From Flavobacteriaceae bacterium (lineage in GTDB: Bacteria; Bacteroidota; Bacteroidia; Flavobacteriales; Flavobacteriaceae): a stretch of DNA of 64,000 nucleotides. This document shows, in pieces, positions 1 through 64,000 of this stretch (positions are counted from its first letter, which is position 1; the number at the start of each line of letters is the position of its first letter). The notes under the pieces were generated by a model. It did no database searches. It was not told the origin of the DNA and saw nothing but the letters and a program-made list of their open reading frames with translations. The DNA lies in NCBI GenBank assembly GCA_049615925.1, contig JBMZGM010000005.1:5183-69182 (forward strand), given 5' to 3'. The position numbers and the translations under genes were made by a program.

Positions 1-1565
1 ACATCATTCGCCGTCCAAAATGGTGGGTCATCCTTTTATTCATCCCCATCATCAACCTGATGATATTTCCCGTAATATGGGTGGAAACCTTACGCAGTTT
101 TGGAAAAAACACAGCGAAAGATACTGCCCTGGGCATACTTAGTTTTGGATTATACACCTATACCATAAACTACAACAACTCCACCACTTATATTACCGAT
201 AGAAGCCTTGCCCCTCGCACTTGGTTTGGCGAATGGATTAGTGCTTTATTGTTTGCCATCACTGCAGCAACCATTGTTCATAATTACATTATACAGCCCT
301 ATATTATCCCCACGGGATCACTGGAAAAAACACTCCTCATTGGAGACTTCCTTTTTGTAAGTAAATTCCATTATGGAGCGCGAACGCCCATGACGGCAGT
401 TGCTTTCCCTATGGTACACGACACCCTGCCCATAGTAAAAACAAAATCCTATTTAGACGTTCCCCAACTCCCCTATTTTAGATTACCCGGTTTTAAAAAA
501 GTTGAACGTAATGAAATTGTCGTTTTTAGTTGGCCAGCAGATACTGTACGTCAATTTTTTGTAAAAGAAAAGGGGGTTCGAAAACCCATTGATAAAAAAT
601 CAAATTATGTCAAACGCTGTGTTGGGATTCCAGGTGACACCCTTTCCATCATTAATGGGTTTGTCCACATCAATGGTCAACGCAGTATATTACCCGAACG
701 GGCAAAAACCCAATACGTTCACAAGGTATACAACAGTAAAGGGGTGTCTGGAAGAAAGCTCTATGAAGAAGGATACAAAGATTTTACACGTAAATACAAG
801 ATTGAAGGAATTACGCAGGCGAGTTATGACGCCTTGCTTCCGTATATCCATGGCATTTACTCTAATGAGCGAGATAATTTTGTTGTCATCACTCCAGCAG
901 CAGGAATACCCGTAGACGCCATTATAGGACTTCCCATTAAAATAGGGGAAGTTTTAGACACTAAGAAAGAAATCATTTTAACCATAGAAGAGGCTAAAAC
1001 ACTTGGAAAAACTGCTATTGTGGACAGTATTGTTCGTCAAATAAACCAGTCCAAAACAGCAAATACGAGTTTTTTCCCAAATAGTCTTCCCTATGACTGG
1101 AACGAAGACAACTTTGGCCCCATTGTGCTGCCTAAAGCAGGTACAAGTGTCTCGCTCAATCAACAAAATTTACCGCTCTACAAAAAAATCATACGTGAGT
1201 ACGAGGGCAATCAACTGGATAAAAAAGGAGAGGACATCATCATTAATGGACAAGTCACCTCACAGTACACCTTCAAACAAGATTATTACTGGATGATGGG
1301 AGACAATCGTCATCGATCGGAAGACAGTCGTTACTGGGGCTTTGTTCCAGAAAATCACATTGTGGGTAAACCTGTTTTAATCTGGTTTAGTATTGAAGGT
1401 ATTAATGATGGAATACGCAACTGGCGAATTCGATGGGATCGCGTTATGACAACGGTTAAAGGAGAAGGTAAGCCCATTTCTTTCTTTCCTTATTTTTTGG
1501 GGATAGTAGTGCTTTGGCAACTTGTTGCCTTTATTCGCAAAAGAAAAAAAGAGCCGGCCGCCTAA
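1..1565 (+). CDS. lepB: signal peptidase I (S26 family), 5' end probably outside window
   Basis: ORF 60..1565. S26 boxes are present: TGSLEKTL (catalytic Ser region), VKRCVGIPGD (Lys box) and GDNRHRSEDSRYWGFVP. The same frame stays open back to nt 3 (..KWWVILLFIPIINLM..), so the true start is likely upstream of the window. Confidence 0.9.
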   Translation, partial: IIRRPKWWVILLFIPIINLMIFPVIWVETLRSFGKNTAKDTALGILSFGLYTYTINYNNSTTYITDRSLAPRTWFGEWISALLFAITAATIVHNYIIQPYIIPTGSLEKTLLIGDFLFVSKFHYGARTPMTAVAFPMVHDTLPIVKTKSYLDVPQLPYFRLPGFKKVERNEIVVFSWPADTVRQFFVKEKGVRKPIDKKSNYVKRCVGIPGDTLSIINGFVHINGQRSILPERAKTQYVHKVYNSKGVSGRKLYEEGYKDFTRKYKIEGITQASYDALLPYIHGIYSNERDNFVVITPAAGIPVDAIIGLPIKIGEVLDTKKEIILTIEEAKTLGKTAIVDSIVRQINQSKTANTSFFPNSLPYDWNEDNFGPIVLPKAGTSVSLNQQNLPLYKKIIREYEGNQLDKKGEDIIINGQVTSQYTFKQDYYWMMGDNRHRSEDSRYWGFVPENHIVGKPVLIWFSIEGINDGIRNWRIRWDRVMTTVKGEGKPISFFPYFLGIVVLWQLVAFIRKRKKEPAA

Positions 1566-2164
1566 TGCAGTTTATCCCTTCATATTTCCCCTCGATTCAA
1601 TATGTTCACGCGTTATTAAAGGCTGATGAGGCCGTTTTTACCACTCATGCCCATTATCAAAAACAAACCTATCGCAATCGTTGTAGCATCTATGGTGCAA
1701 ATGGAAAACTCAACCTCACGATTCCTATTCAACACAAAAAATCCCAGGGACATCAAAAAGATGATGCCGTAAAAATCATGTGGGAGGAAGACTGGCAAAA
1801 TCTGCACTGGAAATCCCTTACTTCGGCCTATCGATCTTCTCCTTTTTTTGAGTTTTATGAGGATGAATTAAAAGAACACTTTTTCATTCAACCCGATGGT
1901 TTAATGGACTTTAACCTAGCACAACTAAAGGGGGTTTTAGCAGTATTAGAAATAGACATCACCTTTAAATTTGCAGATGAATACATCCCGTTTAATCGCA
2001 AAGAAGAAGAATTGATCAACGCAAAGAAAACAAGTACATTGTCCCTGCCCAGTTACCAGCAAGTCTTCACAACAAAACACGGCTTTATCCCGCATTTAAG
2101 TATCCTTGATTTGATTTTTAATCTAGGCCCGGAAAGTCTTGATTACCTCGAACAACTTTCCTAA
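1565..2164 (+). CDS. WbqC-like family protein
   Basis: Taken from ATG 1565, which overlaps the lepB stop (TAATG). The N-terminus MQFIPSYFPSIQY..YQKQTYRNRCSIYGANG is typical of the WbqC family. The track's upstream extension to 1514 overlaps lepB. Confidence 0.8.
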   Translation: MQFIPSYFPSIQYVHALLKADEAVFTTHAHYQKQTYRNRCSIYGANGKLNLTIPIQHKKSQGHQKDDAVKIMWEEDWQNLHWKSLTSAYRSSPFFEFYEDELKEHFFIQPDGLMDFNLAQLKGVLAVLEIDITFKFADEYIPFNRKEEELINAKKTSTLSLPSYQQVFTTKHGFIPHLSILDLIFNLGPESLDYLEQLS

Positions 2165-3168
2165 TCCCATCCCAAAGTGGTGAGAATGGGGAAGTGATCA
2201 GAATATTTTTTCGGGATCACTTTAAATGAATTAACGTTAAATTCCTCGTGAGCAAAAATAAAGTCTATCCGTAATGGAAAAGAGGAAAAATAAAAGGTTT
2301 CACCTAAACCCTTTCCCGCTTCAGCAAAAGTATCTTGACGTCCTTTTGCAATTGCTTTATAGGTTTTAGAGAATTGTGTATTGTTTAAATCGGTACAGAC
2401 TATCGCTGGTAAATCATTTGTAGCTTCGACCGATTCAAATTGCTCGATTTGCGAAAGTTGTTTTTTAAATACCTCATCAAATTTAATTTGTAATGCCGCC
2501 GAGTCTGGGTTGGTAAATAAACTATCTTCTTCATTGATACGGAACGATTCAAAATGCAAATTATAAACCCTGAAGCGTTTCCCACTAAAAAACAAATCAA
2601 CATAGGCTCCACTATTTGTGGAGCCTTCAAAATCAATATAGCCCTGATCAAGAATTGGCAGTTTTGAATAAATGGCTAGTGGAGACTTTCCCATGGAGCG
2701 ATTGGGTTGAATATAGCGATACTCATATGCATCTAGTCGTGGAGTATCGGTTTTAGAATACTCTTGAAAACAAATCACATCTGGATTTTCTTCTCGAATT
2801 AACTGTTCAATTTCTGTAGCAACATCAAGACCTTTTATCCATTGATATTTATTAAATAAACGAACGTTATAACTCATTACCCCTATAGTAGAGCCGCTTT
2901 TCCTAATGGTATTATTTGGGAATTGATACAAAAGGTTCCATTCGCCATAACCAATTAAAAAAGCCCCCATAAACAATAAGAAAGGCCATTTAATTTTAAC
3001 CACCCAATAACAAAACAAGAGTAGGTTGATCAAAACAACAACAGGGACAAATAAATTGAGAATAGAAAAATTGAAAAACGATGGAATACTCCCCATCAAC
3101 ATCAATTGAAAGATCAACAACAAAAGGTTGAAAAAGAGCAATAGATTTTCAAAAAAAGATAATTTCAT
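2161..3168 (-). CDS. endonuclease/exonuclease/phosphatase (EEP) family membrane protein
   Basis: 335-aa ORF with N-terminal TM helices followed by EEP hallmarks (MSYNVRLFN.., ..SDHFPI at the C-terminus). Confidence 0.8.
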   Translation of the reverse strand: MKLSFFENLLLFFNLLLLIFQLMLMGSIPSFFNFSILNLFVPVVVLINLLLFCYWVVKIKWPFLLFMGAFLIGYGEWNLLYQFPNNTIRKSGSTIGVMSYNVRLFNKYQWIKGLDVATEIEQLIREENPDVICFQEYSKTDTPRLDAYEYRYIQPNRSMGKSPLAIYSKLPILDQGYIDFEGSTNSGAYVDLFFSGKRFRVYNLHFESFRINEEDSLFTNPDSAALQIKFDEVFKKQLSQIEQFESVEATNDLPAIVCTDLNNTQFSKTYKAIAKGRQDTFAEAGKGLGETFYFSSFPLRIDFIFAHEEFNVNSFKVIPKKYSDHFPILTTLGWD

Positions 3169-3185
3169 GGGAAGTGATTTGAGCT

Positions 3186-4046
3186 TTACTTTTTACCAGC
3201 CTTAAATAGAAATTCCTTTTCTGCTTTTGAGAGACTATCATAGCCCGAAGCACTTATTTTATCAAGGATACGGTCAATTTTTTCTTGATCAGAAGTAGTT
3301 GACGTTGAGGGTCGTTTTCGATAGGTTTTATGTACCGTTTTCATCTTTGGCGAAGTGTTCCCTAGGGATGAAAACCAATTCCAAAGACGCTCAAAACCAA
3401 CACCAATATCATTCCCCTTTTGCAATTGTTGCGCATAAAAATAACCCAAGGCCGCCCCTCCTATATGGGCGAGATGACCCCCTGCATTCCCCGTGGGAAT
3501 CTGTAGGACATCCATCACCACAAGCGCGATTCCGATATACATCAACTTTACATTAAAAAACAAAAGGCGAACCTCTTGATAAGGGGTATAGGTACAACTA
3601 AAAATCAACACTGCCATTACACCAGCAGAAGCACCAACCATCGAAGGATTTTGATCACTAAATACCGGAAAGACAGCATAACTCAACAAAAAGACAATTC
3701 CGCCAGTCAAGATTCCCATGAAATATACATTGATAAATCGCTGTGAAGAAAAGAGGTTTAAAAAAAACTGCGAAGCATAATACAACAATAACATGTTCCA
3801 AAAAATATGCCGCAAGCCATCGTGCAAAAACCCATAGGTCAATAATGTCCAGGGGCGATAAATAAACTCGCTAAAGGAAGAAGGTAACTCAAAGAAATCA
3901 AAAAAAGTTTGTTGGGGTAATTCCAACAAATAAAAGAGGGTGCGCAAGAAAAAAGGAACCACAAAGCAAACAACATTGATCAAAATCAATTTCTCTGCAA
4001 TGTTAAATTGACTAAAACGTTGACGGAAGCTTGTAAAACGACTCAT
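3186..4046 (-). CDS. rhomboid family intramembrane serine protease with C-terminal soluble tail
   Basis: Polytopic ORF with GASAGV (catalytic Ser) and HLAHIGGAALG (catalytic His) motifs. It has a C-terminal tail of about 60 aa (..IDRILDKISASGYDSLSKAEKEFL..). Confidence 0.85.
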   Translation of the reverse strand: MSRFTSFRQRFSQFNIAEKLILINVVCFVVPFFLRTLFYLLELPQQTFFDFFELPSSFSEFIYRPWTLLTYGFLHDGLRHIFWNMLLLYYASQFFLNLFSSQRFINVYFMGILTGGIVFLLSYAVFPVFSDQNPSMVGASAGVMAVLIFSCTYTPYQEVRLLFFNVKLMYIGIALVVMDVLQIPTGNAGGHLAHIGGAALGYFYAQQLQKGNDIGVGFERLWNWFSSLGNTSPKMKTVHKTYRKRPSTSTTSDQEKIDRILDKISASGYDSLSKAEKEFLFKAGKK

Positions 4047-4047
4047 A

Positions 4048-4785
4048 CTAATCCCAGCGATTTTGATTAAACTGATTTTTTTTCCAATAATACATCATTA
4101 GAAATCCAGTTAATGCGCCACCCACATGAGCAAAATGCGCTATGGGTCCTATCGAATAGGAGGAAAATCCAAAAAATAAATCTCCTAAAATCAATAATGG
4201 GACAAAATACTTGGCCTTGATAGGAACTGGAATAAACATCAAGAACAAAGAAACATTTGGAAACATAAAGGCAAAAGCAACCAAAATCCCATAAAGCGCT
4301 CCAGAAGCTCCTACCATAGAAACCGTATAAGCGTCATAAGCGGCCTGGAGATTTTCCATGGTCACAACCTCTAGCCAACTCCTTTTAAAATCTCCTATGG
4401 CAATGACATTGATCACTTCTTGAGTACTGTAACCAGCAGCATTTAACACCTGGGTGACATCATGAAATTGATAGGCATATGCGGCCATTTGAACAACCAT
4501 TGCTCCTATACCAGCCGAGAGAAAGTAGAATAAAAACTTTTGTTTTCCCCACAATTGCTCTAAAGGTGAACCAAACATCCACAAACCAAACATATTAAAA
4601 AAGAGATGTGGAAATCCACCATGCATGAACATATGGGTTATGGGTTGCCACAGCTGAAAAGAAGGATTGAGATAAAAATGAAGGGCCATCTGCTCAGTAA
4701 AAAAATTTCCCAATAGTCCCGAAGCAAAAAAGAATATCCCGTTAATGATTAACAAGTGCTTTACCGTTTCTGTAATCCCCCGCAT
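4048..4785 (-). CDS. rhomboid family intramembrane serine protease
   Basis: Polytopic ORF with GASGALYG and HVGGALTG motifs. It lies 1 nt from the neighbouring rhomboid gene, and its start codon shares 1 nt (4785) with the mutL stop. Confidence 0.85.
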   Translation of the reverse strand: MRGITETVKHLLIINGIFFFASGLLGNFFTEQMALHFYLNPSFQLWQPITHMFMHGGFPHLFFNMFGLWMFGSPLEQLWGKQKFLFYFLSAGIGAMVVQMAAYAYQFHDVTQVLNAAGYSTQEVINVIAIGDFKRSWLEVVTMENLQAAYDAYTVSMVGASGALYGILVAFAFMFPNVSLFLMFIPVPIKAKYFVPLLILGDLFFGFSSYSIGPIAHFAHVGGALTGFLMMYYWKKNQFNQNRWD

Positions 4786-6581
4786 TAGCTAAATTTTTTT
4801 TCTAATTCTTCTTTCGTCAAAGAAACAAAAATCTGTCGATTAAATGGCGAGAGCTGGGGCTCTTTACAAGCAAATAAATCATTGACTAATTGTTGTTGCT
4901 CTTCAATCTTCAAAACCGTTCCTCGCTTGGTAGAGAGTGTCTTTGCCATGGATTTTGCCAGGGCATCGGTTTGTGTAAAAGTATCTTGTGGAGCATCATT
5001 TTCAAGGGCTAAAAATAAGTCCTCAAAAACCTTAACTGCTCTATTCTCGCTGCACACACTGGGAATGCCAAGAATTTCTAGGGCATTGTCTTGCAACTTC
5101 CCCAAATGAAAGCCCACTGCTTCGAGCAAGCTTTTGTAAGCATCAAATAGACCAATTTGAAGAGCAGATAAAGAAATTTCTAATGGAAAAAGTAATTGCT
5201 GGCTTCCAGCATTCGCATGGGTTACATTGGCTAAAAAAAGCTCGTATAAAATCCGCTCGTGTGCTCGTTGTTGATCGATTAATAGCAAGGCCGCTCCAGT
5301 AGAACTCACGACATAGCGATTCATTAATTGAAAAATCTTCTGTTCCCCTAGCGGTTGTTTGGTTTCCTCGGTTGAGAGTAAACTCAGCGCTGTGCTCTCT
5401 GTACTCCCAATTTCCTGATAGAGGGATTCCCATTGTGGGCTTGCTTTTGATGTAAAAGATTGTGCCCCTTGATCTTTAAATGGATTAAAGCTGCGATCTA
5501 CTTCAATCTTAGGGGCAACCGCAGACTTTTCTACCTGTTGATAAGGAACGTCTAAATTTGGGTCGCGATCAAAATCTAGCGTAGGGGTCACTTGAAACAT
5601 CCCCAAACTGTGTTTCACCGCCGAACGAAGTATGGCAAATAAACTTTGTTCATTTTCAAATTTTACTTCTGTTTTTGTGGGGTGAATATTAATATCAATA
5701 GACGCGGGATCTAAATCAAAAAAAAGGAAGTAGCCAGGATAAGACCCTTCACTTAATAAACCCTCATAGGCGGTATTAATGGCATGGTGTAAAAAACTAC
5801 TTTTGACAAACCTCCTGTTTACAAAAAAGAACTGCATCCCTCTACTGCGTTTTGCCGCCTCGGGTTTTAAGATAAATCCATTGATTTTTGCAACAGAGGT
5901 ATCTTCATTAACTGGGACCAATTTATCATCTAATTTCCCGCCAAAAACATGGACTAATCGTTGTTTTAAATTCCCTGCAGGAAGATCAAAAAGCTCAGAA
6001 CCACCATGAACCATAGAAAAGCTTAAATCAGGGTGGGCAATGGCGACTCGATGGAATTCGTCAATGATGTGTCGTAGTTCAACAGTAGTAGATTTTAAGA
6101 AATTTCGTCGAGCAGGAACATTAAAGAATAAGTTACTCACCGTCATTGAAGTTCCCACGGGTGCAACTAAGAGTTCTTGTTCTTTGAACTCCCCTCCCGC
6201 TATTCTTAATTTAATACCCAGTTCATCAACTTCCCGCTTTGTGTGCATTTCAACCTGTGCTACTGCTGCAATAGAGGCGAGGGCTTCACCTCGAAAACCC
6301 TTTGTGTGCAAGGCAAAAAGGTCATTGGATTGCTTAATCTTAGAGGTGGCATGGCGCTCATACGCCAAACGAGCATCGGTCGCACTCATTCCAATACCAT
6401 TATCCACTACCTGTATCAATTGTTTACCTGCCTCTTTTACAATTAACTGAATGCGATCGGCTTTTGCATCAATTGCGTTTTCGAGTAATTCTTTCACCAC
6501 CGACGCCGGGCGTTGAACTACTTCACCAGCCGCAATTTGATTTGCGACATGATCGGGGAGTAAGGCAATAATGTCTTCCAT
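4785..6581 (-). CDS. mutL: DNA mismatch repair endonuclease MutL
   Basis: 598-aa ORF. The N-terminus LPDHVANQIAAGEVVQRPASVVKELLENAIDA is the GHKL ATPase signature of MutL. Confidence 0.95.
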   Translation of the reverse strand: MEDIIALLPDHVANQIAAGEVVQRPASVVKELLENAIDAKADRIQLIVKEAGKQLIQVVDNGIGMSATDARLAYERHATSKIKQSNDLFALHTKGFRGEALASIAAVAQVEMHTKREVDELGIKLRIAGGEFKEQELLVAPVGTSMTVSNLFFNVPARRNFLKSTTVELRHIIDEFHRVAIAHPDLSFSMVHGGSELFDLPAGNLKQRLVHVFGGKLDDKLVPVNEDTSVAKINGFILKPEAAKRSRGMQFFFVNRRFVKSSFLHHAINTAYEGLLSEGSYPGYFLFFDLDPASIDINIHPTKTEVKFENEQSLFAILRSAVKHSLGMFQVTPTLDFDRDPNLDVPYQQVEKSAVAPKIEVDRSFNPFKDQGAQSFTSKASPQWESLYQEIGSTESTALSLLSTEETKQPLGEQKIFQLMNRYVVSSTGAALLLIDQQRAHERILYELFLANVTHANAGSQQLLFPLEISLSALQIGLFDAYKSLLEAVGFHLGKLQDNALEILGIPSVCSENRAVKVFEDLFLALENDAPQDTFTQTDALAKSMAKTLSTKRGTVLKIEEQQQLVNDLFACKEPQLSPFNRQIFVSLTKEELEKKFS

Positions 6582-6584
6582 GGA

Positions 6585-6875
6585 CTATAATCGAAATATA
6601 GAAAGGTCAAAGTCAATGACGTACAAAAACATGAGAACCAGTACAGCAATGATAATGAGAAGTGTGGGAGAAAAAGAACGATTGTTACGATTGCGACTAG
6701 CAGCACGTGCTTCTTGCCACTTTTTACCAAAGTCGTTAGCATTGTAGGTATCCCGGTATTTGGAAAAAGTGGAATCAAAATCATAAGGGTTTTGAATTTC
6801 CTTCCCTTGATAATACCGTGGGGTATAGTTATACCTTCGGTTCCGATTCAATTTAAAGAGATTCGATTTAAACAT
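6585..6875 (-). CDS. hypothetical small C-terminally anchored membrane protein
   Basis: 96-aa ORF filling the mutL-ribH gap. It has a basic, Asn/Arg-rich N-terminal part and a single C-terminal TM segment (LLIIIAVLVLMFLYVI). I recognise no family. Confidence 0.5.
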   Translation of the reverse strand: MFKSNLFKLNRNRRYNYTPRYYQGKEIQNPYDFDSTFSKYRDTYNANDFGKKWQEARAASRNRNNRSFSPTLLIIIAVLVLMFLYVIDFDLSIFRL

Positions 6876-6940
6876 GCTGATTCTTTTCTCTAAAGTACAT
6901 TTTTTCTCAAAAAGAGAATTTAAAAAAGAGGGAAACTACC

Positions 6941-7423
6941 TTATTGTTGAGAGAGCGCTATCATTTTTAGGGATGTCACTGCAGCTTCCACCCCCTTATT
7001 CCCGTGCTGTCCTCCACTGCGATCAATAGCTTGTTGCAAGGTATTATCGGTCAAGACACAAAAAATGACGGGGCGGTTTGAACTAAGATTGAGTGAGACA
7101 ATCCCCTGGGTTACCCCCTGGCAAACAAAATCAAAATGTTTGGTCTCCCCTTGAATTACACTACCGATAACAATGACTGCATCAACCTCTTTTTCTAAGG
7201 CTTTTTTTGCGCCAAAAACCAATTCAAAACTCCCAGGAACATTGGAGCGAAGAATGTTTTCTTCTTTTACCCCACATTCGATTAAGGCCTCTTTAGCTCC
7301 TAAAAATAAATTCTCGGTAATCTGTTGATTCCACTCGGCGACAACAACTGCAATAGCATAGTTTTCTCCAGAGGGAACCTCTTCTTTGTCAAAGGCAGAT
7401 AAATTACTAAGGGCAGTTGCCAT
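6941..7423 (-). CDS. ribH: 6,7-dimethyl-8-ribityllumazine synthase
   Basis: 160-aa ORF with lumazine synthase features (..VVVAEWNQQITENL.., VPGSFELV, GVEAA). Confidence 0.95.
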   Translation of the reverse strand: MATALSNLSAFDKEEVPSGENYAIAVVVAEWNQQITENLFLGAKEALIECGVKEENILRSNVPGSFELVFGAKKALEKEVDAVIVIGSVIQGETKHFDFVCQGVTQGIVSLNLSSNRPVIFCVLTDNTLQQAIDRSGGQHGNKGVEAAVTSLKMIALSQQ

Positions 7424-7426
7424 AAA

Positions 7427-8188
7427 TTATTGGTTTTCTAAACGCCCAATCTGTATTTCGATTTGAGCAGCCTCTGGAGCAGTAGAAAAGTCGTTTTGAA
7501 TGCGCTTAAAAAAGTTAAGTGCCTCACTATTTTTACCTAAACTCGCGCCTACTAATCCTGCTTTGAAAAGATATTTTGGCGTAGTAAAATCATTTTCGCT
7601 AGCATTTGCAGCTGCTTTGTAGTACTGAAGCGCCTTCTCGCTATTTCCTAGTTGAGCGTGAGCATCGCCTAGGGCACCTTTTGCCAAAGCAGAAAGCAAA
7701 ACATCATCTGAACTAAAATCTTCAAGATAGCTAATCGCTTTCTCATAATCTTTTGTGTTCAAATAAGCCATTCCTATACTGTACTGTGCTAGTCCAGCTG
7801 CAGGGGTTCCACTGTAATTTTCTATGATATCTAAAAAACCATATTTCCCATCACCACCATTAATGGCTCTTTGATAAAGCGCATCACTCTCTTCACCATT
7901 AACGGCAAGATTAAAGTAATACTGTGCTTGGTTCAATTCTGATACTGCATCGGCTTTCTTTGGCGTAAGCACATAAGCATCATAGGCTAGATAGCCCAAT
8001 ACAACAACTGTAATCGCTCCAATAAGAGAAAGGATAATGTTTTGATTATTGGCAACAAATTCTTCTGTTTTAGAAGCACTAGAATCTAGCGACTCAAAAA
8101 CCTCTGCTGTTGTGCTTTCTACTACTTGTTCTTCGACTTGTGGCTTTGCAATTGATTTTTTTGCGCCGCGTTTTTTATATGTTGCCAT
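7427..8188 (-). CDS. tetratricopeptide repeat protein (YfgM-like, N-terminal membrane anchor)
   Basis: 253-aa ORF with one TM segment (IILSLIGAITVVVLGYLAY) followed by TPR-like helical repeats. Confidence 0.7.
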   Translation of the reverse strand: MATYKKRGAKKSIAKPQVEEQVVESTTAEVFESLDSSASKTEEFVANNQNIILSLIGAITVVVLGYLAYDAYVLTPKKADAVSELNQAQYYFNLAVNGEESDALYQRAINGGDGKYGFLDIIENYSGTPAAGLAQYSIGMAYLNTKDYEKAISYLEDFSSDDVLLSALAKGALGDAHAQLGNSEKALQYYKAAANASENDFTTPKYLFKAGLVGASLGKNSEALNFFKRIQNDFSTAPEAAQIEIQIGRLENQ

Positions 8189-8270
8189 GGTTTCTTTGTA
8201 TTTAAGAGCCCAAAAATAAACTTTTTATTCCAATCGTAAAAGCGCCATAGGGTTTCTTATCTTAGCAGCG

Positions 8271-9353
8271 ATGAAATTAAGAACGCTCACACTAACCAAC
8301 TATAAAAATATTAGCGCGGCATCCTATGAGTTTGATGCTCGAATCAATTGTTTTATTGGAAAAAATGGGGTGGGAAAATCAAACGTTCTCGATGCTATTT
8401 ATCACCTTTGTTTTGGAAAAGGTTACTTTAACCCATCTGCCGTTCAAAACATCCAGTTTGAGAAAGACTTCTTCTTGCTCGAAGGGCTGTTCGAAAAAGA
8501 TGAAAAAGACGAAAAAATTCTTTGTAGTCTTAAGAAAGGAAGTAAAAAAACCATCAAACGAAATGGTAAATTATACGACCGGCTTGCCGATCATATCGGC
8601 TTACTCCCGCTAGTAATCATCTCTCCAGCCGATCGTGATTTGATTATCGAAGGCAGTAGCACCCGAAGAAAATTTATCGATGGTATCATGGGGCAAACCG
8701 ATAAAATTTACCTCAACACCCTGCTGAAGTACAACAAAGTACTTGCACAACGCAATGCCTTACTCAAATATTTTGTGGCAAATCAAAGTTTTGACCCCAC
8801 TACGCTATCCATTTATGATGAGCAACTACTTGCTTTAGGGACAACACTTTATCAAAAAAGAAAAGAATTTCTTGCCATTTTTATCCCTAAGGTAAAAGAA
8901 CACTACAAAAGCATTAGCAAGAGCATGGAGGTAGTAGATATTGACTATTCCAGTGATTTACATTCTTGTGATTTTGAAATAGTTTTAAAAAACAATCTCG
9001 CGAAAGACCGCAGTGCTCAATTTACTACCGCTGGACCACATAAAGAAGATTTGGATTTTCTAATTCATGGACAGCCCATAAAAAAGTTTGGAAGTCAAGG
9101 CCAGCAAAAATCTTTTCTAATCGCATTAAAATTAGCGCAATTTGATTTTATCAAAGAACAGGCAAAGGTCCCCCCTATTGTTTTGCTAGACGATGTCTTT
9201 GATAAATTAGATCAAGATCGGGTTGCCTTAATCATGCAGTTGGTCGAGCAGGATCATTTCGGGCAAATTTTCCTATCGGACACACACCAAGATCGAACTC
9301 TAGCTGCCCTAAAAACAACACAATTGTCCTATTCACTCTTTGAGCTGTCATAG
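8271..9353 (+). CDS. recF: DNA replication/repair protein RecF
   Basis: 360-aa ORF with a Walker A motif (GKNGVGKSNVLDAI) and an SMC-like signature near the C-terminus (GSQGQQKSF, LLDDVFDKLD). Confidence 0.95.
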   Translation: MKLRTLTLTNYKNISAASYEFDARINCFIGKNGVGKSNVLDAIYHLCFGKGYFNPSAVQNIQFEKDFFLLEGLFEKDEKDEKILCSLKKGSKKTIKRNGKLYDRLADHIGLLPLVIISPADRDLIIEGSSTRRKFIDGIMGQTDKIYLNTLLKYNKVLAQRNALLKYFVANQSFDPTTLSIYDEQLLALGTTLYQKRKEFLAIFIPKVKEHYKSISKSMEVVDIDYSSDLHSCDFEIVLKNNLAKDRSAQFTTAGPHKEDLDFLIHGQPIKKFGSQGQQKSFLIALKLAQFDFIKEQAKVPPIVLLDDVFDKLDQDRVALIMQLVEQDHFGQIFLSDTHQDRTLAALKTTQLSYSLFELS

Positions 9354-9371
9354 TTTTTATACCTTAGTCCT

Positions 9372-9791
9372 ATGCGTAAAATTGTCTTTCTTTCTCTCCT
9401 CATCACGAGCTTATTGATCGCTTCATGTTCAAGTGTATCAAAAGAAGACTTGACCCATTTAAAAGGCTATTGGGAAATTAATTCGGTGAAATCCCGTGGG
9501 GAAGTATTTTCCCCAAAAGGAGCTGCACCAGCGGTAGATCACTATACATTCATCAATGATAGTATGGGATATAAAAAGAAAATGGTTCCCAGTTTTGGGG
9601 ATAACTACACTAGCTCAGAAGACAAGGTTCCCTTTAAAATTATTACTAAAAGAGGAGATTTTTTTCTTGAGTTTAACGCTCCCCTAGAGGTGTGGGAAGA
9701 AAAAATTGAATCCCTTTCGCCGGATGAACTCGTTCTTTTCCACAAGGACAACTCCTATCATTACCACCGTCACCAAAAAATAAACTACTAA
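9372..9791 (+). CDS. hypothetical lipoprotein
   Basis: 139-aa ORF with a signal peptide and lipobox (LLIASC). I recognise no family. Confidence 0.55.
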   Translation: MRKIVFLSLLITSLLIASCSSVSKEDLTHLKGYWEINSVKSRGEVFSPKGAAPAVDHYTFINDSMGYKKKMVPSFGDNYTSSEDKVPFKIITKRGDFFLEFNAPLEVWEEKIESLSPDELVLFHKDNSYHYHRHQKINY

Positions 9792-10093
9792 TGTCCCAAA
9801 AAAAACGCAGCTTTGAGCCGCAACCCATCACGACTGTTTTACAGCAAATTACCGAGCAAAAAAACCTTGCTAAAGGGCTAAATCTAGTCAAAATAAAACA
9901 GGCTTGGGAAGCAACTGTGGGCGCTCATGTTAATCAATATACGGCCGAGATCACACTGCGTGGAAAAACACTTTACATCCAATTGACCTCTGCCCCATTA
10001 CGGGAAGAACTCTCTTATGGAAAAGAAAAAATCCTAAAACACCTCAACGATGCTTTAGGATCTCAAGAAATTCAAAAAATTATTTTACGCTAG
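9791..10093 (+). CDS. DUF721 (DciA-like) domain protein
   Basis: 100-aa ORF whose start overlaps the upstream stop (TAATG). The size, the position downstream of recF, and the ..W..VG..I...T....LR.GTLYI motif are typical of DUF721. Confidence 0.7.
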
Positions 10094-10509
10094 AAAATTT
10101 CTCTACCAGAAAAGTGAAACGCTCCTTCGATAGCAGCATTTTCATCACTATCTGAACCGTGTACCGCATTCTCTCCCATTGATGTAGCATAGAGTTTGCG
10201 AATGGTACCCTCGGCAGCATCAGCAGGATTTGTCGCCCCAATCAAGGTTCTAAAATCGGTTACAGCATTTTCTTTCTCTAAAATCGCAGCGATAATAGGT
10301 CCACGCGTCATAAAAGTGACTAATTCTCCAAAAAATAGACGTTCACTGTGAACGCTATAAAAAGCCTCTGCATCGGCTTTAGAAAGCTGTGTTTTTTTCA
10401 AGGCAACAATGCGAAATCCAGCCGCAGTAATTTTCTCTAGGATGGCACCAGTATGTCCATTCTCAACTGCATCTGGTTTAATCATCGTAAAAGTTCTATT
10501 CGTTGTCAT
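10090..10509 (-). CDS. ndk: nucleoside-diphosphate kinase
   Basis: NDK signature [11 protein letters not shown]..., NAVHGSD. I take ATG 10509 (MTTNRTF..) as the start rather than the track's 10578. Confidence 0.93.
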
Positions 10510-10626
10510 AGTTGTTTTTTTGTGCCGCAAATGTAACAAAATATCTCTGCTTGTTATGCTTCTCACATAATTAATCAATTGCTTTTGTTTTCATTCCTCT
10601 AGTAGGATTGGTATATTTGGGCTGTT

Positions 10627-11637
10627 ATGTATAAAGAATTTACCACCCAACTAAAATCCCTGCTTGCCACTCCACAACACTGTGTTATTTTCCCCCATAA
10701 AAACCCCGATGGGGATGCCTTGGGAAGCACACTTGCACTCCAGCATTTTCTCGAAAAAAAAGGTCATGATTGTGTCATTATCTCTCCTAACGAATACCCA
10801 AAGTTTCTCGCCTGGCTCCCCGGGCAAGAGAGGATTCGCTGTTTTAACAAAGAAGAAGAAAGCTGCTTAGCACTCATCAAACAAGCTGATGTTTTTTTTA
10901 CCCTAGACTTTAATGCCCTGGGGAGAATTGCTCCACTGGACAAAGCCATTGAAAATACCACTCGTCCCATTGTGATGATAGATCATCATGAAGCGCCACA
11001 AGATTATGCTCATATTCGCTATTCCGACCCTAGCATAGGATCTACCTGTGAAATGGTTTTTAATGTATTGAGCACATGGGACAAAAGCGCCCTGGATAAA
11101 ACCATTGGGAGTTGTATTTACACTGGAATGATGACAGATAGTGGTTCGTTCCGTTTTTCTTCAACTACTGCGACTACACATTCTATCGTGGCACAACTGT
11201 TAGAACTAGGTGTTGAACACAGCTTAATTCATCAAAATATTTATGATAGTTACCGCTTTGAGCGTTTACAACTCCTAGGGATTACCTTAAAAAATTTAGT
11301 GCGCATTGACTCCTTGCCCGCTGTTTACACTAGTTTGAGTCAAGAAGAACTCAATTCCTGTGATTTTCAAAAAGGAGACAGTGAAGGCTTTGTCAATTAT
11401 GGCCTTAGTCTAGAAGGGGTGAAATTGGCCGTAATCATGATTGAAAATAAACAAGAAGGCATCATCAAAATGTCCTTTCGATCAAAAGGCAATTTTGATG
11501 TCAATCAATTCGCTAGAACCTATTTTAATGGTGGAGGGCATATTAATGCTGCTGGGGGAATGTCCACCTCCTCGCTTGATGCAACGCGCCATGCCCTAGA
11601 AAAAGCCATCCTTGAAAACACCGCTTTACTCCAATGA
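10627..11637 (+). CDS. nrnA: DHH family phosphoesterase (NrnA-like oligoribonuclease/pAp phosphatase)
   Basis: 336-aa ORF with DHH motifs (HKNPDGDALGS, MIDHH) and a DHHA1 C-terminus (GGGHINAAG). Confidence 0.85.
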   Translation: MYKEFTTQLKSLLATPQHCVIFPHKNPDGDALGSTLALQHFLEKKGHDCVIISPNEYPKFLAWLPGQERIRCFNKEEESCLALIKQADVFFTLDFNALGRIAPLDKAIENTTRPIVMIDHHEAPQDYAHIRYSDPSIGSTCEMVFNVLSTWDKSALDKTIGSCIYTGMMTDSGSFRFSSTTATTHSIVAQLLELGVEHSLIHQNIYDSYRFERLQLLGITLKNLVRIDSLPAVYTSLSQEELNSCDFQKGDSEGFVNYGLSLEGVKLAVIMIENKQEGIIKMSFRSKGNFDVNQFARTYFNGGGHINAAGGMSTSSLDATRHALEKAILENTALLQ

Positions 11638-12185
11638 AAAAATGCTTCCTCATCATTAGTCTGCTCTTCGTGATCTCGTGTCAAGAACAAGAAGCGAGAA
11701 AACCCTTATACCAAAGCGGTAACAGTGGCATGATTCAATCCATTGAACGCAATAAAAAAATCAATGCCCAGCAACAGGCTTTATTTCAACAAATCATAAA
11801 GAAAGATAGTCTTTTGAGTTTTATTTCTTCTCCAGCAGGTTACTGGTATGCTTATACGACTAAATCAAATCAAAGCATCCAGCCACAACGAGGAGATCAA
11901 GTTAAATTCAATTATTCCATTCAATCACTTGAAGGGACTCCCCTTTACAATACAGAAGAACTAGGCACTGTTGATTATCTGGTTGACAAAGAAGAATTGC
12001 TACCCGCTTTACGCTATGCCGTTAAAGATTTAAGCGTGGGAGACATCGGGGTATTTTTGGTGCCATCTTTCCTTGGTTATGGCTATCAGGGTGACGGAGA
12101 AAAAATCGGGATCAATCAACCCCTTCGATTCACCGTTGAACTTATCAACTTAAAACAAAACACGAATCCAAAGGATTCAAAATAA
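11634..12185 (+). CDS. gldI: FKBP-type peptidyl-prolyl isomerase lipoprotein, GldI-like
   Basis: 183-aa ORF overlapping the nrnA stop (ATGA). It has a lipobox (LLFVISC) and an FKBP C-terminal domain (..GDIGVFLVPSFLGYGYQG..). Size, architecture and context match the flavobacterial GldI family as I remember it. Confidence 0.6.
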   Translation: MKKCFLIISLLFVISCQEQEARKPLYQSGNSGMIQSIERNKKINAQQQALFQQIIKKDSLLSFISSPAGYWYAYTTKSNQSIQPQRGDQVKFNYSIQSLEGTPLYNTEELGTVDYLVDKEELLPALRYAVKDLSVGDIGVFLVPSFLGYGYQGDGEKIGINQPLRFTVELINLKQNTNPKDSK

Positions 12186-12220
12186 TACACTACTTTTAAC
12201 ACCAAACTAAACTCTATTCA

Positions 12221-13297
12221 ATGAAAAAACTAAGCCTCTTATTGATTACACTTACCATCCTTGTAGGATGTGCATCACAATACCCAGATCTTGAAAATGG
12301 TTTATATGCTGATATAGCAACCAATAAAGGATCAATCGTAGTTGCTTTAGCCCATGACAAAACGCCGATAACGGTAGCTAATTTTGTTTCCCTTGCAGAG
12401 GGAGAAAATGAATTTGTAAGTGATGAATTCAAAGGAAAAAAATATTACGAAGGCATTGTCTTTCACCGGGTGATTCCAGACTTTATGATTCAAGGGGGGG
12501 ACCCCACTGCTTCTGGTTCTGGTGGACCGGGATATCGCTTTGAAGATGAAATTACCGATTTGACGCACAGTGGTCCAGGGATCCTTTCCATGGCAAATGC
12601 AGGGCCTGCAACAAATGGAAGTCAATTTTTCATCACCCACAAAGCCACTCCATGGCTTGATGGAAAACACACTGTCTTTGGCGCGGTTGTTTCTGGGCAA
12701 GAAGTCGTCGATTCGATTGCTCAAATGGATACCATCCAAAAAGTAACCATCATTCGTAAAGGAAGCGAAGCTAAACGCTTTGATGCACCAAAAATATTTG
12801 CCGATTACTTTAACGGGATGGAACAACGCAAGGCAGAGCAAGAAGAAAAAGTTGCACTGGGTAAATTAAAAACGTTAGAGAAATTTGATATCCAAAAAGC
12901 TAAAGCAAAATCAACTGCTTCTGGCCTACAATACCTCATCACAAAAAAAGGTGAAGGTGCAGCGGTTACTTCAACCTACAAAGCAATGACACATTATGCT
13001 GTTTACTTTGAAGATGGCACGCTATTAGAAACCTCAATGCTTGAAACAGCAGAAGAATTGGGTGTTGTCAATGAACAGCGAAAATTAGCCAATGCGTATC
13101 AACCTTTGCCTGCTGATGTTAGCGACGGCGCTGCTATGATTGAAGGATTTAAAGAAGGACTTCGCTTATTAAATGTAGGAGATGAAGCTACCCTCTTCCT
13201 CCCTTATACTATGGCCTATGGCGAAGATGGAGGACGTGGAATTCCTCCAAAGGCTAACCTGATATTTGAAATCAAAATTGTAGAATTATTCGAGTAA
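12221..13297 (+). CDS. dual-domain peptidyl-prolyl isomerase lipoprotein (cyclophilin N-domain + FKBP C-domain)
   Basis: Lipobox (LVGCAS), cyclophilin signature (FHRVIPDFMIQGGDP, SMANAGPATNGSQFFI), then an FKBP-like domain (SGLQYLITKKGEG.., LFLPYTMAYGEDG). Confidence 0.85.
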   Translation: MKKLSLLLITLTILVGCASQYPDLENGLYADIATNKGSIVVALAHDKTPITVANFVSLAEGENEFVSDEFKGKKYYEGIVFHRVIPDFMIQGGDPTASGSGGPGYRFEDEITDLTHSGPGILSMANAGPATNGSQFFITHKATPWLDGKHTVFGAVVSGQEVVDSIAQMDTIQKVTIIRKGSEAKRFDAPKIFADYFNGMEQRKAEQEEKVALGKLKTLEKFDIQKAKAKSTASGLQYLITKKGEGAAVTSTYKAMTHYAVYFEDGTLLETSMLETAEELGVVNEQRKLANAYQPLPADVSDGAAMIEGFKEGLRLLNVGDEATLFLPYTMAYGEDGGRGIPPKANLIFEIKIVELFE

Positions 13298-13317
13298 TCG
13301 AAACAATACAACTCAAG

Positions 13318-13340
13318 CCCACCCTCGCGGTGGGTTTTTT
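13318..13340 (+). terminator. rho-independent terminator
   Basis: CCCACC-ctcgc-GGTGGG stem-loop followed by T6, 20 nt after the PPIase stop. Confidence 0.7.
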
Positions 13341-13345
13341 GTACC

Positions 13346-14398
13346 ATGAAAACCTCTAGTCGTAGTTGGATCAATAGCCTTTTGATTGCGCTATTATATG
13401 GAGTGAATTGGGGAGCAAGAAATCACCCTCATTTCATCGACTCTTTTTACAGCAACAAAATTTACCCCTCCCTCTATCACGCTCGGGTTTTTTTCTTCGA
13501 GCTATTTCCATTTTCTCTAGGAGACCTTTTCTACCTGCTGGGAGCTATCGTTATTGTTAAAAACCTTTTAGGCTGGAAAAGGATCCAACGAAAAAACATG
13601 GGCAACATCATCCTTGTACCACTGTTACTATTCTTGTGGTTTCAACTTTCTTGGGGATTAAATTATTATAAGACACCCCTTAATCTAAAGGAGGTTAAAA
13701 CGATGGATTACAGCGAAGAAGACTTAATCAATACAACAGCTCTCTTTGCAAGAGAAAGCAATCGTCTTCATTTCATATTGAGTCAAAATGATAGCCTTGC
13801 TGTTGTCTTGAATGGAACCAAAAAAAGTTTACTTAAACGAATAGAAGAAAGTCCTTCTACCACTCCCATCAAGGGGAAAATTAAGTCCTCGCTTTATTCA
13901 AAAGTATTATCATATATGGGGTTTTCGGGTTATTTAAATCCCTTTACGCTAGAGGCACATGTCAATATAGCCATTCCAAAGATTAATCTTCCATTGACCG
14001 CTGCTCATGAAATGGCACATCAACAAGGCTATGCTGCAGAAAACGAAGCAAATTATATCGGATTCTTACGTTGCTATCAGCATCCAGACCAGGACATTCA
14101 ATATGCCGCACTACTGTTTGGCTTGCGATATACGCTCAATGAACTCTACCGTGTCAATCCCGAAAAAGCCCGCGCGATTCATTGCTCTCTTTATCCAGGG
14201 ATACTGGAAAATATAGCCGAAACAAACCGCTTTTGGCTTGCGCATAAAAACCCTTTGGAACCCTTTTTAAAACGTTCCTATGACTCCTATCTAAAAGCAA
14301 ATAATCAACCCCAAGGGATACAATCCTATAATGCGGTGGTTAGTCTTTTAATTGCGCACTTTAAAGTCATTGATAATTCTGCTTCATTTAAGAATTAA
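13346..14398 (+). CDS. DUF3810 domain membrane protein (putative Zn-metalloprotease, HEMAH motif)
   Basis: 350-aa ORF with N-terminal TM helices and a HExxH motif (AAHEMAHQQGY). Size and layout are typical of DUF3810. Confidence 0.7.
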   Translation: MKTSSRSWINSLLIALLYGVNWGARNHPHFIDSFYSNKIYPSLYHARVFFFELFPFSLGDLFYLLGAIVIVKNLLGWKRIQRKNMGNIILVPLLLFLWFQLSWGLNYYKTPLNLKEVKTMDYSEEDLINTTALFARESNRLHFILSQNDSLAVVLNGTKKSLLKRIEESPSTTPIKGKIKSSLYSKVLSYMGFSGYLNPFTLEAHVNIAIPKINLPLTAAHEMAHQQGYAAENEANYIGFLRCYQHPDQDIQYAALLFGLRYTLNELYRVNPEKARAIHCSLYPGILENIAETNRFWLAHKNPLEPFLKRSYDSYLKANNQPQGIQSYNAVVSLLIAHFKVIDNSASFKN

Positions 14399-14425
14399 TT
14401 CGTAGTTTGGATAAAAATTATTCAA

Positions 14426-17407
14426 ATGAAACTACGATTACTGCTGCTCTTTTTAGCGGCAAGTTTAAGTGGATTTAGTCAAGACTATTTCCCCACAAAC
14501 AGTGGTGTCAAGACCACTGCTACACATTATCAAGCGATTACAAATGCAACCATTCATCCCTCCCCTCAATCAACCATTGAAAAGGGAACGCTTTTGTTTA
14601 AGGATGGAAAAATCATTGCGGTTGGCACCTCAATTTCACTTCCAAAAAATACTCAAGTGCACGACTTCAATGGAAAGCATCTCTATGCTTCTTTCATTGA
14701 TTTACACACCACCTTTGGTCTTCCCTCAAAGGCAGGAAATTCAAGAAGAGGTCGCAGTACACAATACGAATCTAGTAGAGCAGGTTATTATTGGAACGAT
14801 CACATGATAAGTGATTACAACAGTATCGAAGACTACAGTTATAAAAAAGAGGCTGCAGCAAACTATCGCAAAGCAGGATTTGGGATAGTCAATGCGCATC
14901 GTCCAGAAGGAATTCACCGCGGGACAAGCGTATTAGTTGCTTTAAATGACAATGAAAATGAGGCAAAACGACTTTTAGACGACACCGCAGCTCAACATTA
15001 CTCTTTCACTAAAAGTAAATTATCTGGTCAATATTATCCTGGCTCTATCATGGGAGCTATGGCATTATTAAGACAATTTTTTATAGATGCCGCTTGGTAC
15101 AAAAAAGGAGGCGCTACAACCACTGATCTTGCCCTTGAAGCACATAATAGAAATGCAACTTTACCTGCGATCTTTGAAGCGAGAAACAAGTTAGATGTCG
15201 CCCGTGCGGCAAAAATTGGTCAAGAATTAAAGCTTCCTTTCATCATTACTGCTAGTGGAAAAGAATACGAGCATTTAACGGCTTTGAAAGCTGCAAATGC
15301 CACCCTTTTACTCCCGCTAAATTTCCCAAAGGCCTATGATGTAAGTGATCCTGTAAGTACGCAAAAAATTGCTTTAAGCGACATGAGATACTGGAATCAA
15401 GCACCTGCAAATCCTGCACGTGTTGAAGAAGCTGGAATTCCTTTTGCTCTCACCTTGCATGGCTTATCAAAAAAGAGTCAATTCATCCCCAACCTAAAAA
15501 AGGCCGTGGCCTATGGACTTGAAGAATCAAAGGCACTTGCAGCTTTAACGACCATTCCTGCAAAACTCTTGAGAAAAGAACATCTTTTGGGGACCTTAAA
15601 AAAGGGAGCCATCGCTAACTTTATCGTGACGGATGGTCCTCTCTTTTCTACCACCAGTAAAATTGAAGAAAACTGGGTGCAAGGAAACCGTCACATCATC
15701 ATTTCAAAAGAAGACATCAATATCGATGGGAAATATAGTTTGATGCTTCAAAAAGAAAAATTATCCCTAGAAATTAAAAACAGTACAGCTAAGATAGCTG
15801 CAACGGTAAAGAAAGATTCCACAAAATTAAAGGTAAAAGCCAGCTACAACAATGGATGGTTAAGTCTTCAAATTCAAGATGAAGACAATGCCTTTGCGCA
15901 ACTTTCTGGAAAGATTGCCAATGGAACTCATCTCGAAGGAAGTGGAACTGCTTTTGATGGAGAATCCACCACCTGGATGGCACATTTTGAAGAAAAGGCC
16001 ACAGAAAAAAAGAAGAAAGAAAAGAAAGAAAAAGTATATCCCAAACCTGTTGCGGTTACTTTTCCAAATAATGGATTTGGATTCACACAATTGCCAAAAG
16101 CCCAGAATGTGCTCTTTAAAAATGCAACCGTTTGGACGAATGAAGCTGAAGGTATTGTTACAAACACCGATGTATGGGTAGAAAACGGTAGAATAAAAGC
16201 GATCGGTCAAAACCTAAGTGCACCTGGGGCAAAAGAAATCGACGCAACTGGAAAACACTTAACCAGTGGTGTAATAGATGAACACTCCCATATTGGTGCC
16301 TCAAGCATTAATGAAGGGGGACATAATTCATCGGCAGAGGTGACAATAGAAGATGTCATTAACCCAGATGATATTAACCTTTACCGCAATCTTTCTGGAG
16401 GGGTTACTACCCTTCAAATCTTGCATGGTTCTGCCAACCCAATTGGTGGAAGATCGGCCATTATCAAACCACGCTGGGGAGAAAGCGCTGATAATCTACT
16501 TTATAAAGGGGCAGATCCTTTTATCAAATTTGCTTTAGGTGAAAATGTAAAACAATCCAACTGGCCCAGCTATAACCGTTTTCCACAAACAAGAATGGGA
16601 GTTGAACAGGTCTTTGTGGACTATTTTCAGCGTGCAAAAGAGTACCAAAAAGAATGGGCAAAATACAATGCTCTACCGCGAAAAACCAAAGCAAGAACCC
16701 TCGCCCCTCGCTATGATATTGAGATGGAAACTTTGGTTGAAATTCTTGAAGGTAAACGATTTATCTCGTGTCACTCCTATGTGCAAAGTGAAATTAATAT
16801 GTTGATGAAAGTCGCAGAACGGTTTGGTGTAACCATTAATACTTTTACTCATATTCTTGAAGGCTATAAAGTAGCCGATAAAATGAAAGAACACGGCGTG
16901 GGTGGCTCTACCTTTTCAGATTGGTGGGCCTATAAATTCGAAGTCAACGATGCCATCCCATATAACGGTGCCATCATGCATAATCAAGGGGTCACCGTTG
17001 CCTTTAATTCTGACGACTCTGAAATGTCGCGACGCTTAAATCAAGAAGCGGCTAAGGCTGTTAAATATGGAGGTGTATCTGAAGAAGATGCTTGGAAATT
17101 TGTCACCCTTAACCCTGCAAAACTTCTTCATATTGATGATGAAGTGGGAAGTATTAAAGTGGGGAAATCTGCTGACCTAGTGTTGTGGAACAATCACCCC
17201 ATGTCCATTTATGCCGTGGCAGAGAAGACCATGATTGAAGGAATTTTTTATTATGAACTCGATCGAGCGACAGCACAAGTTAATACCATTCAAAAAGAGC
17301 GCAATCAACTAATTCAACAAATGGCAGCGGCTAAAAATGGTGGAGCACCCACCAGAAAAGCTCCTAAGAAACAAGCCAGAGAATTTCACTGTGAAACGCT
17401 AGACTAA
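14426..17407 (+). CDS. secreted amidohydrolase family protein (two tandem amidohydrolase-like modules)
   Basis: 993-aa ORF with a signal peptide. The C-terminal module has the HxH metal motif (GVIDEHSHIG) and later His/Asp positions (FTHILEGY, AFNSDD). The N-terminal module is degenerate (FIDLHTTFG). A Lys/Glu linker (EKKKKEKKEK) separates them. Confidence 0.85.
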   Translation: MKLRLLLLFLAASLSGFSQDYFPTNSGVKTTATHYQAITNATIHPSPQSTIEKGTLLFKDGKIIAVGTSISLPKNTQVHDFNGKHLYASFIDLHTTFGLPSKAGNSRRGRSTQYESSRAGYYWNDHMISDYNSIEDYSYKKEAAANYRKAGFGIVNAHRPEGIHRGTSVLVALNDNENEAKRLLDDTAAQHYSFTKSKLSGQYYPGSIMGAMALLRQFFIDAAWYKKGGATTTDLALEAHNRNATLPAIFEARNKLDVARAAKIGQELKLPFIITASGKEYEHLTALKAANATLLLPLNFPKAYDVSDPVSTQKIALSDMRYWNQAPANPARVEEAGIPFALTLHGLSKKSQFIPNLKKAVAYGLEESKALAALTTIPAKLLRKEHLLGTLKKGAIANFIVTDGPLFSTTSKIEENWVQGNRHIIISKEDINIDGKYSLMLQKEKLSLEIKNSTAKIAATVKKDSTKLKVKASYNNGWLSLQIQDEDNAFAQLSGKIANGTHLEGSGTAFDGESTTWMAHFEEKATEKKKKEKKEKVYPKPVAVTFPNNGFGFTQLPKAQNVLFKNATVWTNEAEGIVTNTDVWVENGRIKAIGQNLSAPGAKEIDATGKHLTSGVIDEHSHIGASSINEGGHNSSAEVTIEDVINPDDINLYRNLSGGVTTLQILHGSANPIGGRSAIIKPRWGESADNLLYKGADPFIKFALGENVKQSNWPSYNRFPQTRMGVEQVFVDYFQRAKEYQKEWAKYNALPRKTKARTLAPRYDIEMETLVEILEGKRFISCHSYVQSEINMLMKVAERFGVTINTFTHILEGYKVADKMKEHGVGGSTFSDWWAYKFEVNDAIPYNGAIMHNQGVTVAFNSDDSEMSRRLNQEAAKAVKYGGVSEEDAWKFVTLNPAKLLHIDDEVGSIKVGKSADLVLWNNHPMSIYAVAEKTMIEGIFYYELDRATAQVNTIQKERNQLIQQMAAAKNGGAPTRKAPKKQAREFHCETLD

Positions 17408-17418
17408 AATTATTTAAG

Positions 17419-18711
17419 ATGAAAAAAACACTCTATACCTTATTTTTCTTGTGCATTGGACTTGTGGTCTATGCGCAACAAACTCCTGCAGCAAATCAAG
17501 CAGAGTCTATTTTAATTCAAGGGGCTACGCTTCATATAGGAGACGGAACTGTGATTGAAAACGGGATGATTGGTATCGCCCAGGGGAAAATCCTAGAAGT
17601 AGGAGCAACTGGTTCAAACAAGAATACCTATGCCGCGACAGTGGATGCTAGCGGTCAACATGTTTACCCAGGATTTATCGCAGCAAATAGCACAGTGGGA
17701 ATGGTTGAAATTGACGCTATTCGTCCAACGAATGACCTAAATGAAATAGGAACTTTTCTTCCAAATATTCGCACAATCATCGCCTATAATGCAGAGTCTA
17801 AAGTGGTGGAATCCCTGCGACCTAATGGAATCCTCACCGCCCAAATTGTTCCCACTCGAGGGCGCATCGCAGGAAGTTCTTCTATTGTTCAACTCGATGC
17901 ATGGAACTGGGAAGATGCTGGAATAAAGGTCGATGAAGGCATGCACATTTATTGGCCCAGAACCTATAGAAGAGGTAACCGTGCCAAAGGGGAAGACCCT
18001 TTGGTCTATGACCAAAAAAACTACAGTAAAAGAACTGCAGAAATAGACCAATACCTCGCAGAAGCAAAAACCTATGATGCCACTGCAAAGCATAAACACC
18101 TTCCCCATGCTGCACTTGAGGCAACATTTAATGGTACCCAAAGCGTTTATCTTCACGCAAAAGAAAAAAGACAAATTCTTGATGGAATTTTATTGTTAAA
18201 GAAACACGGGATAAAAAACATTGTCCTTGTGGGTGGTAATGATGCCTATATGATCACCCCTTTCCTTAAAAAACACAATATCCCTGTGATTGTTTCACGA
18301 CCACACCGTTTGCCTGATACAGAAGATCAAGATGTGAAACTTCCGTTTAAAATGGCCAAAATATTAATGGATGCTGGGCTTACCATCACCATAGACGTGA
18401 GTGGTCGAATGGAACGAATGAATACCCGTAATCTTCCCTTCTATGCTGGGACATTTGCAGCCTATGGTGTAGAAAAGGAAAAAGCAGTAGAAATGATTAC
18501 CTTGAACGCAGCAAAAATTTTAGGTATTGATGATCAATTAGGCAGTCTCACTGTTGGGAAAGATGCTACCCTTTTTGTAGCAAAAGGTGATGCACTTGAC
18601 ATGCGAACAAATCAATTGAGTCATGCATTTATTCAAGGTCGAGAGCTCAGTCTTGAAACGCATCAAACAACACTTTGGAAACGTTACACTGAAAAATTCT
18701 CTCGTCAATAA
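17419..18711 (+). CDS. secreted amidohydrolase family protein (HxH motif absent)
   Basis: 430-aa ORF with a signal peptide and an amidohydrolase-like N-terminal beta-sandwich (ILIQGATLHIGDG..). The HxH position reads PGFIAANSTVG. Confidence 0.8.
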   Translation: MKKTLYTLFFLCIGLVVYAQQTPAANQAESILIQGATLHIGDGTVIENGMIGIAQGKILEVGATGSNKNTYAATVDASGQHVYPGFIAANSTVGMVEIDAIRPTNDLNEIGTFLPNIRTIIAYNAESKVVESLRPNGILTAQIVPTRGRIAGSSSIVQLDAWNWEDAGIKVDEGMHIYWPRTYRRGNRAKGEDPLVYDQKNYSKRTAEIDQYLAEAKTYDATAKHKHLPHAALEATFNGTQSVYLHAKEKRQILDGILLLKKHGIKNIVLVGGNDAYMITPFLKKHNIPVIVSRPHRLPDTEDQDVKLPFKMAKILMDAGLTITIDVSGRMERMNTRNLPFYAGTFAAYGVEKEKAVEMITLNAAKILGIDDQLGSLTVGKDATLFVAKGDALDMRTNQLSHAFIQGRELSLETHQTTLWKRYTEKFSRQ

Positions 18712-19494
18712 ATGCTCCATCTTTCAAGTACTCAAAACAAGCAGCTCAAACGGCTTAAAAGCTTACAAGACAAAGCAAAAAAAAGAAAGCTAGAGAACGC
18801 TTTTGTGATTGAGGGACAAAAAGAAATAACACATGCAATAAAAGGGGGCTACCAGATGGAAGCCCTCTTTTTTAAGGAAGGTTGTGAATTTGAGTTTGCA
18901 GAAACAATCAAAAATCAACCTGGTTTATATTCGGTAACTCCCACCCTAATTGAACGTTTTTGTTACCGTAAAACTTCTACAGTCATTGCCATTGCGCAAT
19001 GTAAAACTCATGGCTTTGATCAACTACTCCAAAAAAAGGACTCCCCTTTTATTTTAGTTGCTGAATCTCCAGAAAAACCAGGGAACATCGGCGCCTTATT
19101 ACGTACAGCAGATGCAATGGGTGTGGATTTTTGTGTATTAATCGATCCAAAAACAGACCTGTATAACCCTAATGTCATTCGCTCAAGTGTGGGTTGCCTC
19201 TTTTCGGTTCCTGTAGTAACAAGCTCCTTAAAACAAGCCTTCGACTATTTTGAGCAACACAAAATTACCGTGTACAGTGCAGCGCTGACAAAACATGCTC
19301 AAACCTATACGCAGTTCGACTATACACAACCCACTGCAATAGCTGTGGGTACAGAAGATAAGGGATTAACTCCCGCTTTTTTAGATCAAAAAAACACTCC
19401 CATCATCATTCCCATGCGAGGGCAAAATGATTCCCTCAATGTTTCGGTTGCGGCTGGCATTATCCTTGCTGAAGTTCAACGACAAAGAAACTGA
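18712..19494 (+). CDS. TrmH/SpoU family RNA 2'-O-methyltransferase
   Basis: 260-aa ORF with SpoU motifs (PGNIGALLRTADAMG, LNVSVAAGIIL). The start directly abuts the upstream stop (TAAATG). Confidence 0.85.
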   Translation: MLHLSSTQNKQLKRLKSLQDKAKKRKLENAFVIEGQKEITHAIKGGYQMEALFFKEGCEFEFAETIKNQPGLYSVTPTLIERFCYRKTSTVIAIAQCKTHGFDQLLQKKDSPFILVAESPEKPGNIGALLRTADAMGVDFCVLIDPKTDLYNPNVIRSSVGCLFSVPVVTSSLKQAFDYFEQHKITVYSAALTKHAQTYTQFDYTQPTAIAVGTEDKGLTPAFLDQKNTPIIIPMRGQNDSLNVSVAAGIILAEVQRQRN

Positions 19495-19538
19495 GGAAAA
19501 AAAAAGTTGCTTTCAAAAGAAATCCGTAAATTTCTGCT

Positions 19539-21743
19539 ATGCTAGTGGATGAAGAAATAGAAAACAAAGAGATTGCAAAGCAGTACAAAGAACTGCTAAG
19601 GATCAGCTACTTACAACTCACTAATGAAGATAAAAAGTTAATCCGTCTCGCATTTAACACAGCTGTTGATGCCCATAAAAATCAACGTAGAAAATCTGGG
19701 GAAGCCTATATTTTCCATCCCATTGCGGTAGCAAAAATTGTCGCATCAGAAATTGGCCTTGACGCTACTTCTATCGCAGCAGCCCTTTTACACGATACTG
19801 TTGAAGATACAGCATACACCCTGGATGATATCGAACGCCTTTTTGGAAATACGGTGGCAAAGATTGTGCACGGGCTCACTAAAATTTCTCATCTAAAAAA
19901 AGATACCGACATCTCCCTACAAGCAGAAAACTTTAGGAAGATGCTCTTGACCTTGAACGATGATATTCGAGTGATCATCATCAAAATAGCCGACCGCCTG
20001 CACAATATGCAAACGATGGACGCTATGCCAGAGTATAAGCAGGTGAAAATAGCGTCGGAGACCCTTTACATCTATGCTCCTATCGCCCACAGAATTGGGA
20101 TGTATAATATTAAAACAGAACTGGAAGACCTCAGTTTAAAATACACTGAACCCGAACGGTTCAATGCCATTAAAAATAAAATTGAAGAAAGCCAAGAGGA
20201 ACAAAATCAATACATAAAATCGTTCTCTTCTTTAATCATGGCTTCCTTAGATAGAGAAAAACTAGACTACTTTATCAAAGGTAGAAGTAAGTCCATTTTC
20301 TCCATCCATAAAAAAATGCAAAATCAAAACATCAGCTATGAGCAGGTGTTTGACAAATTTGCCATTAGAATAGTGTATCAATCTAAACCAAAAGATGAAA
20401 AGTTTTTGGCCTGGAAAATCTATTCTATTGTTACCGATCATTTTATCCCAAACCCTACTCGCCTGCGAGACTGGATTTCGTCTTCAAAATCAAATGGATA
20501 TGAATCGCTTCATATCACTGTGATGGGCCCCAATAACAAATGGGTGGAAGTGCAAATCCGCTCTGAACGTATGCATGAGATTGCCGAAAAAGGATATGCC
20601 GCACATTACCGTTACAAGCAAGGAGAAGAAAAAGAGACCGGTATTGATGCCTGGTTGAATCGCTTACAGGAAGTTCTTGAAGCAAAGGACACTTCTAATG
20701 CAGTGGATTTTGTTGAAAATTTTAAACTCAATCTCTACGCTGAAGAAATCTTTGTTTTTACCCCCCAAGGGGATTTAAAATCGCTGCCACAGGGATCCTC
20801 TGCGCTAGATTTTGCCTATGCCATCCACACCGAAATAGGTTCAAAAACAAGAGGCGCTAGGGTCAACGGAAAACTCGTACCCCTATCCCGAAAATTAAAA
20901 AGTGGAGACTCGGTCGAGATCATTACTTCAGAGAATGCAAAACCCACCGCTAACTGGGTCGATTATGTCATTACCTCAAGAGCTAGAAATAGAATCAAAG
21001 CTTCCCTTAACGAAGAAAAGAAAAGAATTGCTGAAGAAGGTAAAGAGATTTTACGCCGTAAACTAAAGCACATGCGAATCAATATGAATGAGAAATCCAT
21101 TCGTCAATTGATTCTCTATTTTAAAGTAAATTCTAGCTTAGATCTTTTTTACCGAATTGGTCTAGGCACCATAGACAACCGCAAGCTAAAAGAATTTGCG
21201 ACCTCCTATAACAACACCTTCCTTAACTTTTTCAAAAAACGCTTGAGAACTGCCTCAAAGCCCAGAATAACCGAAAGCGAGGAATTTGTATCTAACTATG
21301 ACAAACTAGTTTTTGGCAAAGAAAAACAGGAATTACCCTATAAACTCTCGCCATGCTGTCACCCCATAGCTGGGGATAAAGTCTTTGGTTTTGTAACCAT
21401 CAACGAAGGCATAAAAGTCCACAAACACAATTGCTCTAATGCGGTTGCACTACAATCCAATTTTGCTTATCGCATTGTCCCTGCCTGGTGGGTTGACTCA
21501 AGTGAACAGGAATTCACAGCAGAACTGGTATTGACTGGAATAGATCAAAAAGGGCTTGTAAATCAAGTTACTCGAGTTATTTCAAACAACATGAACATTG
21601 ATATTAAAAAAATCAATTTTTATACTGATGAAGAGCTATTCAAAGGGGTGATTACAATGCGCGTCAACAACAAAGGAACCCTAAAAAAACTCAAACAACA
21701 GTTATTAAAAATCGCTGGAATAGAGAAAGTAGGGCGCAATTAG
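19539..21743 (+). CDS. relA: bifunctional (p)ppGpp synthetase/hydrolase (RelA/SpoT homologue)
   Basis: 734-aa ORF with an HD hydrolase motif (LLHDTVEDT), a synthetase domain (..YESLHITV.., VEVQIRS), and TGS and ACT regions. Confidence 0.93.
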   Translation: MLVDEEIENKEIAKQYKELLRISYLQLTNEDKKLIRLAFNTAVDAHKNQRRKSGEAYIFHPIAVAKIVASEIGLDATSIAAALLHDTVEDTAYTLDDIERLFGNTVAKIVHGLTKISHLKKDTDISLQAENFRKMLLTLNDDIRVIIIKIADRLHNMQTMDAMPEYKQVKIASETLYIYAPIAHRIGMYNIKTELEDLSLKYTEPERFNAIKNKIEESQEEQNQYIKSFSSLIMASLDREKLDYFIKGRSKSIFSIHKKMQNQNISYEQVFDKFAIRIVYQSKPKDEKFLAWKIYSIVTDHFIPNPTRLRDWISSSKSNGYESLHITVMGPNNKWVEVQIRSERMHEIAEKGYAAHYRYKQGEEKETGIDAWLNRLQEVLEAKDTSNAVDFVENFKLNLYAEEIFVFTPQGDLKSLPQGSSALDFAYAIHTEIGSKTRGARVNGKLVPLSRKLKSGDSVEIITSENAKPTANWVDYVITSRARNRIKASLNEEKKRIAEEGKEILRRKLKHMRINMNEKSIRQLILYFKVNSSLDLFYRIGLGTIDNRKLKEFATSYNNTFLNFFKKRLRTASKPRITESEEFVSNYDKLVFGKEKQELPYKLSPCCHPIAGDKVFGFVTINEGIKVHKHNCSNAVALQSNFAYRIVPAWWVDSSEQEFTAELVLTGIDQKGLVNQVTRVISNNMNIDIKKINFYTDEELFKGVITMRVNNKGTLKKLKQQLLKIAGIEKVGRN

Positions 21744-21781
21744 TAAAAGAAACAGTACCTTTACGGTAGATTTAATGTGAT

Positions 21782-22222
21782 ATGTCAGAATCAAAAGATC
21801 AACAAGAAATCGTCAAAAACGTGTTCATCAATTTTCTTGATCAACACAAACACCGTAAAACGCCAGAACGTTTTGCTATTCTTCATGAAATCTACGAACA
21901 CCAAGGTCACTTTGATATTGAGTCCTTGTATATCATGATGAAAAACAAAAATTATCGCGTTAGTCGAGCGACCTTGTATAATACGGTTGACCTATTGATT
22001 GAATCTGGATTGATTAGAAAACATCAATTTGGATCTCAAGCACAGTATGAAAAATCTTTTTTCGACAAACAGCATGACCATATCATTTTGACCGACTCGG
22101 GAGAGGTAAAGGAATTTTGCGATCCTCGTATACAGTCAATAAAAAAAACCATCGAAGAAGTATTTAATGTTGATATTCACCATCATTCTTTATACTTTTA
22201 CGGCACTAAAAAAGAATCATAA
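21782..22222 (+). CDS. fur: Fur family transcriptional regulator
   Basis: 146-aa ORF with a winged-helix N-domain (..[19 protein letters not shown]..). The relA-fur-purA order is common in this lineage. Confidence 0.8.
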
Positions 22223-22236
22223 ACACCCATTCATAT

Positions 22237-23508
22237 ATGTCGGTTGATCTATTGCTCGGACTCCAATGGGGAGACGAAGGAAAAGGAAAAATTGTTGATG
22301 TTTTAACCAAAGATTATGACATAATCGCCCGCTTTCAAGGAGGACCTAATGCTGGTCACACCTTAAAGTTTGACGGTATGTCGCATGTTTTACACACCAT
22401 TCCTTCAGGTATTTTTCATCCCTCAGCGCTAAACTTAATTGGGAATGGAGTGGTGATTGACCCTGTCATCTTTAAAGGAGAACTGGATAAACTTGCAGGC
22501 TTTAATATCGATTTCGCCAAGAAACTTTTTGTTTCAAAAAAAGCCCATTTAATCCTCCCCACCCATCGCTTACTCGATGCAGCCTCTGAGGCAGCAAAAG
22601 GAAAAGCAAAAATTGGCTCTACGCTCAAAGGAATAGGCCCAACTTACATGGATAAAACAGGGAGAAACGGGATAAGAGTAGGCGATATCTTACTCGACGA
22701 CTGGAAGAACCGCTATGCTGTACTTCGCGACAAGCATTTAAAAATGCTAGAAAACTATGACAGTAGCATTGAATATGATTTGAGTGATTTAGAAGCAACT
22801 TTCTTTGAAAGCCTTGAAACCTTAAAATCACTTCCTTTAATCGACAGTGAACATTTCTTACACACAGCACAAAAAGAAAATAAAAAAATCTTAGCAGAAG
22901 GAGCACAAGGCTCGTTATTAGATATTGACTTTGGGACCTATCCATTTGTCACTTCTTCTACTACAACTGCAGCAGGTGCTTGTACAGGATTGGGGATCGC
23001 CCCGAATGCTGTAGGAGAAGTCTTTGGAATCTTTAAAGCCTACACGACCCGTGTGGGTAGCGGCCCTTTCCCAACGGAACTTTTTGACGAAGATGGAGAA
23101 ACAATGGGGCGAGTAGGACACGAATTTGGAGCAACAACAGGGCGTGCAAGACGCTGTGGATGGATTGACCTTGTGGCGCTAAAATATGCTATTCGAGTGA
23201 ATGGAGTGACACAATTGATGATGATGAAAGGCGATGTCCTTTCGGGCTTCCCCACAATAAAAGTGTGCACTAGCTACAAAACAAAAGAAGGAGTAATTGA
23301 GCACCTTCCCTTTTCCATCGAACCAGAAAATGTGAGCCCTCAATACATTGAATTAGCAGGATGGAAAGAAGACCTTACCCAAATGTCTTCTGAAGAAGAA
23401 TTCCCTGCGAATTTCAATGCTTATATTGCTTTTCTAGAGAAAGAATTAGAAACACCGATTAAGATTGTTTCTGTTGGTCCCGATAGAAAACAGACGATCT
23501 TTCGCTAA
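22237..23508 (+). CDS. purA: adenylosuccinate synthase
   Basis: 423-aa ORF. The N-terminus LGLQWGDEGKGKIVD and the GIGPTY and TTGR.RRCGW motifs are present. Confidence 0.97.
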   Translation: MSVDLLLGLQWGDEGKGKIVDVLTKDYDIIARFQGGPNAGHTLKFDGMSHVLHTIPSGIFHPSALNLIGNGVVIDPVIFKGELDKLAGFNIDFAKKLFVSKKAHLILPTHRLLDAASEAAKGKAKIGSTLKGIGPTYMDKTGRNGIRVGDILLDDWKNRYAVLRDKHLKMLENYDSSIEYDLSDLEATFFESLETLKSLPLIDSEHFLHTAQKENKKILAEGAQGSLLDIDFGTYPFVTSSTTTAAGACTGLGIAPNAVGEVFGIFKAYTTRVGSGPFPTELFDEDGETMGRVGHEFGATTGRARRCGWIDLVALKYAIRVNGVTQLMMMKGDVLSGFPTIKVCTSYKTKEGVIEHLPFSIEPENVSPQYIELAGWKEDLTQMSSEEEFPANFNAYIAFLEKELETPIKIVSVGPDRKQTIFR

Positions 23509-23520
23509 AACAATGCGCGT

Positions 23521-25107
23521 GTGAAAAACCATTTTTCACTTCTATTTATCGCTGCTACTCTCTTGATAGGGATAACCTTACACGCACAAGATAAACGCGT
23601 GATACAAATTCAACAGGCGGGTTCTTTTGGAAAAGATGAAGCAAATTATCCCGGGGCAAATATTCTATTAAAGAAAGGAGAAACGAGGGTAAAGCTATTC
23701 CATAAAGGAGCCTTAATCGTATCGAACAAATCCTTTTTTTACGCAGCAAAAAACGCCTTTAAAGCAGAGGGCGAAGTTGTCTTTACACAAGGAGATAGTT
23801 TGCGAATGACCAGTGATTACATGGAATACAACGGGGAAACTGGAAAGGCAAAAGCCTGGGGAGATGTGTTTCTAAAACAACCCGACATGACCCTAGAAAC
23901 CGACACACTCTTTCTCGATCGTCTCGAAGATTTAGCCTATTATGAAACCCCAGGAACCATTATCGATAGTGCAAGTGTGCTAAAAAGTAATCGAGGAAAG
24001 TACTATATGAAAGAAAAAAAATACCGCTTTCTTTCGAATGTTCGCATCACAAACCCCGATTACAAGGTCACTTCAAGCCAACTCGATTATTACACCGAAA
24101 CCAATAAGTCCTTTCTTTACGGCCCTACAAAAATCATTGGAAAAGACTACGATATCTATTGCGAACAAGGATTTTATGACACCAATAGCCAAAAAGGCTA
24201 TTTTAAAAAAAATGCTGAGATTCTCTATAATAATAAAATCATCAATGGGGATAGTCTTTATTTTGAAAACGATCGTAACTATGCGGCGGCGGCAAATAAA
24301 GTTAAAATCACAGACACCATTAATCAATCCATCATTCGTGGAAATTATGCCGAGATATTTAAAGCAAAAGACTCTGCGATAATTACGCGAAAAGCCTTGG
24401 CCATCAATATCATCGAAAACGATTCCCTCTATATTCATGCAGATACTTTAGTGGGAACAGGTCCATCTGAAGCAAGAATACTAAGAGGATATTATGGAGT
24501 GAAAATCCTCAAAAAAGATTTAAGAGGAAAATCAGATTCGCTCTATCTTGATGAGAATGTGGGTAGAATTGAATTACTAAAACGCCCGTTGAGTAGAAAG
24601 GAAGAACAAATTTTAACGCAGGACCAAAAAAACCGTCGCAACCCAGTCATGTGGTTTAATGAAAGTCAAATGAGTGGGGATGTTATCTACATGAAAACCG
24701 ATTTTGAAACAAAAAAATTAGATTCACTTTTCATCTTTGGCAACGCCTTTATCATAGAAAAAGACAGCTTGAGTAAAAACGGGTACAATCAAATTGTAGG
24801 AAAAGAACTCTACGGAGATTTTTTAGACGGCAGCTTGAATGAGTTAGATGTCATTAAAAACACGCAAGTCTTGTATTATCTTTATTCAGATGCTGGAGAG
24901 CTTGTGGGAATCGACAAAACCATTTGTAGTGCCTTAAACATAAAATTCAAAGACAATGAAATTGAGGACATTTCATTTTATGTTAGTCCCGAAGGAGATG
25001 TCTTTCCAGACAAAGAACTGAATCCTAACTTAAGAAAGCTCGAAGGCTTTTTATGGCGTGAAGAAGAACGGCCAAAAACCCTGGAAGATTTGTTCAAAAA
25101 AGATTAA
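23521..25107 (+). CDS. OstA-like (LptD N-terminal-like) periplasmic protein
   Basis: 528-aa ORF with a GTG start and a signal peptide. It has repetitive beta-rich OstA-type segments (..GEVVFTQGDSLRMTSDYMEYN..). Confidence 0.7.
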   Translation: MKNHFSLLFIAATLLIGITLHAQDKRVIQIQQAGSFGKDEANYPGANILLKKGETRVKLFHKGALIVSNKSFFYAAKNAFKAEGEVVFTQGDSLRMTSDYMEYNGETGKAKAWGDVFLKQPDMTLETDTLFLDRLEDLAYYETPGTIIDSASVLKSNRGKYYMKEKKYRFLSNVRITNPDYKVTSSQLDYYTETNKSFLYGPTKIIGKDYDIYCEQGFYDTNSQKGYFKKNAEILYNNKIINGDSLYFENDRNYAAAANKVKITDTINQSIIRGNYAEIFKAKDSAIITRKALAINIIENDSLYIHADTLVGTGPSEARILRGYYGVKILKKDLRGKSDSLYLDENVGRIELLKRPLSRKEEQILTQDQKNRRNPVMWFNESQMSGDVIYMKTDFETKKLDSLFIFGNAFIIEKDSLSKNGYNQIVGKELYGDFLDGSLNELDVIKNTQVLYYLYSDAGELVGIDKTICSALNIKFKDNEIEDISFYVSPEGDVFPDKELNPNLRKLEGFLWREEERPKTLEDLFKKD

Positions 25108-25111
25108 GGCC

Positions 25112-26293
25112 ATGCTCGCAGATGATTTTTTAAGATATCAGGCAAAAACTACTCCTTATCCCATGGGGATGGAAGTTAAGCGAGCGAAAGGAAGCTATAT
25201 CATCGATCATAAGGGAAAAAAACACCTTGACTTTGTGGCGGGAGTATCTGCATGTAGTCTAGGTCATCGCCATCCTGCTGTTGTTCGAGCCATTAAAAAA
25301 CAACTCAATCGCTATTTACATGTCATGGTGTATGGCGAGTATGCTCAAAGTCCAGCAGTAGCGCTTTGTAAACTTCTAGCGCAACAACTCCCTCCATCAC
25401 TTGAAGTGACCTATTTGACTAACTCTGGAACAGAAGCCATAGAAGGCGCAATGAAATTGGCCAAAAGAGTTACAGGCAAACGAGGTTTTGTCGCAGCACA
25501 ACAAGCCTATCACGGTAGCACACAAGGGGCCTTAAGCTTACTTGGTGTGGAAGAGCAAAAAAAAGGTTATTTCCCCCTGCTAGAAGAAGTTGATTTTATC
25601 CCATTTAACGATAAAGAGGCCTTAGGAAAAATCACGGCCACTACCGCAGCTGTGGTACTCGAGACAATTCAAGGTGGAGCTGGATTTATCGTTCCACAAA
25701 AGGACTACTTAAAAGCGGTAAAAGCACGTTGCGAAGAAGTGGGTGCATTACTCATTTTAGACGAAATACAACCAGGAATAGGTCGCACAGGGAAACTATT
25801 CGCTTTTGAACACTATGATGTTATCCCAGATATACTCGTAATAGGAAAGGGATTAGGGGGCGGGATGCCTATTGGCGCTTTTTGTAGCGCTGCAACGCAT
25901 ATGCAAGAACTCACCCATTCCCCCAGCCTGGGGCACATCACTACTTTTGGTGGAAATCCAGTTATTGCTGCAGCAGCACTCGCCACTCTAGAAACCATTT
26001 TTAGAAAAAAAATCATGCATGAGGTTGACGAAAAAGAAGCCCTATTTCGTGAACTATTAGTCCACCCTAAAATCGAAAAAATTAACGGAAGAGGCCTTAT
26101 GCTTGCACCTATTTTAAAAGATGAAAAAGAGGTGCCCAAAGTGGTAGAAGCTTGTTTAAAAAAAGGCTTGATTTTGTTTTTCTTACTTTGGGAAAAGAAG
26201 GCCCTGCGCATTTCACCGCCCTTAAACATTAGTCGAAGAGAAATCAAGAAAGGCTGTAACATCCTATTATCGGTACTCGACGAGTTATCCTAG
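25112..26293 (+). CDS. class III (acetylornithine/GABA-type) PLP-dependent aminotransferase
   Basis: Motifs SGTEAIEGAMKLA, DEIQPGIGRTGK, and the PLP-lysine region VIGKGLGGG. I take ATG 25112 (MLADDF..) as the start, because the track start 25058 overlaps the upstream gene. Confidence 0.85.
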   Translation: MLADDFLRYQAKTTPYPMGMEVKRAKGSYIIDHKGKKHLDFVAGVSACSLGHRHPAVVRAIKKQLNRYLHVMVYGEYAQSPAVALCKLLAQQLPPSLEVTYLTNSGTEAIEGAMKLAKRVTGKRGFVAAQQAYHGSTQGALSLLGVEEQKKGYFPLLEEVDFIPFNDKEALGKITATTAAVVLETIQGGAGFIVPQKDYLKAVKARCEEVGALLILDEIQPGIGRTGKLFAFEHYDVIPDILVIGKGLGGGMPIGAFCSAATHMQELTHSPSLGHITTFGGNPVIAAAALATLETIFRKKIMHEVDEKEALFRELLVHPKIEKINGRGLMLAPILKDEKEVPKVVEACLKKGLILFFLLWEKKALRISPPLNISRREIKKGCNILLSVLDELS

Positions 26294-26383
26294 CTTGTTA
26301 ATTAATTTGTTAAAAACAAAAGCGGATAGGGTTTCACTTTCAACAACTTAGTTTCTACATTTAATAAACCAATACACCCATCT

Positions 26384-27748
26384 ATGTTTCGCGAATTTTC
26401 GCAAAATTCAGACGCACCAGTTACCAGATTTGAGCAAATGCTCAAGACAAATCAAGTGTACTTTTTTGATGCGGTAGAATTTGAAACCATCATACAGTTT
26501 TACATTGATACGGGTGAAATCAATTTGGCCAAAAAAGCCTTACAAATGGGAATCAATCAACACCCATTTCACATTGATTTGTTGCTTTTAAAATCGGAAC
26601 TTCTCATTTTTGATGATGCCCATGAAGAGGCCATTCAACTATTAGATGTCATTGAAGAAATGGAACCCAGCAATCAAGAGGTTTATATTCAAAAAGCCGC
26701 TATTTCTTCAAAAAACAAAAATCATCCTGCAGCCATTGAATTTCTTTTTAAAGGACTAGAACAAGGAGACGATCCACATGAGATTTGGTCATTATTAGCA
26801 ATGGAATACATGGTACTTGAAAACTATGAAGAAGCGAAAAATTATTTTCGCCTATGCATAGAAGAAGAAGCAGATGATTTCCAAATTCTCTATAACCTGC
26901 TGTTTTGCCTTGACTACTTAAAAGCTCATCAAGAAGCGCTGGAAATTCTCAACAACATTCTTGAAAAAAATCCCTATAATGAGATTGCATGGCTGGAAAG
27001 TGGAAAGCAGTATTTAAACCTCAATCAAGAAGAAGAAGCCCTTAGTGCATTTGAATTTGCTATCATTAGTGAAGATACCTTTACAGGCGCCTACATTGAA
27101 AAGGCAAAACTGCTCGAGAAAATGGGCAGAATCAATCAAGCGATTGAAAATTATGAACTGGCTGCTCGAATTGAAGATCCTTCGGCCTATCTATACATAA
27201 GGATTGCTTCCTGCCATCAACACCTGGGCAACCATCAATTAGCCCTACAACATTTCAAAAAAGGGATCAACGAAGACCCTTCCTATGAAAAAGCTTGGAC
27301 TGGAATCATTGATTTTTACATCGCGCAGCAAAACCCCATTAAAGCCCTTTATTACTGTCAAAAAGCACTTCAAATCAATGAAAACTACTTGAGTTATTGG
27401 AAAAGAAGTGCCTTATTAAACAAGCGTTTAGAAAATTATCAAGAAGCAGAAATCGCTTTTCAAAACACCATTGAACTTGGCAATTACGAATTAAGCGTTT
27501 GGATGGAATGGTTAGATACGCTCATCTTTTTGCAAGAATGGGAAAAAGCACACATCATCGCTCAACAAGCCAAGGAATTTTATCCCGATGAAGTTGAGCT
27601 AGACTTCAAAATTGCAGGTTGTTTTAACAAAATGGGAAAACCCATCGAAATGGAATACTTTTTGCAAAACATCCAACAAAGCACTAAAGATATCCCACAA
27701 AGTACTTTGGAACTATTTCCACAACTTATTCCTTTACTTGAAAAGTAA
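26384..27748 (+). CDS. tetratricopeptide repeat protein
   Basis: 454-aa all-helical ORF with many TPR-like 34-residue units (..A...Y..AL.I.P..). Confidence 0.75.
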   Translation: MFREFSQNSDAPVTRFEQMLKTNQVYFFDAVEFETIIQFYIDTGEINLAKKALQMGINQHPFHIDLLLLKSELLIFDDAHEEAIQLLDVIEEMEPSNQEVYIQKAAISSKNKNHPAAIEFLFKGLEQGDDPHEIWSLLAMEYMVLENYEEAKNYFRLCIEEEADDFQILYNLLFCLDYLKAHQEALEILNNILEKNPYNEIAWLESGKQYLNLNQEEEALSAFEFAIISEDTFTGAYIEKAKLLEKMGRINQAIENYELAARIEDPSAYLYIRIASCHQHLGNHQLALQHFKKGINEDPSYEKAWTGIIDFYIAQQNPIKALYYCQKALQINENYLSYWKRSALLNKRLENYQEAEIAFQNTIELGNYELSVWMEWLDTLIFLQEWEKAHIIAQQAKEFYPDEVELDFKIAGCFNKMGKPIEMEYFLQNIQQSTKDIPQSTLELFPQLIPLLEK

Positions 27749-27769
27749 ACGAACAAACCATTTTTTATA

Positions 27770-28696
27770 ATGCGCAACATTCTATTGCTTTATTTTAAAG
27801 GCCTACTCATGGGAGCGGCCGATATTGTCCCTGGGGTTTCTGGAGGAACAATGGCACTTATCACAGGAATTTATAAGGAGCTTATTGCGAGTATCGATCA
27901 ACTGCGTCTCAATCAACTTTGGCTTTTAAGAAATGAAGGATTTCGCTCATTCTGGAAAGCAGTTAACGGCCCTTTTCTCTTTCCACTTTTTTTAGGGATC
28001 GTAAGTGGAATCTTATTTCTTTCCAGCGGAATCACTTATTTAATGGAACACCAACCCATTTTATTATGGTCGTTCTTTTTTGGTTTAATTCTCGCCAGTA
28101 TTTATGTATTAATCAAACAATCCTCTTTAAAGACACTGGGACACTATTCTTTGCTTCTGGTGGGTTTTCTCATCGCCTTTGGCATTACCCAATTGAATCC
28201 ATCTTCCTCCTCTAACAACCTTTTTTATCTTTTCATATCGAGTATGATTGCGATTATTGCGATGATACTTCCTGGGATTTCTGGAGCTTTTATTTTCATA
28301 CTACTAGGGGTTTATGAGGTGGTATTGGACACTGTAAAGGGGGCTGTGGCGGTTCTATTAGATTTTGACTGGACTAGTTTTAAAACCGTTTATCTCAAAG
28401 TGGTTGTCATCGCGGTGGGAATTGTTGTTGGACTTAAATTATTTTCGCGTCTTTTAACTTGGTTATTTGAATATAAAAAAGAGGGGACCCTAAGTGTTTT
28501 GATTGGTTTTATGATAGGAGCCTTGCCCAAAATATGGCCGTGGAAAGCACAAGAAAAGATTAAAGGAGAAGTAGTCTATCACAACATCAATCCACTCAAC
28601 TTTGAGGGAGACCCTCAATTGCTATTGGGAATAGGGCTAATTGTTTTTGGCGCAGGCGCCTTACTTCTTTTGGAACGTTTTTCCTTAAAACAGTAA
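27770..28696 (+). CDS. DUF368 domain membrane protein
   Basis: 308-aa polytopic ORF with duplicated (I/V)PGVSGG / LPGISG motifs characteristic of DUF368. Confidence 0.8.
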   Translation: MRNILLLYFKGLLMGAADIVPGVSGGTMALITGIYKELIASIDQLRLNQLWLLRNEGFRSFWKAVNGPFLFPLFLGIVSGILFLSSGITYLMEHQPILLWSFFFGLILASIYVLIKQSSLKTLGHYSLLLVGFLIAFGITQLNPSSSSNNLFYLFISSMIAIIAMILPGISGAFIFILLGVYEVVLDTVKGAVAVLLDFDWTSFKTVYLKVVVIAVGIVVGLKLFSRLLTWLFEYKKEGTLSVLIGFMIGALPKIWPWKAQEKIKGEVVYHNINPLNFEGDPQLLLGIGLIVFGAGALLLLERFSLKQ

Positions 28697-28701
28697 AAAG
28701 A

Positions 28702-29700
28702 ATGTATCCCACACAACGCTCTTTATTTGATTCAATTCTTTTAATAATCAAGGGGATGGCCATGGGAATGGCCAATAAAATCCCGGGAGTATCCGGGGGA
28801 ATCATTGCGCTTGCCGCTGGCTTTTATGAGGAATTAATCCACTCCTTTTCCCGCATCGATGCAAAAGCTTTTCGGCTGCTGTACAAAGAAGGTTTTATGG
28901 CGTTCTATCGGCACATCAATGGTCCTTTTTTACTCTTGTTATTTAGCGGGGTGGGGCTCAGCTTCTTTAGTATATCCCTTGTCTTAGATTATTTTTTAAC
29001 GCATTACCCCCAACAGGTTTTAGGAGCATTTTTCGGGATGATTCTCGCTTCTGTATATTACATCTGGGTGGATCTCCCACAGTACCGCCATCAAGAATAC
29101 CTGGCAGGGAGTATTGGAACAATTTTGGGCATTGCCCTTATGTGGATCAATCCTGGAGTGGAAAATGACCACTGGCTTTTTGTGCTCTTTTGTGGTATGA
29201 TTAGTATTTCTGGTATGACATTGCCCGGCTTATCGGGCTCACTACTCATCCTTATTTTAGGAAACTATAACCTACTATTAGTCGATTGTGTCAATGGCCT
29301 TTTCTTTACTTTGCAAGACGTATTTAGCGGTAACGGCTGGGGACTAGACGATCCAGAACGCAAACGCCTTTTGACCGTCTTTATTTTTTTCACCCTAGGC
29401 TCGACAATAGGATTGATTGTTTTTTCAAAACTTTTGGAACAATTGATTAAACACTACAAATCCATCACTATTTCTACTTTGGTTGGATTCATTTTAGGTT
29501 CCCTAGGAGCTGTTTGGCCCTGGACAGGAAAAACAACTATAATCCATGAACAAAGCATCAGTATAGCAACAACTCCCCACAATCAATACTACCTCCCTAA
29601 TCTTCGCTTTTTTTCAACCCAAAGCACCGTATTTTTTATACTTTTAGGCATCTTAATTGTGATCATTTTAGAACACTATGGCAACAAAAAAAGCACTTAA
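28702..29700 (+). CDS. DUF368 domain membrane protein (paralogue)
   Basis: 332-aa polytopic ORF with IPGVSGG and LPGLSGS motifs, 5 nt downstream of the first DUF368 gene. Confidence 0.8.
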   Translation: MYPTQRSLFDSILLIIKGMAMGMANKIPGVSGGIIALAAGFYEELIHSFSRIDAKAFRLLYKEGFMAFYRHINGPFLLLLFSGVGLSFFSISLVLDYFLTHYPQQVLGAFFGMILASVYYIWVDLPQYRHQEYLAGSIGTILGIALMWINPGVENDHWLFVLFCGMISISGMTLPGLSGSLLILILGNYNLLLVDCVNGLFFTLQDVFSGNGWGLDDPERKRLLTVFIFFTLGSTIGLIVFSKLLEQLIKHYKSITISTLVGFILGSLGAVWPWTGKTTIIHEQSISIATTPHNQYYLPNLRFFSTQSTVFFILLGILIVIILEHYGNKKST

Positions 29701-30427
29701 CTTTGGACTCCTAGGAAAAAACATCGCCTATTCGTTTTCCCCTGGTTACTTTGCAAAAAAATTTGAGCGAGAAAACTTATCGCATTGCCACTATCAAAAT
29801 TTTGATTGCGCAGATGTAGCAGAAGTAGTTGACGTCATTCAACGCGATGACATCAAAGGGCTAAATGTCACCATTCCCTACAAAGAAGCGGTGATACCCA
29901 CCATGGATGAGTTGAGTCCCACCGCTGCGACTATCGGTGCAGTTAACACCATTATTTTTACAAAAGAAGGCAAACGTATTGGGGATAATACCGATGCCTA
30001 TGGCTTTGAACGCGCCCTTTTTGACCACTACCACAAACAACCCAAAAAAGCCTTGATTTTAGGCACAGGTGGCGCTTCAAAAGCCGTTGCCTATGTCTTA
30101 AAAAAACGTGGGATTACCCCTCAATTTGTGTCGCGAAAAGCCAGAGAAAATTGCCTCGATTATGCTGCCTTAACCGATGAGGTCATCACCGCACACGAGT
30201 TAATTATCAATTGCACACCTTTGGGAACCCATCCAGCTATTGAAGAATCTCCTGCCCTAAATTATGCTGCGTTAAATGAGCAACATTTTCTCTTTGATTT
30301 AGTCTATAATCCTCCCATGAGCCGTTTCCTACAACTGGGAAAAGCACAAGGTGCTGGAACAGCAAACGGGGCAGATATGCTCGTCCATCAAGCAAACCGT
30401 TCCTGGGACCTGTGGATGAAACATTAA
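29678..30427 (+). CDS. aroE: shikimate dehydrogenase
   Basis: 249-aa ORF with SPGYF.., LNVTIPYK, NTD and GTGGASKA (NADP Rossmann) motifs. It overlaps the upstream gene by 23 nt. Confidence 0.88.
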   Translation: MATKKALNFGLLGKNIAYSFSPGYFAKKFERENLSHCHYQNFDCADVAEVVDVIQRDDIKGLNVTIPYKEAVIPTMDELSPTAATIGAVNTIIFTKEGKRIGDNTDAYGFERALFDHYHKQPKKALILGTGGASKAVAYVLKKRGITPQFVSRKARENCLDYAALTDEVITAHELIINCTPLGTHPAIEESPALNYAALNEQHFLFDLVYNPPMSRFLQLGKAQGAGTANGADMLVHQANRSWDLWMKH

Positions 30428-30486
30428 GGCATTGATTTTTTTTTTGTAATTTTAAGCTAGACGTAAGCTACACTAATACCTTTGTC

Positions 30487-32418
30487 ATGCAAATGGAACC
30501 TACATTGTCACCTGAAGAAAATCAAGACAAACTTGAGCCAACAGGGGAAGATCAAATCACCACCAATGCCCAAGAAAAGGGGGATGAAGATCTTTCTAAA
30601 GAAGAGAACACCCCAGTATCAACAGAAACTTCTCCCACTAAAAATCTTGACATTGCAGTCGATCAACTCGCCCTAGAAGAGTTTCCTGCGGCGCTAGAAA
30701 AAGTGCTGAAAAATGATCAATGGATGCGTTTAGGCAATATAGTCCGTGATCTTCAGCAAAGTTTTGACTCCCAGTTTTTAGTCATTTTACAAGAAAAGAA
30801 AGCCGAATTCATTGCCGAAGGCGGAAATGAAATTGACTTTTATTTTGCCCCAGACTATAAAAAGCACTTTAGTGGTTTATTAAAAGAATACAAGCAAAAA
30901 AAGGCGAAGTACTTTAAAGAAATAGAAACGACGCAAAAAGCCAACCTCAACAGAAAGCGAGAAATCATTGAAGAGATTAAGCTTTTAGTCGATCAAAGCG
31001 ATCACAACAATGGCACCTATCGCCAGTTTAAAAACCTGCAGGAAGCCTTCCACAATACAGGTTTAGTTCCAAGGAATGAAGTCAATAATATTTGGCAAAC
31101 CTATAAATTTCATGTTGAACGCTTTTATGACTTTTTACACCTCAACCGCGATTTACGCGAAGCCGACTTCAAACACAATTATGAAGAAAAGTTGAAAATC
31201 ATTGAGCGTGCAGAAGCGCTTGCTCAAAATGCAGATGTCATCGCTTCTATACGTGAGCTCAATACCCTACATCGTTTATGGAAAAATGATCTAGGACCCG
31301 TAGCACGAGAACACCGCGAGGAATTGTGGAGTCGATTTCAAGCGGCCACTAAGGCAATTCACCAACTAAAGAATGAATACAATAAAAATATTGACAGTAT
31401 TCAAAGTGAAAATCTTGCCAAAAAAGATGGTATTCTTAAACAAATAGCAGAGTTAATCGCAACCGCTCCCTCCAATCACAATGCATGGCAAAACGCCATC
31501 AAAAAGGTCAACACCCTAAAAGAGGAGTTTCATGCGATTGGACGCGTACCCAAAGCCGAAAACAAGCGTTTATGGAACAGCTTCAGGGAATTGAGTCGGG
31601 AATTTAATCAAGCGAAGAACCTCTTTTACAAAGAACAAAAAAGTCAAGAAAAACAATACATTGAGGCCAAAAAAGCCTTAATCGAGGAAGTAGCCACAAT
31701 TTTAGATGATCCCAATTGGCGCGATCATGTTAGCCGAATGAAATCGGTTCAAACCGATTGGAAAAAAACAGGCCGCATCTCCAGAAGACTTTCGAATAAA
31801 TTATGGGAAGAGTTTAAAGCCTTGACCAATCTTTATTTTGATCGCCTCAAAAATAAAACTGAAGCCCTGAGTGCGGCAGATCAAGCAGCGCTTGCAGCCC
31901 AAAATAATTTTGTGGAAAGCCTGCTCAAAACCGAAGCACCTACTACCCCAAAAAAACTAGAACGCTTTATCGACGAACAAGTTGAACAGTGGCTCAACCT
32001 AAACCCCGCCCCCAATGCGCCTGCACAAAAGAAATTACTACACCACCTGGTCAACCTTTGGGAGGCGACTTCCCTCTCGCAAAAAGAGAAGGCAAGCCAA
32101 AAGTTTACGACCCAATTAGCACTCATAAAACAGGACATCGATGCCCTTAACAGGGAACACGCCCTTCAAAAGAAAAAAATCGATGAAATCAATAACGAAT
32201 TGATCCAATTAGAGAACAACCTTCAGTTTTTTAGCAGTAGTAGTGAAGAAAATCCCGTTGTGATTGAAGTAAATGCTAAAATCAAAAAACTCTCCCAACA
32301 AAAAGAAGCATTGGAAGAAAAAAGCAATGCCATTAAATCCTTAAAACGAGCCCTTAAAAAACAAGAAGAAGCCGGTGCAGCTGAAAACGCTGAAGGTGAA
32401 GAAGTACTGGAAGATTAA
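30487..32418 (+). CDS. DUF349 domain repeat protein
   Basis: 643-aa highly charged helical ORF. It has at least 4 recurring W..F/Y-type units (NNIWQTYKFHVERF, EELWSRFQAATKA, KRLWNSFRELSREF, NKLWEEFKALTNLY) typical of DUF349 repeats. Confidence 0.8.
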   Translation: MQMEPTLSPEENQDKLEPTGEDQITTNAQEKGDEDLSKEENTPVSTETSPTKNLDIAVDQLALEEFPAALEKVLKNDQWMRLGNIVRDLQQSFDSQFLVILQEKKAEFIAEGGNEIDFYFAPDYKKHFSGLLKEYKQKKAKYFKEIETTQKANLNRKREIIEEIKLLVDQSDHNNGTYRQFKNLQEAFHNTGLVPRNEVNNIWQTYKFHVERFYDFLHLNRDLREADFKHNYEEKLKIIERAEALAQNADVIASIRELNTLHRLWKNDLGPVAREHREELWSRFQAATKAIHQLKNEYNKNIDSIQSENLAKKDGILKQIAELIATAPSNHNAWQNAIKKVNTLKEEFHAIGRVPKAENKRLWNSFRELSREFNQAKNLFYKEQKSQEKQYIEAKKALIEEVATILDDPNWRDHVSRMKSVQTDWKKTGRISRRLSNKLWEEFKALTNLYFDRLKNKTEALSAADQAALAAQNNFVESLLKTEAPTTPKKLERFIDEQVEQWLNLNPAPNAPAQKKLLHHLVNLWEATSLSQKEKASQKFTTQLALIKQDIDALNREHALQKKKIDEINNELIQLENNLQFFSSSSEENPVVIEVNAKIKKLSQQKEALEEKSNAIKSLKRALKKQEEAGAAENAEGEEVLED

Positions 32419-32680
32419 TTATTGCAGCTTTGTCTTTAAATACCCAAAGCGGAAGAATCGATACTTTTTTATTACGTGGAACAAAATCCTCCTAGGTTAA
32501 AACTCAACATGAGAAACGGCAAGTAAGGATATTTGACTTAAATGCTCCATTTACTCTTTTACCCCTTTGGCATTAAAACCTAATTTCTCTGCGTCTTCAA
32601 CCAATTCCAATTGGTTTGTGCATGAAAAGGAAATTTTGGAGTTTAAAGTAGTTCCAAAAAAACCCAAAATGGAATAATCT

Positions 32681-33301
32681 TTAAGCGATAAATTTAACTA
32701 GTAACAAAAAACTAGTTGGAATAAGATTAACGAAAAAATGGAACCATAGAGAATAGTTAAATCCACATTTCAATCTTAAAACTGATGAAACTAGGGCAAT
32801 TGAAATTTGAGGTGAAATCAGAACTGGAAAAAATAAATATTGTTTAGTATCCTCAAATTGAATATTTGATAAATGAACTAATCCAAAAATGAGTACAGAA
32901 CCATATACCATAATTAAAAGGTTATTCTGTATCAGATTTTTTAATTTTTTTTCAAAATTGTTTTTTGATAAAAATTGATAAACAGCAATAATTACCATTG
33001 ATACAATAATCAGTTTGTAAATTAAAAAGATTGAAATTTTATAAAAACCAGAATTGGATGCAATAGAAATAATGTAATAGCATATACCTCCCAGAGATAT
33101 AGAAATATTTAATCTCGAATACCTTAAAAATAGTCGAAAACTTATTTCTTCCAATAAAGGGCCAGCAAATAGGACGGTAATTAATATATAATATCAACTA
33201 TTTTTTAAAATAAACGCAAACACTTTATGTGGTGGCAATCCATAATTTGACCTTATATAACTAATTATAAACCATGTGATTATCATCATCAAACAATACA
33301 T
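32681..33301 (-). pseudogene. CPBP (CAAX protease/bacteriocin-processing, Abi) family intramembrane glutamic protease, interrupted by an in-frame TGA
   Basis: The track ORF 32681..33154 starts (TTG) exactly at CPBP motif 1 (EEISFR). Motif 2 (FGLVH) and motif 3 (HFFVN) are also present. The same frame continues upstream (YYILITVLFAGPL), crosses a single TGA at 33194-33196, and reaches ATG 33301 (MYCLMMIITWFIISYIRSNYGLPPHKVFAFILKNS), which supplies the missing N-terminal TM helices. Confidence 0.6.
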
Positions 33302-33408
33302 GAGAAATGAAACATAAAAAAAATTTCTTTTCTCAACATTAGATGATAGTATGGATCCATCTTCCTTCCCTAAAAAAAATCAAAAAATAAGACTACATGT
33401 TTTTTCAT

Positions 33409-33437
33409 AAAAAAAGTCCAGTCTTTTAATACTGGAC
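33409..33437 (-). terminator. rho-independent terminator (minus strand)
   Basis: On the minus strand: GTCCAGT-attaaaag-ACTGGAC followed by T7. It lies 72 nt downstream of the 41-aa ORF and immediately upstream of the CPBP region. Confidence 0.65.
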
Positions 33438-33508
33438 ATTTACCTTAAGTTTTCTGTATCAACTATTGTAGTTTTCATTTCTAATCATTTTTTATTGCGC
33501 TTCGAAAA

Positions 33509-33634
33509 TCAACTAAATCCAGTCAAAAGACCTACTTTGAAATGATCCCAATCACTTACTATCGCTCTTGTGATTAAAAAGGCAATTAATAAAAATATTA
33601 ACGTGCTTGTTTTTATAGATTTATTTCGTTCCAT
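33509..33634 (-). CDS. hypothetical 41-aa single-pass membrane peptide
   Basis: Hand-translated, below the track cutoff: MERNKSIKTSTLIFLLIAFLITRAIVSDWDHFKVGLLTGFS. Its ATG shares 1 nt with the TAA of the upstream peptide gene (TAATG), suggesting translational coupling. Confidence 0.4.
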   Translation of the reverse strand: MERNKSIKTSTLIFLLIAFLITRAIVSDWDHFKVGLLTGFS

Positions 33635-33810
33635 TAATGATTTGTTTCATGAATACTATAATTAGCAATAGCGTCGATTACACCTTTAAAACTTGTATTC
33701 TTTCCAGATAAACTTGAACCAATAAGCCATCCAACATCAAAAGCAAAACAGCCGCTAGAAACACTCATTAATTCGTTTTTAGATAATTCTTTGAAATTTT
33801 TATTCTCAAT
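33634..33810 (-). CDS. candidate double-glycine-type leader peptide (class II bacteriocin-like precursor)
   Basis: Hand-translated: (I)ENKNFKELSKNELMSVSSG|CFAFDVGWLIGSSLSGKNTSFKGVIDAIANYSIHETNH. The leader fits F-x-x-L-S-x-x-E-L-x-x-V-x-(S)G, and the core has GxxxG-like motifs. The only ATG (33768) lies inside the leader. The codon where Met would be expected is ATT (33810). The frame is open from 33834. Confidence 0.4.
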   Translation of the reverse strand: MENKNFKELSKNELMSVSSGCFAFDVGWLIGSSLSGKNTSFKGVIDAIANYSIHETNH

Positions 33811-33815
33811 AGTTA

Positions 33816-33986
33816 CTAATTGACCCTTCTTAAACTACGAATCATTAATGCTATTCCAATTAATATCAATAATAGATTCATGCCATTTTCATCAAGACTA
33901 AGAGGGGCATTAAAATTTAAATTCAAAAAACTTAATACCAGTATCAATAATGAAAGAATAAATAATAAATTTTTTGACTTTAACAT
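33816..33986 (-). CDS. hypothetical 56-aa membrane peptide with two hydrophobic segments
   Basis: Hand-translated, below the track cutoff: MLKSKNLLFILSLLILVLSFLNLNFNAPLSLDENGMNLLLILIGIALMIRSLRRVN. Its stop lies 5 nt before the ATT codon of the leader peptide ORF. Confidence 0.4.
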   Translation of the reverse strand: MLKSKNLLFILSLLILVLSFLNLNFNAPLSLDENGMNLLLILIGIALMIRSLRRVN

Positions 33987-34032
33987 TTATACAATTAATT
34001 AGATTAAGGCGACTATATCCTGTTGTTTAAAG

Positions 34033-34359
34033 CTAAAGTAAACGCCTATCCTGCAATTCCCTTGCCGTTTGCACTTTTTTTAGTTGCCCGCCAATAATCC
34101 TAGTCATTTCATCGTCCATTAAAACCCGTACCTCAAGATGGACACTCAATTCAAAGGGATCACAATAGCGGTAGGTTTTTCGTTTACGGTCATAGCATAG
34201 TTCTGCTCCCCAATCTTTTAATATCCCAAGGTCATAGCGTAGGGTGCGCTGGCTAATCCCTAATAGCTGTGCGATCTCGGTAGCCGTACCCGTTTGCTCA
34301 GCTTTAAGGCAAAGATGTAAACGCTCAAGGCGTTGAAAATGTTTAAGGGAATAGGTCAT
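34033..34359 (-). CDS. small HTH (HTH_11/YafY-N-terminal-like) transcriptional regulator
   Basis: From ATG 34359: MTYSLKHFQRLERLHLCLKAEQTGTATEIAQLLGISQRTLRYDLGILKDWGAELCYDRKRKTYRY.. This is a winged-HTH pattern followed by the YDR.rk.Y.Y element seen after HTH_11 domains. Confidence 0.65.
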   Translation of the reverse strand: MTYSLKHFQRLERLHLCLKAEQTGTATEIAQLLGISQRTLRYDLGILKDWGAELCYDRKRKTYRYCDPFELSVHLEVRVLMDDEMTRIIGGQLKKVQTARELQDRRLL

Positions 34360-34582
34360 TTTGAATAGAATTGGATTGATTTGGGTTAATCCAGTCAATA
34401 ACATCATCATACAGTAGTTGAAAGAGACTGCGATGGGCTTGATAAAACAAGGCCGTTAAAGTCAAGCCTTTTGTAAGACTTCCTTTTATCCCGCTGAGTA
34501 AATTTGAATGAGGTTGTAAACGAAAATGATGCAGCTCCACCGTCTGGTCAAGGAACTCCTTAGGAAAGAGTTGATTTTTCAT
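34343..34582 (-). CDS. hypothetical protein (79 aa)
   Basis: Track ORF overlapping the HTH gene start by 17 nt. I recognise no family. It is preceded by a perfect inverted repeat. Confidence 0.4.
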   Translation of the reverse strand: MKNQLFPKEFLDQTVELHHFRLQPHSNLLSGIKGSLTKGLTLTALFYQAHRSLFQLLYDDVIDWINPNQSNSIQNDLFP

Positions 34583-34602
34583 GTTAAGATTTTGGTCTTA
34601 AC
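34583..34602. promoter_or_regulatory. perfect 7-bp inverted repeat (GTTAAGA-N6-TCTTAAC) abutting the start codon of the 79-aa ORF
   Basis: Read directly from the sequence at 34583-34589 and 34596-34602. It sits 18 nt downstream of the mazG stop and directly 5' of ATG 34582 on the minus strand. It could be an operator or an mRNA hairpin. No T-run follows it. Confidence 0.3.
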
Positions 34603-34620
34603 AAGATATAAAAAATAAAA

Positions 34621-35400
34621 TTATTGCTGCTTTGCCTCTTCCCAGTAAACGTTCATTTCATCTAGGGTCATCTCATGCAAGGACTTGCCGAGGGCTTTGG
34701 CCTTTGCCTCTAAATACCCAAAGCGTTGAGTAAATTTCTGGTTGGTACGCTCTAGGGCAGTATCGGGGTTGATCTTTAAAAAACGGGCATAATTGATCAT
34801 GGAAAAAAGCACATCGCCAAACTCGGCTTCAATGGCTTCTTTGTTTCCACTTTTGATTTCCTCGTTCAGTTCACTGAGTTCCTCTTGTACCTTTTCCCAT
34901 ACCTGTTCGGGTTGTTCCCAGTCAAAGCCCACACCAGCAACCTTATCTTGAATGCGCTGTGCTTTTACAAGCGCGGGTAAGCCCTTTGGGACACCTTCTA
35001 GAACAGTTTTCTTTCCTTTGCCTTCTTTTAACTTTAAAGCCTCCCAGTTTTGTTTGACCTCTTCTTCGCTCTCCACCTTTACATCCCCATAAATGTGCGG
35101 GTGGCGATAGATTAGTTTTTCAGAAATTCCATGGGCAATATCGGCCATATCAAAGGCCTTTTCTTCGCTCCCCAGGCGAGCATAAAAGGCGATGTGTAAA
35201 AGTAAATCCCCTAGCTCATTTTTAATTTCATCGAGATTGCGCGCTAGAATAGCATCCCCCAGTTCATAGGTCTCTTCAATGGTGAGATGTCGCAGGGACT
35301 CAAAGGTTTGCTTTTTATCCCATGGGCATTGCTCGCGCAACTCATCCATAATGGTGAGCAGGCGATCAAGGGCAGCTAATTGATCCTTTCGGCTATTCAT
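34621..35400 (-). CDS. mazG: nucleoside triphosphate pyrophosphohydrolase MazG
   Basis: From ATG 35400 (MNSRKDQLAALDRLLTIMDELREQCPWDKKQT..). It has tandem MazG EExGE-type motifs (EETYELGDA, ELGDLLL, EFGDVLF). The track's longer 331-aa form overlaps the upstream gene. Confidence 0.9.
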   Translation of the reverse strand: MNSRKDQLAALDRLLTIMDELREQCPWDKKQTFESLRHLTIEETYELGDAILARNLDEIKNELGDLLLHIAFYARLGSEEKAFDMADIAHGISEKLIYRHPHIYGDVKVESEEEVKQNWEALKLKEGKGKKTVLEGVPKGLPALVKAQRIQDKVAGVGFDWEQPEQVWEKVQEELSELNEEIKSGNKEAIEAEFGDVLFSMINYARFLKINPDTALERTNQKFTQRFGYLEAKAKALGKSLHEMTLDEMNVYWEEAKQQ

Positions 35401-35824
35401 CCTCTTGAGTGACTTCTTCTTCTGCTGGACTTTCTTGTGTAAATATCTCGGGAGCTTTCTCGACGAGGATATTGTACCACTGAATGATTTTTTTGATGTC
35501 TGAGGGATAGACTCTTTCTTCGTCATAATCTTGAAAGACGTCAAAGAAAAAGGCTTCAAGCTCTTCGGCAGGGGCTTTCGCTTTAACCGAGCAGCTTTTC
35601 CCATCTTCTTTGGCATAGATCATTTTAAAAACCTCTAATAATGGGACTTCCTTTTCTAAGCCATAGATGTTTATTTCAGATAAAAGACTTACTTGATTTC
35701 GCACCGATGCATTGATGCGCTTGCCATCAACAAGGGAGGTTGCAACCACCCCTGTTCTGGTTTGAATGGCGACTTCATATAGTCCTGGTCTTCCTCCGAT
35801 GGAAATAATTTTATCGAGTTGCAT
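35393..35824 (-). CDS. DUF5606 domain protein
   Basis: 143-aa ORF (MQLDKIISIGGRPGLYEV..SLLSEINIY..IKKIIQWYNIL) matching my recollection of the DUF5606 family that commonly neighbours def in Flavobacteriia. Confidence 0.75.
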   Translation of the reverse strand: MQLDKIISIGGRPGLYEVAIQTRTGVVATSLVDGKRINASVRNQVSLLSEINIYGLEKEVPLLEVFKMIYAKEDGKSCSVKAKAPAEELEAFFFDVFQDYDEERVYPSDIKKIIQWYNILVEKAPEIFTQESPAEEEVTQEDE

Positions 35825-35826
35825 AC

Positions 35827-36417
35827 TTATCGTTTTTTGGATTGTAAAGGAAATTTCATCTTGTAATCTACATTAATTTTTCCTTTGCTAATGTTCGTTA
35901 ATTTTCCTTTGATTAGTCTTTTCTTAAGGGGAGAAAGTTTATCTGTAAACAATACTCCTTCAATATGATCGTATTCATGTTGAATCACACGAGCGGCTAG
36001 TCCGCTATAGGTTTCGGTAAGGGTTTCTCCTGCTTCATTTTGATAGGTGATGGTCAAGCGTTCTTTTCGTTTGACATCTTCTCGAACGTCAGGAATCGAC
36101 AAACAACCCTCGTTAAAGGCCCATTCATCTCCGTCTTCCTCTTCGATAACAGCATTAATAAAAGCCTTTTTAAAGCCTTTCAACACGGCTTGTTCCTCTG
36201 GTGAAAGCTCATCATCCTCGGCAAAGGGAGTAGCATCTATGACAAACAATCGCAACCCTAAGCCCACTTGTGGTGCTGCTAAGCCCACTCCACTAGCGGC
36301 GTACATGGTTTCCCACATATTGGCAATTAATTGATCGAGTTCTTTATAGTCTGAAGGGACGTCTATTGCCTTCTTCTTTAATACGGGAGTGCCGTAAGCA
36401 ACTATGGGTAAAATCAT
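35827..36417 (-). CDS. def: peptide deformylase
   Basis: 196-aa ORF with the three PDF motifs: GVGLAAPQVG, EGCLS, HEYDHIEG. Confidence 0.95.
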   Translation of the reverse strand: MILPIVAYGTPVLKKKAIDVPSDYKELDQLIANMWETMYAASGVGLAAPQVGLGLRLFVIDATPFAEDDELSPEEQAVLKGFKKAFINAVIEEEDGDEWAFNEGCLSIPDVREDVKRKERLTITYQNEAGETLTETYSGLAARVIQHEYDHIEGVLFTDKLSPLKKRLIKGKLTNISKGKINVDYKMKFPLQSKKR

Positions 36418-36419
36418 CT

Positions 36420-36848
36420 CTACTTTTTCTTTGAATGCAAAGATGCATCTAAATAGGATTGTAACAAAAGAGTTGCGCTAATCTTATCGATCAAACCCTT
36501 ATTTTTTCTTCCTTGTTTCTTAACACCACCGTCGATCATAGACTGGAACGCCATTTTTGAAGTGAAACGCTCGTCATAACGTGTAATGACTAAACTGGGA
36601 AGTTGCTTTGTCAATTGCTGGATGAACTGTTGTATTTTTGGTTCTACCAGAGAAGGTGAATTATCGAGCTGTTTGGGTTGCCCTATAACGCAACAGTCAA
36701 CTTGCTGTTCTTGGCAGTACTGTTTTAAAAAGGGAATCACCTCTTTGGTGGGTAAGGTCGTTAATCCTGAGGCAATGATTTGCAGGGGATCGGTGGCAGC
36801 GATACCTGTTCTTTTTTCACCGTAATCTATTGCGAGGATGACACCCAT
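36420..36848 (-). CDS. ruvX: Holliday junction resolvase-like protein RuvX (YqgF)
   Basis: N-terminus ILAIDYGEKRTGIA and ..YDERFTS.. motifs. The start is at ATG 36848 or 36854. Confidence 0.9.
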   Translation of the reverse strand: MGVILAIDYGEKRTGIAATDPLQIIASGLTTLPTKEVIPFLKQYCQEQQVDCCVIGQPKQLDNSPSLVEPKIQQFIQQLTKQLPSLVITRYDERFTSKMAFQSMIDGGVKKQGRKNKGLIDKISATLLLQSYLDASLHSKKK

Positions 36849-36935
36849 ACACAAATATACGTTTTGCCCTTGTCTTCGATTGAATTCTTGCGGGAAAAGT
36901 GCCTAAGAAGCCCTAAATTTGTGCTTCAAAATTTT

Positions 36936-37745
36936 ATGATGAGAGAAGCAATAGAAGCAGCGTGGGAAGATCGTTCCCTTTTAGAGCAAGAAAGCACACA
37001 AGCCATCATTCGTCAAGTGATTGAACAACTCGACCTTGGGAAATTACGCGTGGCAGAACCAACCGAAAAAGGCTGGCAGGTCAATGAATGGGTCAAAAAA
37101 GCCGTTGTGCTTTATTTCCCAATTCAAAAAATGGAAACCCTAGAGGCGGGCCCCATGGAGTTCCACGATAAAATGCCTTTAAAGAAAGGCTATGCCGAAA
37201 AAGGAATTCGTGTAGTACCTCATGCCGTTGCACGTCAAGGAGCTTATATTTCTTCGGGGGTAATTCTCATGCCTTCTTATGTCAATATAGGTGCCTATGT
37301 CGATGAAGGAACCATGGTCGATACCTGGGCCACTGTAGGAAGTTGTGCACAGATTGGTAAAAATGTACACCTCAGCGGTGGAGTAGGTATTGGAGGAGTC
37401 CTTGAACCCTTACAAGCTGCGCCTGTAATCATTGAAGACAATGCTTTTGTAGGATCACGTTGTATTGTTGTAGAAGGGGTACATGTTGAAACCGAGGCGG
37501 TTCTAGGAGCAAATGTTGTTTTAACTGCTTCTACAAAAATCATTGATGTTACAGGAGATGAACCAGTAGAATATAAAGGTCGTGTTCCAGCGCGTTCTGT
37601 CGTCATTCCTGGTAGCTACACAAAAACATTCCCCGCAGGTGACTATCAAGTCCCCTGTGCCCTCATCATTGGGAAAAGAAAAGAGAGCACCAACAAGAAA
37701 ACGTCCTTGAACGATGCTTTAAGAGAACACAACGTAGCGGTTTAA
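36936..37745 (+). CDS. dapD: 2,3,4,5-tetrahydropyridine-2,6-dicarboxylate N-succinyltransferase
   Basis: From ATG 36936 (MMREAIEAAWEDRS..). It has hexapeptide-repeat left-handed beta-helix segments (GAYVDEGTMVDTWATVGSCAQIGKNVHLSGGVGIGGVLEP). The track's 5' extension overlaps ruvX on the opposite strand. Confidence 0.92.
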   Translation: MMREAIEAAWEDRSLLEQESTQAIIRQVIEQLDLGKLRVAEPTEKGWQVNEWVKKAVVLYFPIQKMETLEAGPMEFHDKMPLKKGYAEKGIRVVPHAVARQGAYISSGVILMPSYVNIGAYVDEGTMVDTWATVGSCAQIGKNVHLSGGVGIGGVLEPLQAAPVIIEDNAFVGSRCIVVEGVHVETEAVLGANVVLTASTKIIDVTGDEPVEYKGRVPARSVVIPGSYTKTFPAGDYQVPCALIIGKRKESTNKKTSLNDALREHNVAV

Positions 37746-38321
37746 ATGCATCCCATGACAGCACATTCGGCTGAAATAAACCTAGCCCTCAACACTTTAA
37801 ACAAAGAAGGCGTACTGCTTTATCCTACCGATACCATTTGGGGAATCGGTTGTGATGCTCGCTCAAGCAAAGCAGTGGATGCCATATATGCTTTAAAAAA
37901 ACGAGAAGACAGCAAAGCGTTGATTTGCCTTGTCGCCTCAAAAGAGATGTTAGAACGCTATGTAGGAGATGTGCCAAAGGTTTTACTTGACCAACTGAAG
38001 GTAGCACGTCCCACCACAGTCATTTATCCTGCGGTAAAAGGAGTGAGTGAGCGGCTTTGCGCCGCAGATGGCAGTATTGGAATACGCATTGTTCAAGATG
38101 CTTTTTGTCAAGCCTTGATTGAGAAACTGGGTGCCCCTTTGGTTTCAACATCAGCAAACATAAGTGGTCAACCCAGTGCGCAACACTACAAAGAGATCAC
38201 TCCCGAAATTTTGAACGGGGTTGATCATATTGTACCTTTAAGACAAAACGAAACACAACAAAAGGCGTCTAGGATAATTCGTCTTAAAGCCGATAATAGC
38301 ATTGAACTTTTACGGGACTAA
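37746..38321 (+). CDS. tsaC: L-threonylcarbamoyladenylate synthase (TsaC/YrdC family)
   Basis: 191-aa ORF with YrdC motifs (LYPTDTIWGIGCDA, VSTSANISG). The start abuts the dapD stop (TAAATG). Confidence 0.85.
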   Translation: MHPMTAHSAEINLALNTLNKEGVLLYPTDTIWGIGCDARSSKAVDAIYALKKREDSKALICLVASKEMLERYVGDVPKVLLDQLKVARPTTVIYPAVKGVSERLCAADGSIGIRIVQDAFCQALIEKLGAPLVSTSANISGQPSAQHYKEITPEILNGVDHIVPLRQNETQQKASRIIRLKADNSIELLRD

Positions 38322-39757
38322 TGGATTTCAATACCGACTTTAGCGCCATCTTAGCCACCCCTGTTTTCCAGCACGTCGCCGCTGCTGCTGCAGAATTGGG
38401 CATGCCCACCTATGTGGTAGGAGGATTTGTTCGAGACCATCTTTTAAAACGAAAAAAAGAACCAACCGATTTAGATTTTGTAACCTTGGGATCGGGTATA
38501 GCACTCGCAAAAGCGGTACAAAAACGCCTACCCAAACAACCCAAACTAAGCGTCTTTAAAACCTATGGAACCGCCATGATCAAATTTGAAGGCATCGACC
38601 TCGAATTTGTGGGAGCAAGAAAGGAATCCTACACAAAGGATAGCCGCAACCCGGTGGTAGAAGCGGGAAGCTTGCAAGACGATCAAAATAGACGCGACTT
38701 TACCATCAATGCCTTAGCGGTAAGTTTAAAACCTAGTAACTATGGGGAATTAATCGATCCCTTTGATGGGCTAAGGGATTTAAAAAATAAATGCATTCGA
38801 ACCCCGTTGGATCCGGTGATCACCTATTCTGACGATCCTTTGCGAATGTTACGGGCAATTCGATTTGCCACTCAATTAGACTTTGACATTGAACAAGCTT
38901 CGCTTGACGCAATTCAGCAAGAACGCAAGCGTATGGAAATCATCACCAAAGAACGCATTGTGGATGAACTGCATAAAATCCTTGCCACTCCCCTGCCGTC
39001 TAAAGGCTTTCTCCTCTTAGACCAAGTAGGACTTTTAGCCGATATTCTTCCCGAGTTAACCGATTTAAAAGGCATTGAAGAAGTGGAAGGACAAACCCAC
39101 AAAGACAACTTTTATCACACCTTTGAAGTGGTGGACAACATCTGCCAAACAACCGATAATCTATGGTTACGCTGGGCGGCTTTACTCCACGATATTGGAA
39201 AAGCACCCACAAAAAAATTTAGCAAAAAAGTGGGATGGACCTTTCACGCCCACGAATTTGTAGGAGCAAAAATGGTCTACAAACTCTTTAAGCGACTCAA
39301 AATGCCCTTGAATGACAAAATGAAATTTGTCCAAAAGATGGTTTTTATGAGTTCCCGCCCCATTGTTTTAGCACAAGACATCGTGACCGATTCTGCCGTG
39401 CGAAGACTCATTTTCGATGCTGGAGATTATGTCGATGATTTGCTCACACTTTGCGAGGCAGATATAACGACTAAAAACCCCAAACGATTTGCCCGCTATC
39501 ACAATAATTTTAAAATTGTACGTGAAAAGATTGTCGAAGTAGAAGAACGCGATCATATTCGTAACTTTCAACCTCCCGTAAGTGGAGAGTTAATCATGCA
39601 AACCTTTGGGCTGCGCCCTGGGAAAGAAATTGGCATCATTAAAGAAAAAATTAAAGAAGCGATCCTAGAAGGGGAGATCCCCAATGAATACGATGCAGCG
39701 GTGGAATTAATGAAGAAAGAAGGAAAAGCCTTAGGCTTAAAAATCACGACAAAATGA
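38321..39757 (+). CDS. cca: CCA-adding tRNA nucleotidyltransferase / poly(A) polymerase family protein with HD domain
   Basis: 478-aa ORF with a nucleotidyltransferase head (VVGGFVRDHLL.., DLDF), RRDFTINA, and an HD motif (LLHDIGK). The start overlaps the tsaC stop (TAATG). Confidence 0.85.
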   Translation: MDFNTDFSAILATPVFQHVAAAAAELGMPTYVVGGFVRDHLLKRKKEPTDLDFVTLGSGIALAKAVQKRLPKQPKLSVFKTYGTAMIKFEGIDLEFVGARKESYTKDSRNPVVEAGSLQDDQNRRDFTINALAVSLKPSNYGELIDPFDGLRDLKNKCIRTPLDPVITYSDDPLRMLRAIRFATQLDFDIEQASLDAIQQERKRMEIITKERIVDELHKILATPLPSKGFLLLDQVGLLADILPELTDLKGIEEVEGQTHKDNFYHTFEVVDNICQTTDNLWLRWAALLHDIGKAPTKKFSKKVGWTFHAHEFVGAKMVYKLFKRLKMPLNDKMKFVQKMVFMSSRPIVLAQDIVTDSAVRRLIFDAGDYVDDLLTLCEADITTKNPKRFARYHNNFKIVREKIVEVEERDHIRNFQPPVSGELIMQTFGLRPGKEIGIIKEKIKEAILEGEIPNEYDAAVELMKKEGKALGLKITTK

Positions 39758-40785
39758 AAAAACACTTCCGCTTTTGGGTAGGACTATCTCTTGTCTTGGT
39801 CTATGGAGTAATTGCTGCAGGGGCGATTGTTCGAATGACAGGAAGTGGCATGGGATGTCCCGACTGGCCAAAGTGTTTTGGCTACCTTATCCCTCCCACT
39901 GAACGAGCCGAATTGGACTGGAAACCCAGCCATGAATATCAAGAAGGACAGGTCATTATTGTAAACGAAGAACTTCGCGTAGCCCTGGAGGATTTTCGTT
40001 CCCTAGAGGACTATCAAGAAAGCAACTGGAAGCACTATACCAAACATGACTATGCCTTGTTTAATCCTGTTCACACCTGGATTGAATTCCTCAACCGCCT
40101 CCTGGGTGCTTTGGGTGGTCTTGCCACCCTAATTGTAGGGGTTTTGTCCTTTTGGCAATGGAAGAAAAACAAATGGATCCCTGTGATTTCTTGGCTCATT
40201 ATCTTTGGAATGGGCTTTCAAGCTTGGCTAGGTAAAACAGTGGTAGATTCAAATCTACAACCGTTTAAAATCACCATCCACATGGTCATGGCTTTAGTAA
40301 TTGTTGCCTTTTTACTTTACTTATATTACATCAGCAAATCGATAAAAAATAGTTTTACAATCCCAGCTCATATAAAAAAGATGGCTGTTTTTGCCTTGGT
40401 CTTAACCTTAGTTCAAATTGCTATGGGGACACAGGTAAGACAGTTTGTTGATGAACAAATTGATCGCCTTGGAGAAGAGGCTGCTGCTTTATGGTTAAAT
40501 CCAGCACCCATCTTATTTTATGTGCACCGCAGTTTTTCTCTACTTGTTACTGGTTTAAATGTTTGGCTCTTTCTTAGTTTACGAAAACGCAATTTTCCCT
40601 TACAACAACTCAAACAAGTATTGGCCTTAATCGGTCTAGAAATACTCACCGGAATTTTGATGTATTATTTCGATTTTCCTTTTAGTAGTCAGCCCCTTCA
40701 TTTATTGTTTGCCTCCCTATTATTTGGCGCACAATCCTACTTACTATTTCATTTATTTCAACCCACACCAATCTCCCACACATGA
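39754..40785 (+). CDS. ctaA: COX15/CtaA family heme A synthase
   Basis: 343-aa polytopic ORF with an N-terminal GSGMGCPDWPKC motif and conserved His in TM helices (IHMVMA, YVHRS). Confidence 0.85.
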   Translation: MKKHFRFWVGLSLVLVYGVIAAGAIVRMTGSGMGCPDWPKCFGYLIPPTERAELDWKPSHEYQEGQVIIVNEELRVALEDFRSLEDYQESNWKHYTKHDYALFNPVHTWIEFLNRLLGALGGLATLIVGVLSFWQWKKNKWIPVISWLIIFGMGFQAWLGKTVVDSNLQPFKITIHMVMALVIVAFLLYLYYISKSIKNSFTIPAHIKKMAVFALVLTLVQIAMGTQVRQFVDEQIDRLGEEAAALWLNPAPILFYVHRSFSLLVTGLNVWLFLSLRKRNFPLQQLKQVLALIGLEILTGILMYYFDFPFSSQPLHLLFASLLFGAQSYLLFHLFQPTPISHT

Positions 40786-41270
40786 TTTATCGTTTCCGTA
40801 TCATATTAGATGCCCCAGAAGACATTTTTCGCGACTTAGAAATTGAAGCCTCTGCTAGTTTAGAAGATTTTCATTATGCCATCGCACAAGCCTTTGGTTT
40901 TGGCGGAAACGAAATGGCTTCGTTCTACACCACAAATGACCAATGGGAACAGGGTGAGGAACTTCCCTTATTAGACATGGGAGAGGGGACAACTCCTATG
41001 GCAGGAAAAAGTCTCGATAAATTCTTTAGTGCAGACAATCACCACTTGATTTATGTCTATGACTTTCTCGCGATGTGGACCTTTTTTGTCGAGTTAATGG
41101 AAGTAGGTGAAGCGGTACCTGCAATGGGCTATCCCAATTTAGTTTTTGCCCAGGGTGAGGTTCCCGAAGAAGCCCCAGAAAAAACCTTCAGTAGCGAAGA
41201 AGAAACCGATGATTTTGACGATGACGAAGAAGGCGATCTACTTGACTATGACGACGCCGACTTTTATTAG
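40782..41270 (+). CDS. pRiA4b ORF-3-like family protein with acidic C-terminal tail
   Basis: 162-aa ORF. The N-terminus MIYRFRIILDAPEDIFRDLEI..LEDFHYAIAQAFGF is typical of the pRiA4b ORF-3-like (PF07929) fold. The tail is EEETDDFDDDEEGDLLDYDDADFY. An ATGA overlap links it to ctaA. Confidence 0.65.
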   Translation: MIYRFRIILDAPEDIFRDLEIEASASLEDFHYAIAQAFGFGGNEMASFYTTNDQWEQGEELPLLDMGEGTTPMAGKSLDKFFSADNHHLIYVYDFLAMWTFFVELMEVGEAVPAMGYPNLVFAQGEVPEEAPEKTFSSEEETDDFDDDEEGDLLDYDDADFY

Positions 41271-42337
41271 GACGACTGGATTAATTTTGTCATGTTAAGG
41301 TTTTCATAGTGCCTTCGTACATAATCAAACGAGGCCTCCATGAGATCACCTGTACTTTTTGCTGTTTTGAACGCCTCATCCTTTGTAAAGCGATAAATCT
41401 CTGCACTTAGATTTTTCAAGTAGTGTGGCTGTGTCAAGTGGTCTTGCTTCATGATGGTAACCAAATTATCCAAACGAACACCCGAGCTTATTATTCGTTT
41501 TGCCACGATAGAACGCTCTTCAATTTTATATTGATTCACAGAATCAAGGGTCAATTTATCTTTGACAATCGAGACCATGGGAAAATTTTCTTTAAAAAAT
41601 TGGGGACGATAAACGTTTAATTTCCCTTCATAACATTGCTGATCAAAATCAATTGCTCGAATCTTATACACCACTTGATCAAAATCATGGGTGGGAATCA
41701 CCACATAATTATAGGCGCGCATGTCCCCTAGAAGACGAATCATGCATCGCTCGTTAAACTTGACATATTCCTTGGCAATCTGCGCTTGTTGTGCCGGAGT
41801 ACACTCCCCTAGAAAGTCTTCGATAAAAACATCGCCAGGAATTCCAGCAATGTGTTCTTCAATCAAAGTAGTATCATTGACTAAAAAGTTGAGATTATGA
41901 GGAGACAACATGTGCTCAAATTCTAAACCATAGACTCGAGAAGCATCGGTTCGCTTGACATAAAAATAGGTGAAGTTGTCGTTTAGGATATTCCTAATCT
42001 TGATACGGAAAGGCTTTGAATTCCCAAAGGTGCAGTAATCAATCGCATCCACATTGAGGTAAGGAATGGAGGATTCGTTTCCATCAGAATGCAACAGGGC
42101 ATAAACTTTTTTAAGGTTATAGTCAATGTCTTCTCGTTCACTATCGGTATAATATACCCTTACCCAAAGGGTGTCTTCGTCATTTTCGTCATAGACGACA
42201 ATTGAACCAGAGAAGCGCAATAAATCTTCATAAAAAATGGGTGTAAAGACCCAGCGATTGTATTGCTTCAAATAAGCGTTGAGCTCTGAAGTAATCGGAA
42301 AGAAGGGTTTCTTTTGTGAAATGAGTTTTTCTTCCAT
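41267..42337 (-). CDS. conserved hypothetical protein (possible atypical kinase-like fold)
   Basis: 356-aa soluble ORF of no family I recognise. It contains GDMRAYN (D-x4-N) followed by HDFDQ..IRAIDFDQ, reminiscent of the catalytic and Mg-binding loops of protein-kinase-like phosphotransferases. Confidence 0.55.
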   Translation of the reverse strand: MEEKLISQKKPFFPITSELNAYLKQYNRWVFTPIFYEDLLRFSGSIVVYDENDEDTLWVRVYYTDSEREDIDYNLKKVYALLHSDGNESSIPYLNVDAIDYCTFGNSKPFRIKIRNILNDNFTYFYVKRTDASRVYGLEFEHMLSPHNLNFLVNDTTLIEEHIAGIPGDVFIEDFLGECTPAQQAQIAKEYVKFNERCMIRLLGDMRAYNYVVIPTHDFDQVVYKIRAIDFDQQCYEGKLNVYRPQFFKENFPMVSIVKDKLTLDSVNQYKIEERSIVAKRIISSGVRLDNLVTIMKQDHLTQPHYLKNLSAEIYRFTKDEAFKTAKSTGDLMEASFDYVRRHYENLNMTKLIQSS

Positions 42338-42447
42338 AATTGCGCTTTTCTCAAAGGTAGGATGTTTTTTACGATCTCCTTAAGATTTTGGGCGCAAGCC
42401 TATAAATTCATGGAATAATGGTTAATTTTAACGTTCGATAAAACGCT

Positions 42448-44436
42448 ATGCCATTTCAATTAGAATCTGAATTTTCGCCCACTGGGGATCAACCCGAAGC
42501 CATCAAACAACTTTGTGATGGTTTTGATGGACAAGAGCAATTTATGACCCTACAAGGGGTTACTGGCTCTGGAAAAACCTTTACCGTGGCGAATGTGGTG
42601 AAGAATTTACAACGCCCTACCCTCGTTCTAGCCCACAATAAAACCTTGGCAGCGCAGTTGTATTCTGAGTTCAAGCAATTTTTTCCCAATAATGCGGTGG
42701 AGTATTTTGTCTCCTATTATGACTATTATCAACCTGAAGCATACATCCCCGTTTCGGGCACCTATATCGAAAAAGACCTGTCCATCAACGAGGAAATTGA
42801 AAAGCTGCGCTTAAGTACTACTTCTTCCCTACTTTCTGGGAGAAGGGATGTCTTGGTAGTCGCTTCGGTCTCTTGTTTATACGGAATTGGAAACCCAGTA
42901 GAGTTTCAAAAAAATGTGATTACCCTAGAGCAAGATCAAGTCATTTCTCGCACAAAATTACTGCATCGACTGGTGCAGAGCTTATACTCTCGTACCACTG
43001 CAGACTTTAATCACGGTAACTTTAGAGTAAAAGGAGATGTGGTGGACATCTACCCCAGCTATGCCGATACGGCCTTTCGAGTCCACTTTTTTGGGGATGA
43101 GATAGAAGAGATTGAGGCCTTTGATCCCATTAGCAATCAATCCATTGAAAAGTATGAACGTCTCAACATTTACCCGGCCAATATGTTTGTTACTTCACCA
43201 GACATCTTGCAAAATGCGATTCATCAAATCCAAGATGATCTAGTGAAACAAATCGACTTTTTCCGCGAGGTAGGGAAACCCCTTGAAGCAAAACGACTCG
43301 AAGAGCGCACCAATTTTGATTTAGAAATGATTCGCGAATTAGGCTATTGTTCTGGAATCGAAAACTATTCCCGCTATTTAGACGGTCGCGCTCCAGGGAC
43401 GCGTCCCTTCTGTTTATTGGATTATTTCCCCGATGATTATTTGATGGTCATTGACGAAAGCCACGTTACCGTTTCACAGGTACATGCCATGTATGGAGGG
43501 GATCGCAGCCGGAAAGAAAATCTGGTAGAATACGGTTTTCGCTTACCCGCTGCCATGGACAACCGACCACTCAAATTCGAAGAATTTGAAAGCTTGCAAA
43601 ACCAGGTTCTTTATGTAAGTGCAACCCCTGCAGATTATGAATTAGAAAAATCAGAAGGGGTTTATGTCGAACAAATTATTCGCCCAACAGGTTTACTGGA
43701 TCCTGTCATTGAAGTGCGCCCCAGTGAAAATCAAATCGATGATTTGATAGAAGAAATTCAACAACGGGTAGAAAAAGATGAACGTACACTGGTCACCACC
43801 TTGACCAAGCGAATGGCCGAAGAATTGACCAAATACATGAGCCGAATCCAAATTCGTTGCCGTTATATTCACAGTGATGTGGATACCCTTGAACGGGTGG
43901 AAATCATGCAAGACTTACGTAAAGGAATCTTTGACGTTTTAATTGGGGTCAACCTTTTGCGCGAGGGACTAGACCTGCCCGAGGTATCTTTAGTCGCCAT
44001 CCTCGATGCTGACAAAGAAGGTTTTTTGCGTTCCAATCGTTCCCTAACCCAAACCGTGGGACGTGCGGCGCGAAACATCAACGGACTCGCCATCATGTAT
44101 GCCGATAAAATCACCCGCTCCATGCAGGAAACCATTGACGGAACAAATTACCGACGCGAAAAACAAATCGCTTATAACACCAAACACAATCAGGTGCCAA
44201 CGGCCTTAAACAAATCCCTGGACAATGCACTCTCGACGAATTCTGTAGCGACCTATGCACAAGAAAAAGCCGAACGTAAAGCCGCCGAAGAAGCTACCCG
44301 CTTTTTGACCAAACCTCAAATCGAACAACGGGTGCGCGATGTGCGCAAGGCCATGGAAAAAGCCGCGAAAGAATTGGACTTTATCGAGGCCGCACGACTG
44401 CGGGATGAAATTAAAGCCTTGCAGGAGCAGTTGTAA
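42448..44436 (+). CDS. uvrB: excinuclease ABC subunit B
   Basis: 662-aa ORF with Walker A (GVTGSGKTFT), a DESH box (VIDESHVT), helicase motifs and a C-terminal UVR domain (..LDFIEAARLRDEIKALQ). Confidence 0.97.
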   Translation: MPFQLESEFSPTGDQPEAIKQLCDGFDGQEQFMTLQGVTGSGKTFTVANVVKNLQRPTLVLAHNKTLAAQLYSEFKQFFPNNAVEYFVSYYDYYQPEAYIPVSGTYIEKDLSINEEIEKLRLSTTSSLLSGRRDVLVVASVSCLYGIGNPVEFQKNVITLEQDQVISRTKLLHRLVQSLYSRTTADFNHGNFRVKGDVVDIYPSYADTAFRVHFFGDEIEEIEAFDPISNQSIEKYERLNIYPANMFVTSPDILQNAIHQIQDDLVKQIDFFREVGKPLEAKRLEERTNFDLEMIRELGYCSGIENYSRYLDGRAPGTRPFCLLDYFPDDYLMVIDESHVTVSQVHAMYGGDRSRKENLVEYGFRLPAAMDNRPLKFEEFESLQNQVLYVSATPADYELEKSEGVYVEQIIRPTGLLDPVIEVRPSENQIDDLIEEIQQRVEKDERTLVTTLTKRMAEELTKYMSRIQIRCRYIHSDVDTLERVEIMQDLRKGIFDVLIGVNLLREGLDLPEVSLVAILDADKEGFLRSNRSLTQTVGRAARNINGLAIMYADKITRSMQETIDGTNYRREKQIAYNTKHNQVPTALNKSLDNALSTNSVATYAQEKAERKAAEEATRFLTKPQIEQRVRDVRKAMEKAAKELDFIEAARLRDEIKALQEQL

Positions 44437-44480
44437 CATTTAGCGGGTTGACACGACCCATTAATAAAGAAAAATACAGT

Positions 44481-45983
44481 ATGCAGGCGAAAATTACCCT
44501 ACTATGTTATTTTATCATTGGCAGTGTGACAGCCCAGGAAATTCGTTTAAAATTAACGGATAGCCTTAGCCAAGAATCCATTCCCTTTGCTACCGTGCTG
44601 ACTAATTTTGATGAAAATACCATTAGCAATGAAGAGGGCATTTTTCGTTTGACCAAAGAAAGTGTCTTTACAAAAAAAGATTCCATTTTCATTTCCTGTA
44701 TGGGCTATACCCCCTTTGGCGAAGCCATTAATCAACTCAAGGATTCCATTGTTTTAATGTCGCCAAAGGCGATTGAACTCAATGCCGTTATCCTTTCCCA
44801 AAACAACCTGACGGCAGACCAATTGATCAAAAAGGCACGTGAAAGGGTAGCCGATAAGTACGATTTAAATCTAAGTAAAAAGACCTTTTTCTTACGCGAA
44901 TCCTTTTTTCAACGATGGGTACAACGGGATTTAAAGGTAAAAAAAGCCACCATTAAGGAATTCAACCAGCGGTTTTGGGACTCGCTCTTTAAAAGCATTC
45001 CAATGGAAGACCAGTGGCACACAGAGTCCTTTGGGGCATTGTACGGAGACTGGTCTGAGGAGCAACAAAAACTGGTTTTAAAACGAGCCGTTGAGCTAGC
45101 CGATACAGTAAATGCAAAGGGCTATGAACAAATCGAACAAAAAATCACGCAAGTCCTTGATGAAAACGTCAAAAAAGACTCCTATTTTAAGTTCAAATCG
45201 GGGATTTTTAGCACCAAAGTTGACCGAGAAGAAGTCATCGAAAAACCTGCAGATAGCACAGCTGTTAGCGAAGCTAAAGCAGAAAAAACCGAAGAGGAAT
45301 TCCCAAAAGAAGAAGCCTTTTATCGCGGGAGAAAAAATCGCTTAAGCGAACTATTTACTTCTTTGATCAAGCGTGATCGTTTGGACATAAGTGTCTTAAC
45401 TAAAAGTCATTTGTACACCTATGAGATTGTGAACTTCACCTATATGAATGGGGTTCCGGTTTATCAAATTCGTTTTGCTCCAAGAGGAAAAAAAGGAAAG
45501 TATAAGGGCATGTTATATATTGAGGCAGAGCAATACAGTCTCATCCAACTGGATTATGAAAATGTACGCTCGGTTCGTGAATTCTCTTTATTCGGATTGT
45601 CTTTTGACGCTTATGGCCGTAAAGCACAGCTTAAATTCGATCGCTTTCAAGGGGATAAATACCAGTTACAATACATGACCGTTGAAACAAAATTTCGCAC
45701 TGGTATAGACCGCCCCATCAAGATTTTAGAAAAAAATAAAATTGTCAAAGGGCGAAGAAAACAAAATGAATTAAGTGGTTCCATCGCATTCAAATTGGAT
45801 CAAAAAAGCAGTATAACGCTAGTGGTATTCAACAACGAAGCGATCCCTACCTCCACTTTTGACAGCCTACAAGAACCCAAGGCGTTTCAACCCCAAAAAC
45901 GGGACAGCTATGATCCTTCTTTCTGGGAAGGCTATACCATTGTGGAACCCAATAAAGCCATCAAAGCATTTAGCTCGAATTAG
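44481..45983 (+). CDS. carboxypeptidase-regulatory-like domain protein (secreted, function unknown)
   Basis: From ATG 44481 (MQAKITLLCYFIIGSVTAQE, a signal peptide). The N-terminal CarboxypepD_reg-like segment reads (LTDSLSQESIPFATVL..ISNEEGIFRL). The track start 44448 is TTG. Confidence 0.6.
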   Translation: MQAKITLLCYFIIGSVTAQEIRLKLTDSLSQESIPFATVLTNFDENTISNEEGIFRLTKESVFTKKDSIFISCMGYTPFGEAINQLKDSIVLMSPKAIELNAVILSQNNLTADQLIKKARERVADKYDLNLSKKTFFLRESFFQRWVQRDLKVKKATIKEFNQRFWDSLFKSIPMEDQWHTESFGALYGDWSEEQQKLVLKRAVELADTVNAKGYEQIEQKITQVLDENVKKDSYFKFKSGIFSTKVDREEVIEKPADSTAVSEAKAEKTEEEFPKEEAFYRGRKNRLSELFTSLIKRDRLDISVLTKSHLYTYEIVNFTYMNGVPVYQIRFAPRGKKGKYKGMLYIEAEQYSLIQLDYENVRSVREFSLFGLSFDAYGRKAQLKFDRFQGDKYQLQYMTVETKFRTGIDRPIKILEKNKIVKGRRKQNELSGSIAFKLDQKSSITLVVFNNEAIPTSTFDSLQEPKAFQPQKRDSYDPSFWEGYTIVEPNKAIKAFSSN

Positions 45984-47470
45984 TATTTGGCCGATTTGCC
46001 CTTAGGATTGGATTGCGTTAAAAAAGCACGAATGTCATCGTTTGCTTTTTCTAAATCTGCTCTTCTCAAATACATCATGTGTCCACTGCGGTATCCTTTA
46101 AAGGAAAAACGATCGCGTAACTTCCCACTAGGGTCCATTTGCCATTGGGAATATTTTGCGGCAAAATAGGTTGTCGCTCCATCGTAATAACCCGATTGTG
46201 TCATCACATGTAAATAAGGGTTTTGTGCCATGGCCTGGCGTAAATTGTCCCGTGTATTGTCGTTCTCGTTATTCCATGGACGCACAGGTCCAAACATATT
46301 GTACTTGATGTCGGTCTTGAACTTGAGCTCCTTGCGGATATAATGATTAATTGCAGGAGTAAAAGAATGTAACCATGAGGTGAGCTCGGCACTATAATCG
46401 GGTGCGTCTCCAGTTTCTTTTTTATCAATCCCTAAATATCGTGAATCCAAACGACCAATGTTCTTTCCTTCATGCCGCAGCAATTCTTTCCAAAAATAAC
46501 GGGTGGGTAAGTCTAAATTATGCTGGAGAATTACGCTGGCATCAATTCCAGCATAGTAGGCCATTTTTTCGGCAATTTTTTGTTTCTCCTCAAGAGGAAG
46601 AAAGCCTCCTTTTGCCATAGCAGGAATCAGTTCATTGATGGCAAAATCTTCGGCTTCTGGAAGAATTTCTAGCAGATCTTTATTTTGAAGCGCAGCGGGC
46701 AATTGCTTGTGGTACCAGGCTGCTGCTGTAAAATAAGGCAGGTTGAGCGATGAGGATACTGGTCCCCCTGTTCGCAAGGTCTTATAATCTGCAGGAGAAA
46801 CCATGATTACCCCATTGAGGTACATCCACTGTTGATTTTGCAAAGCCAAAGAAAGTCCCATAACGCGTGTTCCTCCATAACTTTCTCCGATCAAATACTT
46901 GGGAGCTTCCCAGCGTTGTTTGCGGTTGACAAAAGTTGTCATCCATTCGGCGAGGTATTTAATGTCTGCATTGATCCCAAAAAACAATGCTCTGTCGGGC
47001 ATTTTTCCATCGACTTCAACCATTCGAGAATAGCCTGTATTTACAGGGTTGATAAAGACAATATCGGCTACATCGAGAATGGAATAGGGATTTTCTTTAA
47101 AACCGTAAGGTTGTACGGGATAGCCCTCGTCATCAATATTCAAAATACGCGGTCCTGTGTAGGCAACATGCATCCATACCGAAGCCGATCCTGGGCCGCC
47201 ATTAAATGAAAAAATCAGGGGACGCTCATTTCCTTTTGGCACATTTGTGCGGCGATAATAGGTGTAGAATAAGGAGGCAATGGGCTGTCCTTTTTCGTTC
47301 CAAACGGGTTGAGTACCTGTTTCTGCACGATAGTTAATGCTTTGTCCTTTAATGGTTGTTTTATGGTTTGTCACCACTAGGGTATCCACTGGTAAATTTC
47401 GGTTTTGCGCATACAGATTATTGAGAGCAAAAAAGCTTAAAAGGGTGAGAAAGAAGAAACTATTTTTCAT
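45980..47470 (-). CDS. S10 family serine carboxypeptidase-like peptidase (secreted)
   Basis: 496-aa ORF with a signal peptide, FNGGPGSAS and the nucleophile motif GESYGG. Confidence 0.75.
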   Translation of the reverse strand: MKNSFFFLTLLSFFALNNLYAQNRNLPVDTLVVTNHKTTIKGQSINYRAETGTQPVWNEKGQPIASLFYTYYRRTNVPKGNERPLIFSFNGGPGSASVWMHVAYTGPRILNIDDEGYPVQPYGFKENPYSILDVADIVFINPVNTGYSRMVEVDGKMPDRALFFGINADIKYLAEWMTTFVNRKQRWEAPKYLIGESYGGTRVMGLSLALQNQQWMYLNGVIMVSPADYKTLRTGGPVSSSLNLPYFTAAAWYHKQLPAALQNKDLLEILPEAEDFAINELIPAMAKGGFLPLEEKQKIAEKMAYYAGIDASVILQHNLDLPTRYFWKELLRHEGKNIGRLDSRYLGIDKKETGDAPDYSAELTSWLHSFTPAINHYIRKELKFKTDIKYNMFGPVRPWNNENDNTRDNLRQAMAQNPYLHVMTQSGYYDGATTYFAAKYSQWQMDPSGKLRDRFSFKGYRSGHMMYLRRADLEKANDDIRAFLTQSNPKGKSAKY

Positions 47471-47551
47471 TCGTATAAGAGTTTCCTTAAATGTACGGAT
47501 TTTGTGATCTTAAAAAAAGTTTTACATTTAAGCAACCCAAATCTTACACTC

Positions 47552-48367
47552 ATGAAAAAAACAGTTCTCTTATCCCTTATTTGTTTGACATTCATTGTCT
47601 TTTCAACCCTCTCTTGTAAACAGAAAACAAAGGTTCCCAAAAAAGAAAAAACCAGCCTTATTCTCGTTCATTCGGCCTGGCTAGGTGGCTGGCAATGGAA
47701 CGAAACCATTCAACACCTGGAGGATGAACGTCTTGCTATTCACGCACCTGATTTACCGGGACATGGAGAAGATAAAACTCCTTCTGTAAATATTAGTATG
47801 GATGATTATGTACAGCAACTTCTCACTATCATTGATAAAACTCCGCATCCAGTGGTTCTCGTAGGCCATAGTTTTAATGGGATTACCATTAGTCGGGTAG
47901 CCGAGCTGCGACCAAAGAAAGTCAAAAAATTAATTTACTTGACAGCTTTTTTAGTACCTGATGGCAGCTCATTTTTTAGCGCTGTAAAAGGCGTTGAAGG
48001 ATCAACAGCCGTAGAAAACTTCTATTTATCTGAAGATCATAACTATGCATTAGTCAAAGCAGATAAAATGCATGAAGCCTTTGCACATGATATTCCATTG
48101 GCCAACTTCAATGCTGCAAAAGCTTTTATTGTACCCGAGCCGGTTGCTCCATTAAACTATATGCTTGAGGTGAGTGAAGAGAACTTTGGGAACATTCCAA
48201 AATATTATATAGAATGTACAGAGGATAAAGCGATTCCCCTGGCTGTACAACGCGCCATGTATCAAGGAAAAGTGAAAAAGCATTACAGCCTTGTGAGTAG
48301 TCACACGCCTAATTTTTCAAAAGCTGATTCCCTAGCCTACTTGATTAAAGAAATTGTCTTACAATAA
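47552..48367 (+). CDS. alpha/beta hydrolase lipoprotein
   Basis: From ATG 47552 (MKKTVLLSLICLTFIVFSTLSC, with lipobox). It has an oxyanion region (ILVHSAWLGGW) and a nucleophile elbow (GHSFNG). Confidence 0.8.
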   Translation: MKKTVLLSLICLTFIVFSTLSCKQKTKVPKKEKTSLILVHSAWLGGWQWNETIQHLEDERLAIHAPDLPGHGEDKTPSVNISMDDYVQQLLTIIDKTPHPVVLVGHSFNGITISRVAELRPKKVKKLIYLTAFLVPDGSSFFSAVKGVEGSTAVENFYLSEDHNYALVKADKMHEAFAHDIPLANFNAAKAFIVPEPVAPLNYMLEVSEENFGNIPKYYIECTEDKAIPLAVQRAMYQGKVKKHYSLVSSHTPNFSKADSLAYLIKEIVLQ

Positions 48368-48395
48368 AAAATCGGCTCCCAAGGGAGCCGATTTC
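48366..48395. terminator. bidirectional rho-independent terminator between convergent genes
   Basis: AAAAA-ATCGGCTCCC-aa-GGGAGCCGAT-TT hairpin between the hydrolase stop (48367) and the hsp20 stop (48420). Confidence 0.7.
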
Positions 48396-48419
48396 CAACA
48401 AAAACAAATAATTAATTCT

Positions 48420-48845
48420 TTATTCTATAGCAATTCTTTTTGTTGGTTGAGGCAAAGCCTCTTTGCGTTTAGGCAAGTGGACGGTTAAAATTCCGTCAAT
48501 GTACTTGGCTTTAATTTTAGTTGTGTCAACGCTCTCGGGTAAACTAAATGAACGTTTAAACGAGTGAAAATTGAACTCCCGACGGGTAAAATGATTATCC
48601 GTAGTTGAGGGGTTCTCTTTTGAAACGGCGCTAATGGAGAGCACATCTTGATCCACATCAATGGTGAAGTCGTTTTTATTCATCCCAGGAACAGCAAGGG
48701 ATAATACAAACTCTTTTTCCTGTTCTTGCACATTAACCGCTGGTAATGAAGTTGCGGGGAATGTACTGGCAGCAGGCCATTGATTAGAAAAAATATCATC
48801 TAAAAATGATGTGATAGGACTTTGTGTAAATCGTACTAAACTCAT
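48420..48845 (-). CDS. Hsp20/alpha-crystallin family small heat-shock protein
   Basis: From ATG 48845 (MSLVRFTQSP..). It has an alpha-crystallin domain (..PAVNVQEQEKEFVLSLAVPGMNKNDFTIDVDQDVLSI.., GILTVHLPK). Confidence 0.9.
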   Translation of the reverse strand: MSLVRFTQSPITSFLDDIFSNQWPAASTFPATSLPAVNVQEQEKEFVLSLAVPGMNKNDFTIDVDQDVLSISAVSKENPSTTDNHFTRREFNFHSFKRSFSLPESVDTTKIKAKYIDGILTVHLPKRKEALPQPTKRIAIE

Positions 48846-48951
48846 AACAAAAATTTTAAAGGTTATATGCCTTTGAAAAGACAAAAGCTATACCAATAAA
48901 ACATTCATGTCATTATGGCGTTTATTTTTGAGGAATTACTGACAATTTGTC

Positions 48952-50145
48952 TTATCCTACTGCTTCTTGTACTTTATCGGCGGCTTCTTGGAAAGCAGTA
49001 GCCGATTGTACATTAAGTCCAGAGTTATCGATAAGCTCTTTTGCGATATCAGCATTAGTCCCTTGCAATCGAACGATGATGGGCACCTTGATGGCGTCTC
49101 CCATGTTCTTATAGGCATCAACGATACCCTGAGCGACACGGTCACAACGTACGATTCCTCCAAAGATATTGACCAAGATAGCCTCTACACCAGGATCTTT
49201 TAAGATAATGCGAAAAGCTGTTTCCACACGAGCAGCATCTGCAGTACCCCCAACATCTAGGAAGTTTGCAGGAGATCCACCCGCCTGTTTGATCAAGTCC
49301 ATAGTGGCCATTGCAAGTCCAGCTCCGTTAACCATACATCCCACGTTACCGTCAAGATCTACATAGTTAAGCCCTACTTCACCAGCTTCTACCTCAATCG
49401 GGTTCTCTTCACGCTTATCGCGTAACTCAGCATAGTCTTTGTGTCGAAAAAGGGCATTGTCGTCTAGCGTAACTTTTGCATCAACAGCAATAATACGATC
49501 ATCTGATGTTTTTAAAACCGGATTAATTTCAAATAATGAAGAATCGGAAGAAACATAGGCCGTATAAAGCGCAGTGATGAATTTCGTCATCTCTTTAAAA
49601 GCTTTACCGCTTAAACCAAGGTTAAAGGCTACTTTACGCGCTTGAAATCCTTGTATGCCTAGGGCTGGATCAATCTCTTCGGTGAAAATCAAGTGGGGAG
49701 TTTCCTCTGCTACTGTTTCAATATCCATTCCTCCTTCGGTAGAATACATGATCATATTTTTCCCTGTAGCACGATTAAGCAATACAGAAACATAAAATTC
49801 ACTTGGCTCAGACTCACCAGGATAATAAACATCCTCTGCAACCAATACTTGATGCACAGGTTTCCCTGCAGGAGGAGTTTGAGGAGTAATCAACTGCATC
49901 CCGATGATTTGATCAGCGATAGATTTCACTTCATCAAGGTTTTTGGCCAATTTAACCCCACCACCTTTACCGCGTCCACCAGCGTGGATTTGGGCTTTGA
50001 TTACGTGCCATCCAGTGCCTGTTGTTTCGGTTAGTGATTGGGCCGCTGCAACTGCTTCATCTGCTGTTTGTGCAACGATACCACGTTGTATTCCTACGCC
50101 AAAACTGGCTAAAATTTCCTTTCCTTGATATTCGTGTAAATTCAT
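48952..50145 (-). CDS. sucC: ADP-forming succinate-CoA ligase subunit beta
   Basis: 397-aa ORF with MNLHEYQGKEIL.., the ATP-grasp motif AQIHAGGRGKGGGVK, and NIFGGIVRCD. Confidence 0.97.
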   Translation of the reverse strand: MNLHEYQGKEILASFGVGIQRGIVAQTADEAVAAAQSLTETTGTGWHVIKAQIHAGGRGKGGGVKLAKNLDEVKSIADQIIGMQLITPQTPPAGKPVHQVLVAEDVYYPGESEPSEFYVSVLLNRATGKNMIMYSTEGGMDIETVAEETPHLIFTEEIDPALGIQGFQARKVAFNLGLSGKAFKEMTKFITALYTAYVSSDSSLFEINPVLKTSDDRIIAVDAKVTLDDNALFRHKDYAELRDKREENPIEVEAGEVGLNYVDLDGNVGCMVNGAGLAMATMDLIKQAGGSPANFLDVGGTADAARVETAFRIILKDPGVEAILVNIFGGIVRCDRVAQGIVDAYKNMGDAIKVPIIVRLQGTNADIAKELIDNSGLNVQSATAFQEAADKVQEAVG

Positions 50146-50313
50146 GCTTGGTTGTTTTCGTTGGGCAAAAATAAAAAAAGAATACCGAGTTACCTATAGG
50201 TTTTAAAAGATAAGAGAAATGTTTTATTTATAACATTTTTTGATATTTTTAAATTAATACTTAGTCGGCTTATTCTATTCGCAGTAAAGTCCTTATTTTT
50301 GAAAAAAAATCGA

Positions 50314-51549
50314 ATGAACGCTTCTGCTTTACTCCACATCGCACAACAAGCCAATGGCCCTGTTTACGTCTATGACGCTGCAAAAATAAAAGGGCAATAC
50401 GAACGACTAACGCATGCATTTAAAGATGTAAATCACTTGCGATTGCATTATGCAACCAAAGCGTTAAACAATATTTCCATTTTAAAGTACATTCAATCCT
50501 TGGGCGCTGGTTTAGACACCGTATCCATTCAAGAAGTACAATTGGGACTTGCAGCAGGGTTCGATCCTTCCACCATTATCTTTACGCCTAATGGCGTATC
50601 CCTAAGCGAAATCGAAGCAGTGGCAAAAATGGGTGTTCAAATCAATATTGACAATCTATCTATTCTAGAGCAGTTTGGCAGTAAGTATCCCGAGGTCCCC
50701 GTTTGCATTCGCATTAATCCGCATGTTATGGCGGGGGGAAACAGTAATATCTCAGTGGGGCATATCGATTCAAAATTTGGAATTTCGATTCATCAAATTC
50801 CTCATCTATTACGCATCACAGAAAACACCAAAATGCGCATCAACGGAATCCACATGCACACGGGAAGTGACATTCTTGACATAGATGTTTTCTTGCACGC
50901 TACTGAAATTCTTTTTGAAACAGCAAAAAACTTTAAAGATTTATCCTTTATCGATTTTGGGTCAGGATTTAAAGTTCCCTACAAAGAAGGGGACATTGAA
51001 ACTAATATTGAGGAATTAGGAGAAAAACTCACTCAAAAATTCAATGCTTTTTGCGAAGACTATGGCCGCGAGCTTACGTTAGCTTTTGAACCGGGAAAAT
51101 TCCTAGTGAGTGAAGCCGGCTATTTCTTGACGAAAGTTAATGTAGTCAAGCAAACTACCTCAACCGTATTTGCGCAAGTGGATAGCGGCTTTAATCATTT
51201 AATTCGTCCCATGCTCTACGGCTCACATCATGAGATTAAAAACATTTCAAACCCCAGTGGTCGTGAACGTTTTTATTCTGTTGTAGGATACATTTGTGAG
51301 ACCGACACCTTTGGGAGTAATCGCAAAATTGCGGAGATTAGTGAAGGAGATATTCTCGCTTTCCACAACGCTGGAGCTTACTGCCAAACCATGGCCAGTA
51401 ATTACAACTCCCGTTTTCGTCCTGCGGAATACCTTTGGATTAATGAAGAGGCTCATTTAATTCGCAAACAAGAAAACTTTGACGATATCCTGCGCAATCA
51501 AATTGAACTTGAAACTGAAGTTATTCAAGGGTTGAGCATTACTGCCTAA
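50314..51549 (+). CDS. lysA: diaminopimelate decarboxylase
   Basis: From ATG 50314 (MNASALL..). It has the PLP-lysine region (HYATKALNN), HMHTGS, and [14 protein letters not shown]. The track start 50299 is TTG. Confidence 0.92.
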
Positions 51550-52736
51550 GCGATAACACCAGAACCCAATAGTTCTTGCGCGTGATGCCAAGCGACAAAT
51601 TGCCCTTCTGCAATGGCCGATTGGGGCTTTTCAAATAAAACAAAAAGGCCTTCTTTTTCTCGAAACAGCGTTGCTTTTTCTAAGGGTTGGCGATAACGAA
51701 TTCTCGCCATAACCTCTCTTTGATCGCCTATGGCTAAAGCCAGGTCTTCTCTCACCCAATGAATGTCAGCAGTTTTAACCAGCAAACCTCTTCGATAAAG
51801 ACCGGGGTGCTGTTTTCCTTGGCCTGCATAGATCACATTCTCTTTGACATCGGTATCCAGTACAAATAGCGGTTCTACCGTACCGCCTACACCTAAGCCT
51901 TTACGTTGCCCTTTAGTAAAATAATGTGCCCCGTCATGAGTTCCCACCACCTCGCCATCCTGTGGTAGATAGGCTGTTTTTACGGCGTGATACTGTAGCA
52001 TCGCTAAAGGGGTGTCAAACTCCTTTGGCGTAGCCTTATACGCCTTAAAGTCGTGGGGGATTTCTACGATAGCTCCTTTTTTAGGAGCAAGTTGTTGCTG
52101 TAAAAAATCAGGAAGTCGAACTTTACCAATGAAACATAGGCCTTGAGAGTCCTTTTTATCGGCAGTAATTAAATTTTGTTGGGCAGCAATTTTTCGAACC
52201 TCAGACTTTTGCAAATGACCAATAGGAAAAAGCACCTTGCTCAATTGCGCTTGAGTTAACTGGCACAAAAAATAGGATTGATCTTTGTTTGCATCTGCGC
52301 CAGCGAGTAAATGGTGAATCTCTTTACCATTTACAGCGGTTGTTTTACGTTGGCAGTAATGTCCCGTGGCCACATAATCTGCACCTAAAGAAAGTGCTAT
52401 CTCCAAAAAGACATCAAACTTAATTTCGCGATTACATAAAACATCAGGATTAGGTGTTCTCCCCTTTTTATACTCGTCAAACATATAGTCCACAATACGC
52501 TCTTTGTATTGCTCACTTAAATCGACTGTTTGAAAAGGAATACCCAATTTCTCTGCGACAATCATCGCGTCATTGCTGTCTTCTAACCAGGGACATTCAG
52601 CTGAAATGGTGACACTTTCATCGTGCCAATTCTTCATGAACAGCCCGATAACGTTATACCCCTGCTCCTTTAAAAGGTAGGCAGCAACACTGGAATCAAC
52701 CCCTCCAGAAAGTCCAACAATCACTGTTTTTGCCAT
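51546..52736 (-). CDS. mnmA: tRNA 2-thiouridine(34) synthase
   Basis: 396-aa ORF with a PP-loop ([16 protein letters not shown]) and conserved Cys regions ([14 protein letters not shown]). Confidence 0.95.
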
Positions 52737-52772
52737 GGTGCAAAGGTAGAAAATGTTTCTATTGAGTACGGC

Positions 52773-54593
52773 TTATCGCTTTCCTTTTTGATTTGCACGC
52801 TGCTGTTTTTCAGCTTCTTCCATTGCTTTTTGCAAACGCGCAGTAAAGCCTCCTGCCTTTTTTGGCTTCTTTTTATTCTCCTCAATTTGCGCAAAGATTT
52901 TCTCCTCGCTAATGACAAAGTTTTTAATCACCAACATCAAAATGATGGTCAAAACATTTGAAACAAAGTAATAGAGACTTAAACCACTGGCATAGTTGTT
53001 AAAGAAGAATAACATCATCAAGGGCATCAAATACATGATGAACTTCATGTTTGGCATTCCTGGTTGCTGTGGAGCTTGTTGCTGTCCCATGGTCATCATG
53101 GTATAGAAGAAGATGGCTACAGAGGCCAAAATCGGGAACAAACTGATGTGGTCACCATAAAAAGGAATATTAAACGGTAACTCATAAATGGAGTCATAGG
53201 AAGACAAATCATCTGCCCATAAAAAGCTCTTTTGACGCAAGGCAAAAGCCACCGGGAAAAAGCTAAAGAGTGCATAGAATACGGGCAATTGCAATAAGGC
53301 CGGTAAACAACCCGACATAGGATTTGCTCCCGCTTTATTGTACAAGGCCATGGTTTCTTGCTGGCGTTTAACCGCATCGTCTTTGTGCTTTTTGGTAATT
53401 TCATCTACCTCGGGCTTCAACACCTTCATCTTAATTTGTGATACATACGACTTATACGTCACAGGTGACATAACCAAACGAACAATGATGGTCATGATTA
53501 TGATGGCAATACCAAAGGGTAAAAAGGAACTCAAGAAACCAAATAAAGGAATAAAGATAGACTTGTTAATCCAGCCAAAAATCCCCCATCCAAAATTGAT
53601 GCTTTTTTCAATTCCTAAATCGTATTGCGCAAGCGTCTTATATTCTGATGGACCAAAATACCATTGAAACGCATGGGCCAATTCTCCATTGCTTTTTAAA
53701 GCAAAAGATGAACGGTATTGTTTTGTGAATTGCTGGGCTTTGTCTTCTGATTCCACTAAACTTTCTGATGCTAAATCAACAGTCGACAAGCTTGAAGAAG
53801 GAATTAGAATTGAATTAAAAAAGTGTTGCTTATACCCAATCCATTGAACATCTTCTACCTGTTCTTCATCTTCCCCAGCAATGGATAACTCATTGACTTT
53901 TTCACCTTCATAGCCATAGGTTAATTCGGTGTATCGATTTTCATATTCAACACTTCTCGAATTTCGATAAGCTTTTAATGCCCAACTAAACTCTTGTGAT
54001 GCATTTTGATTGATTACTCCTTGCATTCCACTCGAGCGAATGGAAAAATCTACCATGAAGTCGTTTTTTGAAAGAGCATAGCGAAAAGCAATCCATTGGT
54101 TTTCACTTAAAGCTGCTTTTAAGACCAAAACATTACTTCCATTCTCCTCAGAAATTTCAGGGGTAAAATATAGATCAGCCGTGTTTAACGTCCTTCCATC
54201 GAGTGTACTAAAAGTAAAATTGATGCTTTGATTATCGGCAACTAAATTTAATGGGTCACCTAAATAATTAGTATATCCTTTCAAGTAAGCCCGTGTCATT
54301 TGTCCACCTTTAGTAGAAAAATCAAAGGCGAGTACCTCGTTTTCAAGGCTAACTTTTTCAATTTCTCGTTCTTGAACAAGATCAGTAAAAGTGCCATAAT
54401 TGGTTTGTAATTGCAGGCGCTTTATGGAATCGTTCTCCTCTTTTGAAACAACTGGAGCCGCCTCGACGGCTGTTTCTATTTCGGTTGCTGCAACTTCTTC
54501 AACCGGCTCTTGATTCATCAACATCCATGTCATGATCAAGGCAATTAAAATAAATCCTATAAACTGATAGGGATCAAACTTTTTCTCTTCCAT
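52773..54593 (-). CDS. yidC: membrane protein insertase YidC
   Basis: 606-aa ORF with an N-terminal TM helix, a large periplasmic domain, and a conserved C-terminal 60-kDa insertase core (..YNKAGANPMSGCLPALLQLPVF..). Confidence 0.92.
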   Translation of the reverse strand: MEEKKFDPYQFIGFILIALIMTWMLMNQEPVEEVAATEIETAVEAAPVVSKEENDSIKRLQLQTNYGTFTDLVQEREIEKVSLENEVLAFDFSTKGGQMTRAYLKGYTNYLGDPLNLVADNQSINFTFSTLDGRTLNTADLYFTPEISEENGSNVLVLKAALSENQWIAFRYALSKNDFMVDFSIRSSGMQGVINQNASQEFSWALKAYRNSRSVEYENRYTELTYGYEGEKVNELSIAGEDEEQVEDVQWIGYKQHFFNSILIPSSSLSTVDLASESLVESEDKAQQFTKQYRSSFALKSNGELAHAFQWYFGPSEYKTLAQYDLGIEKSINFGWGIFGWINKSIFIPLFGFLSSFLPFGIAIIIMTIIVRLVMSPVTYKSYVSQIKMKVLKPEVDEITKKHKDDAVKRQQETMALYNKAGANPMSGCLPALLQLPVFYALFSFFPVAFALRQKSFLWADDLSSYDSIYELPFNIPFYGDHISLFPILASVAIFFYTMMTMGQQQAPQQPGMPNMKFIMYLMPLMMLFFFNNYASGLSLYYFVSNVLTIILMLVIKNFVISEEKIFAQIEENKKKPKKAGGFTARLQKAMEEAEKQQRANQKGKR

Positions 54594-54600
54594 AGTTGTT

Positions 54601-58019
<3,419 letters not shown>

Positions 58020-58039
58020 ATTTTATGCAATATCAACAA

Positions 58040-59575
58040 TTATTCCCATTCAATGGTTGCAGGAGGTTTTGAACTGATGTCATACACCACTCGATTGACG
58101 CCTTTAACCTTATTGATAATATCATTTGACGTTTTTTGTAAAAACTCATAAGGCAAGTTTACCCAGTCGGCGGTCATTCCATCGGTTGAAGTTACAGCGC
58201 GAAGCGCCACACATTTCTCATAAGTGCGTTCATCACCCATCACCCCAACACTGTTGACCGGTAAAAGAATCGCTCCAGCCTGCCACACTTCGTCATACAA
58301 GCCTGCCTCTTTTAAACCTTGGATATAGATCGCGTCAACTTCTTGTAACATCGCTACTTTTTCGGGGGTAATATCGCCTAGAATTCGAATAGCAAGACCT
58401 GGACCTGGAAAAGGATGTCTCCCCAAAAGTTCTGCTGCAATTCCTAAACTTTTTCCTACCCGACGAACTTCATCCTTAAACAGCATTCGCAATGGCTCTA
58501 CGACTTTAAGCTTCATATAATCGGGTAAACCGCCCACGTTGTGATGCGATTTTATGGTAGCCGAAGGTCCATTCACCGAGATGGATTCGATCACATCGGG
58601 ATAAATGGTACCCTGCGCTAAAAAGGTTGCTCCTTCAATCCTTTTTGACTCATCATCAAAAACGTCAATAAAAGTGTTACCAATTACTTTGCGTTTCTTT
58701 TCTGGATCTGAGACACCTGAAAGTTTATCCAAAAATAGTTTGGAAGCATCCACTCCTTTAACATTAAGTCCCATCCCGTTGTATTGTTCTAGCACACTTG
58801 AAAACTCGTCTTTTCGCAATAAGCCATTATTGACAAAAATACAGCTGAGTTGATCCCCTATAGCTTGATGCAATAGTACAGCTGCAACAGTGGAATCTAC
58901 TCCACCAGAAAGACCCAAAATAACTTTTTCCTCTCCTATTTGCTCTCGTAAATGTTGAACGGTCATAGAGACGAAAGAATCTGGGGTCCAGTCCTGTTTT
59001 ACTCCTGCAATATGCACTAAGAAATTTTCTAGCAGTTGTTTCCCATCGGTAGAATGATACACCTCGGGGTGAAATTGAATGGCATAGGTCGTTTCACCAT
59101 CAATACGATAGGCTGCATTTTCAACATCTGCTGTACTGGCTAGTCGAACTCCATTTGCTGGAAGTTCTTTAATCGTATCACTATGGCTCATCCACACTTG
59201 ACTCCCCACATCTATCCCAGCAAACAATCCTTCTTGTTCATCAATGGAAGAGAGATTAGCACGACCGTATTCTCGCGTCGCCGATGGACTCACTTTTCCT
59301 CCAGAAAAATGTGCCAAATACTGAGCCCCGTAACACACGGCAAGCAAAGGTTTTTTCTGTCGAATCTCATCGAGATTTGGATGCGGTGCATCCTCGGCAC
59401 GAACCGAATAAGGTGAACCCGAGAGAATCACTGCTTTAAATGGTGTGATGTCTTGAGGAGGGTTGTTGTAAGGGTGAATCTCGCAGTAAATAAAAAGCTC
59501 GCGAACACGGCGGGCGATTAATTGAGTGTATTGTGACCCAAAGTCTAGGATCAGTACTTTTTCTTCCATGCCCAA
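58040..59575 (-). CDS. guaA: glutamine-hydrolysing GMP synthase
   Basis: 511-aa ORF with a GATase domain ([20 protein letters not shown]), a PP-loop ([12 protein letters not shown]), and a C-terminus ending ..PPATIEWE. Confidence 0.96.
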
Positions 59576-59631
59576 AAATACAACTATTCAGCAGGAGAGA
59601 AAAAAGAGCAGGGAAAGATTTTCAACAATTG

Positions 59632-61239
59632 TTAAGGCAATTCAATCCAACAAAATTCCAATTGAAGTGGATCCAACTGTTTCATCAGTAAAGGGAGTAA
59701 TTCTTGACCGTATTCCAGGTAGAAAGAGAAAAAGTTTGCATGGCGTTCCTGCAGGGAATTGTTTGGAAATAGCTGCTCATGTAAAAGCGTTAAGCGTTGT
59801 ACATGGTCTACTAACTTTTTCTTTTGTGCATTGAGGAGACGTTTTTCTAGTGCATCAATGCCGTTGAACTGCTTTTGGCGTTGTGCGTTAACCGTTCCTT
59901 CAAAAGAAGGATCGGTTTGCACAACGATATCATGCAAGTAGTCAAACTGTTCGGCTAAGCGGTCTTTTAAAAATTGAAGATCTAAATCAATATTACTTAT
60001 TTGACGAATTTTTTTATTGATTAAAGCTGTTCTATCAAGAAACATCTCGTCTTTCTCCAGTTGTAAACGTTCAATTTTTCCAGCCGTTTTTTGGGGGACG
60101 AGCACTGCAGAATTTCGCAGTAATAATAGAGGAAAAGGCACTCCTTCCCTTTTGAAAAATTGTTTCAATTGCAACCAATAGGCTAACTCTCCACCTCCAC
60201 CGATATAACACAGATTAGGCAAAAGGGTTTCTTGATAAAGCGGTCGTAACAAAACATTCGGTGAAAAACGCTCGGGGTGTTCTTCGACTTCTTTCCACAA
60301 ACTTTCTTTTGTGAAATCAGTTCCGCTATCGGTAGTAGAATACCCCTGATCTGTTTTCACTATACGCTCACGCAAATCATCTTTCATGTAAAAAAGATTG
60401 ATTTCTCTGGGATTCACCTGGGGGGTATAGTCACTTGAGTACTTTTCTAGTATCGATTGAATCGTTGTTGCTACACTCTCTTTACAGTGGTGATGGGAAA
60501 GATCATTTTTTATTTGTGTTGCAAAAGACTGCTTCAATATTGGATTATCTGCATCGAGTATGACTAAGCCTTCGTCGGCAAAAAAATGATGCACTAATTT
60601 TCGCGTGGCCTCTGCCAGTGTAGCAGAAGTACGATAAGTCGCATGAATTAAGGTTTTTATTTCATGGGCACGACCACTCTCTCCCAAGGATTGCTCAAAA
60701 AGATCCAATAATGGCGTTAATGTTTCCAACGACAAGCGCCCCACAGGCCCATGACTTGTAGTATTCCATTGGATTTTTTTTCCTTGAAAATGAAAGAAGG
60801 AGATTTCCTCAAAATCATGATCCTCAGTAGCCATCCAATACACTGGAACAAAATCATTCTCAGGATAGGCTTCTTTTAACTGTTTGCACAAATTAATGGT
60901 AGAAACAATCTTGTAAAAAAAGTACAATGGACCAGTAAACAAATTGAGTTGGTGTCCCGTCGTTACGGTAAAGGTGCTGTCCTTTTTTAGGTGGGAAAGC
61001 TGGGCTTCTACTGCAGTTGTATTGGGTAAAGATTTGTACTGCTGTTGCACAACCTTGACTAATCTTTTTCGGTGTGCAAGCGAATAATGTTGCCTTTTCT
61101 CTACCATCTGTGCCTTAAATTGATCGAGTTCAACTGGCCGTGAAATAAATTCATCAAGCGCAGGATGAGCGTCAATAAGGTCGCAAATAAGGGAGGAAAA
61201 ATACCCTGTATTTCTAAAGGGAATACGGGTTAACACCAT
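59632..61239 (-). CDS. bshC: bacillithiol biosynthesis cysteine-adding enzyme BshC
   Basis: 535-aa ORF. The N-terminus ..IPFRNTGYFSSLICDLID.. and the central ..NLCYIGGGGELAYWLQLK.. motif are typical of BshC (YllA family). Confidence 0.8.
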   Translation of the reverse strand: MVLTRIPFRNTGYFSSLICDLIDAHPALDEFISRPVELDQFKAQMVEKRQHYSLAHRKRLVKVVQQQYKSLPNTTAVEAQLSHLKKDSTFTVTTGHQLNLFTGPLYFFYKIVSTINLCKQLKEAYPENDFVPVYWMATEDHDFEEISFFHFQGKKIQWNTTSHGPVGRLSLETLTPLLDLFEQSLGESGRAHEIKTLIHATYRTSATLAEATRKLVHHFFADEGLVILDADNPILKQSFATQIKNDLSHHHCKESVATTIQSILEKYSSDYTPQVNPREINLFYMKDDLRERIVKTDQGYSTTDSGTDFTKESLWKEVEEHPERFSPNVLLRPLYQETLLPNLCYIGGGGELAYWLQLKQFFKREGVPFPLLLLRNSAVLVPQKTAGKIERLQLEKDEMFLDRTALINKKIRQISNIDLDLQFLKDRLAEQFDYLHDIVVQTDPSFEGTVNAQRQKQFNGIDALEKRLLNAQKKKLVDHVQRLTLLHEQLFPNNSLQERHANFFSFYLEYGQELLPLLMKQLDPLQLEFCWIELP

Positions 61240-61330
61240 AGCATAATTTTATCCTGTTAAAGATATTCTATCTCATTAGAATAAAAAAAATATCGCAGAA
61301 ATTATATCTTTACCCATAGATATCAAAACA

Positions 61331-63778
61331 ATGAAACACTTCTTAAACCTCCTCTCTTTTTTCTTTACTTTCAGCCTTTTTGCTCAACTCGAATCCCCAG
61401 AAGAATTTCTAGGCTATGAGTTAGGAACACAATTTACCCGTCACCATCAAGTGATTGACTATGTAAATCACGTGGCTCAAAATTCCCCTTTGGCTTTGAC
61501 AAAGCCCTACGGAAAAACCTACGAAGGAAGAACGCTTCAATTGGTTTACCTCTCCTCTGAAGAGAATTTAGCACAACTAGAACGCCTTAGAAAGGATCAC
61601 TTGAGAAGTATCGGCTATGAAAGCGGTGCTTTAGAAAGTGATAAAGAATTTAGTGTAGTTTGGCTGAGTTACAATGTACACGGTAATGAATCCACAAGTA
61701 CAGAAGCGGCTTTAAAAACCTTACATACACTAGTAACAGAAAAAAAAGACTGGCTAGAAAAGTTAGTCATTATAATGGATCCTTGTATTAATCCCGACGG
61801 TCGCGATCGTTATGTGAATTGGTACAATCAAGTTAAAAGCACTCCTTTTGACATCAACCCAAAAGCAAATGAGCACTTTGAAGACTGGCCAGGAGGGCGC
61901 TATAACCATTATTACCACGACCTGAACCGAGACTGGGCATGGTTAAGTCAAATTGAAAGTCAACAGCGCTTGCCACAATACCTTTCTTGGATGCCACAAA
62001 TCCATGTAGATTTTCATGAGCAAGGAGTGGATAGTCCATACTATTTTGCACCTGCCGTTGAACCTTATCACGAAGTATTAACCAATTTTCAACGCGAATT
62101 TCAAGTAACCATTGCCAAAAATCACGCTAAATACTTTGACAAAGAAGGGTGGCTCTACTTCACCGATGATGTTTTTGATTTACTCTATCCTGGTTATGGC
62201 GACACATATCCCATGTTCAATGGGGCCATAGGAATGACCTATGAACAAGGTGGAAGCGGTCGTGCTGGTCTAGGAATCCTCAACAGTGTAGGGGACGTAT
62301 TAAGCCTTAAAGATCGTATTGCACATCACTATACTAGTGGTTTATCAACCGTGGAAGTTGCCTATAATAATGTTGCTCAACTCAATAAAGAGTACCAAGC
62401 TTACCACGCAAAAAAGGAAAGTAAATTCAAGGCCTATGTCATCGAAGGGCAAGAAGATAAACTAGCTACCTTAGCCTCTTTGATGGAAGCCCATCAAATT
62501 CCCTTAAAGAAATTATCGCAACGAACTAGTGTTAAAGGAGTGGACTATAGCAGTCAAAAAACAACGAGTAAGGCTTTTTCTACTTCTGCCCTTGTCATTG
62601 ATGGTACAGGGAAAAAAAACAACCTAATTCAAGCCCTATTTGAACCAAAGACCTATATCGCCGACTCCTTGACGTATGACATCACCTCATGGTCACTTCC
62701 CTATGCACACGGTTTAAAAGCAATGGCGACAAACCAGAACCTGAAAACAGCGGCTTTCACTGTAGAGAAAGCAAACGCAGTAATTGACCCTTTGGCGTAT
62801 GCCTATGCAGCTGAGCGTAAAAGCATAGAAGATGGGAAATTATTAGCAGCATTAATCAAGGCAGATTTACGGGTGTATTATAACCAAGAACCGTTGACAA
62901 ACGGTGGGAAACGCTGGGATAGAGGGAGTGTATTTGTGTTAAGAGGTGAAAATAAACATCTGCCAAATCTCGCTGCAACCATCGAAAAAATCGCTGAAGA
63001 AACCCAACAGGAAATTAGCTCTCTTTCTTCTGGGTTTTCAGAAAAAGGACCCGATTTAGGCTCTAACAAAATGCGTTTTATTTCCAATAAAACCATAGGT
63101 ATTCTTAAGAGTGACAACGCGACTCCTGCAAGCTATGGCGAAATTTGGCATTTCTATGAGCAACAATTAGGTTATCCGTTGATTCAATTAAGCGAGAAGC
63201 GTTTAAACGAAGATTTCTTAGATGAGTTAGATGTATTAATTATCCCTTCGGGCTACTACCGTAATTTAATCGACAAAGAAGGAGAAAATGCATTAGCACA
63301 ATGGACCGAACGCGGCGGGAGAATTGTGGCTGTAGGGAATGCCGTAAGAAGTTTTGCAAACCATGAACTCTTCTCCTTAAAAAGAAAATCTAGTACAGAT
63401 AACAAAGAGGATATTGCTTATGGGGATCGCGAAAGAGAAAACATACGATCTTCCATTTATGGAAGTATCTACAAAGCGACTGTTGACCCCACTCACCCAT
63501 TAGCTGCAGGCTACACTGAAGATTATTTTACGCTTAAGACAAGTGCCGTGGCGTATGAATTATTGAGTAATTATGGTACAGCAGCATATTTGAGTAAAGG
63601 AGTGCAACCCTATGCTGGATTTAGTGGAGATAAAGCCATTAAAACGCAAAGTGAATCCTTGCTGTTTGGTACAGAACGCTTTGGGAGAGGATCGGTTGTT
63701 TATTTAGTGGATAACATCTTGTATCGCAGCTTTTGGGAAAACGGAAAACTATGGTTGGTTAATGCCATCTTTATGTAA
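61331..63778 (+). CDS. M14 family zinc carboxypeptidase-like protein (secreted, large C-terminal extension)
   Basis: 815-aa ORF with a signal peptide. It has an M14 zinc motif region (YNVHGNESTSTEA = HxxE), DPCINPDGRD, and HVDFHEQG. Confidence 0.8.
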   Translation: MKHFLNLLSFFFTFSLFAQLESPEEFLGYELGTQFTRHHQVIDYVNHVAQNSPLALTKPYGKTYEGRTLQLVYLSSEENLAQLERLRKDHLRSIGYESGALESDKEFSVVWLSYNVHGNESTSTEAALKTLHTLVTEKKDWLEKLVIIMDPCINPDGRDRYVNWYNQVKSTPFDINPKANEHFEDWPGGRYNHYYHDLNRDWAWLSQIESQQRLPQYLSWMPQIHVDFHEQGVDSPYYFAPAVEPYHEVLTNFQREFQVTIAKNHAKYFDKEGWLYFTDDVFDLLYPGYGDTYPMFNGAIGMTYEQGGSGRAGLGILNSVGDVLSLKDRIAHHYTSGLSTVEVAYNNVAQLNKEYQAYHAKKESKFKAYVIEGQEDKLATLASLMEAHQIPLKKLSQRTSVKGVDYSSQKTTSKAFSTSALVIDGTGKKNNLIQALFEPKTYIADSLTYDITSWSLPYAHGLKAMATNQNLKTAAFTVEKANAVIDPLAYAYAAERKSIEDGKLLAALIKADLRVYYNQEPLTNGGKRWDRGSVFVLRGENKHLPNLAATIEKIAEETQQEISSLSSGFSEKGPDLGSNKMRFISNKTIGILKSDNATPASYGEIWHFYEQQLGYPLIQLSEKRLNEDFLDELDVLIIPSGYYRNLIDKEGENALAQWTERGGRIVAVGNAVRSFANHELFSLKRKSSTDNKEDIAYGDRERENIRSSIYGSIYKATVDPTHPLAAGYTEDYFTLKTSAVAYELLSNYGTAAYLSKGVQPYAGFSGDKAIKTQSESLLFGTERFGRGSVVYLVDNILYRSFWENGKLWLVNAIFM

Positions 63779-63820
63779 TACATGGCATAAATTTTGTGAC
63801 TGGTGCATAAAAACACCCAA

Positions 63821-64000
63821 ATGAAAACTTCATTTACCCACTTCATTACAGGCTTTATCCTAAGTCTACTATTCGTTTCATGTAATCTGTTTACTGATGA
63901 AATCGTCGATGACCGTGAAATGGTCGATGTGGCCTATTTTGTCCCACAATATGAAACCACAAGCCAGTTGGCTGCTAAGGTTAGTATCGACGAACCTAAA
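63821..64000 (+). CDS. hypothetical lipoprotein, 5' fragment (runs off the window)
   Basis: ATG 63821. The reading frame is open to the window end: MKTSFTHFITGFILSLLFVSCNLFTDE.., with a signal peptide and lipobox (LFVSC). It is not in the ORF track because no stop is reached. Confidence 0.5.
   Translation, partial: MKTSFTHFITGFILSLLFVSCNLFTDEIVDDREMVDVAYFVPQYETTSQLAAKVSIDEPK

What the first reader, a model, noticed from the sequence alone, without database searches (positions are those of the whole stretch)
32419..34620. Strongly AT-rich ~2.2 kb accessory islet between the DUF349 gene and mazG
Every other intergenic gap in this window is under about 170 nt, yet here 2.2 kb contains no ORF above 160 aa. 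Base composition collapses: I count only 10 G+C in the 60 nt at 32941-33000, while flanking genes look near 40%. Everything codable reads on the minus strand, in this order. First comes a 79-aa ORF overlapping a small HTH regulator. Then come three back-to-back mini-ORFs of 56 aa, 44-58 aa and 41 aa, followed by a strong terminator. Last is a CPBP/Abi intramembrane protease gene broken by a TGA. A double-glycine-type leader peptide, small hydrophobic proteins, an Abi/CPBP protein and a local regulator together form the classic parts list of class II bacteriocin production/immunity loci in Firmicutes. Such loci are barely characterised in Flavobacteriia. I saw no integrase, transposase, tRNA or flanking direct repeats, and no C39-peptidase ABC exporter lies in the window. 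The HTH pair (34033-34582) has more normal G+C than the 32.65-34.03 kb core, so the islet may be composite.
Basis: partly seen in the sequence, partly recalled or inferred. Interest (0 to 1): 0.7.

Follow-up and report, generated by a model that had tools for sequence, protein, structure and literature searches.

The report
Decayed bacteriocin-export locus remnant
The AT-rich 2.2 kb block is the eroded wreck of a peptide-toxin (bacteriocin/microcin-type) export and immunity locus that related marine flavobacteria still carry intact at the same spot, so it is real and explainable but can no longer make or export a toxin.

Summary
Window 32419-34620 is extra DNA between convergent mazG and DUF349. 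Its core (32681-34032) is 26% G+C against 40.3 +/- 1.8% elsewhere, the lowest in the window.

The bacteriocin reading is right in kind but wrong in state. Metagenome contigs from relatives (Ca. Arcticimaribacter, NS5 group) carry an intact locus at this junction: mazG > HlyD-type adaptor > HTH_11 regulator > AT-rich cassette of double-glycine peptides plus CPBP/small membrane proteins > C39-peptidase ABC exporter (PCAT) | DUF349.

The window keeps only wreckage:
- The 79-aa ORF is HlyD with about 310 codons deleted.
- The CPBP gene has a 1-nt frameshift as well as TGG>TGA.
- About 40-55 codons of the PCAT's C39 domain remain.
- The leader-type peptide has no ATG/GTG/TTG start and reads SG instead of GG.

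Only the HTH and two small membrane ORFs (p56, p41) are intact. Those two are 94% nt-identical to a locus in a 26-30% G+C flavobacterium, which indicates cassette transfer. A second copy of the mazG 3' end abuts DUF349, marking recombination between occupied and empty alleles. Other relatives show different deletion endpoints or an empty site.

Verdict: a degraded member of a known kind, of moderate interest.

The parts
34619..34725 (-). 3' end of the functional mazG gene; repeat copy 1
   Evidence: mazG ORF. Segments 34702-34725 and 34619-34637 recur at 32417-32451.
34343..34582 (-). orf79: in-frame stub of the HlyD-family adaptor gene (N-terminal about 24 aa plus C-terminal about 47 aa; about 310 codons deleted)
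   Evidence: tblastn with the intact L082 HlyD (391 aa) matches residues 2-24 at 34588-34520 and residues 339-385 at 34516-34376, in the same frame. L082 HlyD matches PF13437 HlyD_3 (2e-10) and TIGR01843.
34033..34359 (-). HTH_11-type regulator, 108 aa from the Met that aligns with relatives (the ORF could start at 34410); apparently intact
   Evidence: PF08279 HTH_11 scores 30.5 bits against a cut-off of 25. It is 52% identical over all 94 residues of the L082 HTH. An HTH gene follows HlyD in nearly all related loci.
33816..33986 (-). p56: small protein with two hydrophobic segments, immunity-type candidate, intact ORF
   Evidence: 89% aa and 93.7% nt identical to an ORF in L120, where it is adjacent to the p41 homologue. 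No family hit.
33634..33816 (-). pep: double-glycine-leader-type peptide gene, probably defective (no ATG/GTG/TTG before the leader; the first ATG at 33768 lies inside the leader; SG where GG is expected)
   Evidence: Sequence. The leader resembles GG leaders of related loci (local alignment z 6.6-8.6, 0 of 2000 shuffles). TIGR01847 scores 13.9 bits against a cut-off of 15.7. The core has no significant relative.
33509..33634 (-). p41: leaderless small membrane protein with a C-terminal DWxxFKxGL motif, intact ORF
   Evidence: 80% aa identical to P0176 in L120. It is related to 47-48 aa leaderless proteins in L098 and L090 (z 8.7-10.8) and to the mature part of GG peptides in the same loci (z 7.9).
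33409..33437 (-). Intrinsic-terminator-like hairpin plus T7 run between the small ORFs and the CPBP gene
   Evidence: The stem is conserved in L082 at the same position, while the loop differs.
32681..33408 (-). CPBP (Rce1-like/Abi) intramembrane protease pseudogene: original ATG at 33408, -1 frameshift in the T-run at 33372-33379 (8 T against 9 T), TGG>TGA at 33196-33194
   Evidence: DNA and protein alignments with intact L082/P0002 and P0003. The EExxxR, FxxxH and HxxxN motifs are present. NF052640 gives E 1e-9. 34 of 40 profile relatives match PF02517. TGA is used as a stop elsewhere in the window.
32506..32619 (-). Fragment of the C39 peptidase domain of the PCAT exporter (about residues 43-83, perhaps to about 100, with in-frame stops); the catalytic-Cys region and about 620 C-terminal codons are missing
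   Evidence: tblastn with the L085 PCAT (720 aa) matches residues 46-83 at 63% identity. L085 PCAT matches PF03412 at 2.6e-35 and TIGR01193 at 523 bits.
32417..32451 (-). Second, degenerate copy of the mazG 3' end (32 of 35 nt, with a 66-nt internal gap between two AGAGGCAAAG repeats); its TAA directly abuts the DUF349 stop
   Evidence: Local alignment to the window's own mazG 3' end gives z 7.3 (0 of 500 shuffles), against z 1.2 or less for PCAT 3' ends and z 1.9 or less for mazG of relatives. No such repeat occurs in 10 other loci.
32650..34032 (.). AT-rich core (peptide/immunity cassette), 26% G+C
   Evidence: The same low G+C is seen in cassettes of the intact loci L082 (24%) and L085 (27%).

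Best explanation
The islet is a pseudogenised remnant of a type-I-secretion peptide-toxin locus of the class II bacteriocin / class II microcin kind.

The intact form is seen in relatives at the same mazG|DUF349 junction. It consists of a HlyD-family adaptor, an HTH_11 regulator, an AT-rich exchangeable cassette, and a C39-peptidase ABC exporter (PCAT). The cassette holds double-glycine-leader peptides with their presumed immunity genes (CPBP protease, small membrane proteins). The inferred mechanism of the intact form, from knowledge of the families, runs as follows:
- The PCAT cuts the leader after GG and pumps the peptide out through the adaptor and an outer-membrane channel.
- The CPBP and small membrane proteins protect the producer.
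- The HTH regulator controls the peptide promoters.
- The hairpin after the peptide genes lowers read-through into the downstream genes.

What is shown for this genome: the adaptor is reduced to a 79-aa stub and the exporter to a fragment of about 40-55 codons. The CPBP gene carries a frameshift and a nonsense codon. The one leader-type peptide has lost its start codon and its GG site. The locus therefore cannot produce or export a toxin.

Only the HTH regulator and two small membrane ORFs (p56, p41) remain open. They may still act as orphan immunity genes, but this is unproven.

The AT-rich core is a mosaic. The p56/p41 module was exchanged recently with low-G+C marine flavobacteria, and the CPBP part is shared with L082-type loci. 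The copy of the mazG 3' end beside DUF349 indicates that the right end was formed by recombination between an occupied and an empty allele, with one illegitimate junction.
For: Synteny: mazG and DUF349 are adjacent (4-338 nt apart) in the four closest genomes.

Intact loci at the same junction:
- L082 runs mazG end > HlyD 391 aa > HTH 94 aa > two GG peptides > CPBP 242 aa > PCAT N-terminus.
- L119 runs CPBP > two GG peptides > 86-aa membrane protein > PCAT 720 aa, overlapping the DUF349 stop.

Mapping of intact proteins onto the window: HlyD residues 2-24 and 339-385, the full HTH, CPBP residues 2-242, and PCAT residues 46-83.

Lesions: 8 T against 9 T in the T-run, and TGA against TGG. TGA serves as a stop in 4 of 48 long ORFs in the window. 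The sequence is identical in an independent assembly.

Timing: CPBP dN/dS against L082 is 0.24, so inactivation is recent.

Decay series with different endpoints at the same junction:
- L087: HlyD 1-249 joined to PCAT 462-713.
- L106: HlyD 1-169 joined to PCAT 639-713.
- L109/L110: HlyD 1-74 joined to PCAT 675-713.
- L112: HlyD 2-66 joined to PCAT 625-704.
- L003: HlyD 2-52 joined to PCAT 683-718.
- L113/L114: HlyD stubs plus HTH.

Family context: 47 GG-leader peptides were found in the related loci.

Composition: cassette G+C is 24-27% against 42-44% for the export machinery in L082 and L085.

Transfer: p56 and p41 are 93.7-93.9% nt identical to L120, whose neighbouring SusC-like gene is 26% G+C.

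Repeat: the mazG 3' duplicate is documented.
Against: - No expression data exist. The HTH, p56 and p41 ORFs are intact, so the block is not wholly dead.
- An ATT start for the leader peptide, or cleavage after SG, cannot be formally excluded.
- A PCAT/HlyD pair elsewhere in the genome, outside the 64 kb, could in principle serve surviving peptides. None lies in the window.
- Substitutions since divergence from L120 are mostly non-synonymous (p41 8 to 0; p56 6 to 2). This gives no support for purifying selection, but the numbers are too small to decide.
- The occupied/empty-allele recombination model could not be confirmed by a breakpoint in mazG, because the relatives in hand are too divergent.
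Confidence: 0.85

Rival explanations
1. Orphan immunity module. After production was lost, selection keeps the HTH regulator, p56 and p41 (a 'cheater' genotype). These would protect the cell from DWxNFKAGL-type peptides made by neighbouring flavobacteria. This is a functional sub-variant of the best explanation, not a contradiction of it.
For: - The three ORFs are the only intact ones in the islet.
- p41 and p56 occur as an adjacent pair in L120 and are 80-89% aa identical to it.
- p41-type leaderless proteins co-occur with GG peptides that share their C-terminal motif.
- Two independent HlyD deletions (the window, and L113/L114) both keep the HlyD start and the HlyD 3' end that overlaps the HTH start.
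- A precedent exists in pneumococcal blpA-mutant cheaters (PMC3171984).
Against: - p41 differs from L120 by 8 non-synonymous and 0 synonymous changes, and p56 by 6 and 2. There is thus no sign of purifying selection.
- No cognate peptide A gene and no expression data are available.
- p56 has no detectable family.
- Short ORFs stay open by chance quite easily in AT-rich DNA that is poor in... stop-free frames are short, but 41-56 codons is not decisive.
Confidence: 0.3
2. Working class II bacteriocin production/immunity locus. The small ORFs would be produced, processed and exported, with the CPBP protein giving immunity.
For: The parts list resembles such loci, and the leader-like sequence KELSKNELMSVSSG is present.
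Against: - The exporter and adaptor are reduced to stubs, and there is no other PCAT or HlyD in the window.
- The CPBP gene has a frameshift and a TGA.
- The peptide has no canonical start before the leader and reads SG instead of GG.
- TIGR01847, TIGR03949 and PF10439 all score below their cut-offs.
Confidence: 0.04
3. The CPBP gene is still expressed through recoding: TGA read as Trp or Sec, or read through, plus a programmed frameshift at the T-run.
For: - The Logan gene caller translated the ORF with TGA as Trp and obtained a 206-aa product.
- Homologues have Trp at exactly that codon.
- The frameshift lies in a slippery T8 run.
Against: - TGA terminates 4 of 48 long ORFs in the window.
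- The homologues use TGG.
- Two separate recoding events in one small gene are improbable.
- The neighbouring genes are decayed too.
Confidence: 0.02
4. Assembly chimera: AT-rich DNA from a low-G+C flavobacterium was mis-joined into this contig.
For: The core is 26% G+C, and parts of it are 94% identical to a locus in a low-G+C organism.
Against: - An independent Logan assembly gives the identical 2601 nt spanning mazG, the islet and DUF349.
- The intact loci L082 and L085 show the same pattern of normal-G+C machinery around an AT-rich cassette within continuous ORFs.
- Homology to L082 runs across the G+C boundaries, from the CPBP gene into the PCAT fragment.
Confidence: 0.03
5. Classical integrase-driven genomic island that targets the 3' end of mazG, with the direct repeats acting as att sites.
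For: A direct repeat of the mazG 3' end flanks the block. The same junction holds other cargo in other Flavobacteriaceae, such as IS256 plus a toxin-antitoxin pair in L057 and adhesins in L008.
Against: - No integrase, transposase or tRNA is present in the islet or in any related occupied locus.
- In L087, L106, L110, L003 and L119 the PCAT stop abuts DUF349 with no repeat.
Confidence: 0.05

Closest known systems
Class II microcin systems of Gram-negative bacteria (e.g. colicin V: CvaC peptide, CvaB PCAT, CvaA membrane-fusion protein, TolC, Cvi immunity), as summarised in PMC12219008
   Same: In the intact relatives, double-glycine-leader peptides are encoded next to a C39-peptidase ABC exporter and a HlyD-family adaptor in a diderm bacterium.
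   Different: - The host is marine Flavobacteriaceae.
- An HTH_11 regulator sits between the adaptor and the peptide genes.
- There are several peptides per locus.
- The presumed immunity genes are CPBP, DUF3267 or tiny membrane proteins.
- The window's copy is non-functional wreckage.
Bacteroidetocin loci of gut Bacteroidales (PMC6671954, PMC8546649)
   Same: They belong to the same phylum, Bacteroidota. The peptides are GG-leader toxins that need an adjacent peptidase-transporter.
   Different: Bacteroidetocin regions are four genes: a TM protein, the peptide, a thiol oxidoreductase and the transporter, with no immunity gene found (PMC6671954). The loci described here have HlyD, HTH_11 and CPBP/small membrane proteins, and no thiol oxidoreductase. 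Sequence relatedness of the peptides was not tested.
Class IIb (two-peptide) bacteriocin loci of Firmicutes with Abi/CPBP immunity proteins. The role of Abi proteins in self-immunity is stated from my own knowledge; CAAX proteases in streptococcal bacteriocin loci are described in PMC9298176.
   Same: A CPBP gene lies directly after a pair of GG-leader peptides in L082 and L083. Some family members are named 'lactobin A/cerein 7B family class IIb bacteriocin' by a source.
   Different: - This is a Gram-negative context that needs an adaptor.
- The CPBP subfamily is divergent, scoring below the Pfam cut-off.
- In the window, the cognate peptide pair upstream of the CPBP gene is absent and the CPBP gene is broken.
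Streptococcus pneumoniae blp locus: a variable bacteriocin-immunity region between conserved genes, with frequent blpA (PCAT) disruption giving 'cheater' strains (PMC3171984, PMC4860687)
   Same: - An exchangeable peptide/immunity cassette sits between conserved export and regulatory genes.
- The exporter is inactivated in part of the population.
- Immunity-type genes are possibly retained.
   Different: - The phylum is different.
- Regulation is by a one-component HTH rather than a peptide-pheromone two-component system.
- Here the loss proceeds by large deletions, down to complete removal of the locus.

Membership tests
PCAT-dependent double-glycine peptide (class II bacteriocin / class II microcin) locus | Precursor peptide with an N-terminal double-glycine leader (LSxxELxxIxGG) and a translatable start | tested here: not met
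   The leader-like KELSKNELMSVSSG is significantly similar to GG leaders of relatives. However, it has no ATG/GTG/TTG upstream, has SG at positions -2/-1, and scores 13.9 bits on TIGR01847 against a cut-off of 15.7. Relatives L082, L083, L085, L098 and others meet this feature.
PCAT-dependent double-glycine peptide (class II bacteriocin / class II microcin) locus | ABC exporter with an N-terminal C39 peptidase domain (catalytic Cys) | tested here: not met
   Only residues of about 43-83(100) remain, with in-frame stops. The 'DCGAAC' region and the whole membrane and ATPase parts are absent. The intact relative L085 matches PF03412 at 2.6e-35 and TIGR01193 at 523.2 bits against a cut-off of 523.85.
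PCAT-dependent double-glycine peptide (class II bacteriocin / class II microcin) locus | HlyD-family membrane-fusion/accessory protein (in diderm bacteria) | tested here: not met
   A 79-aa in-frame stub holds HlyD residues 2-24 and 339-385. The intact L082 protein matches PF13437 at 41.8 bits against a cut-off of 22.2.
PCAT-dependent double-glycine peptide (class II bacteriocin / class II microcin) locus | Descent from (homology and synteny with) bona fide loci of this kind | tested here: met
   Homology is collinear with L082 and L119 at the same mazG|DUF349 junction.
PCAT-dependent double-glycine peptide (class II bacteriocin / class II microcin) locus | Antibacterial activity of the exported peptide and cognate immunity | not testable with these tools
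   No member of this flavobacterial locus family has been tested, as far as my literature searches show.
CPBP / Rce1-like (Abi) intramembrane protease, PF02517 | Conserved motifs EExxxR, FxxxH and HxxxN/D in transmembrane helices | tested here: met
   LLEEISFR, IFGLVH and HFFVN are present. The same columns are invariant in 40 profile relatives.
CPBP / Rce1-like (Abi) intramembrane protease, PF02517 | Score at or above the Pfam gathering threshold | tested here: not met
   The window protein scores 19.0 bits against a cut-off of 22.4, P0002 scores 16.6 and P0003 scores 22.2. However, 34 of 40 relatives found with the profile match PF02517 (best E 4.2e-9), and NF052640 gives E 1e-9. It is therefore a divergent member of the superfamily.
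CPBP / Rce1-like (Abi) intramembrane protease, PF02517 | Uninterrupted reading frame | tested here: not met
   There is a -1 frameshift at 33372-33379 and a TGA at 33196-33194.
Integrase-mediated genomic island | Integrase/recombinase gene, tRNA or other att target, and flanking direct repeats | tested here: not met
   No integrase or transposase is among the ORFs and no tRNA is present. A direct repeat of the mazG 3' end is present but is better explained by allele recombination.
Bacteroidetocin locus | Four-gene set: TM protein, bacteroidetocin peptide, thiol oxidoreductase, peptidase-transporter (PMC6671954) | tested here: not met
   No thiol oxidoreductase occurs in the window or in the intact relatives, and the layout differs. 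Peptide sequence similarity was not tested.

The most novel reading that the evidence does not exclude
The small leaderless membrane proteins of the p41 type are paralogues of the mature part of the double-glycine peptides encoded beside them, sharing a C-terminal DWxNFKAGLxG motif. A second pair in L098 shares HFVAGMFNPF. Under this reading they act as immunity proteins by mimicking the toxin, as a membrane-anchored decoy or dominant-negative partner. The window's genome would then be a non-producer that keeps such orphan immunity genes, acquired by cassette transfer from low-G+C flavobacteria. In that case the NS5 populations would hold producers, immune cheaters and fully cured genotypes at one locus.
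Probability: 0.22. Interest if true: 0.6.

Novelty: new member of a known kind. Interest (0 to 1): 0.4.

Why it matters
This explains an odd AT-rich patch without invoking anything exotic. It also shows that the abundant, streamlined NS5/Arcticimaribacter flavobacteria of the surface ocean carry a peptide-toxin export locus at a fixed chromosomal site, and repeatedly lose it.

The series runs from intact loci through partly deleted and stub-only forms to the empty site. It gives a ready-made natural experiment on the cost and benefit of bacteriocin production in planktonic bacteria.

The near-identical AT-rich module in hosts of very different G+C content shows that peptide/immunity cassettes move between marine flavobacterial lineages.

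For annotation, it is a warning that the 79-aa, 44-aa and CPBP fragment ORFs here are pseudogene pieces. One gene caller rescued the CPBP ORF only by switching to genetic code 4.

Tried and rejected
- An Rfam scan of the whole window found nothing, and ARAGORN found no tRNA.
- Exact look-ups of the DUF349 protein and of the 44-aa peptide product in the assembly index found nothing on record.
- tblastn of the islet ORFs against 80 genome loci around mazG gave no hits except a HlyD stub in L003. Representative genomes therefore mostly lack the locus, and the informative loci came from metagenome contigs.
- The pep core has no homologue other than its own NCBI MAG entry. Its resemblance to the 65-aa 'WCS...HHCN' peptides of L098 and L090 is not significant (z 3.3 and 1.65), so I dropped that claim.
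- p56 against the L090 54-aa protein is not significant (z 3.0).
- I tested whether the distal 35 nt is the PCAT C-terminus rather than mazG, and rejected it (z 1.2 or less against 7.3).
- I looked for a recombination breakpoint in mazG by binned identity to relatives. The result was uninformative because all relatives are only 53-88% identical.
- The strict Bacteroidetes promoter consensus (TTTG-N17-23-TAnnTTTG) has no match in the islet. The sigma-70 scan found no more sites than shuffled sequence.
- TGA recoding was rejected because TGA is used as a stop in the window and homologues use TGG.

Full report
**1. The observation**

The block between the stop of the DUF349 gene (32418) and the stop of mazG (34621) is real and unusual for this window.
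- G+C in 300-nt windows falls from about 40-46% in the flanks to 23-28% between about 32650 and 34000.
- The 1352-nt core 32681-34032 is 26.0% G+C. All same-size windows outside the islet average 40.3% (sd 1.8, minimum 35.1%).
- The ORF layout on the minus strand is as described.
- The hairpin plus T7 run at 33437-33409 is found by the terminator scan and folds at -10.5 kcal/mol.
- A crude ORF tiling shows no other gap above about 153 nt.
- There is no tRNA and no Rfam family in the window.
- A Logan assembly contig (L081) is 100% identical over 2601 nt, including the in-frame TGA.

**2. Organism and synteny**

mazG is 81-90% identical in protein sequence to Candidatus Arcticimaribacter genomes and MAGs. 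This genus belongs to the NS5 marine group of Flavobacteriaceae (PMC9122927). In the four closest genomes mazG and DUF349 are convergent neighbours, separated by 47, 190, 338 and 4 nt (L001-L004). The 2.2 kb is therefore extra relative to them.

Elsewhere in the family the same junction holds unrelated cargo. L008 has lectin/T9SS-type adhesins, and L057 has IS256 plus a RelE/ParE pair.

**3. What the islet derives from**

The CPBP-like frame, joined across the TGA, has only three word-index homologues. One is the identical Logan contig, where the gene was called only because TGA was read as Trp (one search reports 'translates to query: no').

The second homologue, P0002 (73% identical), lies on contig L082. 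This contig shows the intact arrangement at the same chromosomal site:
- the end of mazG;
- a 391-aa HlyD-family adaptor;
- a 94-aa HTH_11 regulator whose start overlaps the HlyD stop;
- two peptides with canonical double-glycine leaders (MKNLELQNYGILELISKDMFNVNGG|... and MKKIILLGKEELKLVNGG|...);
- a hairpin;
- a 242-aa CPBP gene;
- the N-terminus of a C39-peptidase ABC transporter (MPQIKIKQHDITDCGAACL...).

A profile relative of the CPBP, on contig L119, supplies the other end: CPBP, two GG peptides, an 86-aa membrane protein, and a 720-aa PCAT whose stop overlaps the DUF349 stop.

The family assignments of the intact proteins are solid:
- HlyD matches PF13437 and TIGR01843.
- The PCAT matches PF03412 (2.6e-35), PF00664 and PF00005, and scores 523.2 bits on TIGR01193 against a cut-off of 523.85.

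A metagenome scan with the L082 HlyD brought in 35 more loci. Those with an intact HlyD have the order HlyD, HTH, 1-3.7 kb cassette, PCAT. In them I found 47 small ORFs with GG leaders of the type MKNLxNFGVQELxAKEIxExxGG.

**4. State of the window's copy**

I mapped the intact proteins onto the window.
- **HlyD.** Residues 2-24 and 339-385 survive in one frame.
- **HTH.** It is full length (52% identity over 94 residues) and passes the HTH_11 threshold.
- **CPBP gene.** It aligns over residues 2-242 at 71% identity but has two lesions. The original ATG at 33408 is put out of frame by a 1-nt deletion in a T-run (8 T against 9 T, 33372-33379). The Trp codon that is TGG in L082 and L083 is TGA here.
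- **Genetic code.** TGA ends 4 of 48 long ORFs in the window, so the code is standard.
- **Timing.** dN/dS of the CPBP gene against L082 is 0.24, so the gene was under constraint for most of the divergence and died recently.
- **CPBP family.** The CPBP motifs EExxxR, FxxxH and HxxxN are present. The same columns are invariant in 40 of the 1625 relatives found by the profile, and 34 of those 40 match PF02517.
- **PCAT.** Only residues of about 43-83 remain, perhaps to about 100, at 32619-32506. The fragment has in-frame stops and lacks the catalytic-Cys segment.
- **Rest of the window.** No other PCAT or HlyD lies in the 64 kb.

**5. The three mini-ORFs**

**pep (the 44-aa ORF).** Its frame is open upstream to 33834 and there reads ...VTIENKNFKELSKNELMSVSSG|CFAF....
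- This stretch is significantly similar to GG leaders of L105, L083 and L092 (z 6.6-8.6, 0 of 2000 shuffles).
- It contains no ATG, GTG or TTG before the leader. It has AGC-GGC (Ser-Gly) where Gly-Gly is expected.
- The bacteriocin-leader models score below their cut-offs.
- Its core has no homologue apart from its own MAG entry.
- I regard it as a damaged precursor gene. Both the Ser codon here and the TGA in the CPBP gene are one G>A change away from the expected codon.

**p41.** It belongs to a family of leaderless 41-48 aa membrane proteins.
- It is 80% identical to P0176 in L120, with z 8.7-10.8 against the L098 and L090 members.
- Remarkably, these proteins share their C-terminal motif DWxNFKAGLxG with the mature part of GG-leader peptides encoded in the same loci (z 7.9).

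**p56.** It has no family, but it is 89% identical to an ORF adjacent to the p41 homologue in L120.

Since divergence from L120, p41 has 8 non-synonymous and 0 synonymous changes, and p56 has 6 and 2. This is too few to decide, but it gives no evidence of purifying selection.

**6. Why the core is AT-rich**

The low G+C is not decay.
- In the intact loci of 42% G+C hosts the cassette is 24% (L082) and 27% (L085), against 42-44% for HlyD and PCAT.
- In loci from low-G+C flavobacteria the whole locus is 26-30%.
- The window's p56 segment (33986-33813) and the pep-3'/p41 segment (33669-33505) are 93.7% and 93.9% nt identical to L120. The chromosomal SusC-like gene of L120 is 26% G+C.

Such identity between hosts of very different base composition implies recent horizontal exchange of the cassette.

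The window's cassette is a mosaic. Homology to L082 starts exactly at the hairpin (33441) and covers the CPBP gene. The two cognate GG peptides that precede the CPBP gene in L082 and L083 are replaced here by the p56/pep/p41 module.

**7. Flanking repeat and origin of the right end**

- 32417-32451 matches the window's own mazG 3' end at 32 of 35 nt. The match falls in two collinear pieces, separated in mazG by 66 nt that lie between two AGAGGCAAAG repeats.
- Alignment of the distal 89 nt with the window's own mazG 3' end gives z 7.3 (0 of 500 shuffles). The value is 1.2 or less for PCAT 3' ends and 1.9 or less for mazG of relatives.
- Ten other loci have no such second copy.
- The TAA of the remnant directly abuts the DUF349 stop, just as the mazG stop does in the empty-site genomes L001 and L004.
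- In occupied loci it is the PCAT stop that abuts DUF349.

The simplest reading is an inference. The right end arose by recombination between an occupied and an empty allele from close relatives. The crossover was homologous on one side and illegitimate on the other, joining PCAT codon 83-100 to the mazG 3' end. A breakpoint test in mazG was uninformative.

**8. A decay series**

At the same junction, other contigs retain different stubs:

| Locus | HlyD residues kept | PCAT residues kept / other |
|---|---|---|
| L087 | 1-249 | 462-713 |
| L106 | 1-169 | 639-713 |
| L109/L110 | 1-74 | 675-713 |
| L112 | 2-66 | 625-704 |
| L003 | 2-52 | 683-718 |
| L113/L114 | 2-18 and 352-391 | HTH kept, with a DinB-like ORF inserted |

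L001, L002 and L004 are clean. L112 keeps more of the PCAT than L106 or L110, so at least several independent deletions occurred.

The locus is therefore old at this site in the clade and is being lost repeatedly. The window is one stage in that process.

**9. Mechanism and comparison**

The working form corresponds mechanistically to class II microcin secretion in Gram-negative bacteria: PCAT plus membrane-fusion protein plus an outer-membrane channel (PMC12219008). It also corresponds to class II bacteriocin loci with Abi/CPBP immunity in Firmicutes.

It differs from the only characterised Bacteroidota system, the bacteroidetocins. These have a four-gene layout with a thiol oxidoreductase and no HlyD, HTH or CPBP genes (PMC6671954).

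The population picture, with exporter loss and possible retention of immunity, recalls the pneumococcal blp locus with its blpA-mutant cheaters (PMC3171984).

I found no paper describing this locus family in marine Flavobacteriia.

**10. Verdict**

The finding is real and well explained. It is a pseudogenised, mosaic remnant of a PCAT/HlyD double-glycine-peptide locus, so it is a new and degraded member of a known kind.

What remains open:
- whether HTH, p56 and p41 still function as orphan immunity genes;
- whether p41-type proteins are toxin-mimicking immunity proteins.

The second question is the most novel reading that the data allow.

Noticed in passing
L098 9718-9891 vs 10158-10304; L090 2606-2779 vs 3065-3208; L098 11187-11360 vs 11518-11658; window 33509-33634: Leaderless 41-48 aa membrane proteins share their C-terminal motif with the mature part of a GG-leader peptide in the same locus. 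The motifs are DWxNFKAGLxGxPPI and, in a second pair, HFVAGMFNPF. This suggests immunity-type genes that are paralogues of the toxin core. There are 51 database members, and a source names two of them 'lactobin A/cerein 7B class IIb bacteriocin'.
   Followed up: partly
L090 3900-4088; L098/L099 10728-10820; L100 3237-3293; L108 10922-11326 and 12115-12638; L120 1541-1724: A recurring scar inside long cassette arrays consists of the first roughly 20-135 codons of the PCAT, followed in most of these loci by the 3' end of the HTH gene. It looks as if cassettes pile up by recombination between HlyD-HTH-cassette-PCAT units.
   Followed up: no
L120 661-994 vs window 33986-33813 and 33669-33505: The p41 and p56 genes are adjacent in the order p41 then p56 in L120. 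In the window the order is p56, pep, p41. Together with 94% nt identity, this points to a circularly permuted or tandem ancestor module.
   Followed up: partly
L113 625-1104 and L114 376-801: A DinB-family-like 141-aa ORF sits inside the HlyD deletion of these two contigs, between the HlyD N- and C-terminal stubs. I judged the family from the sequence only and did not scan it.
   Followed up: no
L008 10890-14181; L057 965-2873: Other Flavobacteriaceae hold quite different cargo at the same convergent mazG|DUF349 junction. L008 has C-type-lectin/T9SS-type surface proteins, and L057 has an IS256-family transposase plus a RelE/ParE-type toxin-antitoxin pair. The junction therefore looks like a general insertion hot spot.
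   Followed up: no
L083 3965-8330: This contig lies in a different genomic context, next to lepA. It carries five GG-leader peptides, a DUF3267 putative zincin, a 408-aa aspartic-protease-like protein, a C39 stub of 42 aa and the CPBP homologue P0003. It is another partly decayed locus.
   Followed up: no
window 34621-35616 and 35393-35824: The longest mazG ORF (331 aa) extends far upstream and overlaps the 143-aa ORF at 35393-35824. Homologues start at MNSRKDQL (about 35400), so the N-terminal extension of 72 codons is probably not translated.
   Followed up: no
L081 2377-2997 (same sequence as window 33301-32681): The public gene call for the CPBP fragment (P0001, 206 aa) was obtained only by reading TGA as Trp, that is, genetic code 4 chosen by a gene caller on an AT-rich contig. 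This is an annotation artefact that hides the pseudogene.
   Followed up: yes

What the first reader, a model, noticed from the sequence alone, without database searches (positions are those of the whole stretch)
33634..33810. Unlisted small ORF with a bacteriocin-type double-glycine-like leader but no ATG in front of the leader
The minus-strand translation reads FKKGQLVT-I-ENKNFKELSKNELMSVSSG-CFAFDVGWLIGSSLSGKNTSFKGVIDAIANYSIHETNH*. The stretch NFKELSKNELMSVSSG fits the F-x-x-L-S-x-x-E-L-x-x-(I/V)-x-G-G leader used by peptidase-C39 ABC exporters. Ser-Gly replaces Gly-Gly (AGC versus GGC, one nucleotide). The 38-aa core is amphipathic with GxxxG-type spacing (GWLIG, GSSLSG), as in class II bacteriocins. 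The codon where the initiator Met is expected is ATT (33808-33810). There is no ATG, GTG or TTG between the upstream in-frame TAG (33835-33837) and the internal ATG at 33768, which lies within the leader. Three readings are possible: (a) rare AUU initiation, (b) a leaderless 44-aa product from ATG 33768, or (c) a recently inactivated precursor gene. The ORF is below the 60-aa cutoff, so automated annotation would miss it.
Basis: partly seen in the sequence, partly recalled or inferred. Interest (0 to 1): 0.65.

Follow-up and report, generated by a model that had tools for sequence, protein, structure and literature searches.

The report
Dead bacteriocin-type peptide gene in decayed locus
The small reading frame is a real member of an uncharacterised family of secreted double-glycine-leader peptides of Bacteroidota, but here it has lost its start codon and part of its cleavage site, and it sits in a locus whose export machinery has been deleted, so it is most likely a recently dead gene.

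Summary
The minus-strand frame 33634-33810 reads IENKNFKELSKNELMSVSSG|CFAFDVGW...HETNH. ATT sits where a Met is expected, and no ATG/GTG/TTG occurs before the internal ATG at 33768. It is not a chance ORF: it belongs to a family of more than 30 peptides of 52-66 aa (best E 4e-9 in 1.84 billion proteins). All relatives start with Met, and 30 of 32 aligned sequences carry Gly-Gly at the leader end. In relatives the gene ("beta") lies in a conserved cassette: HlyD/AprE adaptor, peptidase-C39 ABC exporter, HTH regulator, a partner "alpha" GG-leader peptide, beta, a small leaderless membrane protein, and often a CPBP protease. The window locus is syntenic with an intact relative (L001) but decayed. 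HlyD is cut from 391 to 79 aa. Only about 50 codons of the C39-ABC gene remain, with stops. The CPBP gene has a frameshift and a TGG->TGA nonsense codon. Alpha is reduced to a probable relic. Beta has ATG->ATT and GG->SG. A second assembly (SRR27204717) shows the same lesions. The kind is known (class II, two-peptide-type bacteriocin locus), but the peptide family has no curated model. Interest is low to moderate.

The parts
33634..33810 (-). Beta-type double-glycine-leader peptide gene, judged a pseudogene. It has 58 codons plus TAA. The leader is 33751-33810 (IENKNFKELSKNELMSVSSG) and the 38-aa core is 33637-33750. ATT at 33808-33810 stands in place of the initiator. AGC at 33754-33756 gives Ser where the family has Gly at -2.
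   Evidence: Searches give the sequence. Searches give the family: all relatives start with M, 30 of 32 aligned sequences have GG, and the core invariants D25, G27, W28 and Y51 are kept. predicts a leader helix plus a two-helix core.
33766..33768 (-). Internal ATG (Met at leader position -6). It is the only canonical start in frame, and a gene caller used it to give a 44-aa product.
   Evidence: P0001. None of the 31 relatives starts at this column.
33509..33634 (-). Intact 41-aa leaderless single-pass membrane protein (MERNKSIKTSTLIFLLIAFLITRAIVSDWDHFKVGLLTGFS). It is the conserved third gene of the cassette, is immunity-like, and its start overlaps the beta stop (TAATG).
   Evidence: an HMM of the relatives' third genes hits it at i-E 2.7e-6, and the alpha-tail motif at 3.9e-6; tblastn with the L004 48-aa protein gives E 7e-7. 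Searches show the same gene after beta in seven of the relatives' loci (L004, L010-L013, L017, L019) and a matching stretch, read from the frame translation, after beta in L016.
33823..33849 (-). Probable relic of the C-terminal motif of the partner alpha peptide. It reads INDS*FKKG against I(I/V)NDW(D/E)xFK(K/D)G in relatives, lies in the frame of beta, and includes the TAG at 33835-33837.
   Evidence: a regex for the motif finds 13 of 13 true alpha tails and no false hit in 348,000 residues of the loci; in the window it finds one random hit plus this one, directly upstream of beta; the HMM on a frame-composite gives E 0.003 (weak). The distance from FKxG to the beta start is 12 nt here and 26-48 nt in nine relatives.
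33816..33986 (-). 56-aa ORF with two hydrophobic segments, in the slot where relatives have the alpha peptide. Its status is uncertain. It has no GG leader and no detectable homologue, and its 3' end overlaps the alpha relic in another frame, so it may be a chimeric leftover.
   Evidence: Searches find no family. Searches find no match to the relatives' small proteins. bear on the overlap.
33416..33437 (-). Intrinsic-terminator-like hairpin (GTCCAGT...ACTGGAC followed by T7) after the peptide genes. It is conserved in L001.
   Evidence: One search shows DNA similarity to L001 starting at window 33441.
32681..33408 (-). CPBP (Abi/Rce1-like) intramembrane protease gene, disrupted. There is a -1 frameshift in the T run at 33372-33379 and TGA at 33194-33196 where relatives have Trp. 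The motifs EExxxR, FxxxH and HxxxN are still present.
   Evidence: P0003 (72% identical, intact, 242 aa) and P0004 have W at that position; tblastn shows the match split over two frames. TGA is a normal stop here.
32458..32619 (-). Relic of the peptidase-C39 ABC exporter gene. Only residues about 46-97 of about 720 remain, with in-frame stops. The catalytic Cys region and the whole transporter are missing.
   Evidence: TNQLELVEDAEKLGFNAKGVKE*MEHLSQISLLAVSHVEF* against the L001 C39 domain. (tblastn, E 2e-8 to 2e-5).
34036..34359 (-). Intact HTH_11 regulator (108 aa) of the locus. Its C-terminal part carries a conserved leader-like ...DDEMTRIIGG motif.
   Evidence: PF08279, E 3e-7. (52% identity to the L001 HTH). 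(alignment A3)..
34343..34582 (-). Remnant of the HlyD/AprE-type membrane-fusion adaptor. The 79-aa ORF joins about 27 N-terminal residues to about 50 C-terminal residues of a 385-391-aa protein, so about 310 codons are deleted.
   Evidence: L001 HlyD, 391 aa. (residues 1-44 and 336-382 match). (L001 nt 220-1203 have no counterpart in the window).

Best explanation
The ORF is the 'beta' precursor gene of a two-peptide, double-glycine-leader bacteriocin-type cassette found in Bacteroidota. In this genome it is a recently inactivated pseudogene inside a locus that has lost its ability to make and export the peptides.

How intact relatives most likely work (inferred from gene content and established knowledge of C39 exporters):
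- The precursor of about 55-60 aa has a helical leader with L-12, E-8, L-7, a hydrophobic residue at -4, and Gly-Gly.
- The peptidase-C39 domain of a dedicated ABC transporter recognises the leader, cuts after Gly-Gly, and exports the peptide with a HlyD/AprE-type adaptor.
- The mature beta peptide of about 38 aa is predicted to be a two-helix hairpin with a conserved FxxDxGWxxG GxxxG motif.
- It is made together with an alpha peptide (GG leader, one hydrophobic helix, DW(D/E)xFKxG tail).
- A small leaderless membrane protein that copies the alpha tail, and often a CPBP protease, presumably protect the producer.

What the window shows directly:
- The exporter is reduced to about 50 codons.
- The adaptor is reduced to a 79-aa stump.
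- The CPBP gene carries a frameshift and a nonsense codon.
- Alpha is gone except for a relic.
- At least 14 nt are missing at the alpha/beta junction.
- Beta has ATT for ATG and Ser for Gly at -2.
- The HTH regulator and the 41-aa immunity-like gene are still intact.
For: Family membership:
- phmmer against 1.84 billion representatives finds 10 peptides of 54-66 aa (E 4e-9 to 5e-4).
- The profile search finds 32 clusters.
- Alignment A2: all relatives begin with Met, the window's Ile aligns with the Met of five of them, Gly at -2 is present in 30 of 32 sequences, and Gly at -1 and the core residues D25, G27, W28 and Y51 are invariant and kept in the window.

Context in relatives:
- HlyD/AprE, a C39-ABC exporter, an HTH, alpha, beta, the small membrane protein, and sometimes CPBP.

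Decay in the window:
- L001 is syntenic (MazG, HlyD, HTH, peptides, CPBP, C39-ABC) and intact.
- tblastn and blastn show the HlyD internal deletion, the C39 relic, and the CPBP match split over two frames.
- The TGA sits at a conserved Trp.
- There is no C39-ABC among the ten large ORFs of the window that were scanned against Pfam.
- The alpha relic is supported.

The lesions are not sequencing errors. An independent assembly (L003, SRR27204717) differs from the window at three bases in MazG only and carries every lesion.

Cost of the two changes in beta:
- AUU initiates at about 1-2% of AUG in E. coli (bioRxiv 10.1101/063800).
- Accepted cleavage motifs are GG, GA and GS, so variation is tolerated at -1, not -2 (PMC6363468).
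Against: - The beta frame is still open over 58 codons in 26%-GC DNA and keeps every invariant core residue and all leader recognition residues (L9, E13, L14, V17). Inactivation must therefore be recent, or the frame is still under some selection.
- The 41-aa downstream gene is intact and overlaps the beta stop (TAATG), an arrangement that suggests translational coupling.
- AUU can initiate at a low level.
- One relative (P0006) has Ala-Gly at the leader end, so Gly at -2 may not be absolute in this family. That locus also has a split HlyD and a truncated HTH.
- Only 64 kb of the genome is visible, and another C39 exporter could lie elsewhere.
- No close orthologue with ATG and GG was found, so the direction and age of the changes are inferred from distant relatives (at most 47% identity), and no dN/dS test was possible.
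Confidence: 0.8

Rival explanations
1. Functional gene with a rare AUU start. The 58-aa precursor is made at a low level from ATT 33808-33810, perhaps by re-initiation after the upstream 56-aa ORF, which stops 5 nt before it. A C39 exporter encoded elsewhere in the genome would then process it.
For: The frame is open from the ATT, and all core invariants and the leader recognition residues are kept. ATT is a near-cognate start with about 1-2% of AUG activity. The stop of the 56-aa ORF lies at 33816-33818, just upstream. The downstream immunity-like gene is intact.
Against: None of the 31 relatives lacks a Met start. In all nine loci whose DNA was examined, beta begins with ATG. Gly at -2 is also lost. 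The cognate exporter, adaptor, CPBP and alpha partner in cis are destroyed. The normal 14-30 nt spacer in front of beta is missing.
Confidence: 0.08
2. A leaderless 44-aa peptide (MSVSSGCFAF...) is translated from ATG 33768 and acts inside the cell or is released without processing.
For: It is the only canonical start in frame. A gene caller predicted exactly this product (P0001). Leaderless bacteriocins exist in Firmicutes (general knowledge).
Against: The Met is leader residue -6. No relative starts there, and in the family this column is variable and not Met-enriched. The product would keep six leader residues, would have no export signal, and no exporter is at hand.
Confidence: 0.07
3. The ATT, the AGC and the other lesions are assembly or sequencing errors, and the real gene is intact.
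For: The CPBP frameshift lies in a homopolymer run (T8), a typical error site.
Against: A separate assembly from SRR27204717 has the identical island, including ATT, AGC, TGA and the T run, while differing at three bases elsewhere. The large deletions in HlyD and C39-ABC cannot be base-calling errors.
Confidence: 0.03
4. It is a chance ORF in AT-rich intergenic DNA with a fortuitous leader-like string.
For: Curated models score below threshold: TIGR01847 gives 14.0 bits against a 15.7 cutoff, and PF10439 gives 12.9 against 27.1.
Against: There is significant full-length homology to more than 30 peptides in conserved exporter-linked cassettes.
Confidence: 0.01

Closest known systems
Class IIb (two-peptide) bacteriocins of Firmicutes, e.g. 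lactococcin G and plantaricin E/F and J/K (general knowledge; weak HMM echoes NF038035, TIGR03949 and PF10439)
   Same: In the relatives, two adjacent small genes each have a double-glycine leader. They are followed by a small membrane immunity-type gene and served by a C39-ABC exporter plus an accessory protein. Beta has a GxxxG motif and predicted helical peptides.
   Different: The organisms are Bacteroidota (Gram-negative). There is no significant sequence similarity of the cores, and all curated models score below cutoff. An HlyD/AprE adaptor, an HTH_11 regulator and often a CPBP protease belong to the locus. In the window itself the system is non-functional.
Bacteroidetocins (Coyne et al. 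2019, PMC6671954)
   Same: [quoted passage not shown]
   Different: Bacteroidetocins are single 42-aa peptides with four Cys (two disulfides). Their four-gene locus has a thiol oxidoreductase and a 5-TM protein and no immunity gene. The present family has 0-1 Cys (two in P0039 only), a partner peptide, an immunity-like gene, HlyD, an HTH and CPBP.
Abi/CPBP (PF02517) proteins linked to bacteriocin self-immunity (general knowledge; NCBIfam NF052640 weak hit)
   Same: A CPBP intramembrane protease gene with EExxxR, FxxxH and HxxxN motifs directly follows the peptide genes in the window, L001, L002, L006 and L012.
   Different: The window copy is broken by a frameshift and a nonsense codon. Its score is far below the NF052640 cutoff (33.9 against 220 bits).
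Degenerate 'cheater' bacteriocin loci, e.g. blp loci of Streptococcus pneumoniae with a disrupted BlpA exporter (general knowledge, not checked here)
   Same: Export and production genes are lost, while the regulator and an immunity-type gene stay intact.
   Different: The phylum and peptide family differ. Whether the retained 41-aa gene confers immunity is untested.

Membership tests
Double-glycine-leader precursors exported by peptidase-C39 ABC transporters (TIGR01847 / PF10439 type) | Initiator Met followed by a 15-30-aa leader | tested here: not met
   ATT stands at the Met column, and no ATG/GTG/TTG occurs before leader residue -6.
Double-glycine-leader precursors exported by peptidase-C39 ABC transporters (TIGR01847 / PF10439 type) | Leader recognition residues Leu-12, Glu-8, Leu-7 and a hydrophobic residue at -4 (PMC6363468) | tested here: met
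   L9, E13, L14 and V17 of the 20-residue leader. A helix is predicted at residues 11-16.
Double-glycine-leader precursors exported by peptidase-C39 ABC transporters (TIGR01847 / PF10439 type) | Gly at -2 and Gly/Ala/Ser at -1 | tested here: not met
   The window has Ser-Gly (AGC GGC). Of the 32 aligned sequences, 30 have Gly at -2.
Double-glycine-leader precursors exported by peptidase-C39 ABC transporters (TIGR01847 / PF10439 type) | Score above the curated HMM cutoffs | tested here: not met
   TIGR01847 gives 14.0 bits (cutoff 15.7), TIGR03949 gives 13.7 (21.5), and PF10439 gives 12.9 (27.1).
Double-glycine-leader precursors exported by peptidase-C39 ABC transporters (TIGR01847 / PF10439 type) | Linked C39-ABC exporter and accessory/adaptor gene | tested here: not met
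   The window holds only a relic of about 50 codons of C39 and a 79-aa HlyD stump. There is no exporter among the ten large window ORFs scanned against Pfam. The feature is met in relatives.
Beta-peptide family defined here (alignment A2) | Core (C/S/T)F(A/G)xDxGW(F/L)(I/L)G ... (D)YxxHY with significant full-length similarity | tested here: met
   E 4e-9 to P0006. The invariants D25, G27, W28 and Y51 are kept.
Beta-peptide family defined here (alignment A2) | Lies between an alpha GG-leader peptide gene and a small leaderless membrane-protein gene | tested here: inconclusive
   The downstream gene is present and intact. Alpha is absent apart from a probable relic.
Class IIb two-peptide bacteriocins | Two adjacent GG-leader structural genes plus an immunity gene in one operon | tested here: not met
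   Met in relatives. In the window only beta (defective) and the immunity-like gene remain.
Class IIb two-peptide bacteriocins | Antibacterial activity that needs both peptides | not testable with these tools
   No member of this family has been assayed, as far as the searches show.
Bacteroidetocins | Mature peptide of about 42 aa with four Cys, and a locus with a thiol oxidoreductase and a 5-TM protein | tested here: not met
   The core has one Cys, and no such neighbours are present.

The most novel reading that the evidence does not exclude
The locus may be a 'production-off, protection-on' remnant of a previously undescribed Bacteroidota two-peptide system with two unusual features.

1. 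The small leaderless membrane protein protects by mimicking the tail of the secreted alpha peptide. It copies that tail almost residue for residue within a locus.
2. The HTH regulator is itself a substrate or docking partner of the C39 exporter, through a conserved leader-like ...ExxxI(I/Y)GG site followed by a variable tail.

Under this reading the window keeps the regulator and the 41-aa protein under selection as orphan immunity, while toxin and exporter genes decay.
Probability: 0.2. Interest if true: 0.6.

Novelty: new member of a known kind. Interest (0 to 1): 0.3.

Why it matters
For this genome it matters little. The gene should be annotated as a pseudogene within a degenerate bacteriocin-type locus, not as a new active peptide or as an example of AUU initiation.

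The wider value is the family it led to. It is a conserved alpha/beta/immunity-like cassette with its own exporter, adaptor, HTH regulator and CPBP protease. It is seen only in uncultured Bacteroidota (Flavobacteriaceae, Prolixibacteraceae, Bacteroidia MAGs) and has no curated model. Two-peptide bacteriocins are well studied in Firmicutes but hardly at all in Bacteroidota. Intact relatives (L006, L008, L010, L017) are ready candidates for synthesis and testing. The decayed window locus is an example of how such loci erode while a regulator and a putative immunity gene persist.

Tried and rejected
- The word-index protein search with the single peptide found only the window's own 44-aa product. 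Exact look-up of that product found nothing.
- Scans of genome contigs and metagenome contigs with the single peptide found no close relative. No allele with ATG/GG was obtained, and no dN/dS test was possible.
- phmmer hits to giant repetitive proteins (P0005, P0008, P0010, P0016) are repeat or low-complexity artefacts. The Anaerolineae locus L015 is a false hit.
- No solved structure is related. There is no Rfam family in 32300-34700, and the CRISPR-DR30 hit at E 0.68 is noise.
- I considered reading the TGA in the CPBP gene as Trp (genetic code 4). This is rejected because TGA ends 4 of 41 long housekeeping ORFs.
- I considered the low-GC stretch (32500-34030) as a recent horizontal insertion. 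This is rejected as an explanation specific to this genome, because the syntenic relative L001 shows the same GC dip over its peptide and CPBP genes.
- I tried to recognise the 56-aa ORF as an alpha peptide or as a 2-TM immunity protein like those of L004 and L008. No significant match was found.

Full report
**1. Observation**

The minus strand of 33634-33840 translates as S*FKKGQLVTIENKNFKELSKNELMSVSSGCFAFDVGWLIGSSLSGKNTSFKGVIDAIANYSIHETNH*.
- TAG at 33835-33837
- ATT at 33808-33810
- the only canonical in-frame start, ATG, at 33766-33768
- AGC GGC (Ser-Gly) at 33751-33756
- TAA at 33634-33636

Between the TAG and the ATG there is no ATG, GTG or TTG. At the local 26% GC, an open frame of this length has a chance probability of about 0.003. 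Two small corrections apply. GSSLSG is not a GxxxG motif, whereas GWLIG is. Also, a gene caller has already deposited the 44-aa version from ATG 33768 (P0001).

**2. The ORF belongs to a real peptide family**

The curated models give only sub-threshold leader hits: TIGR01847 scores 14.0 bits against a 15.7 cutoff, and PF10439 scores 12.9 against 27.1. An exhaustive phmmer search of 1.84 billion representatives found ten peptides of 54-66 aa at E 4e-9 to 5e-4. The other four hits were giant repetitive proteins and are spurious. A profile search found 32 clusters. One of them NCBI names 'bacteriocin [Flavobacteriaceae bacterium]'.

In the 32-sequence alignment A2:
- Every relative begins with Met, and the window's Ile aligns with the Met of five of them (P0012, P0017, P0019, P0023, P0040).
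- The closest full-length relative, P0023, has a leader of exactly the same length: MEKLNIQELTKNEIITLNGG against IENKNFKELSKNELMSVSSG.
- Gly at -1 is invariant.
- Gly at -2 is present in 30 of 32 sequences. The exceptions are the window (Ser) and P0006 (Ala).
- The core motif is (C/S/T)F(A/G)xDxGW(F/L)(I/L)G ... DYxxHY. The window keeps all invariant core residues (D25, G27, W28, Y51).
- The window also keeps the leader residues that C39 peptidases are known to read: L-12, E-8, L-7 and V-4 (PMC6363468).

AlphaFold with this alignment predicts a short leader helix and a two-helix core, with mean pLDDT 75. No Pfam or NCBIfam model covers the core. No solved structure is related. A pattern scan of 185,579 species genomes found five true loci. 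All are MAGs of Bacteroidia, Prolixibacteraceae, Tangfeifania and Flavobacteriaceae.

**3. The family's normal context**

Loci L004-L009, L010-L014 and L016-L020 were examined. They show a recurrent cassette:
- an HlyD/AprE-type adaptor
- a 720-aa peptidase-C39 ABC exporter
- an HTH regulator of about 110 aa
- an 'alpha' peptide: GG leader, one hydrophobic helix, and the tail I(I/V)xDW(D/E)xFK(D/K)GF..AF
- the 'beta' peptide, which is this family, 14-30 nt further on
- a leaderless membrane protein of 38-58 aa with a basic N-terminus and an (N/D)W(D/E)x(F/L/I)K tail
- often a CPBP (Rce1/Abi-like) protease

This is the gene grammar of a two-peptide (class IIb-like) bacteriocin locus with dedicated export and self-protection. 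That function is inferred, because no member has been assayed.

**4. The window locus is a decayed copy**

The region 32500-34030 is low in GC, about 25% against 42% in the flanks. On the minus strand the gene order is MazG, a 79-aa ORF, an HTH_11 protein, a 56-aa ORF, beta, a 41-aa ORF, a terminator hairpin, a CPBP-like ORF, and then the convergent DUF349 gene.

The metagenomic contig L001 has a CPBP protein 72% identical to the window's. It is syntenic: MazG, HlyD (391 aa), HTH, two GG-leader peptides of other families, CPBP (242 aa), and a C39-ABC exporter. Comparison by tblastn and blastn shows the following:
- The 79-aa ORF is the HlyD gene with codons about 28-335 deleted.
- Downstream of CPBP only residues about 46-97 of the C39 domain survive (32458-32619). 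They contain in-frame stops and lack the catalytic Cys region and the transporter.
- The CPBP gene starts at ATG 33406-33408. It shifts frame in the T run at 33372-33379 and has TGA at 33194-33196 where P0003 and P0004 have Trp.
- TGA is a normal stop in this genome, ending 4 of 41 long ORFs.
- The peptide segment between the HTH and the terminator has no DNA similarity to L001. It is therefore a variable cassette between conserved flanks. L001 shows the same GC dip there.
- None of the ten large window ORFs scanned against Pfam is a C39-ABC exporter.

**5. The neighbours of beta**

The 41-aa ORF (33509-33634) is intact, and its ATG overlaps the beta stop (TAATG). It is the cassette's third gene. 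The HMM of that family hits it at i-E 2.7e-6, and it ends in IVSDWDHFKVGLLTGFS.

The alpha slot holds a 56-aa hydrophobic ORF with no GG leader and no detectable relatives. In the frame of beta, however, the sequence directly upstream reads INDS*FKKG (33823-33849). This matches the alpha tail INDW(E/D)xFKKG of L010 and L012. A regex for this tail finds all 13 true alpha tails and nothing else in 348,000 residues of six-frame translation of the loci. In the window it finds one unrelated hit and this one. An HMM on a frame-composite gives only E 0.003. I therefore call this a probable relic.

From the Gly of FKxG to the start of beta there are 26-48 nt in nine relatives but 12 nt in the window. 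The alpha stop codon and the spacer in front of beta are thus missing. The start region of beta has been damaged by more than one base change.

**6. The lesions are real**

L003 is an assembly of a different run (SRR27204717). It differs from the window at three positions in MazG and is identical across the island. It carries the ATT, the AGC, the TGA, the T run and both deletions.

**7. Interpretation**

Beta is a recently inactivated precursor gene in a locus that has lost exporter, adaptor, partner peptide and CPBP protease.
- AUU supports only about 1-2% of AUG initiation in E. coli (bioRxiv 10.1101/063800).
- Accepted C39 cleavage motifs vary at -1 (GG, GA, GS), not at -2 (PMC6363468).

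The points against this reading are these:
- The frame is still open, and its invariant residues are intact.
- It may be translationally coupled to the intact 41-aa gene.
- One relative has Ala-Gly at the leader end (P0006), although in a locus whose HlyD is split and whose HTH is truncated.
- The rest of the genome cannot be inspected.

I put the pseudogene reading at about 0.8, low-level AUU initiation at 0.08, a 44-aa leaderless product at 0.07, and sequencing error or a chance ORF at 0.04 together. The regulator and the immunity-like gene survive while the toxin and export genes decay. This resembles the 'cheater' configuration known from other bacteriocin loci (general knowledge). It is an inference, not shown here.

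**8. Comparison and novelty**

The system works like a class IIb two-peptide bacteriocin locus, but its cores share no significant similarity with any curated family.

It differs from the bacteroidetocins. Those are single 42-aa peptides with four Cys, and their locus has a thiol oxidoreductase and a 5-TM gene (PMC6671954).

The window's gene fails three defining features of a functional GG-leader precursor: a start codon, Gly at -2, and a linked exporter. It meets the leader-helix and core-family criteria.

I rate it a new (and defective) member of a known kind. The source is probably a Flavobacteriaceae MAG. It is an NCBI contig of 93,631 bp, and the 90% cluster of its UvrB includes a 'Flavobacteriaceae bacterium' protein.

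Noticed in passing
window 34036-34359 (-); L001 1323-1604; L004 7454-7774; L006 7382-7729; L008 7281-7616; L011 7432-7746; L017 895-1221: The HTH_11 regulators of these loci all carry, about 90 residues in, a leader-like motif ...(E)xxxI(I/Y/F)(G/A)G, with I88 and G91 invariant in the six aligned sequences. After it the sequences diverge completely in length (3-26 aa). It looks like a double-glycine cleavage site with the HTH domain in the 'leader' position, reminiscent of NHLP/Nif11 long leaders. The regulator may be docked or cut by the C39 exporter.
   Followed up: partly
window 33509-33634 (-); L004 8190-8336 vs 7819-7983; L019 4193-4369 vs 3850-4026: The leaderless small membrane protein downstream of beta copies the C-terminal tail of the secreted alpha peptide of the same locus. 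In L019 the tails are DDWDHFKSGLYAGF and DDWDHFKAGLYAGF; in L004 they are SDWEHFKAG and SDWEHFKDG. This suggests an origin by duplication of alpha and possibly immunity by mimicry.
   Followed up: partly
window 33194-33196 (-) and protein P0002 / L003 2377-2997: The protein collection holds a 206-aa CPBP product (P0002) with Trp at the TGA codon, although the L003 DNA has TGA there. The likely cause is a gene caller that used an alternative genetic code, which hid the nonsense mutation.
   Followed up: partly
window 33441-34078 versus L001 1607-2052: Between the conserved HTH and CPBP genes, the peptide genes of the window and of the syntenic L001 are unrelated. L001 has a 53-aa and a 43-aa GG-leader peptide of other families. 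Both segments are very AT-rich (21-28% GC). This is a swappable peptide cassette, like the variable regions of other bacteriocin loci.
   Followed up: partly
L002 3965-8330: A metagenomic contig carries at least six different GG-leader peptide genes, a DUF3267 membrane protein, a 42-aa fragment of a C39 peptidase N-terminus (5377-5505) and a CPBP gene. It is another multi-peptide locus with a truncated exporter.
   Followed up: no
L019 192-3469: The locus of the closest beta relative (P0006, leader ending Ala-Gly) also shows decay. Its HlyD is split into pieces of 93 and 262 aa, and it has two N-terminally truncated HTH copies. An intact C39-ABC lies about 2.3 kb downstream in the overlapping contig L020.
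   Followed up: partly
window 34621-35616 (-): The MazG ORF as listed (331 aa) has a Lys/Ser-rich N-terminal extension of about 70 aa. The gene caller for L003 omits it (259 aa), so the true start is probably internal.
   Followed up: no
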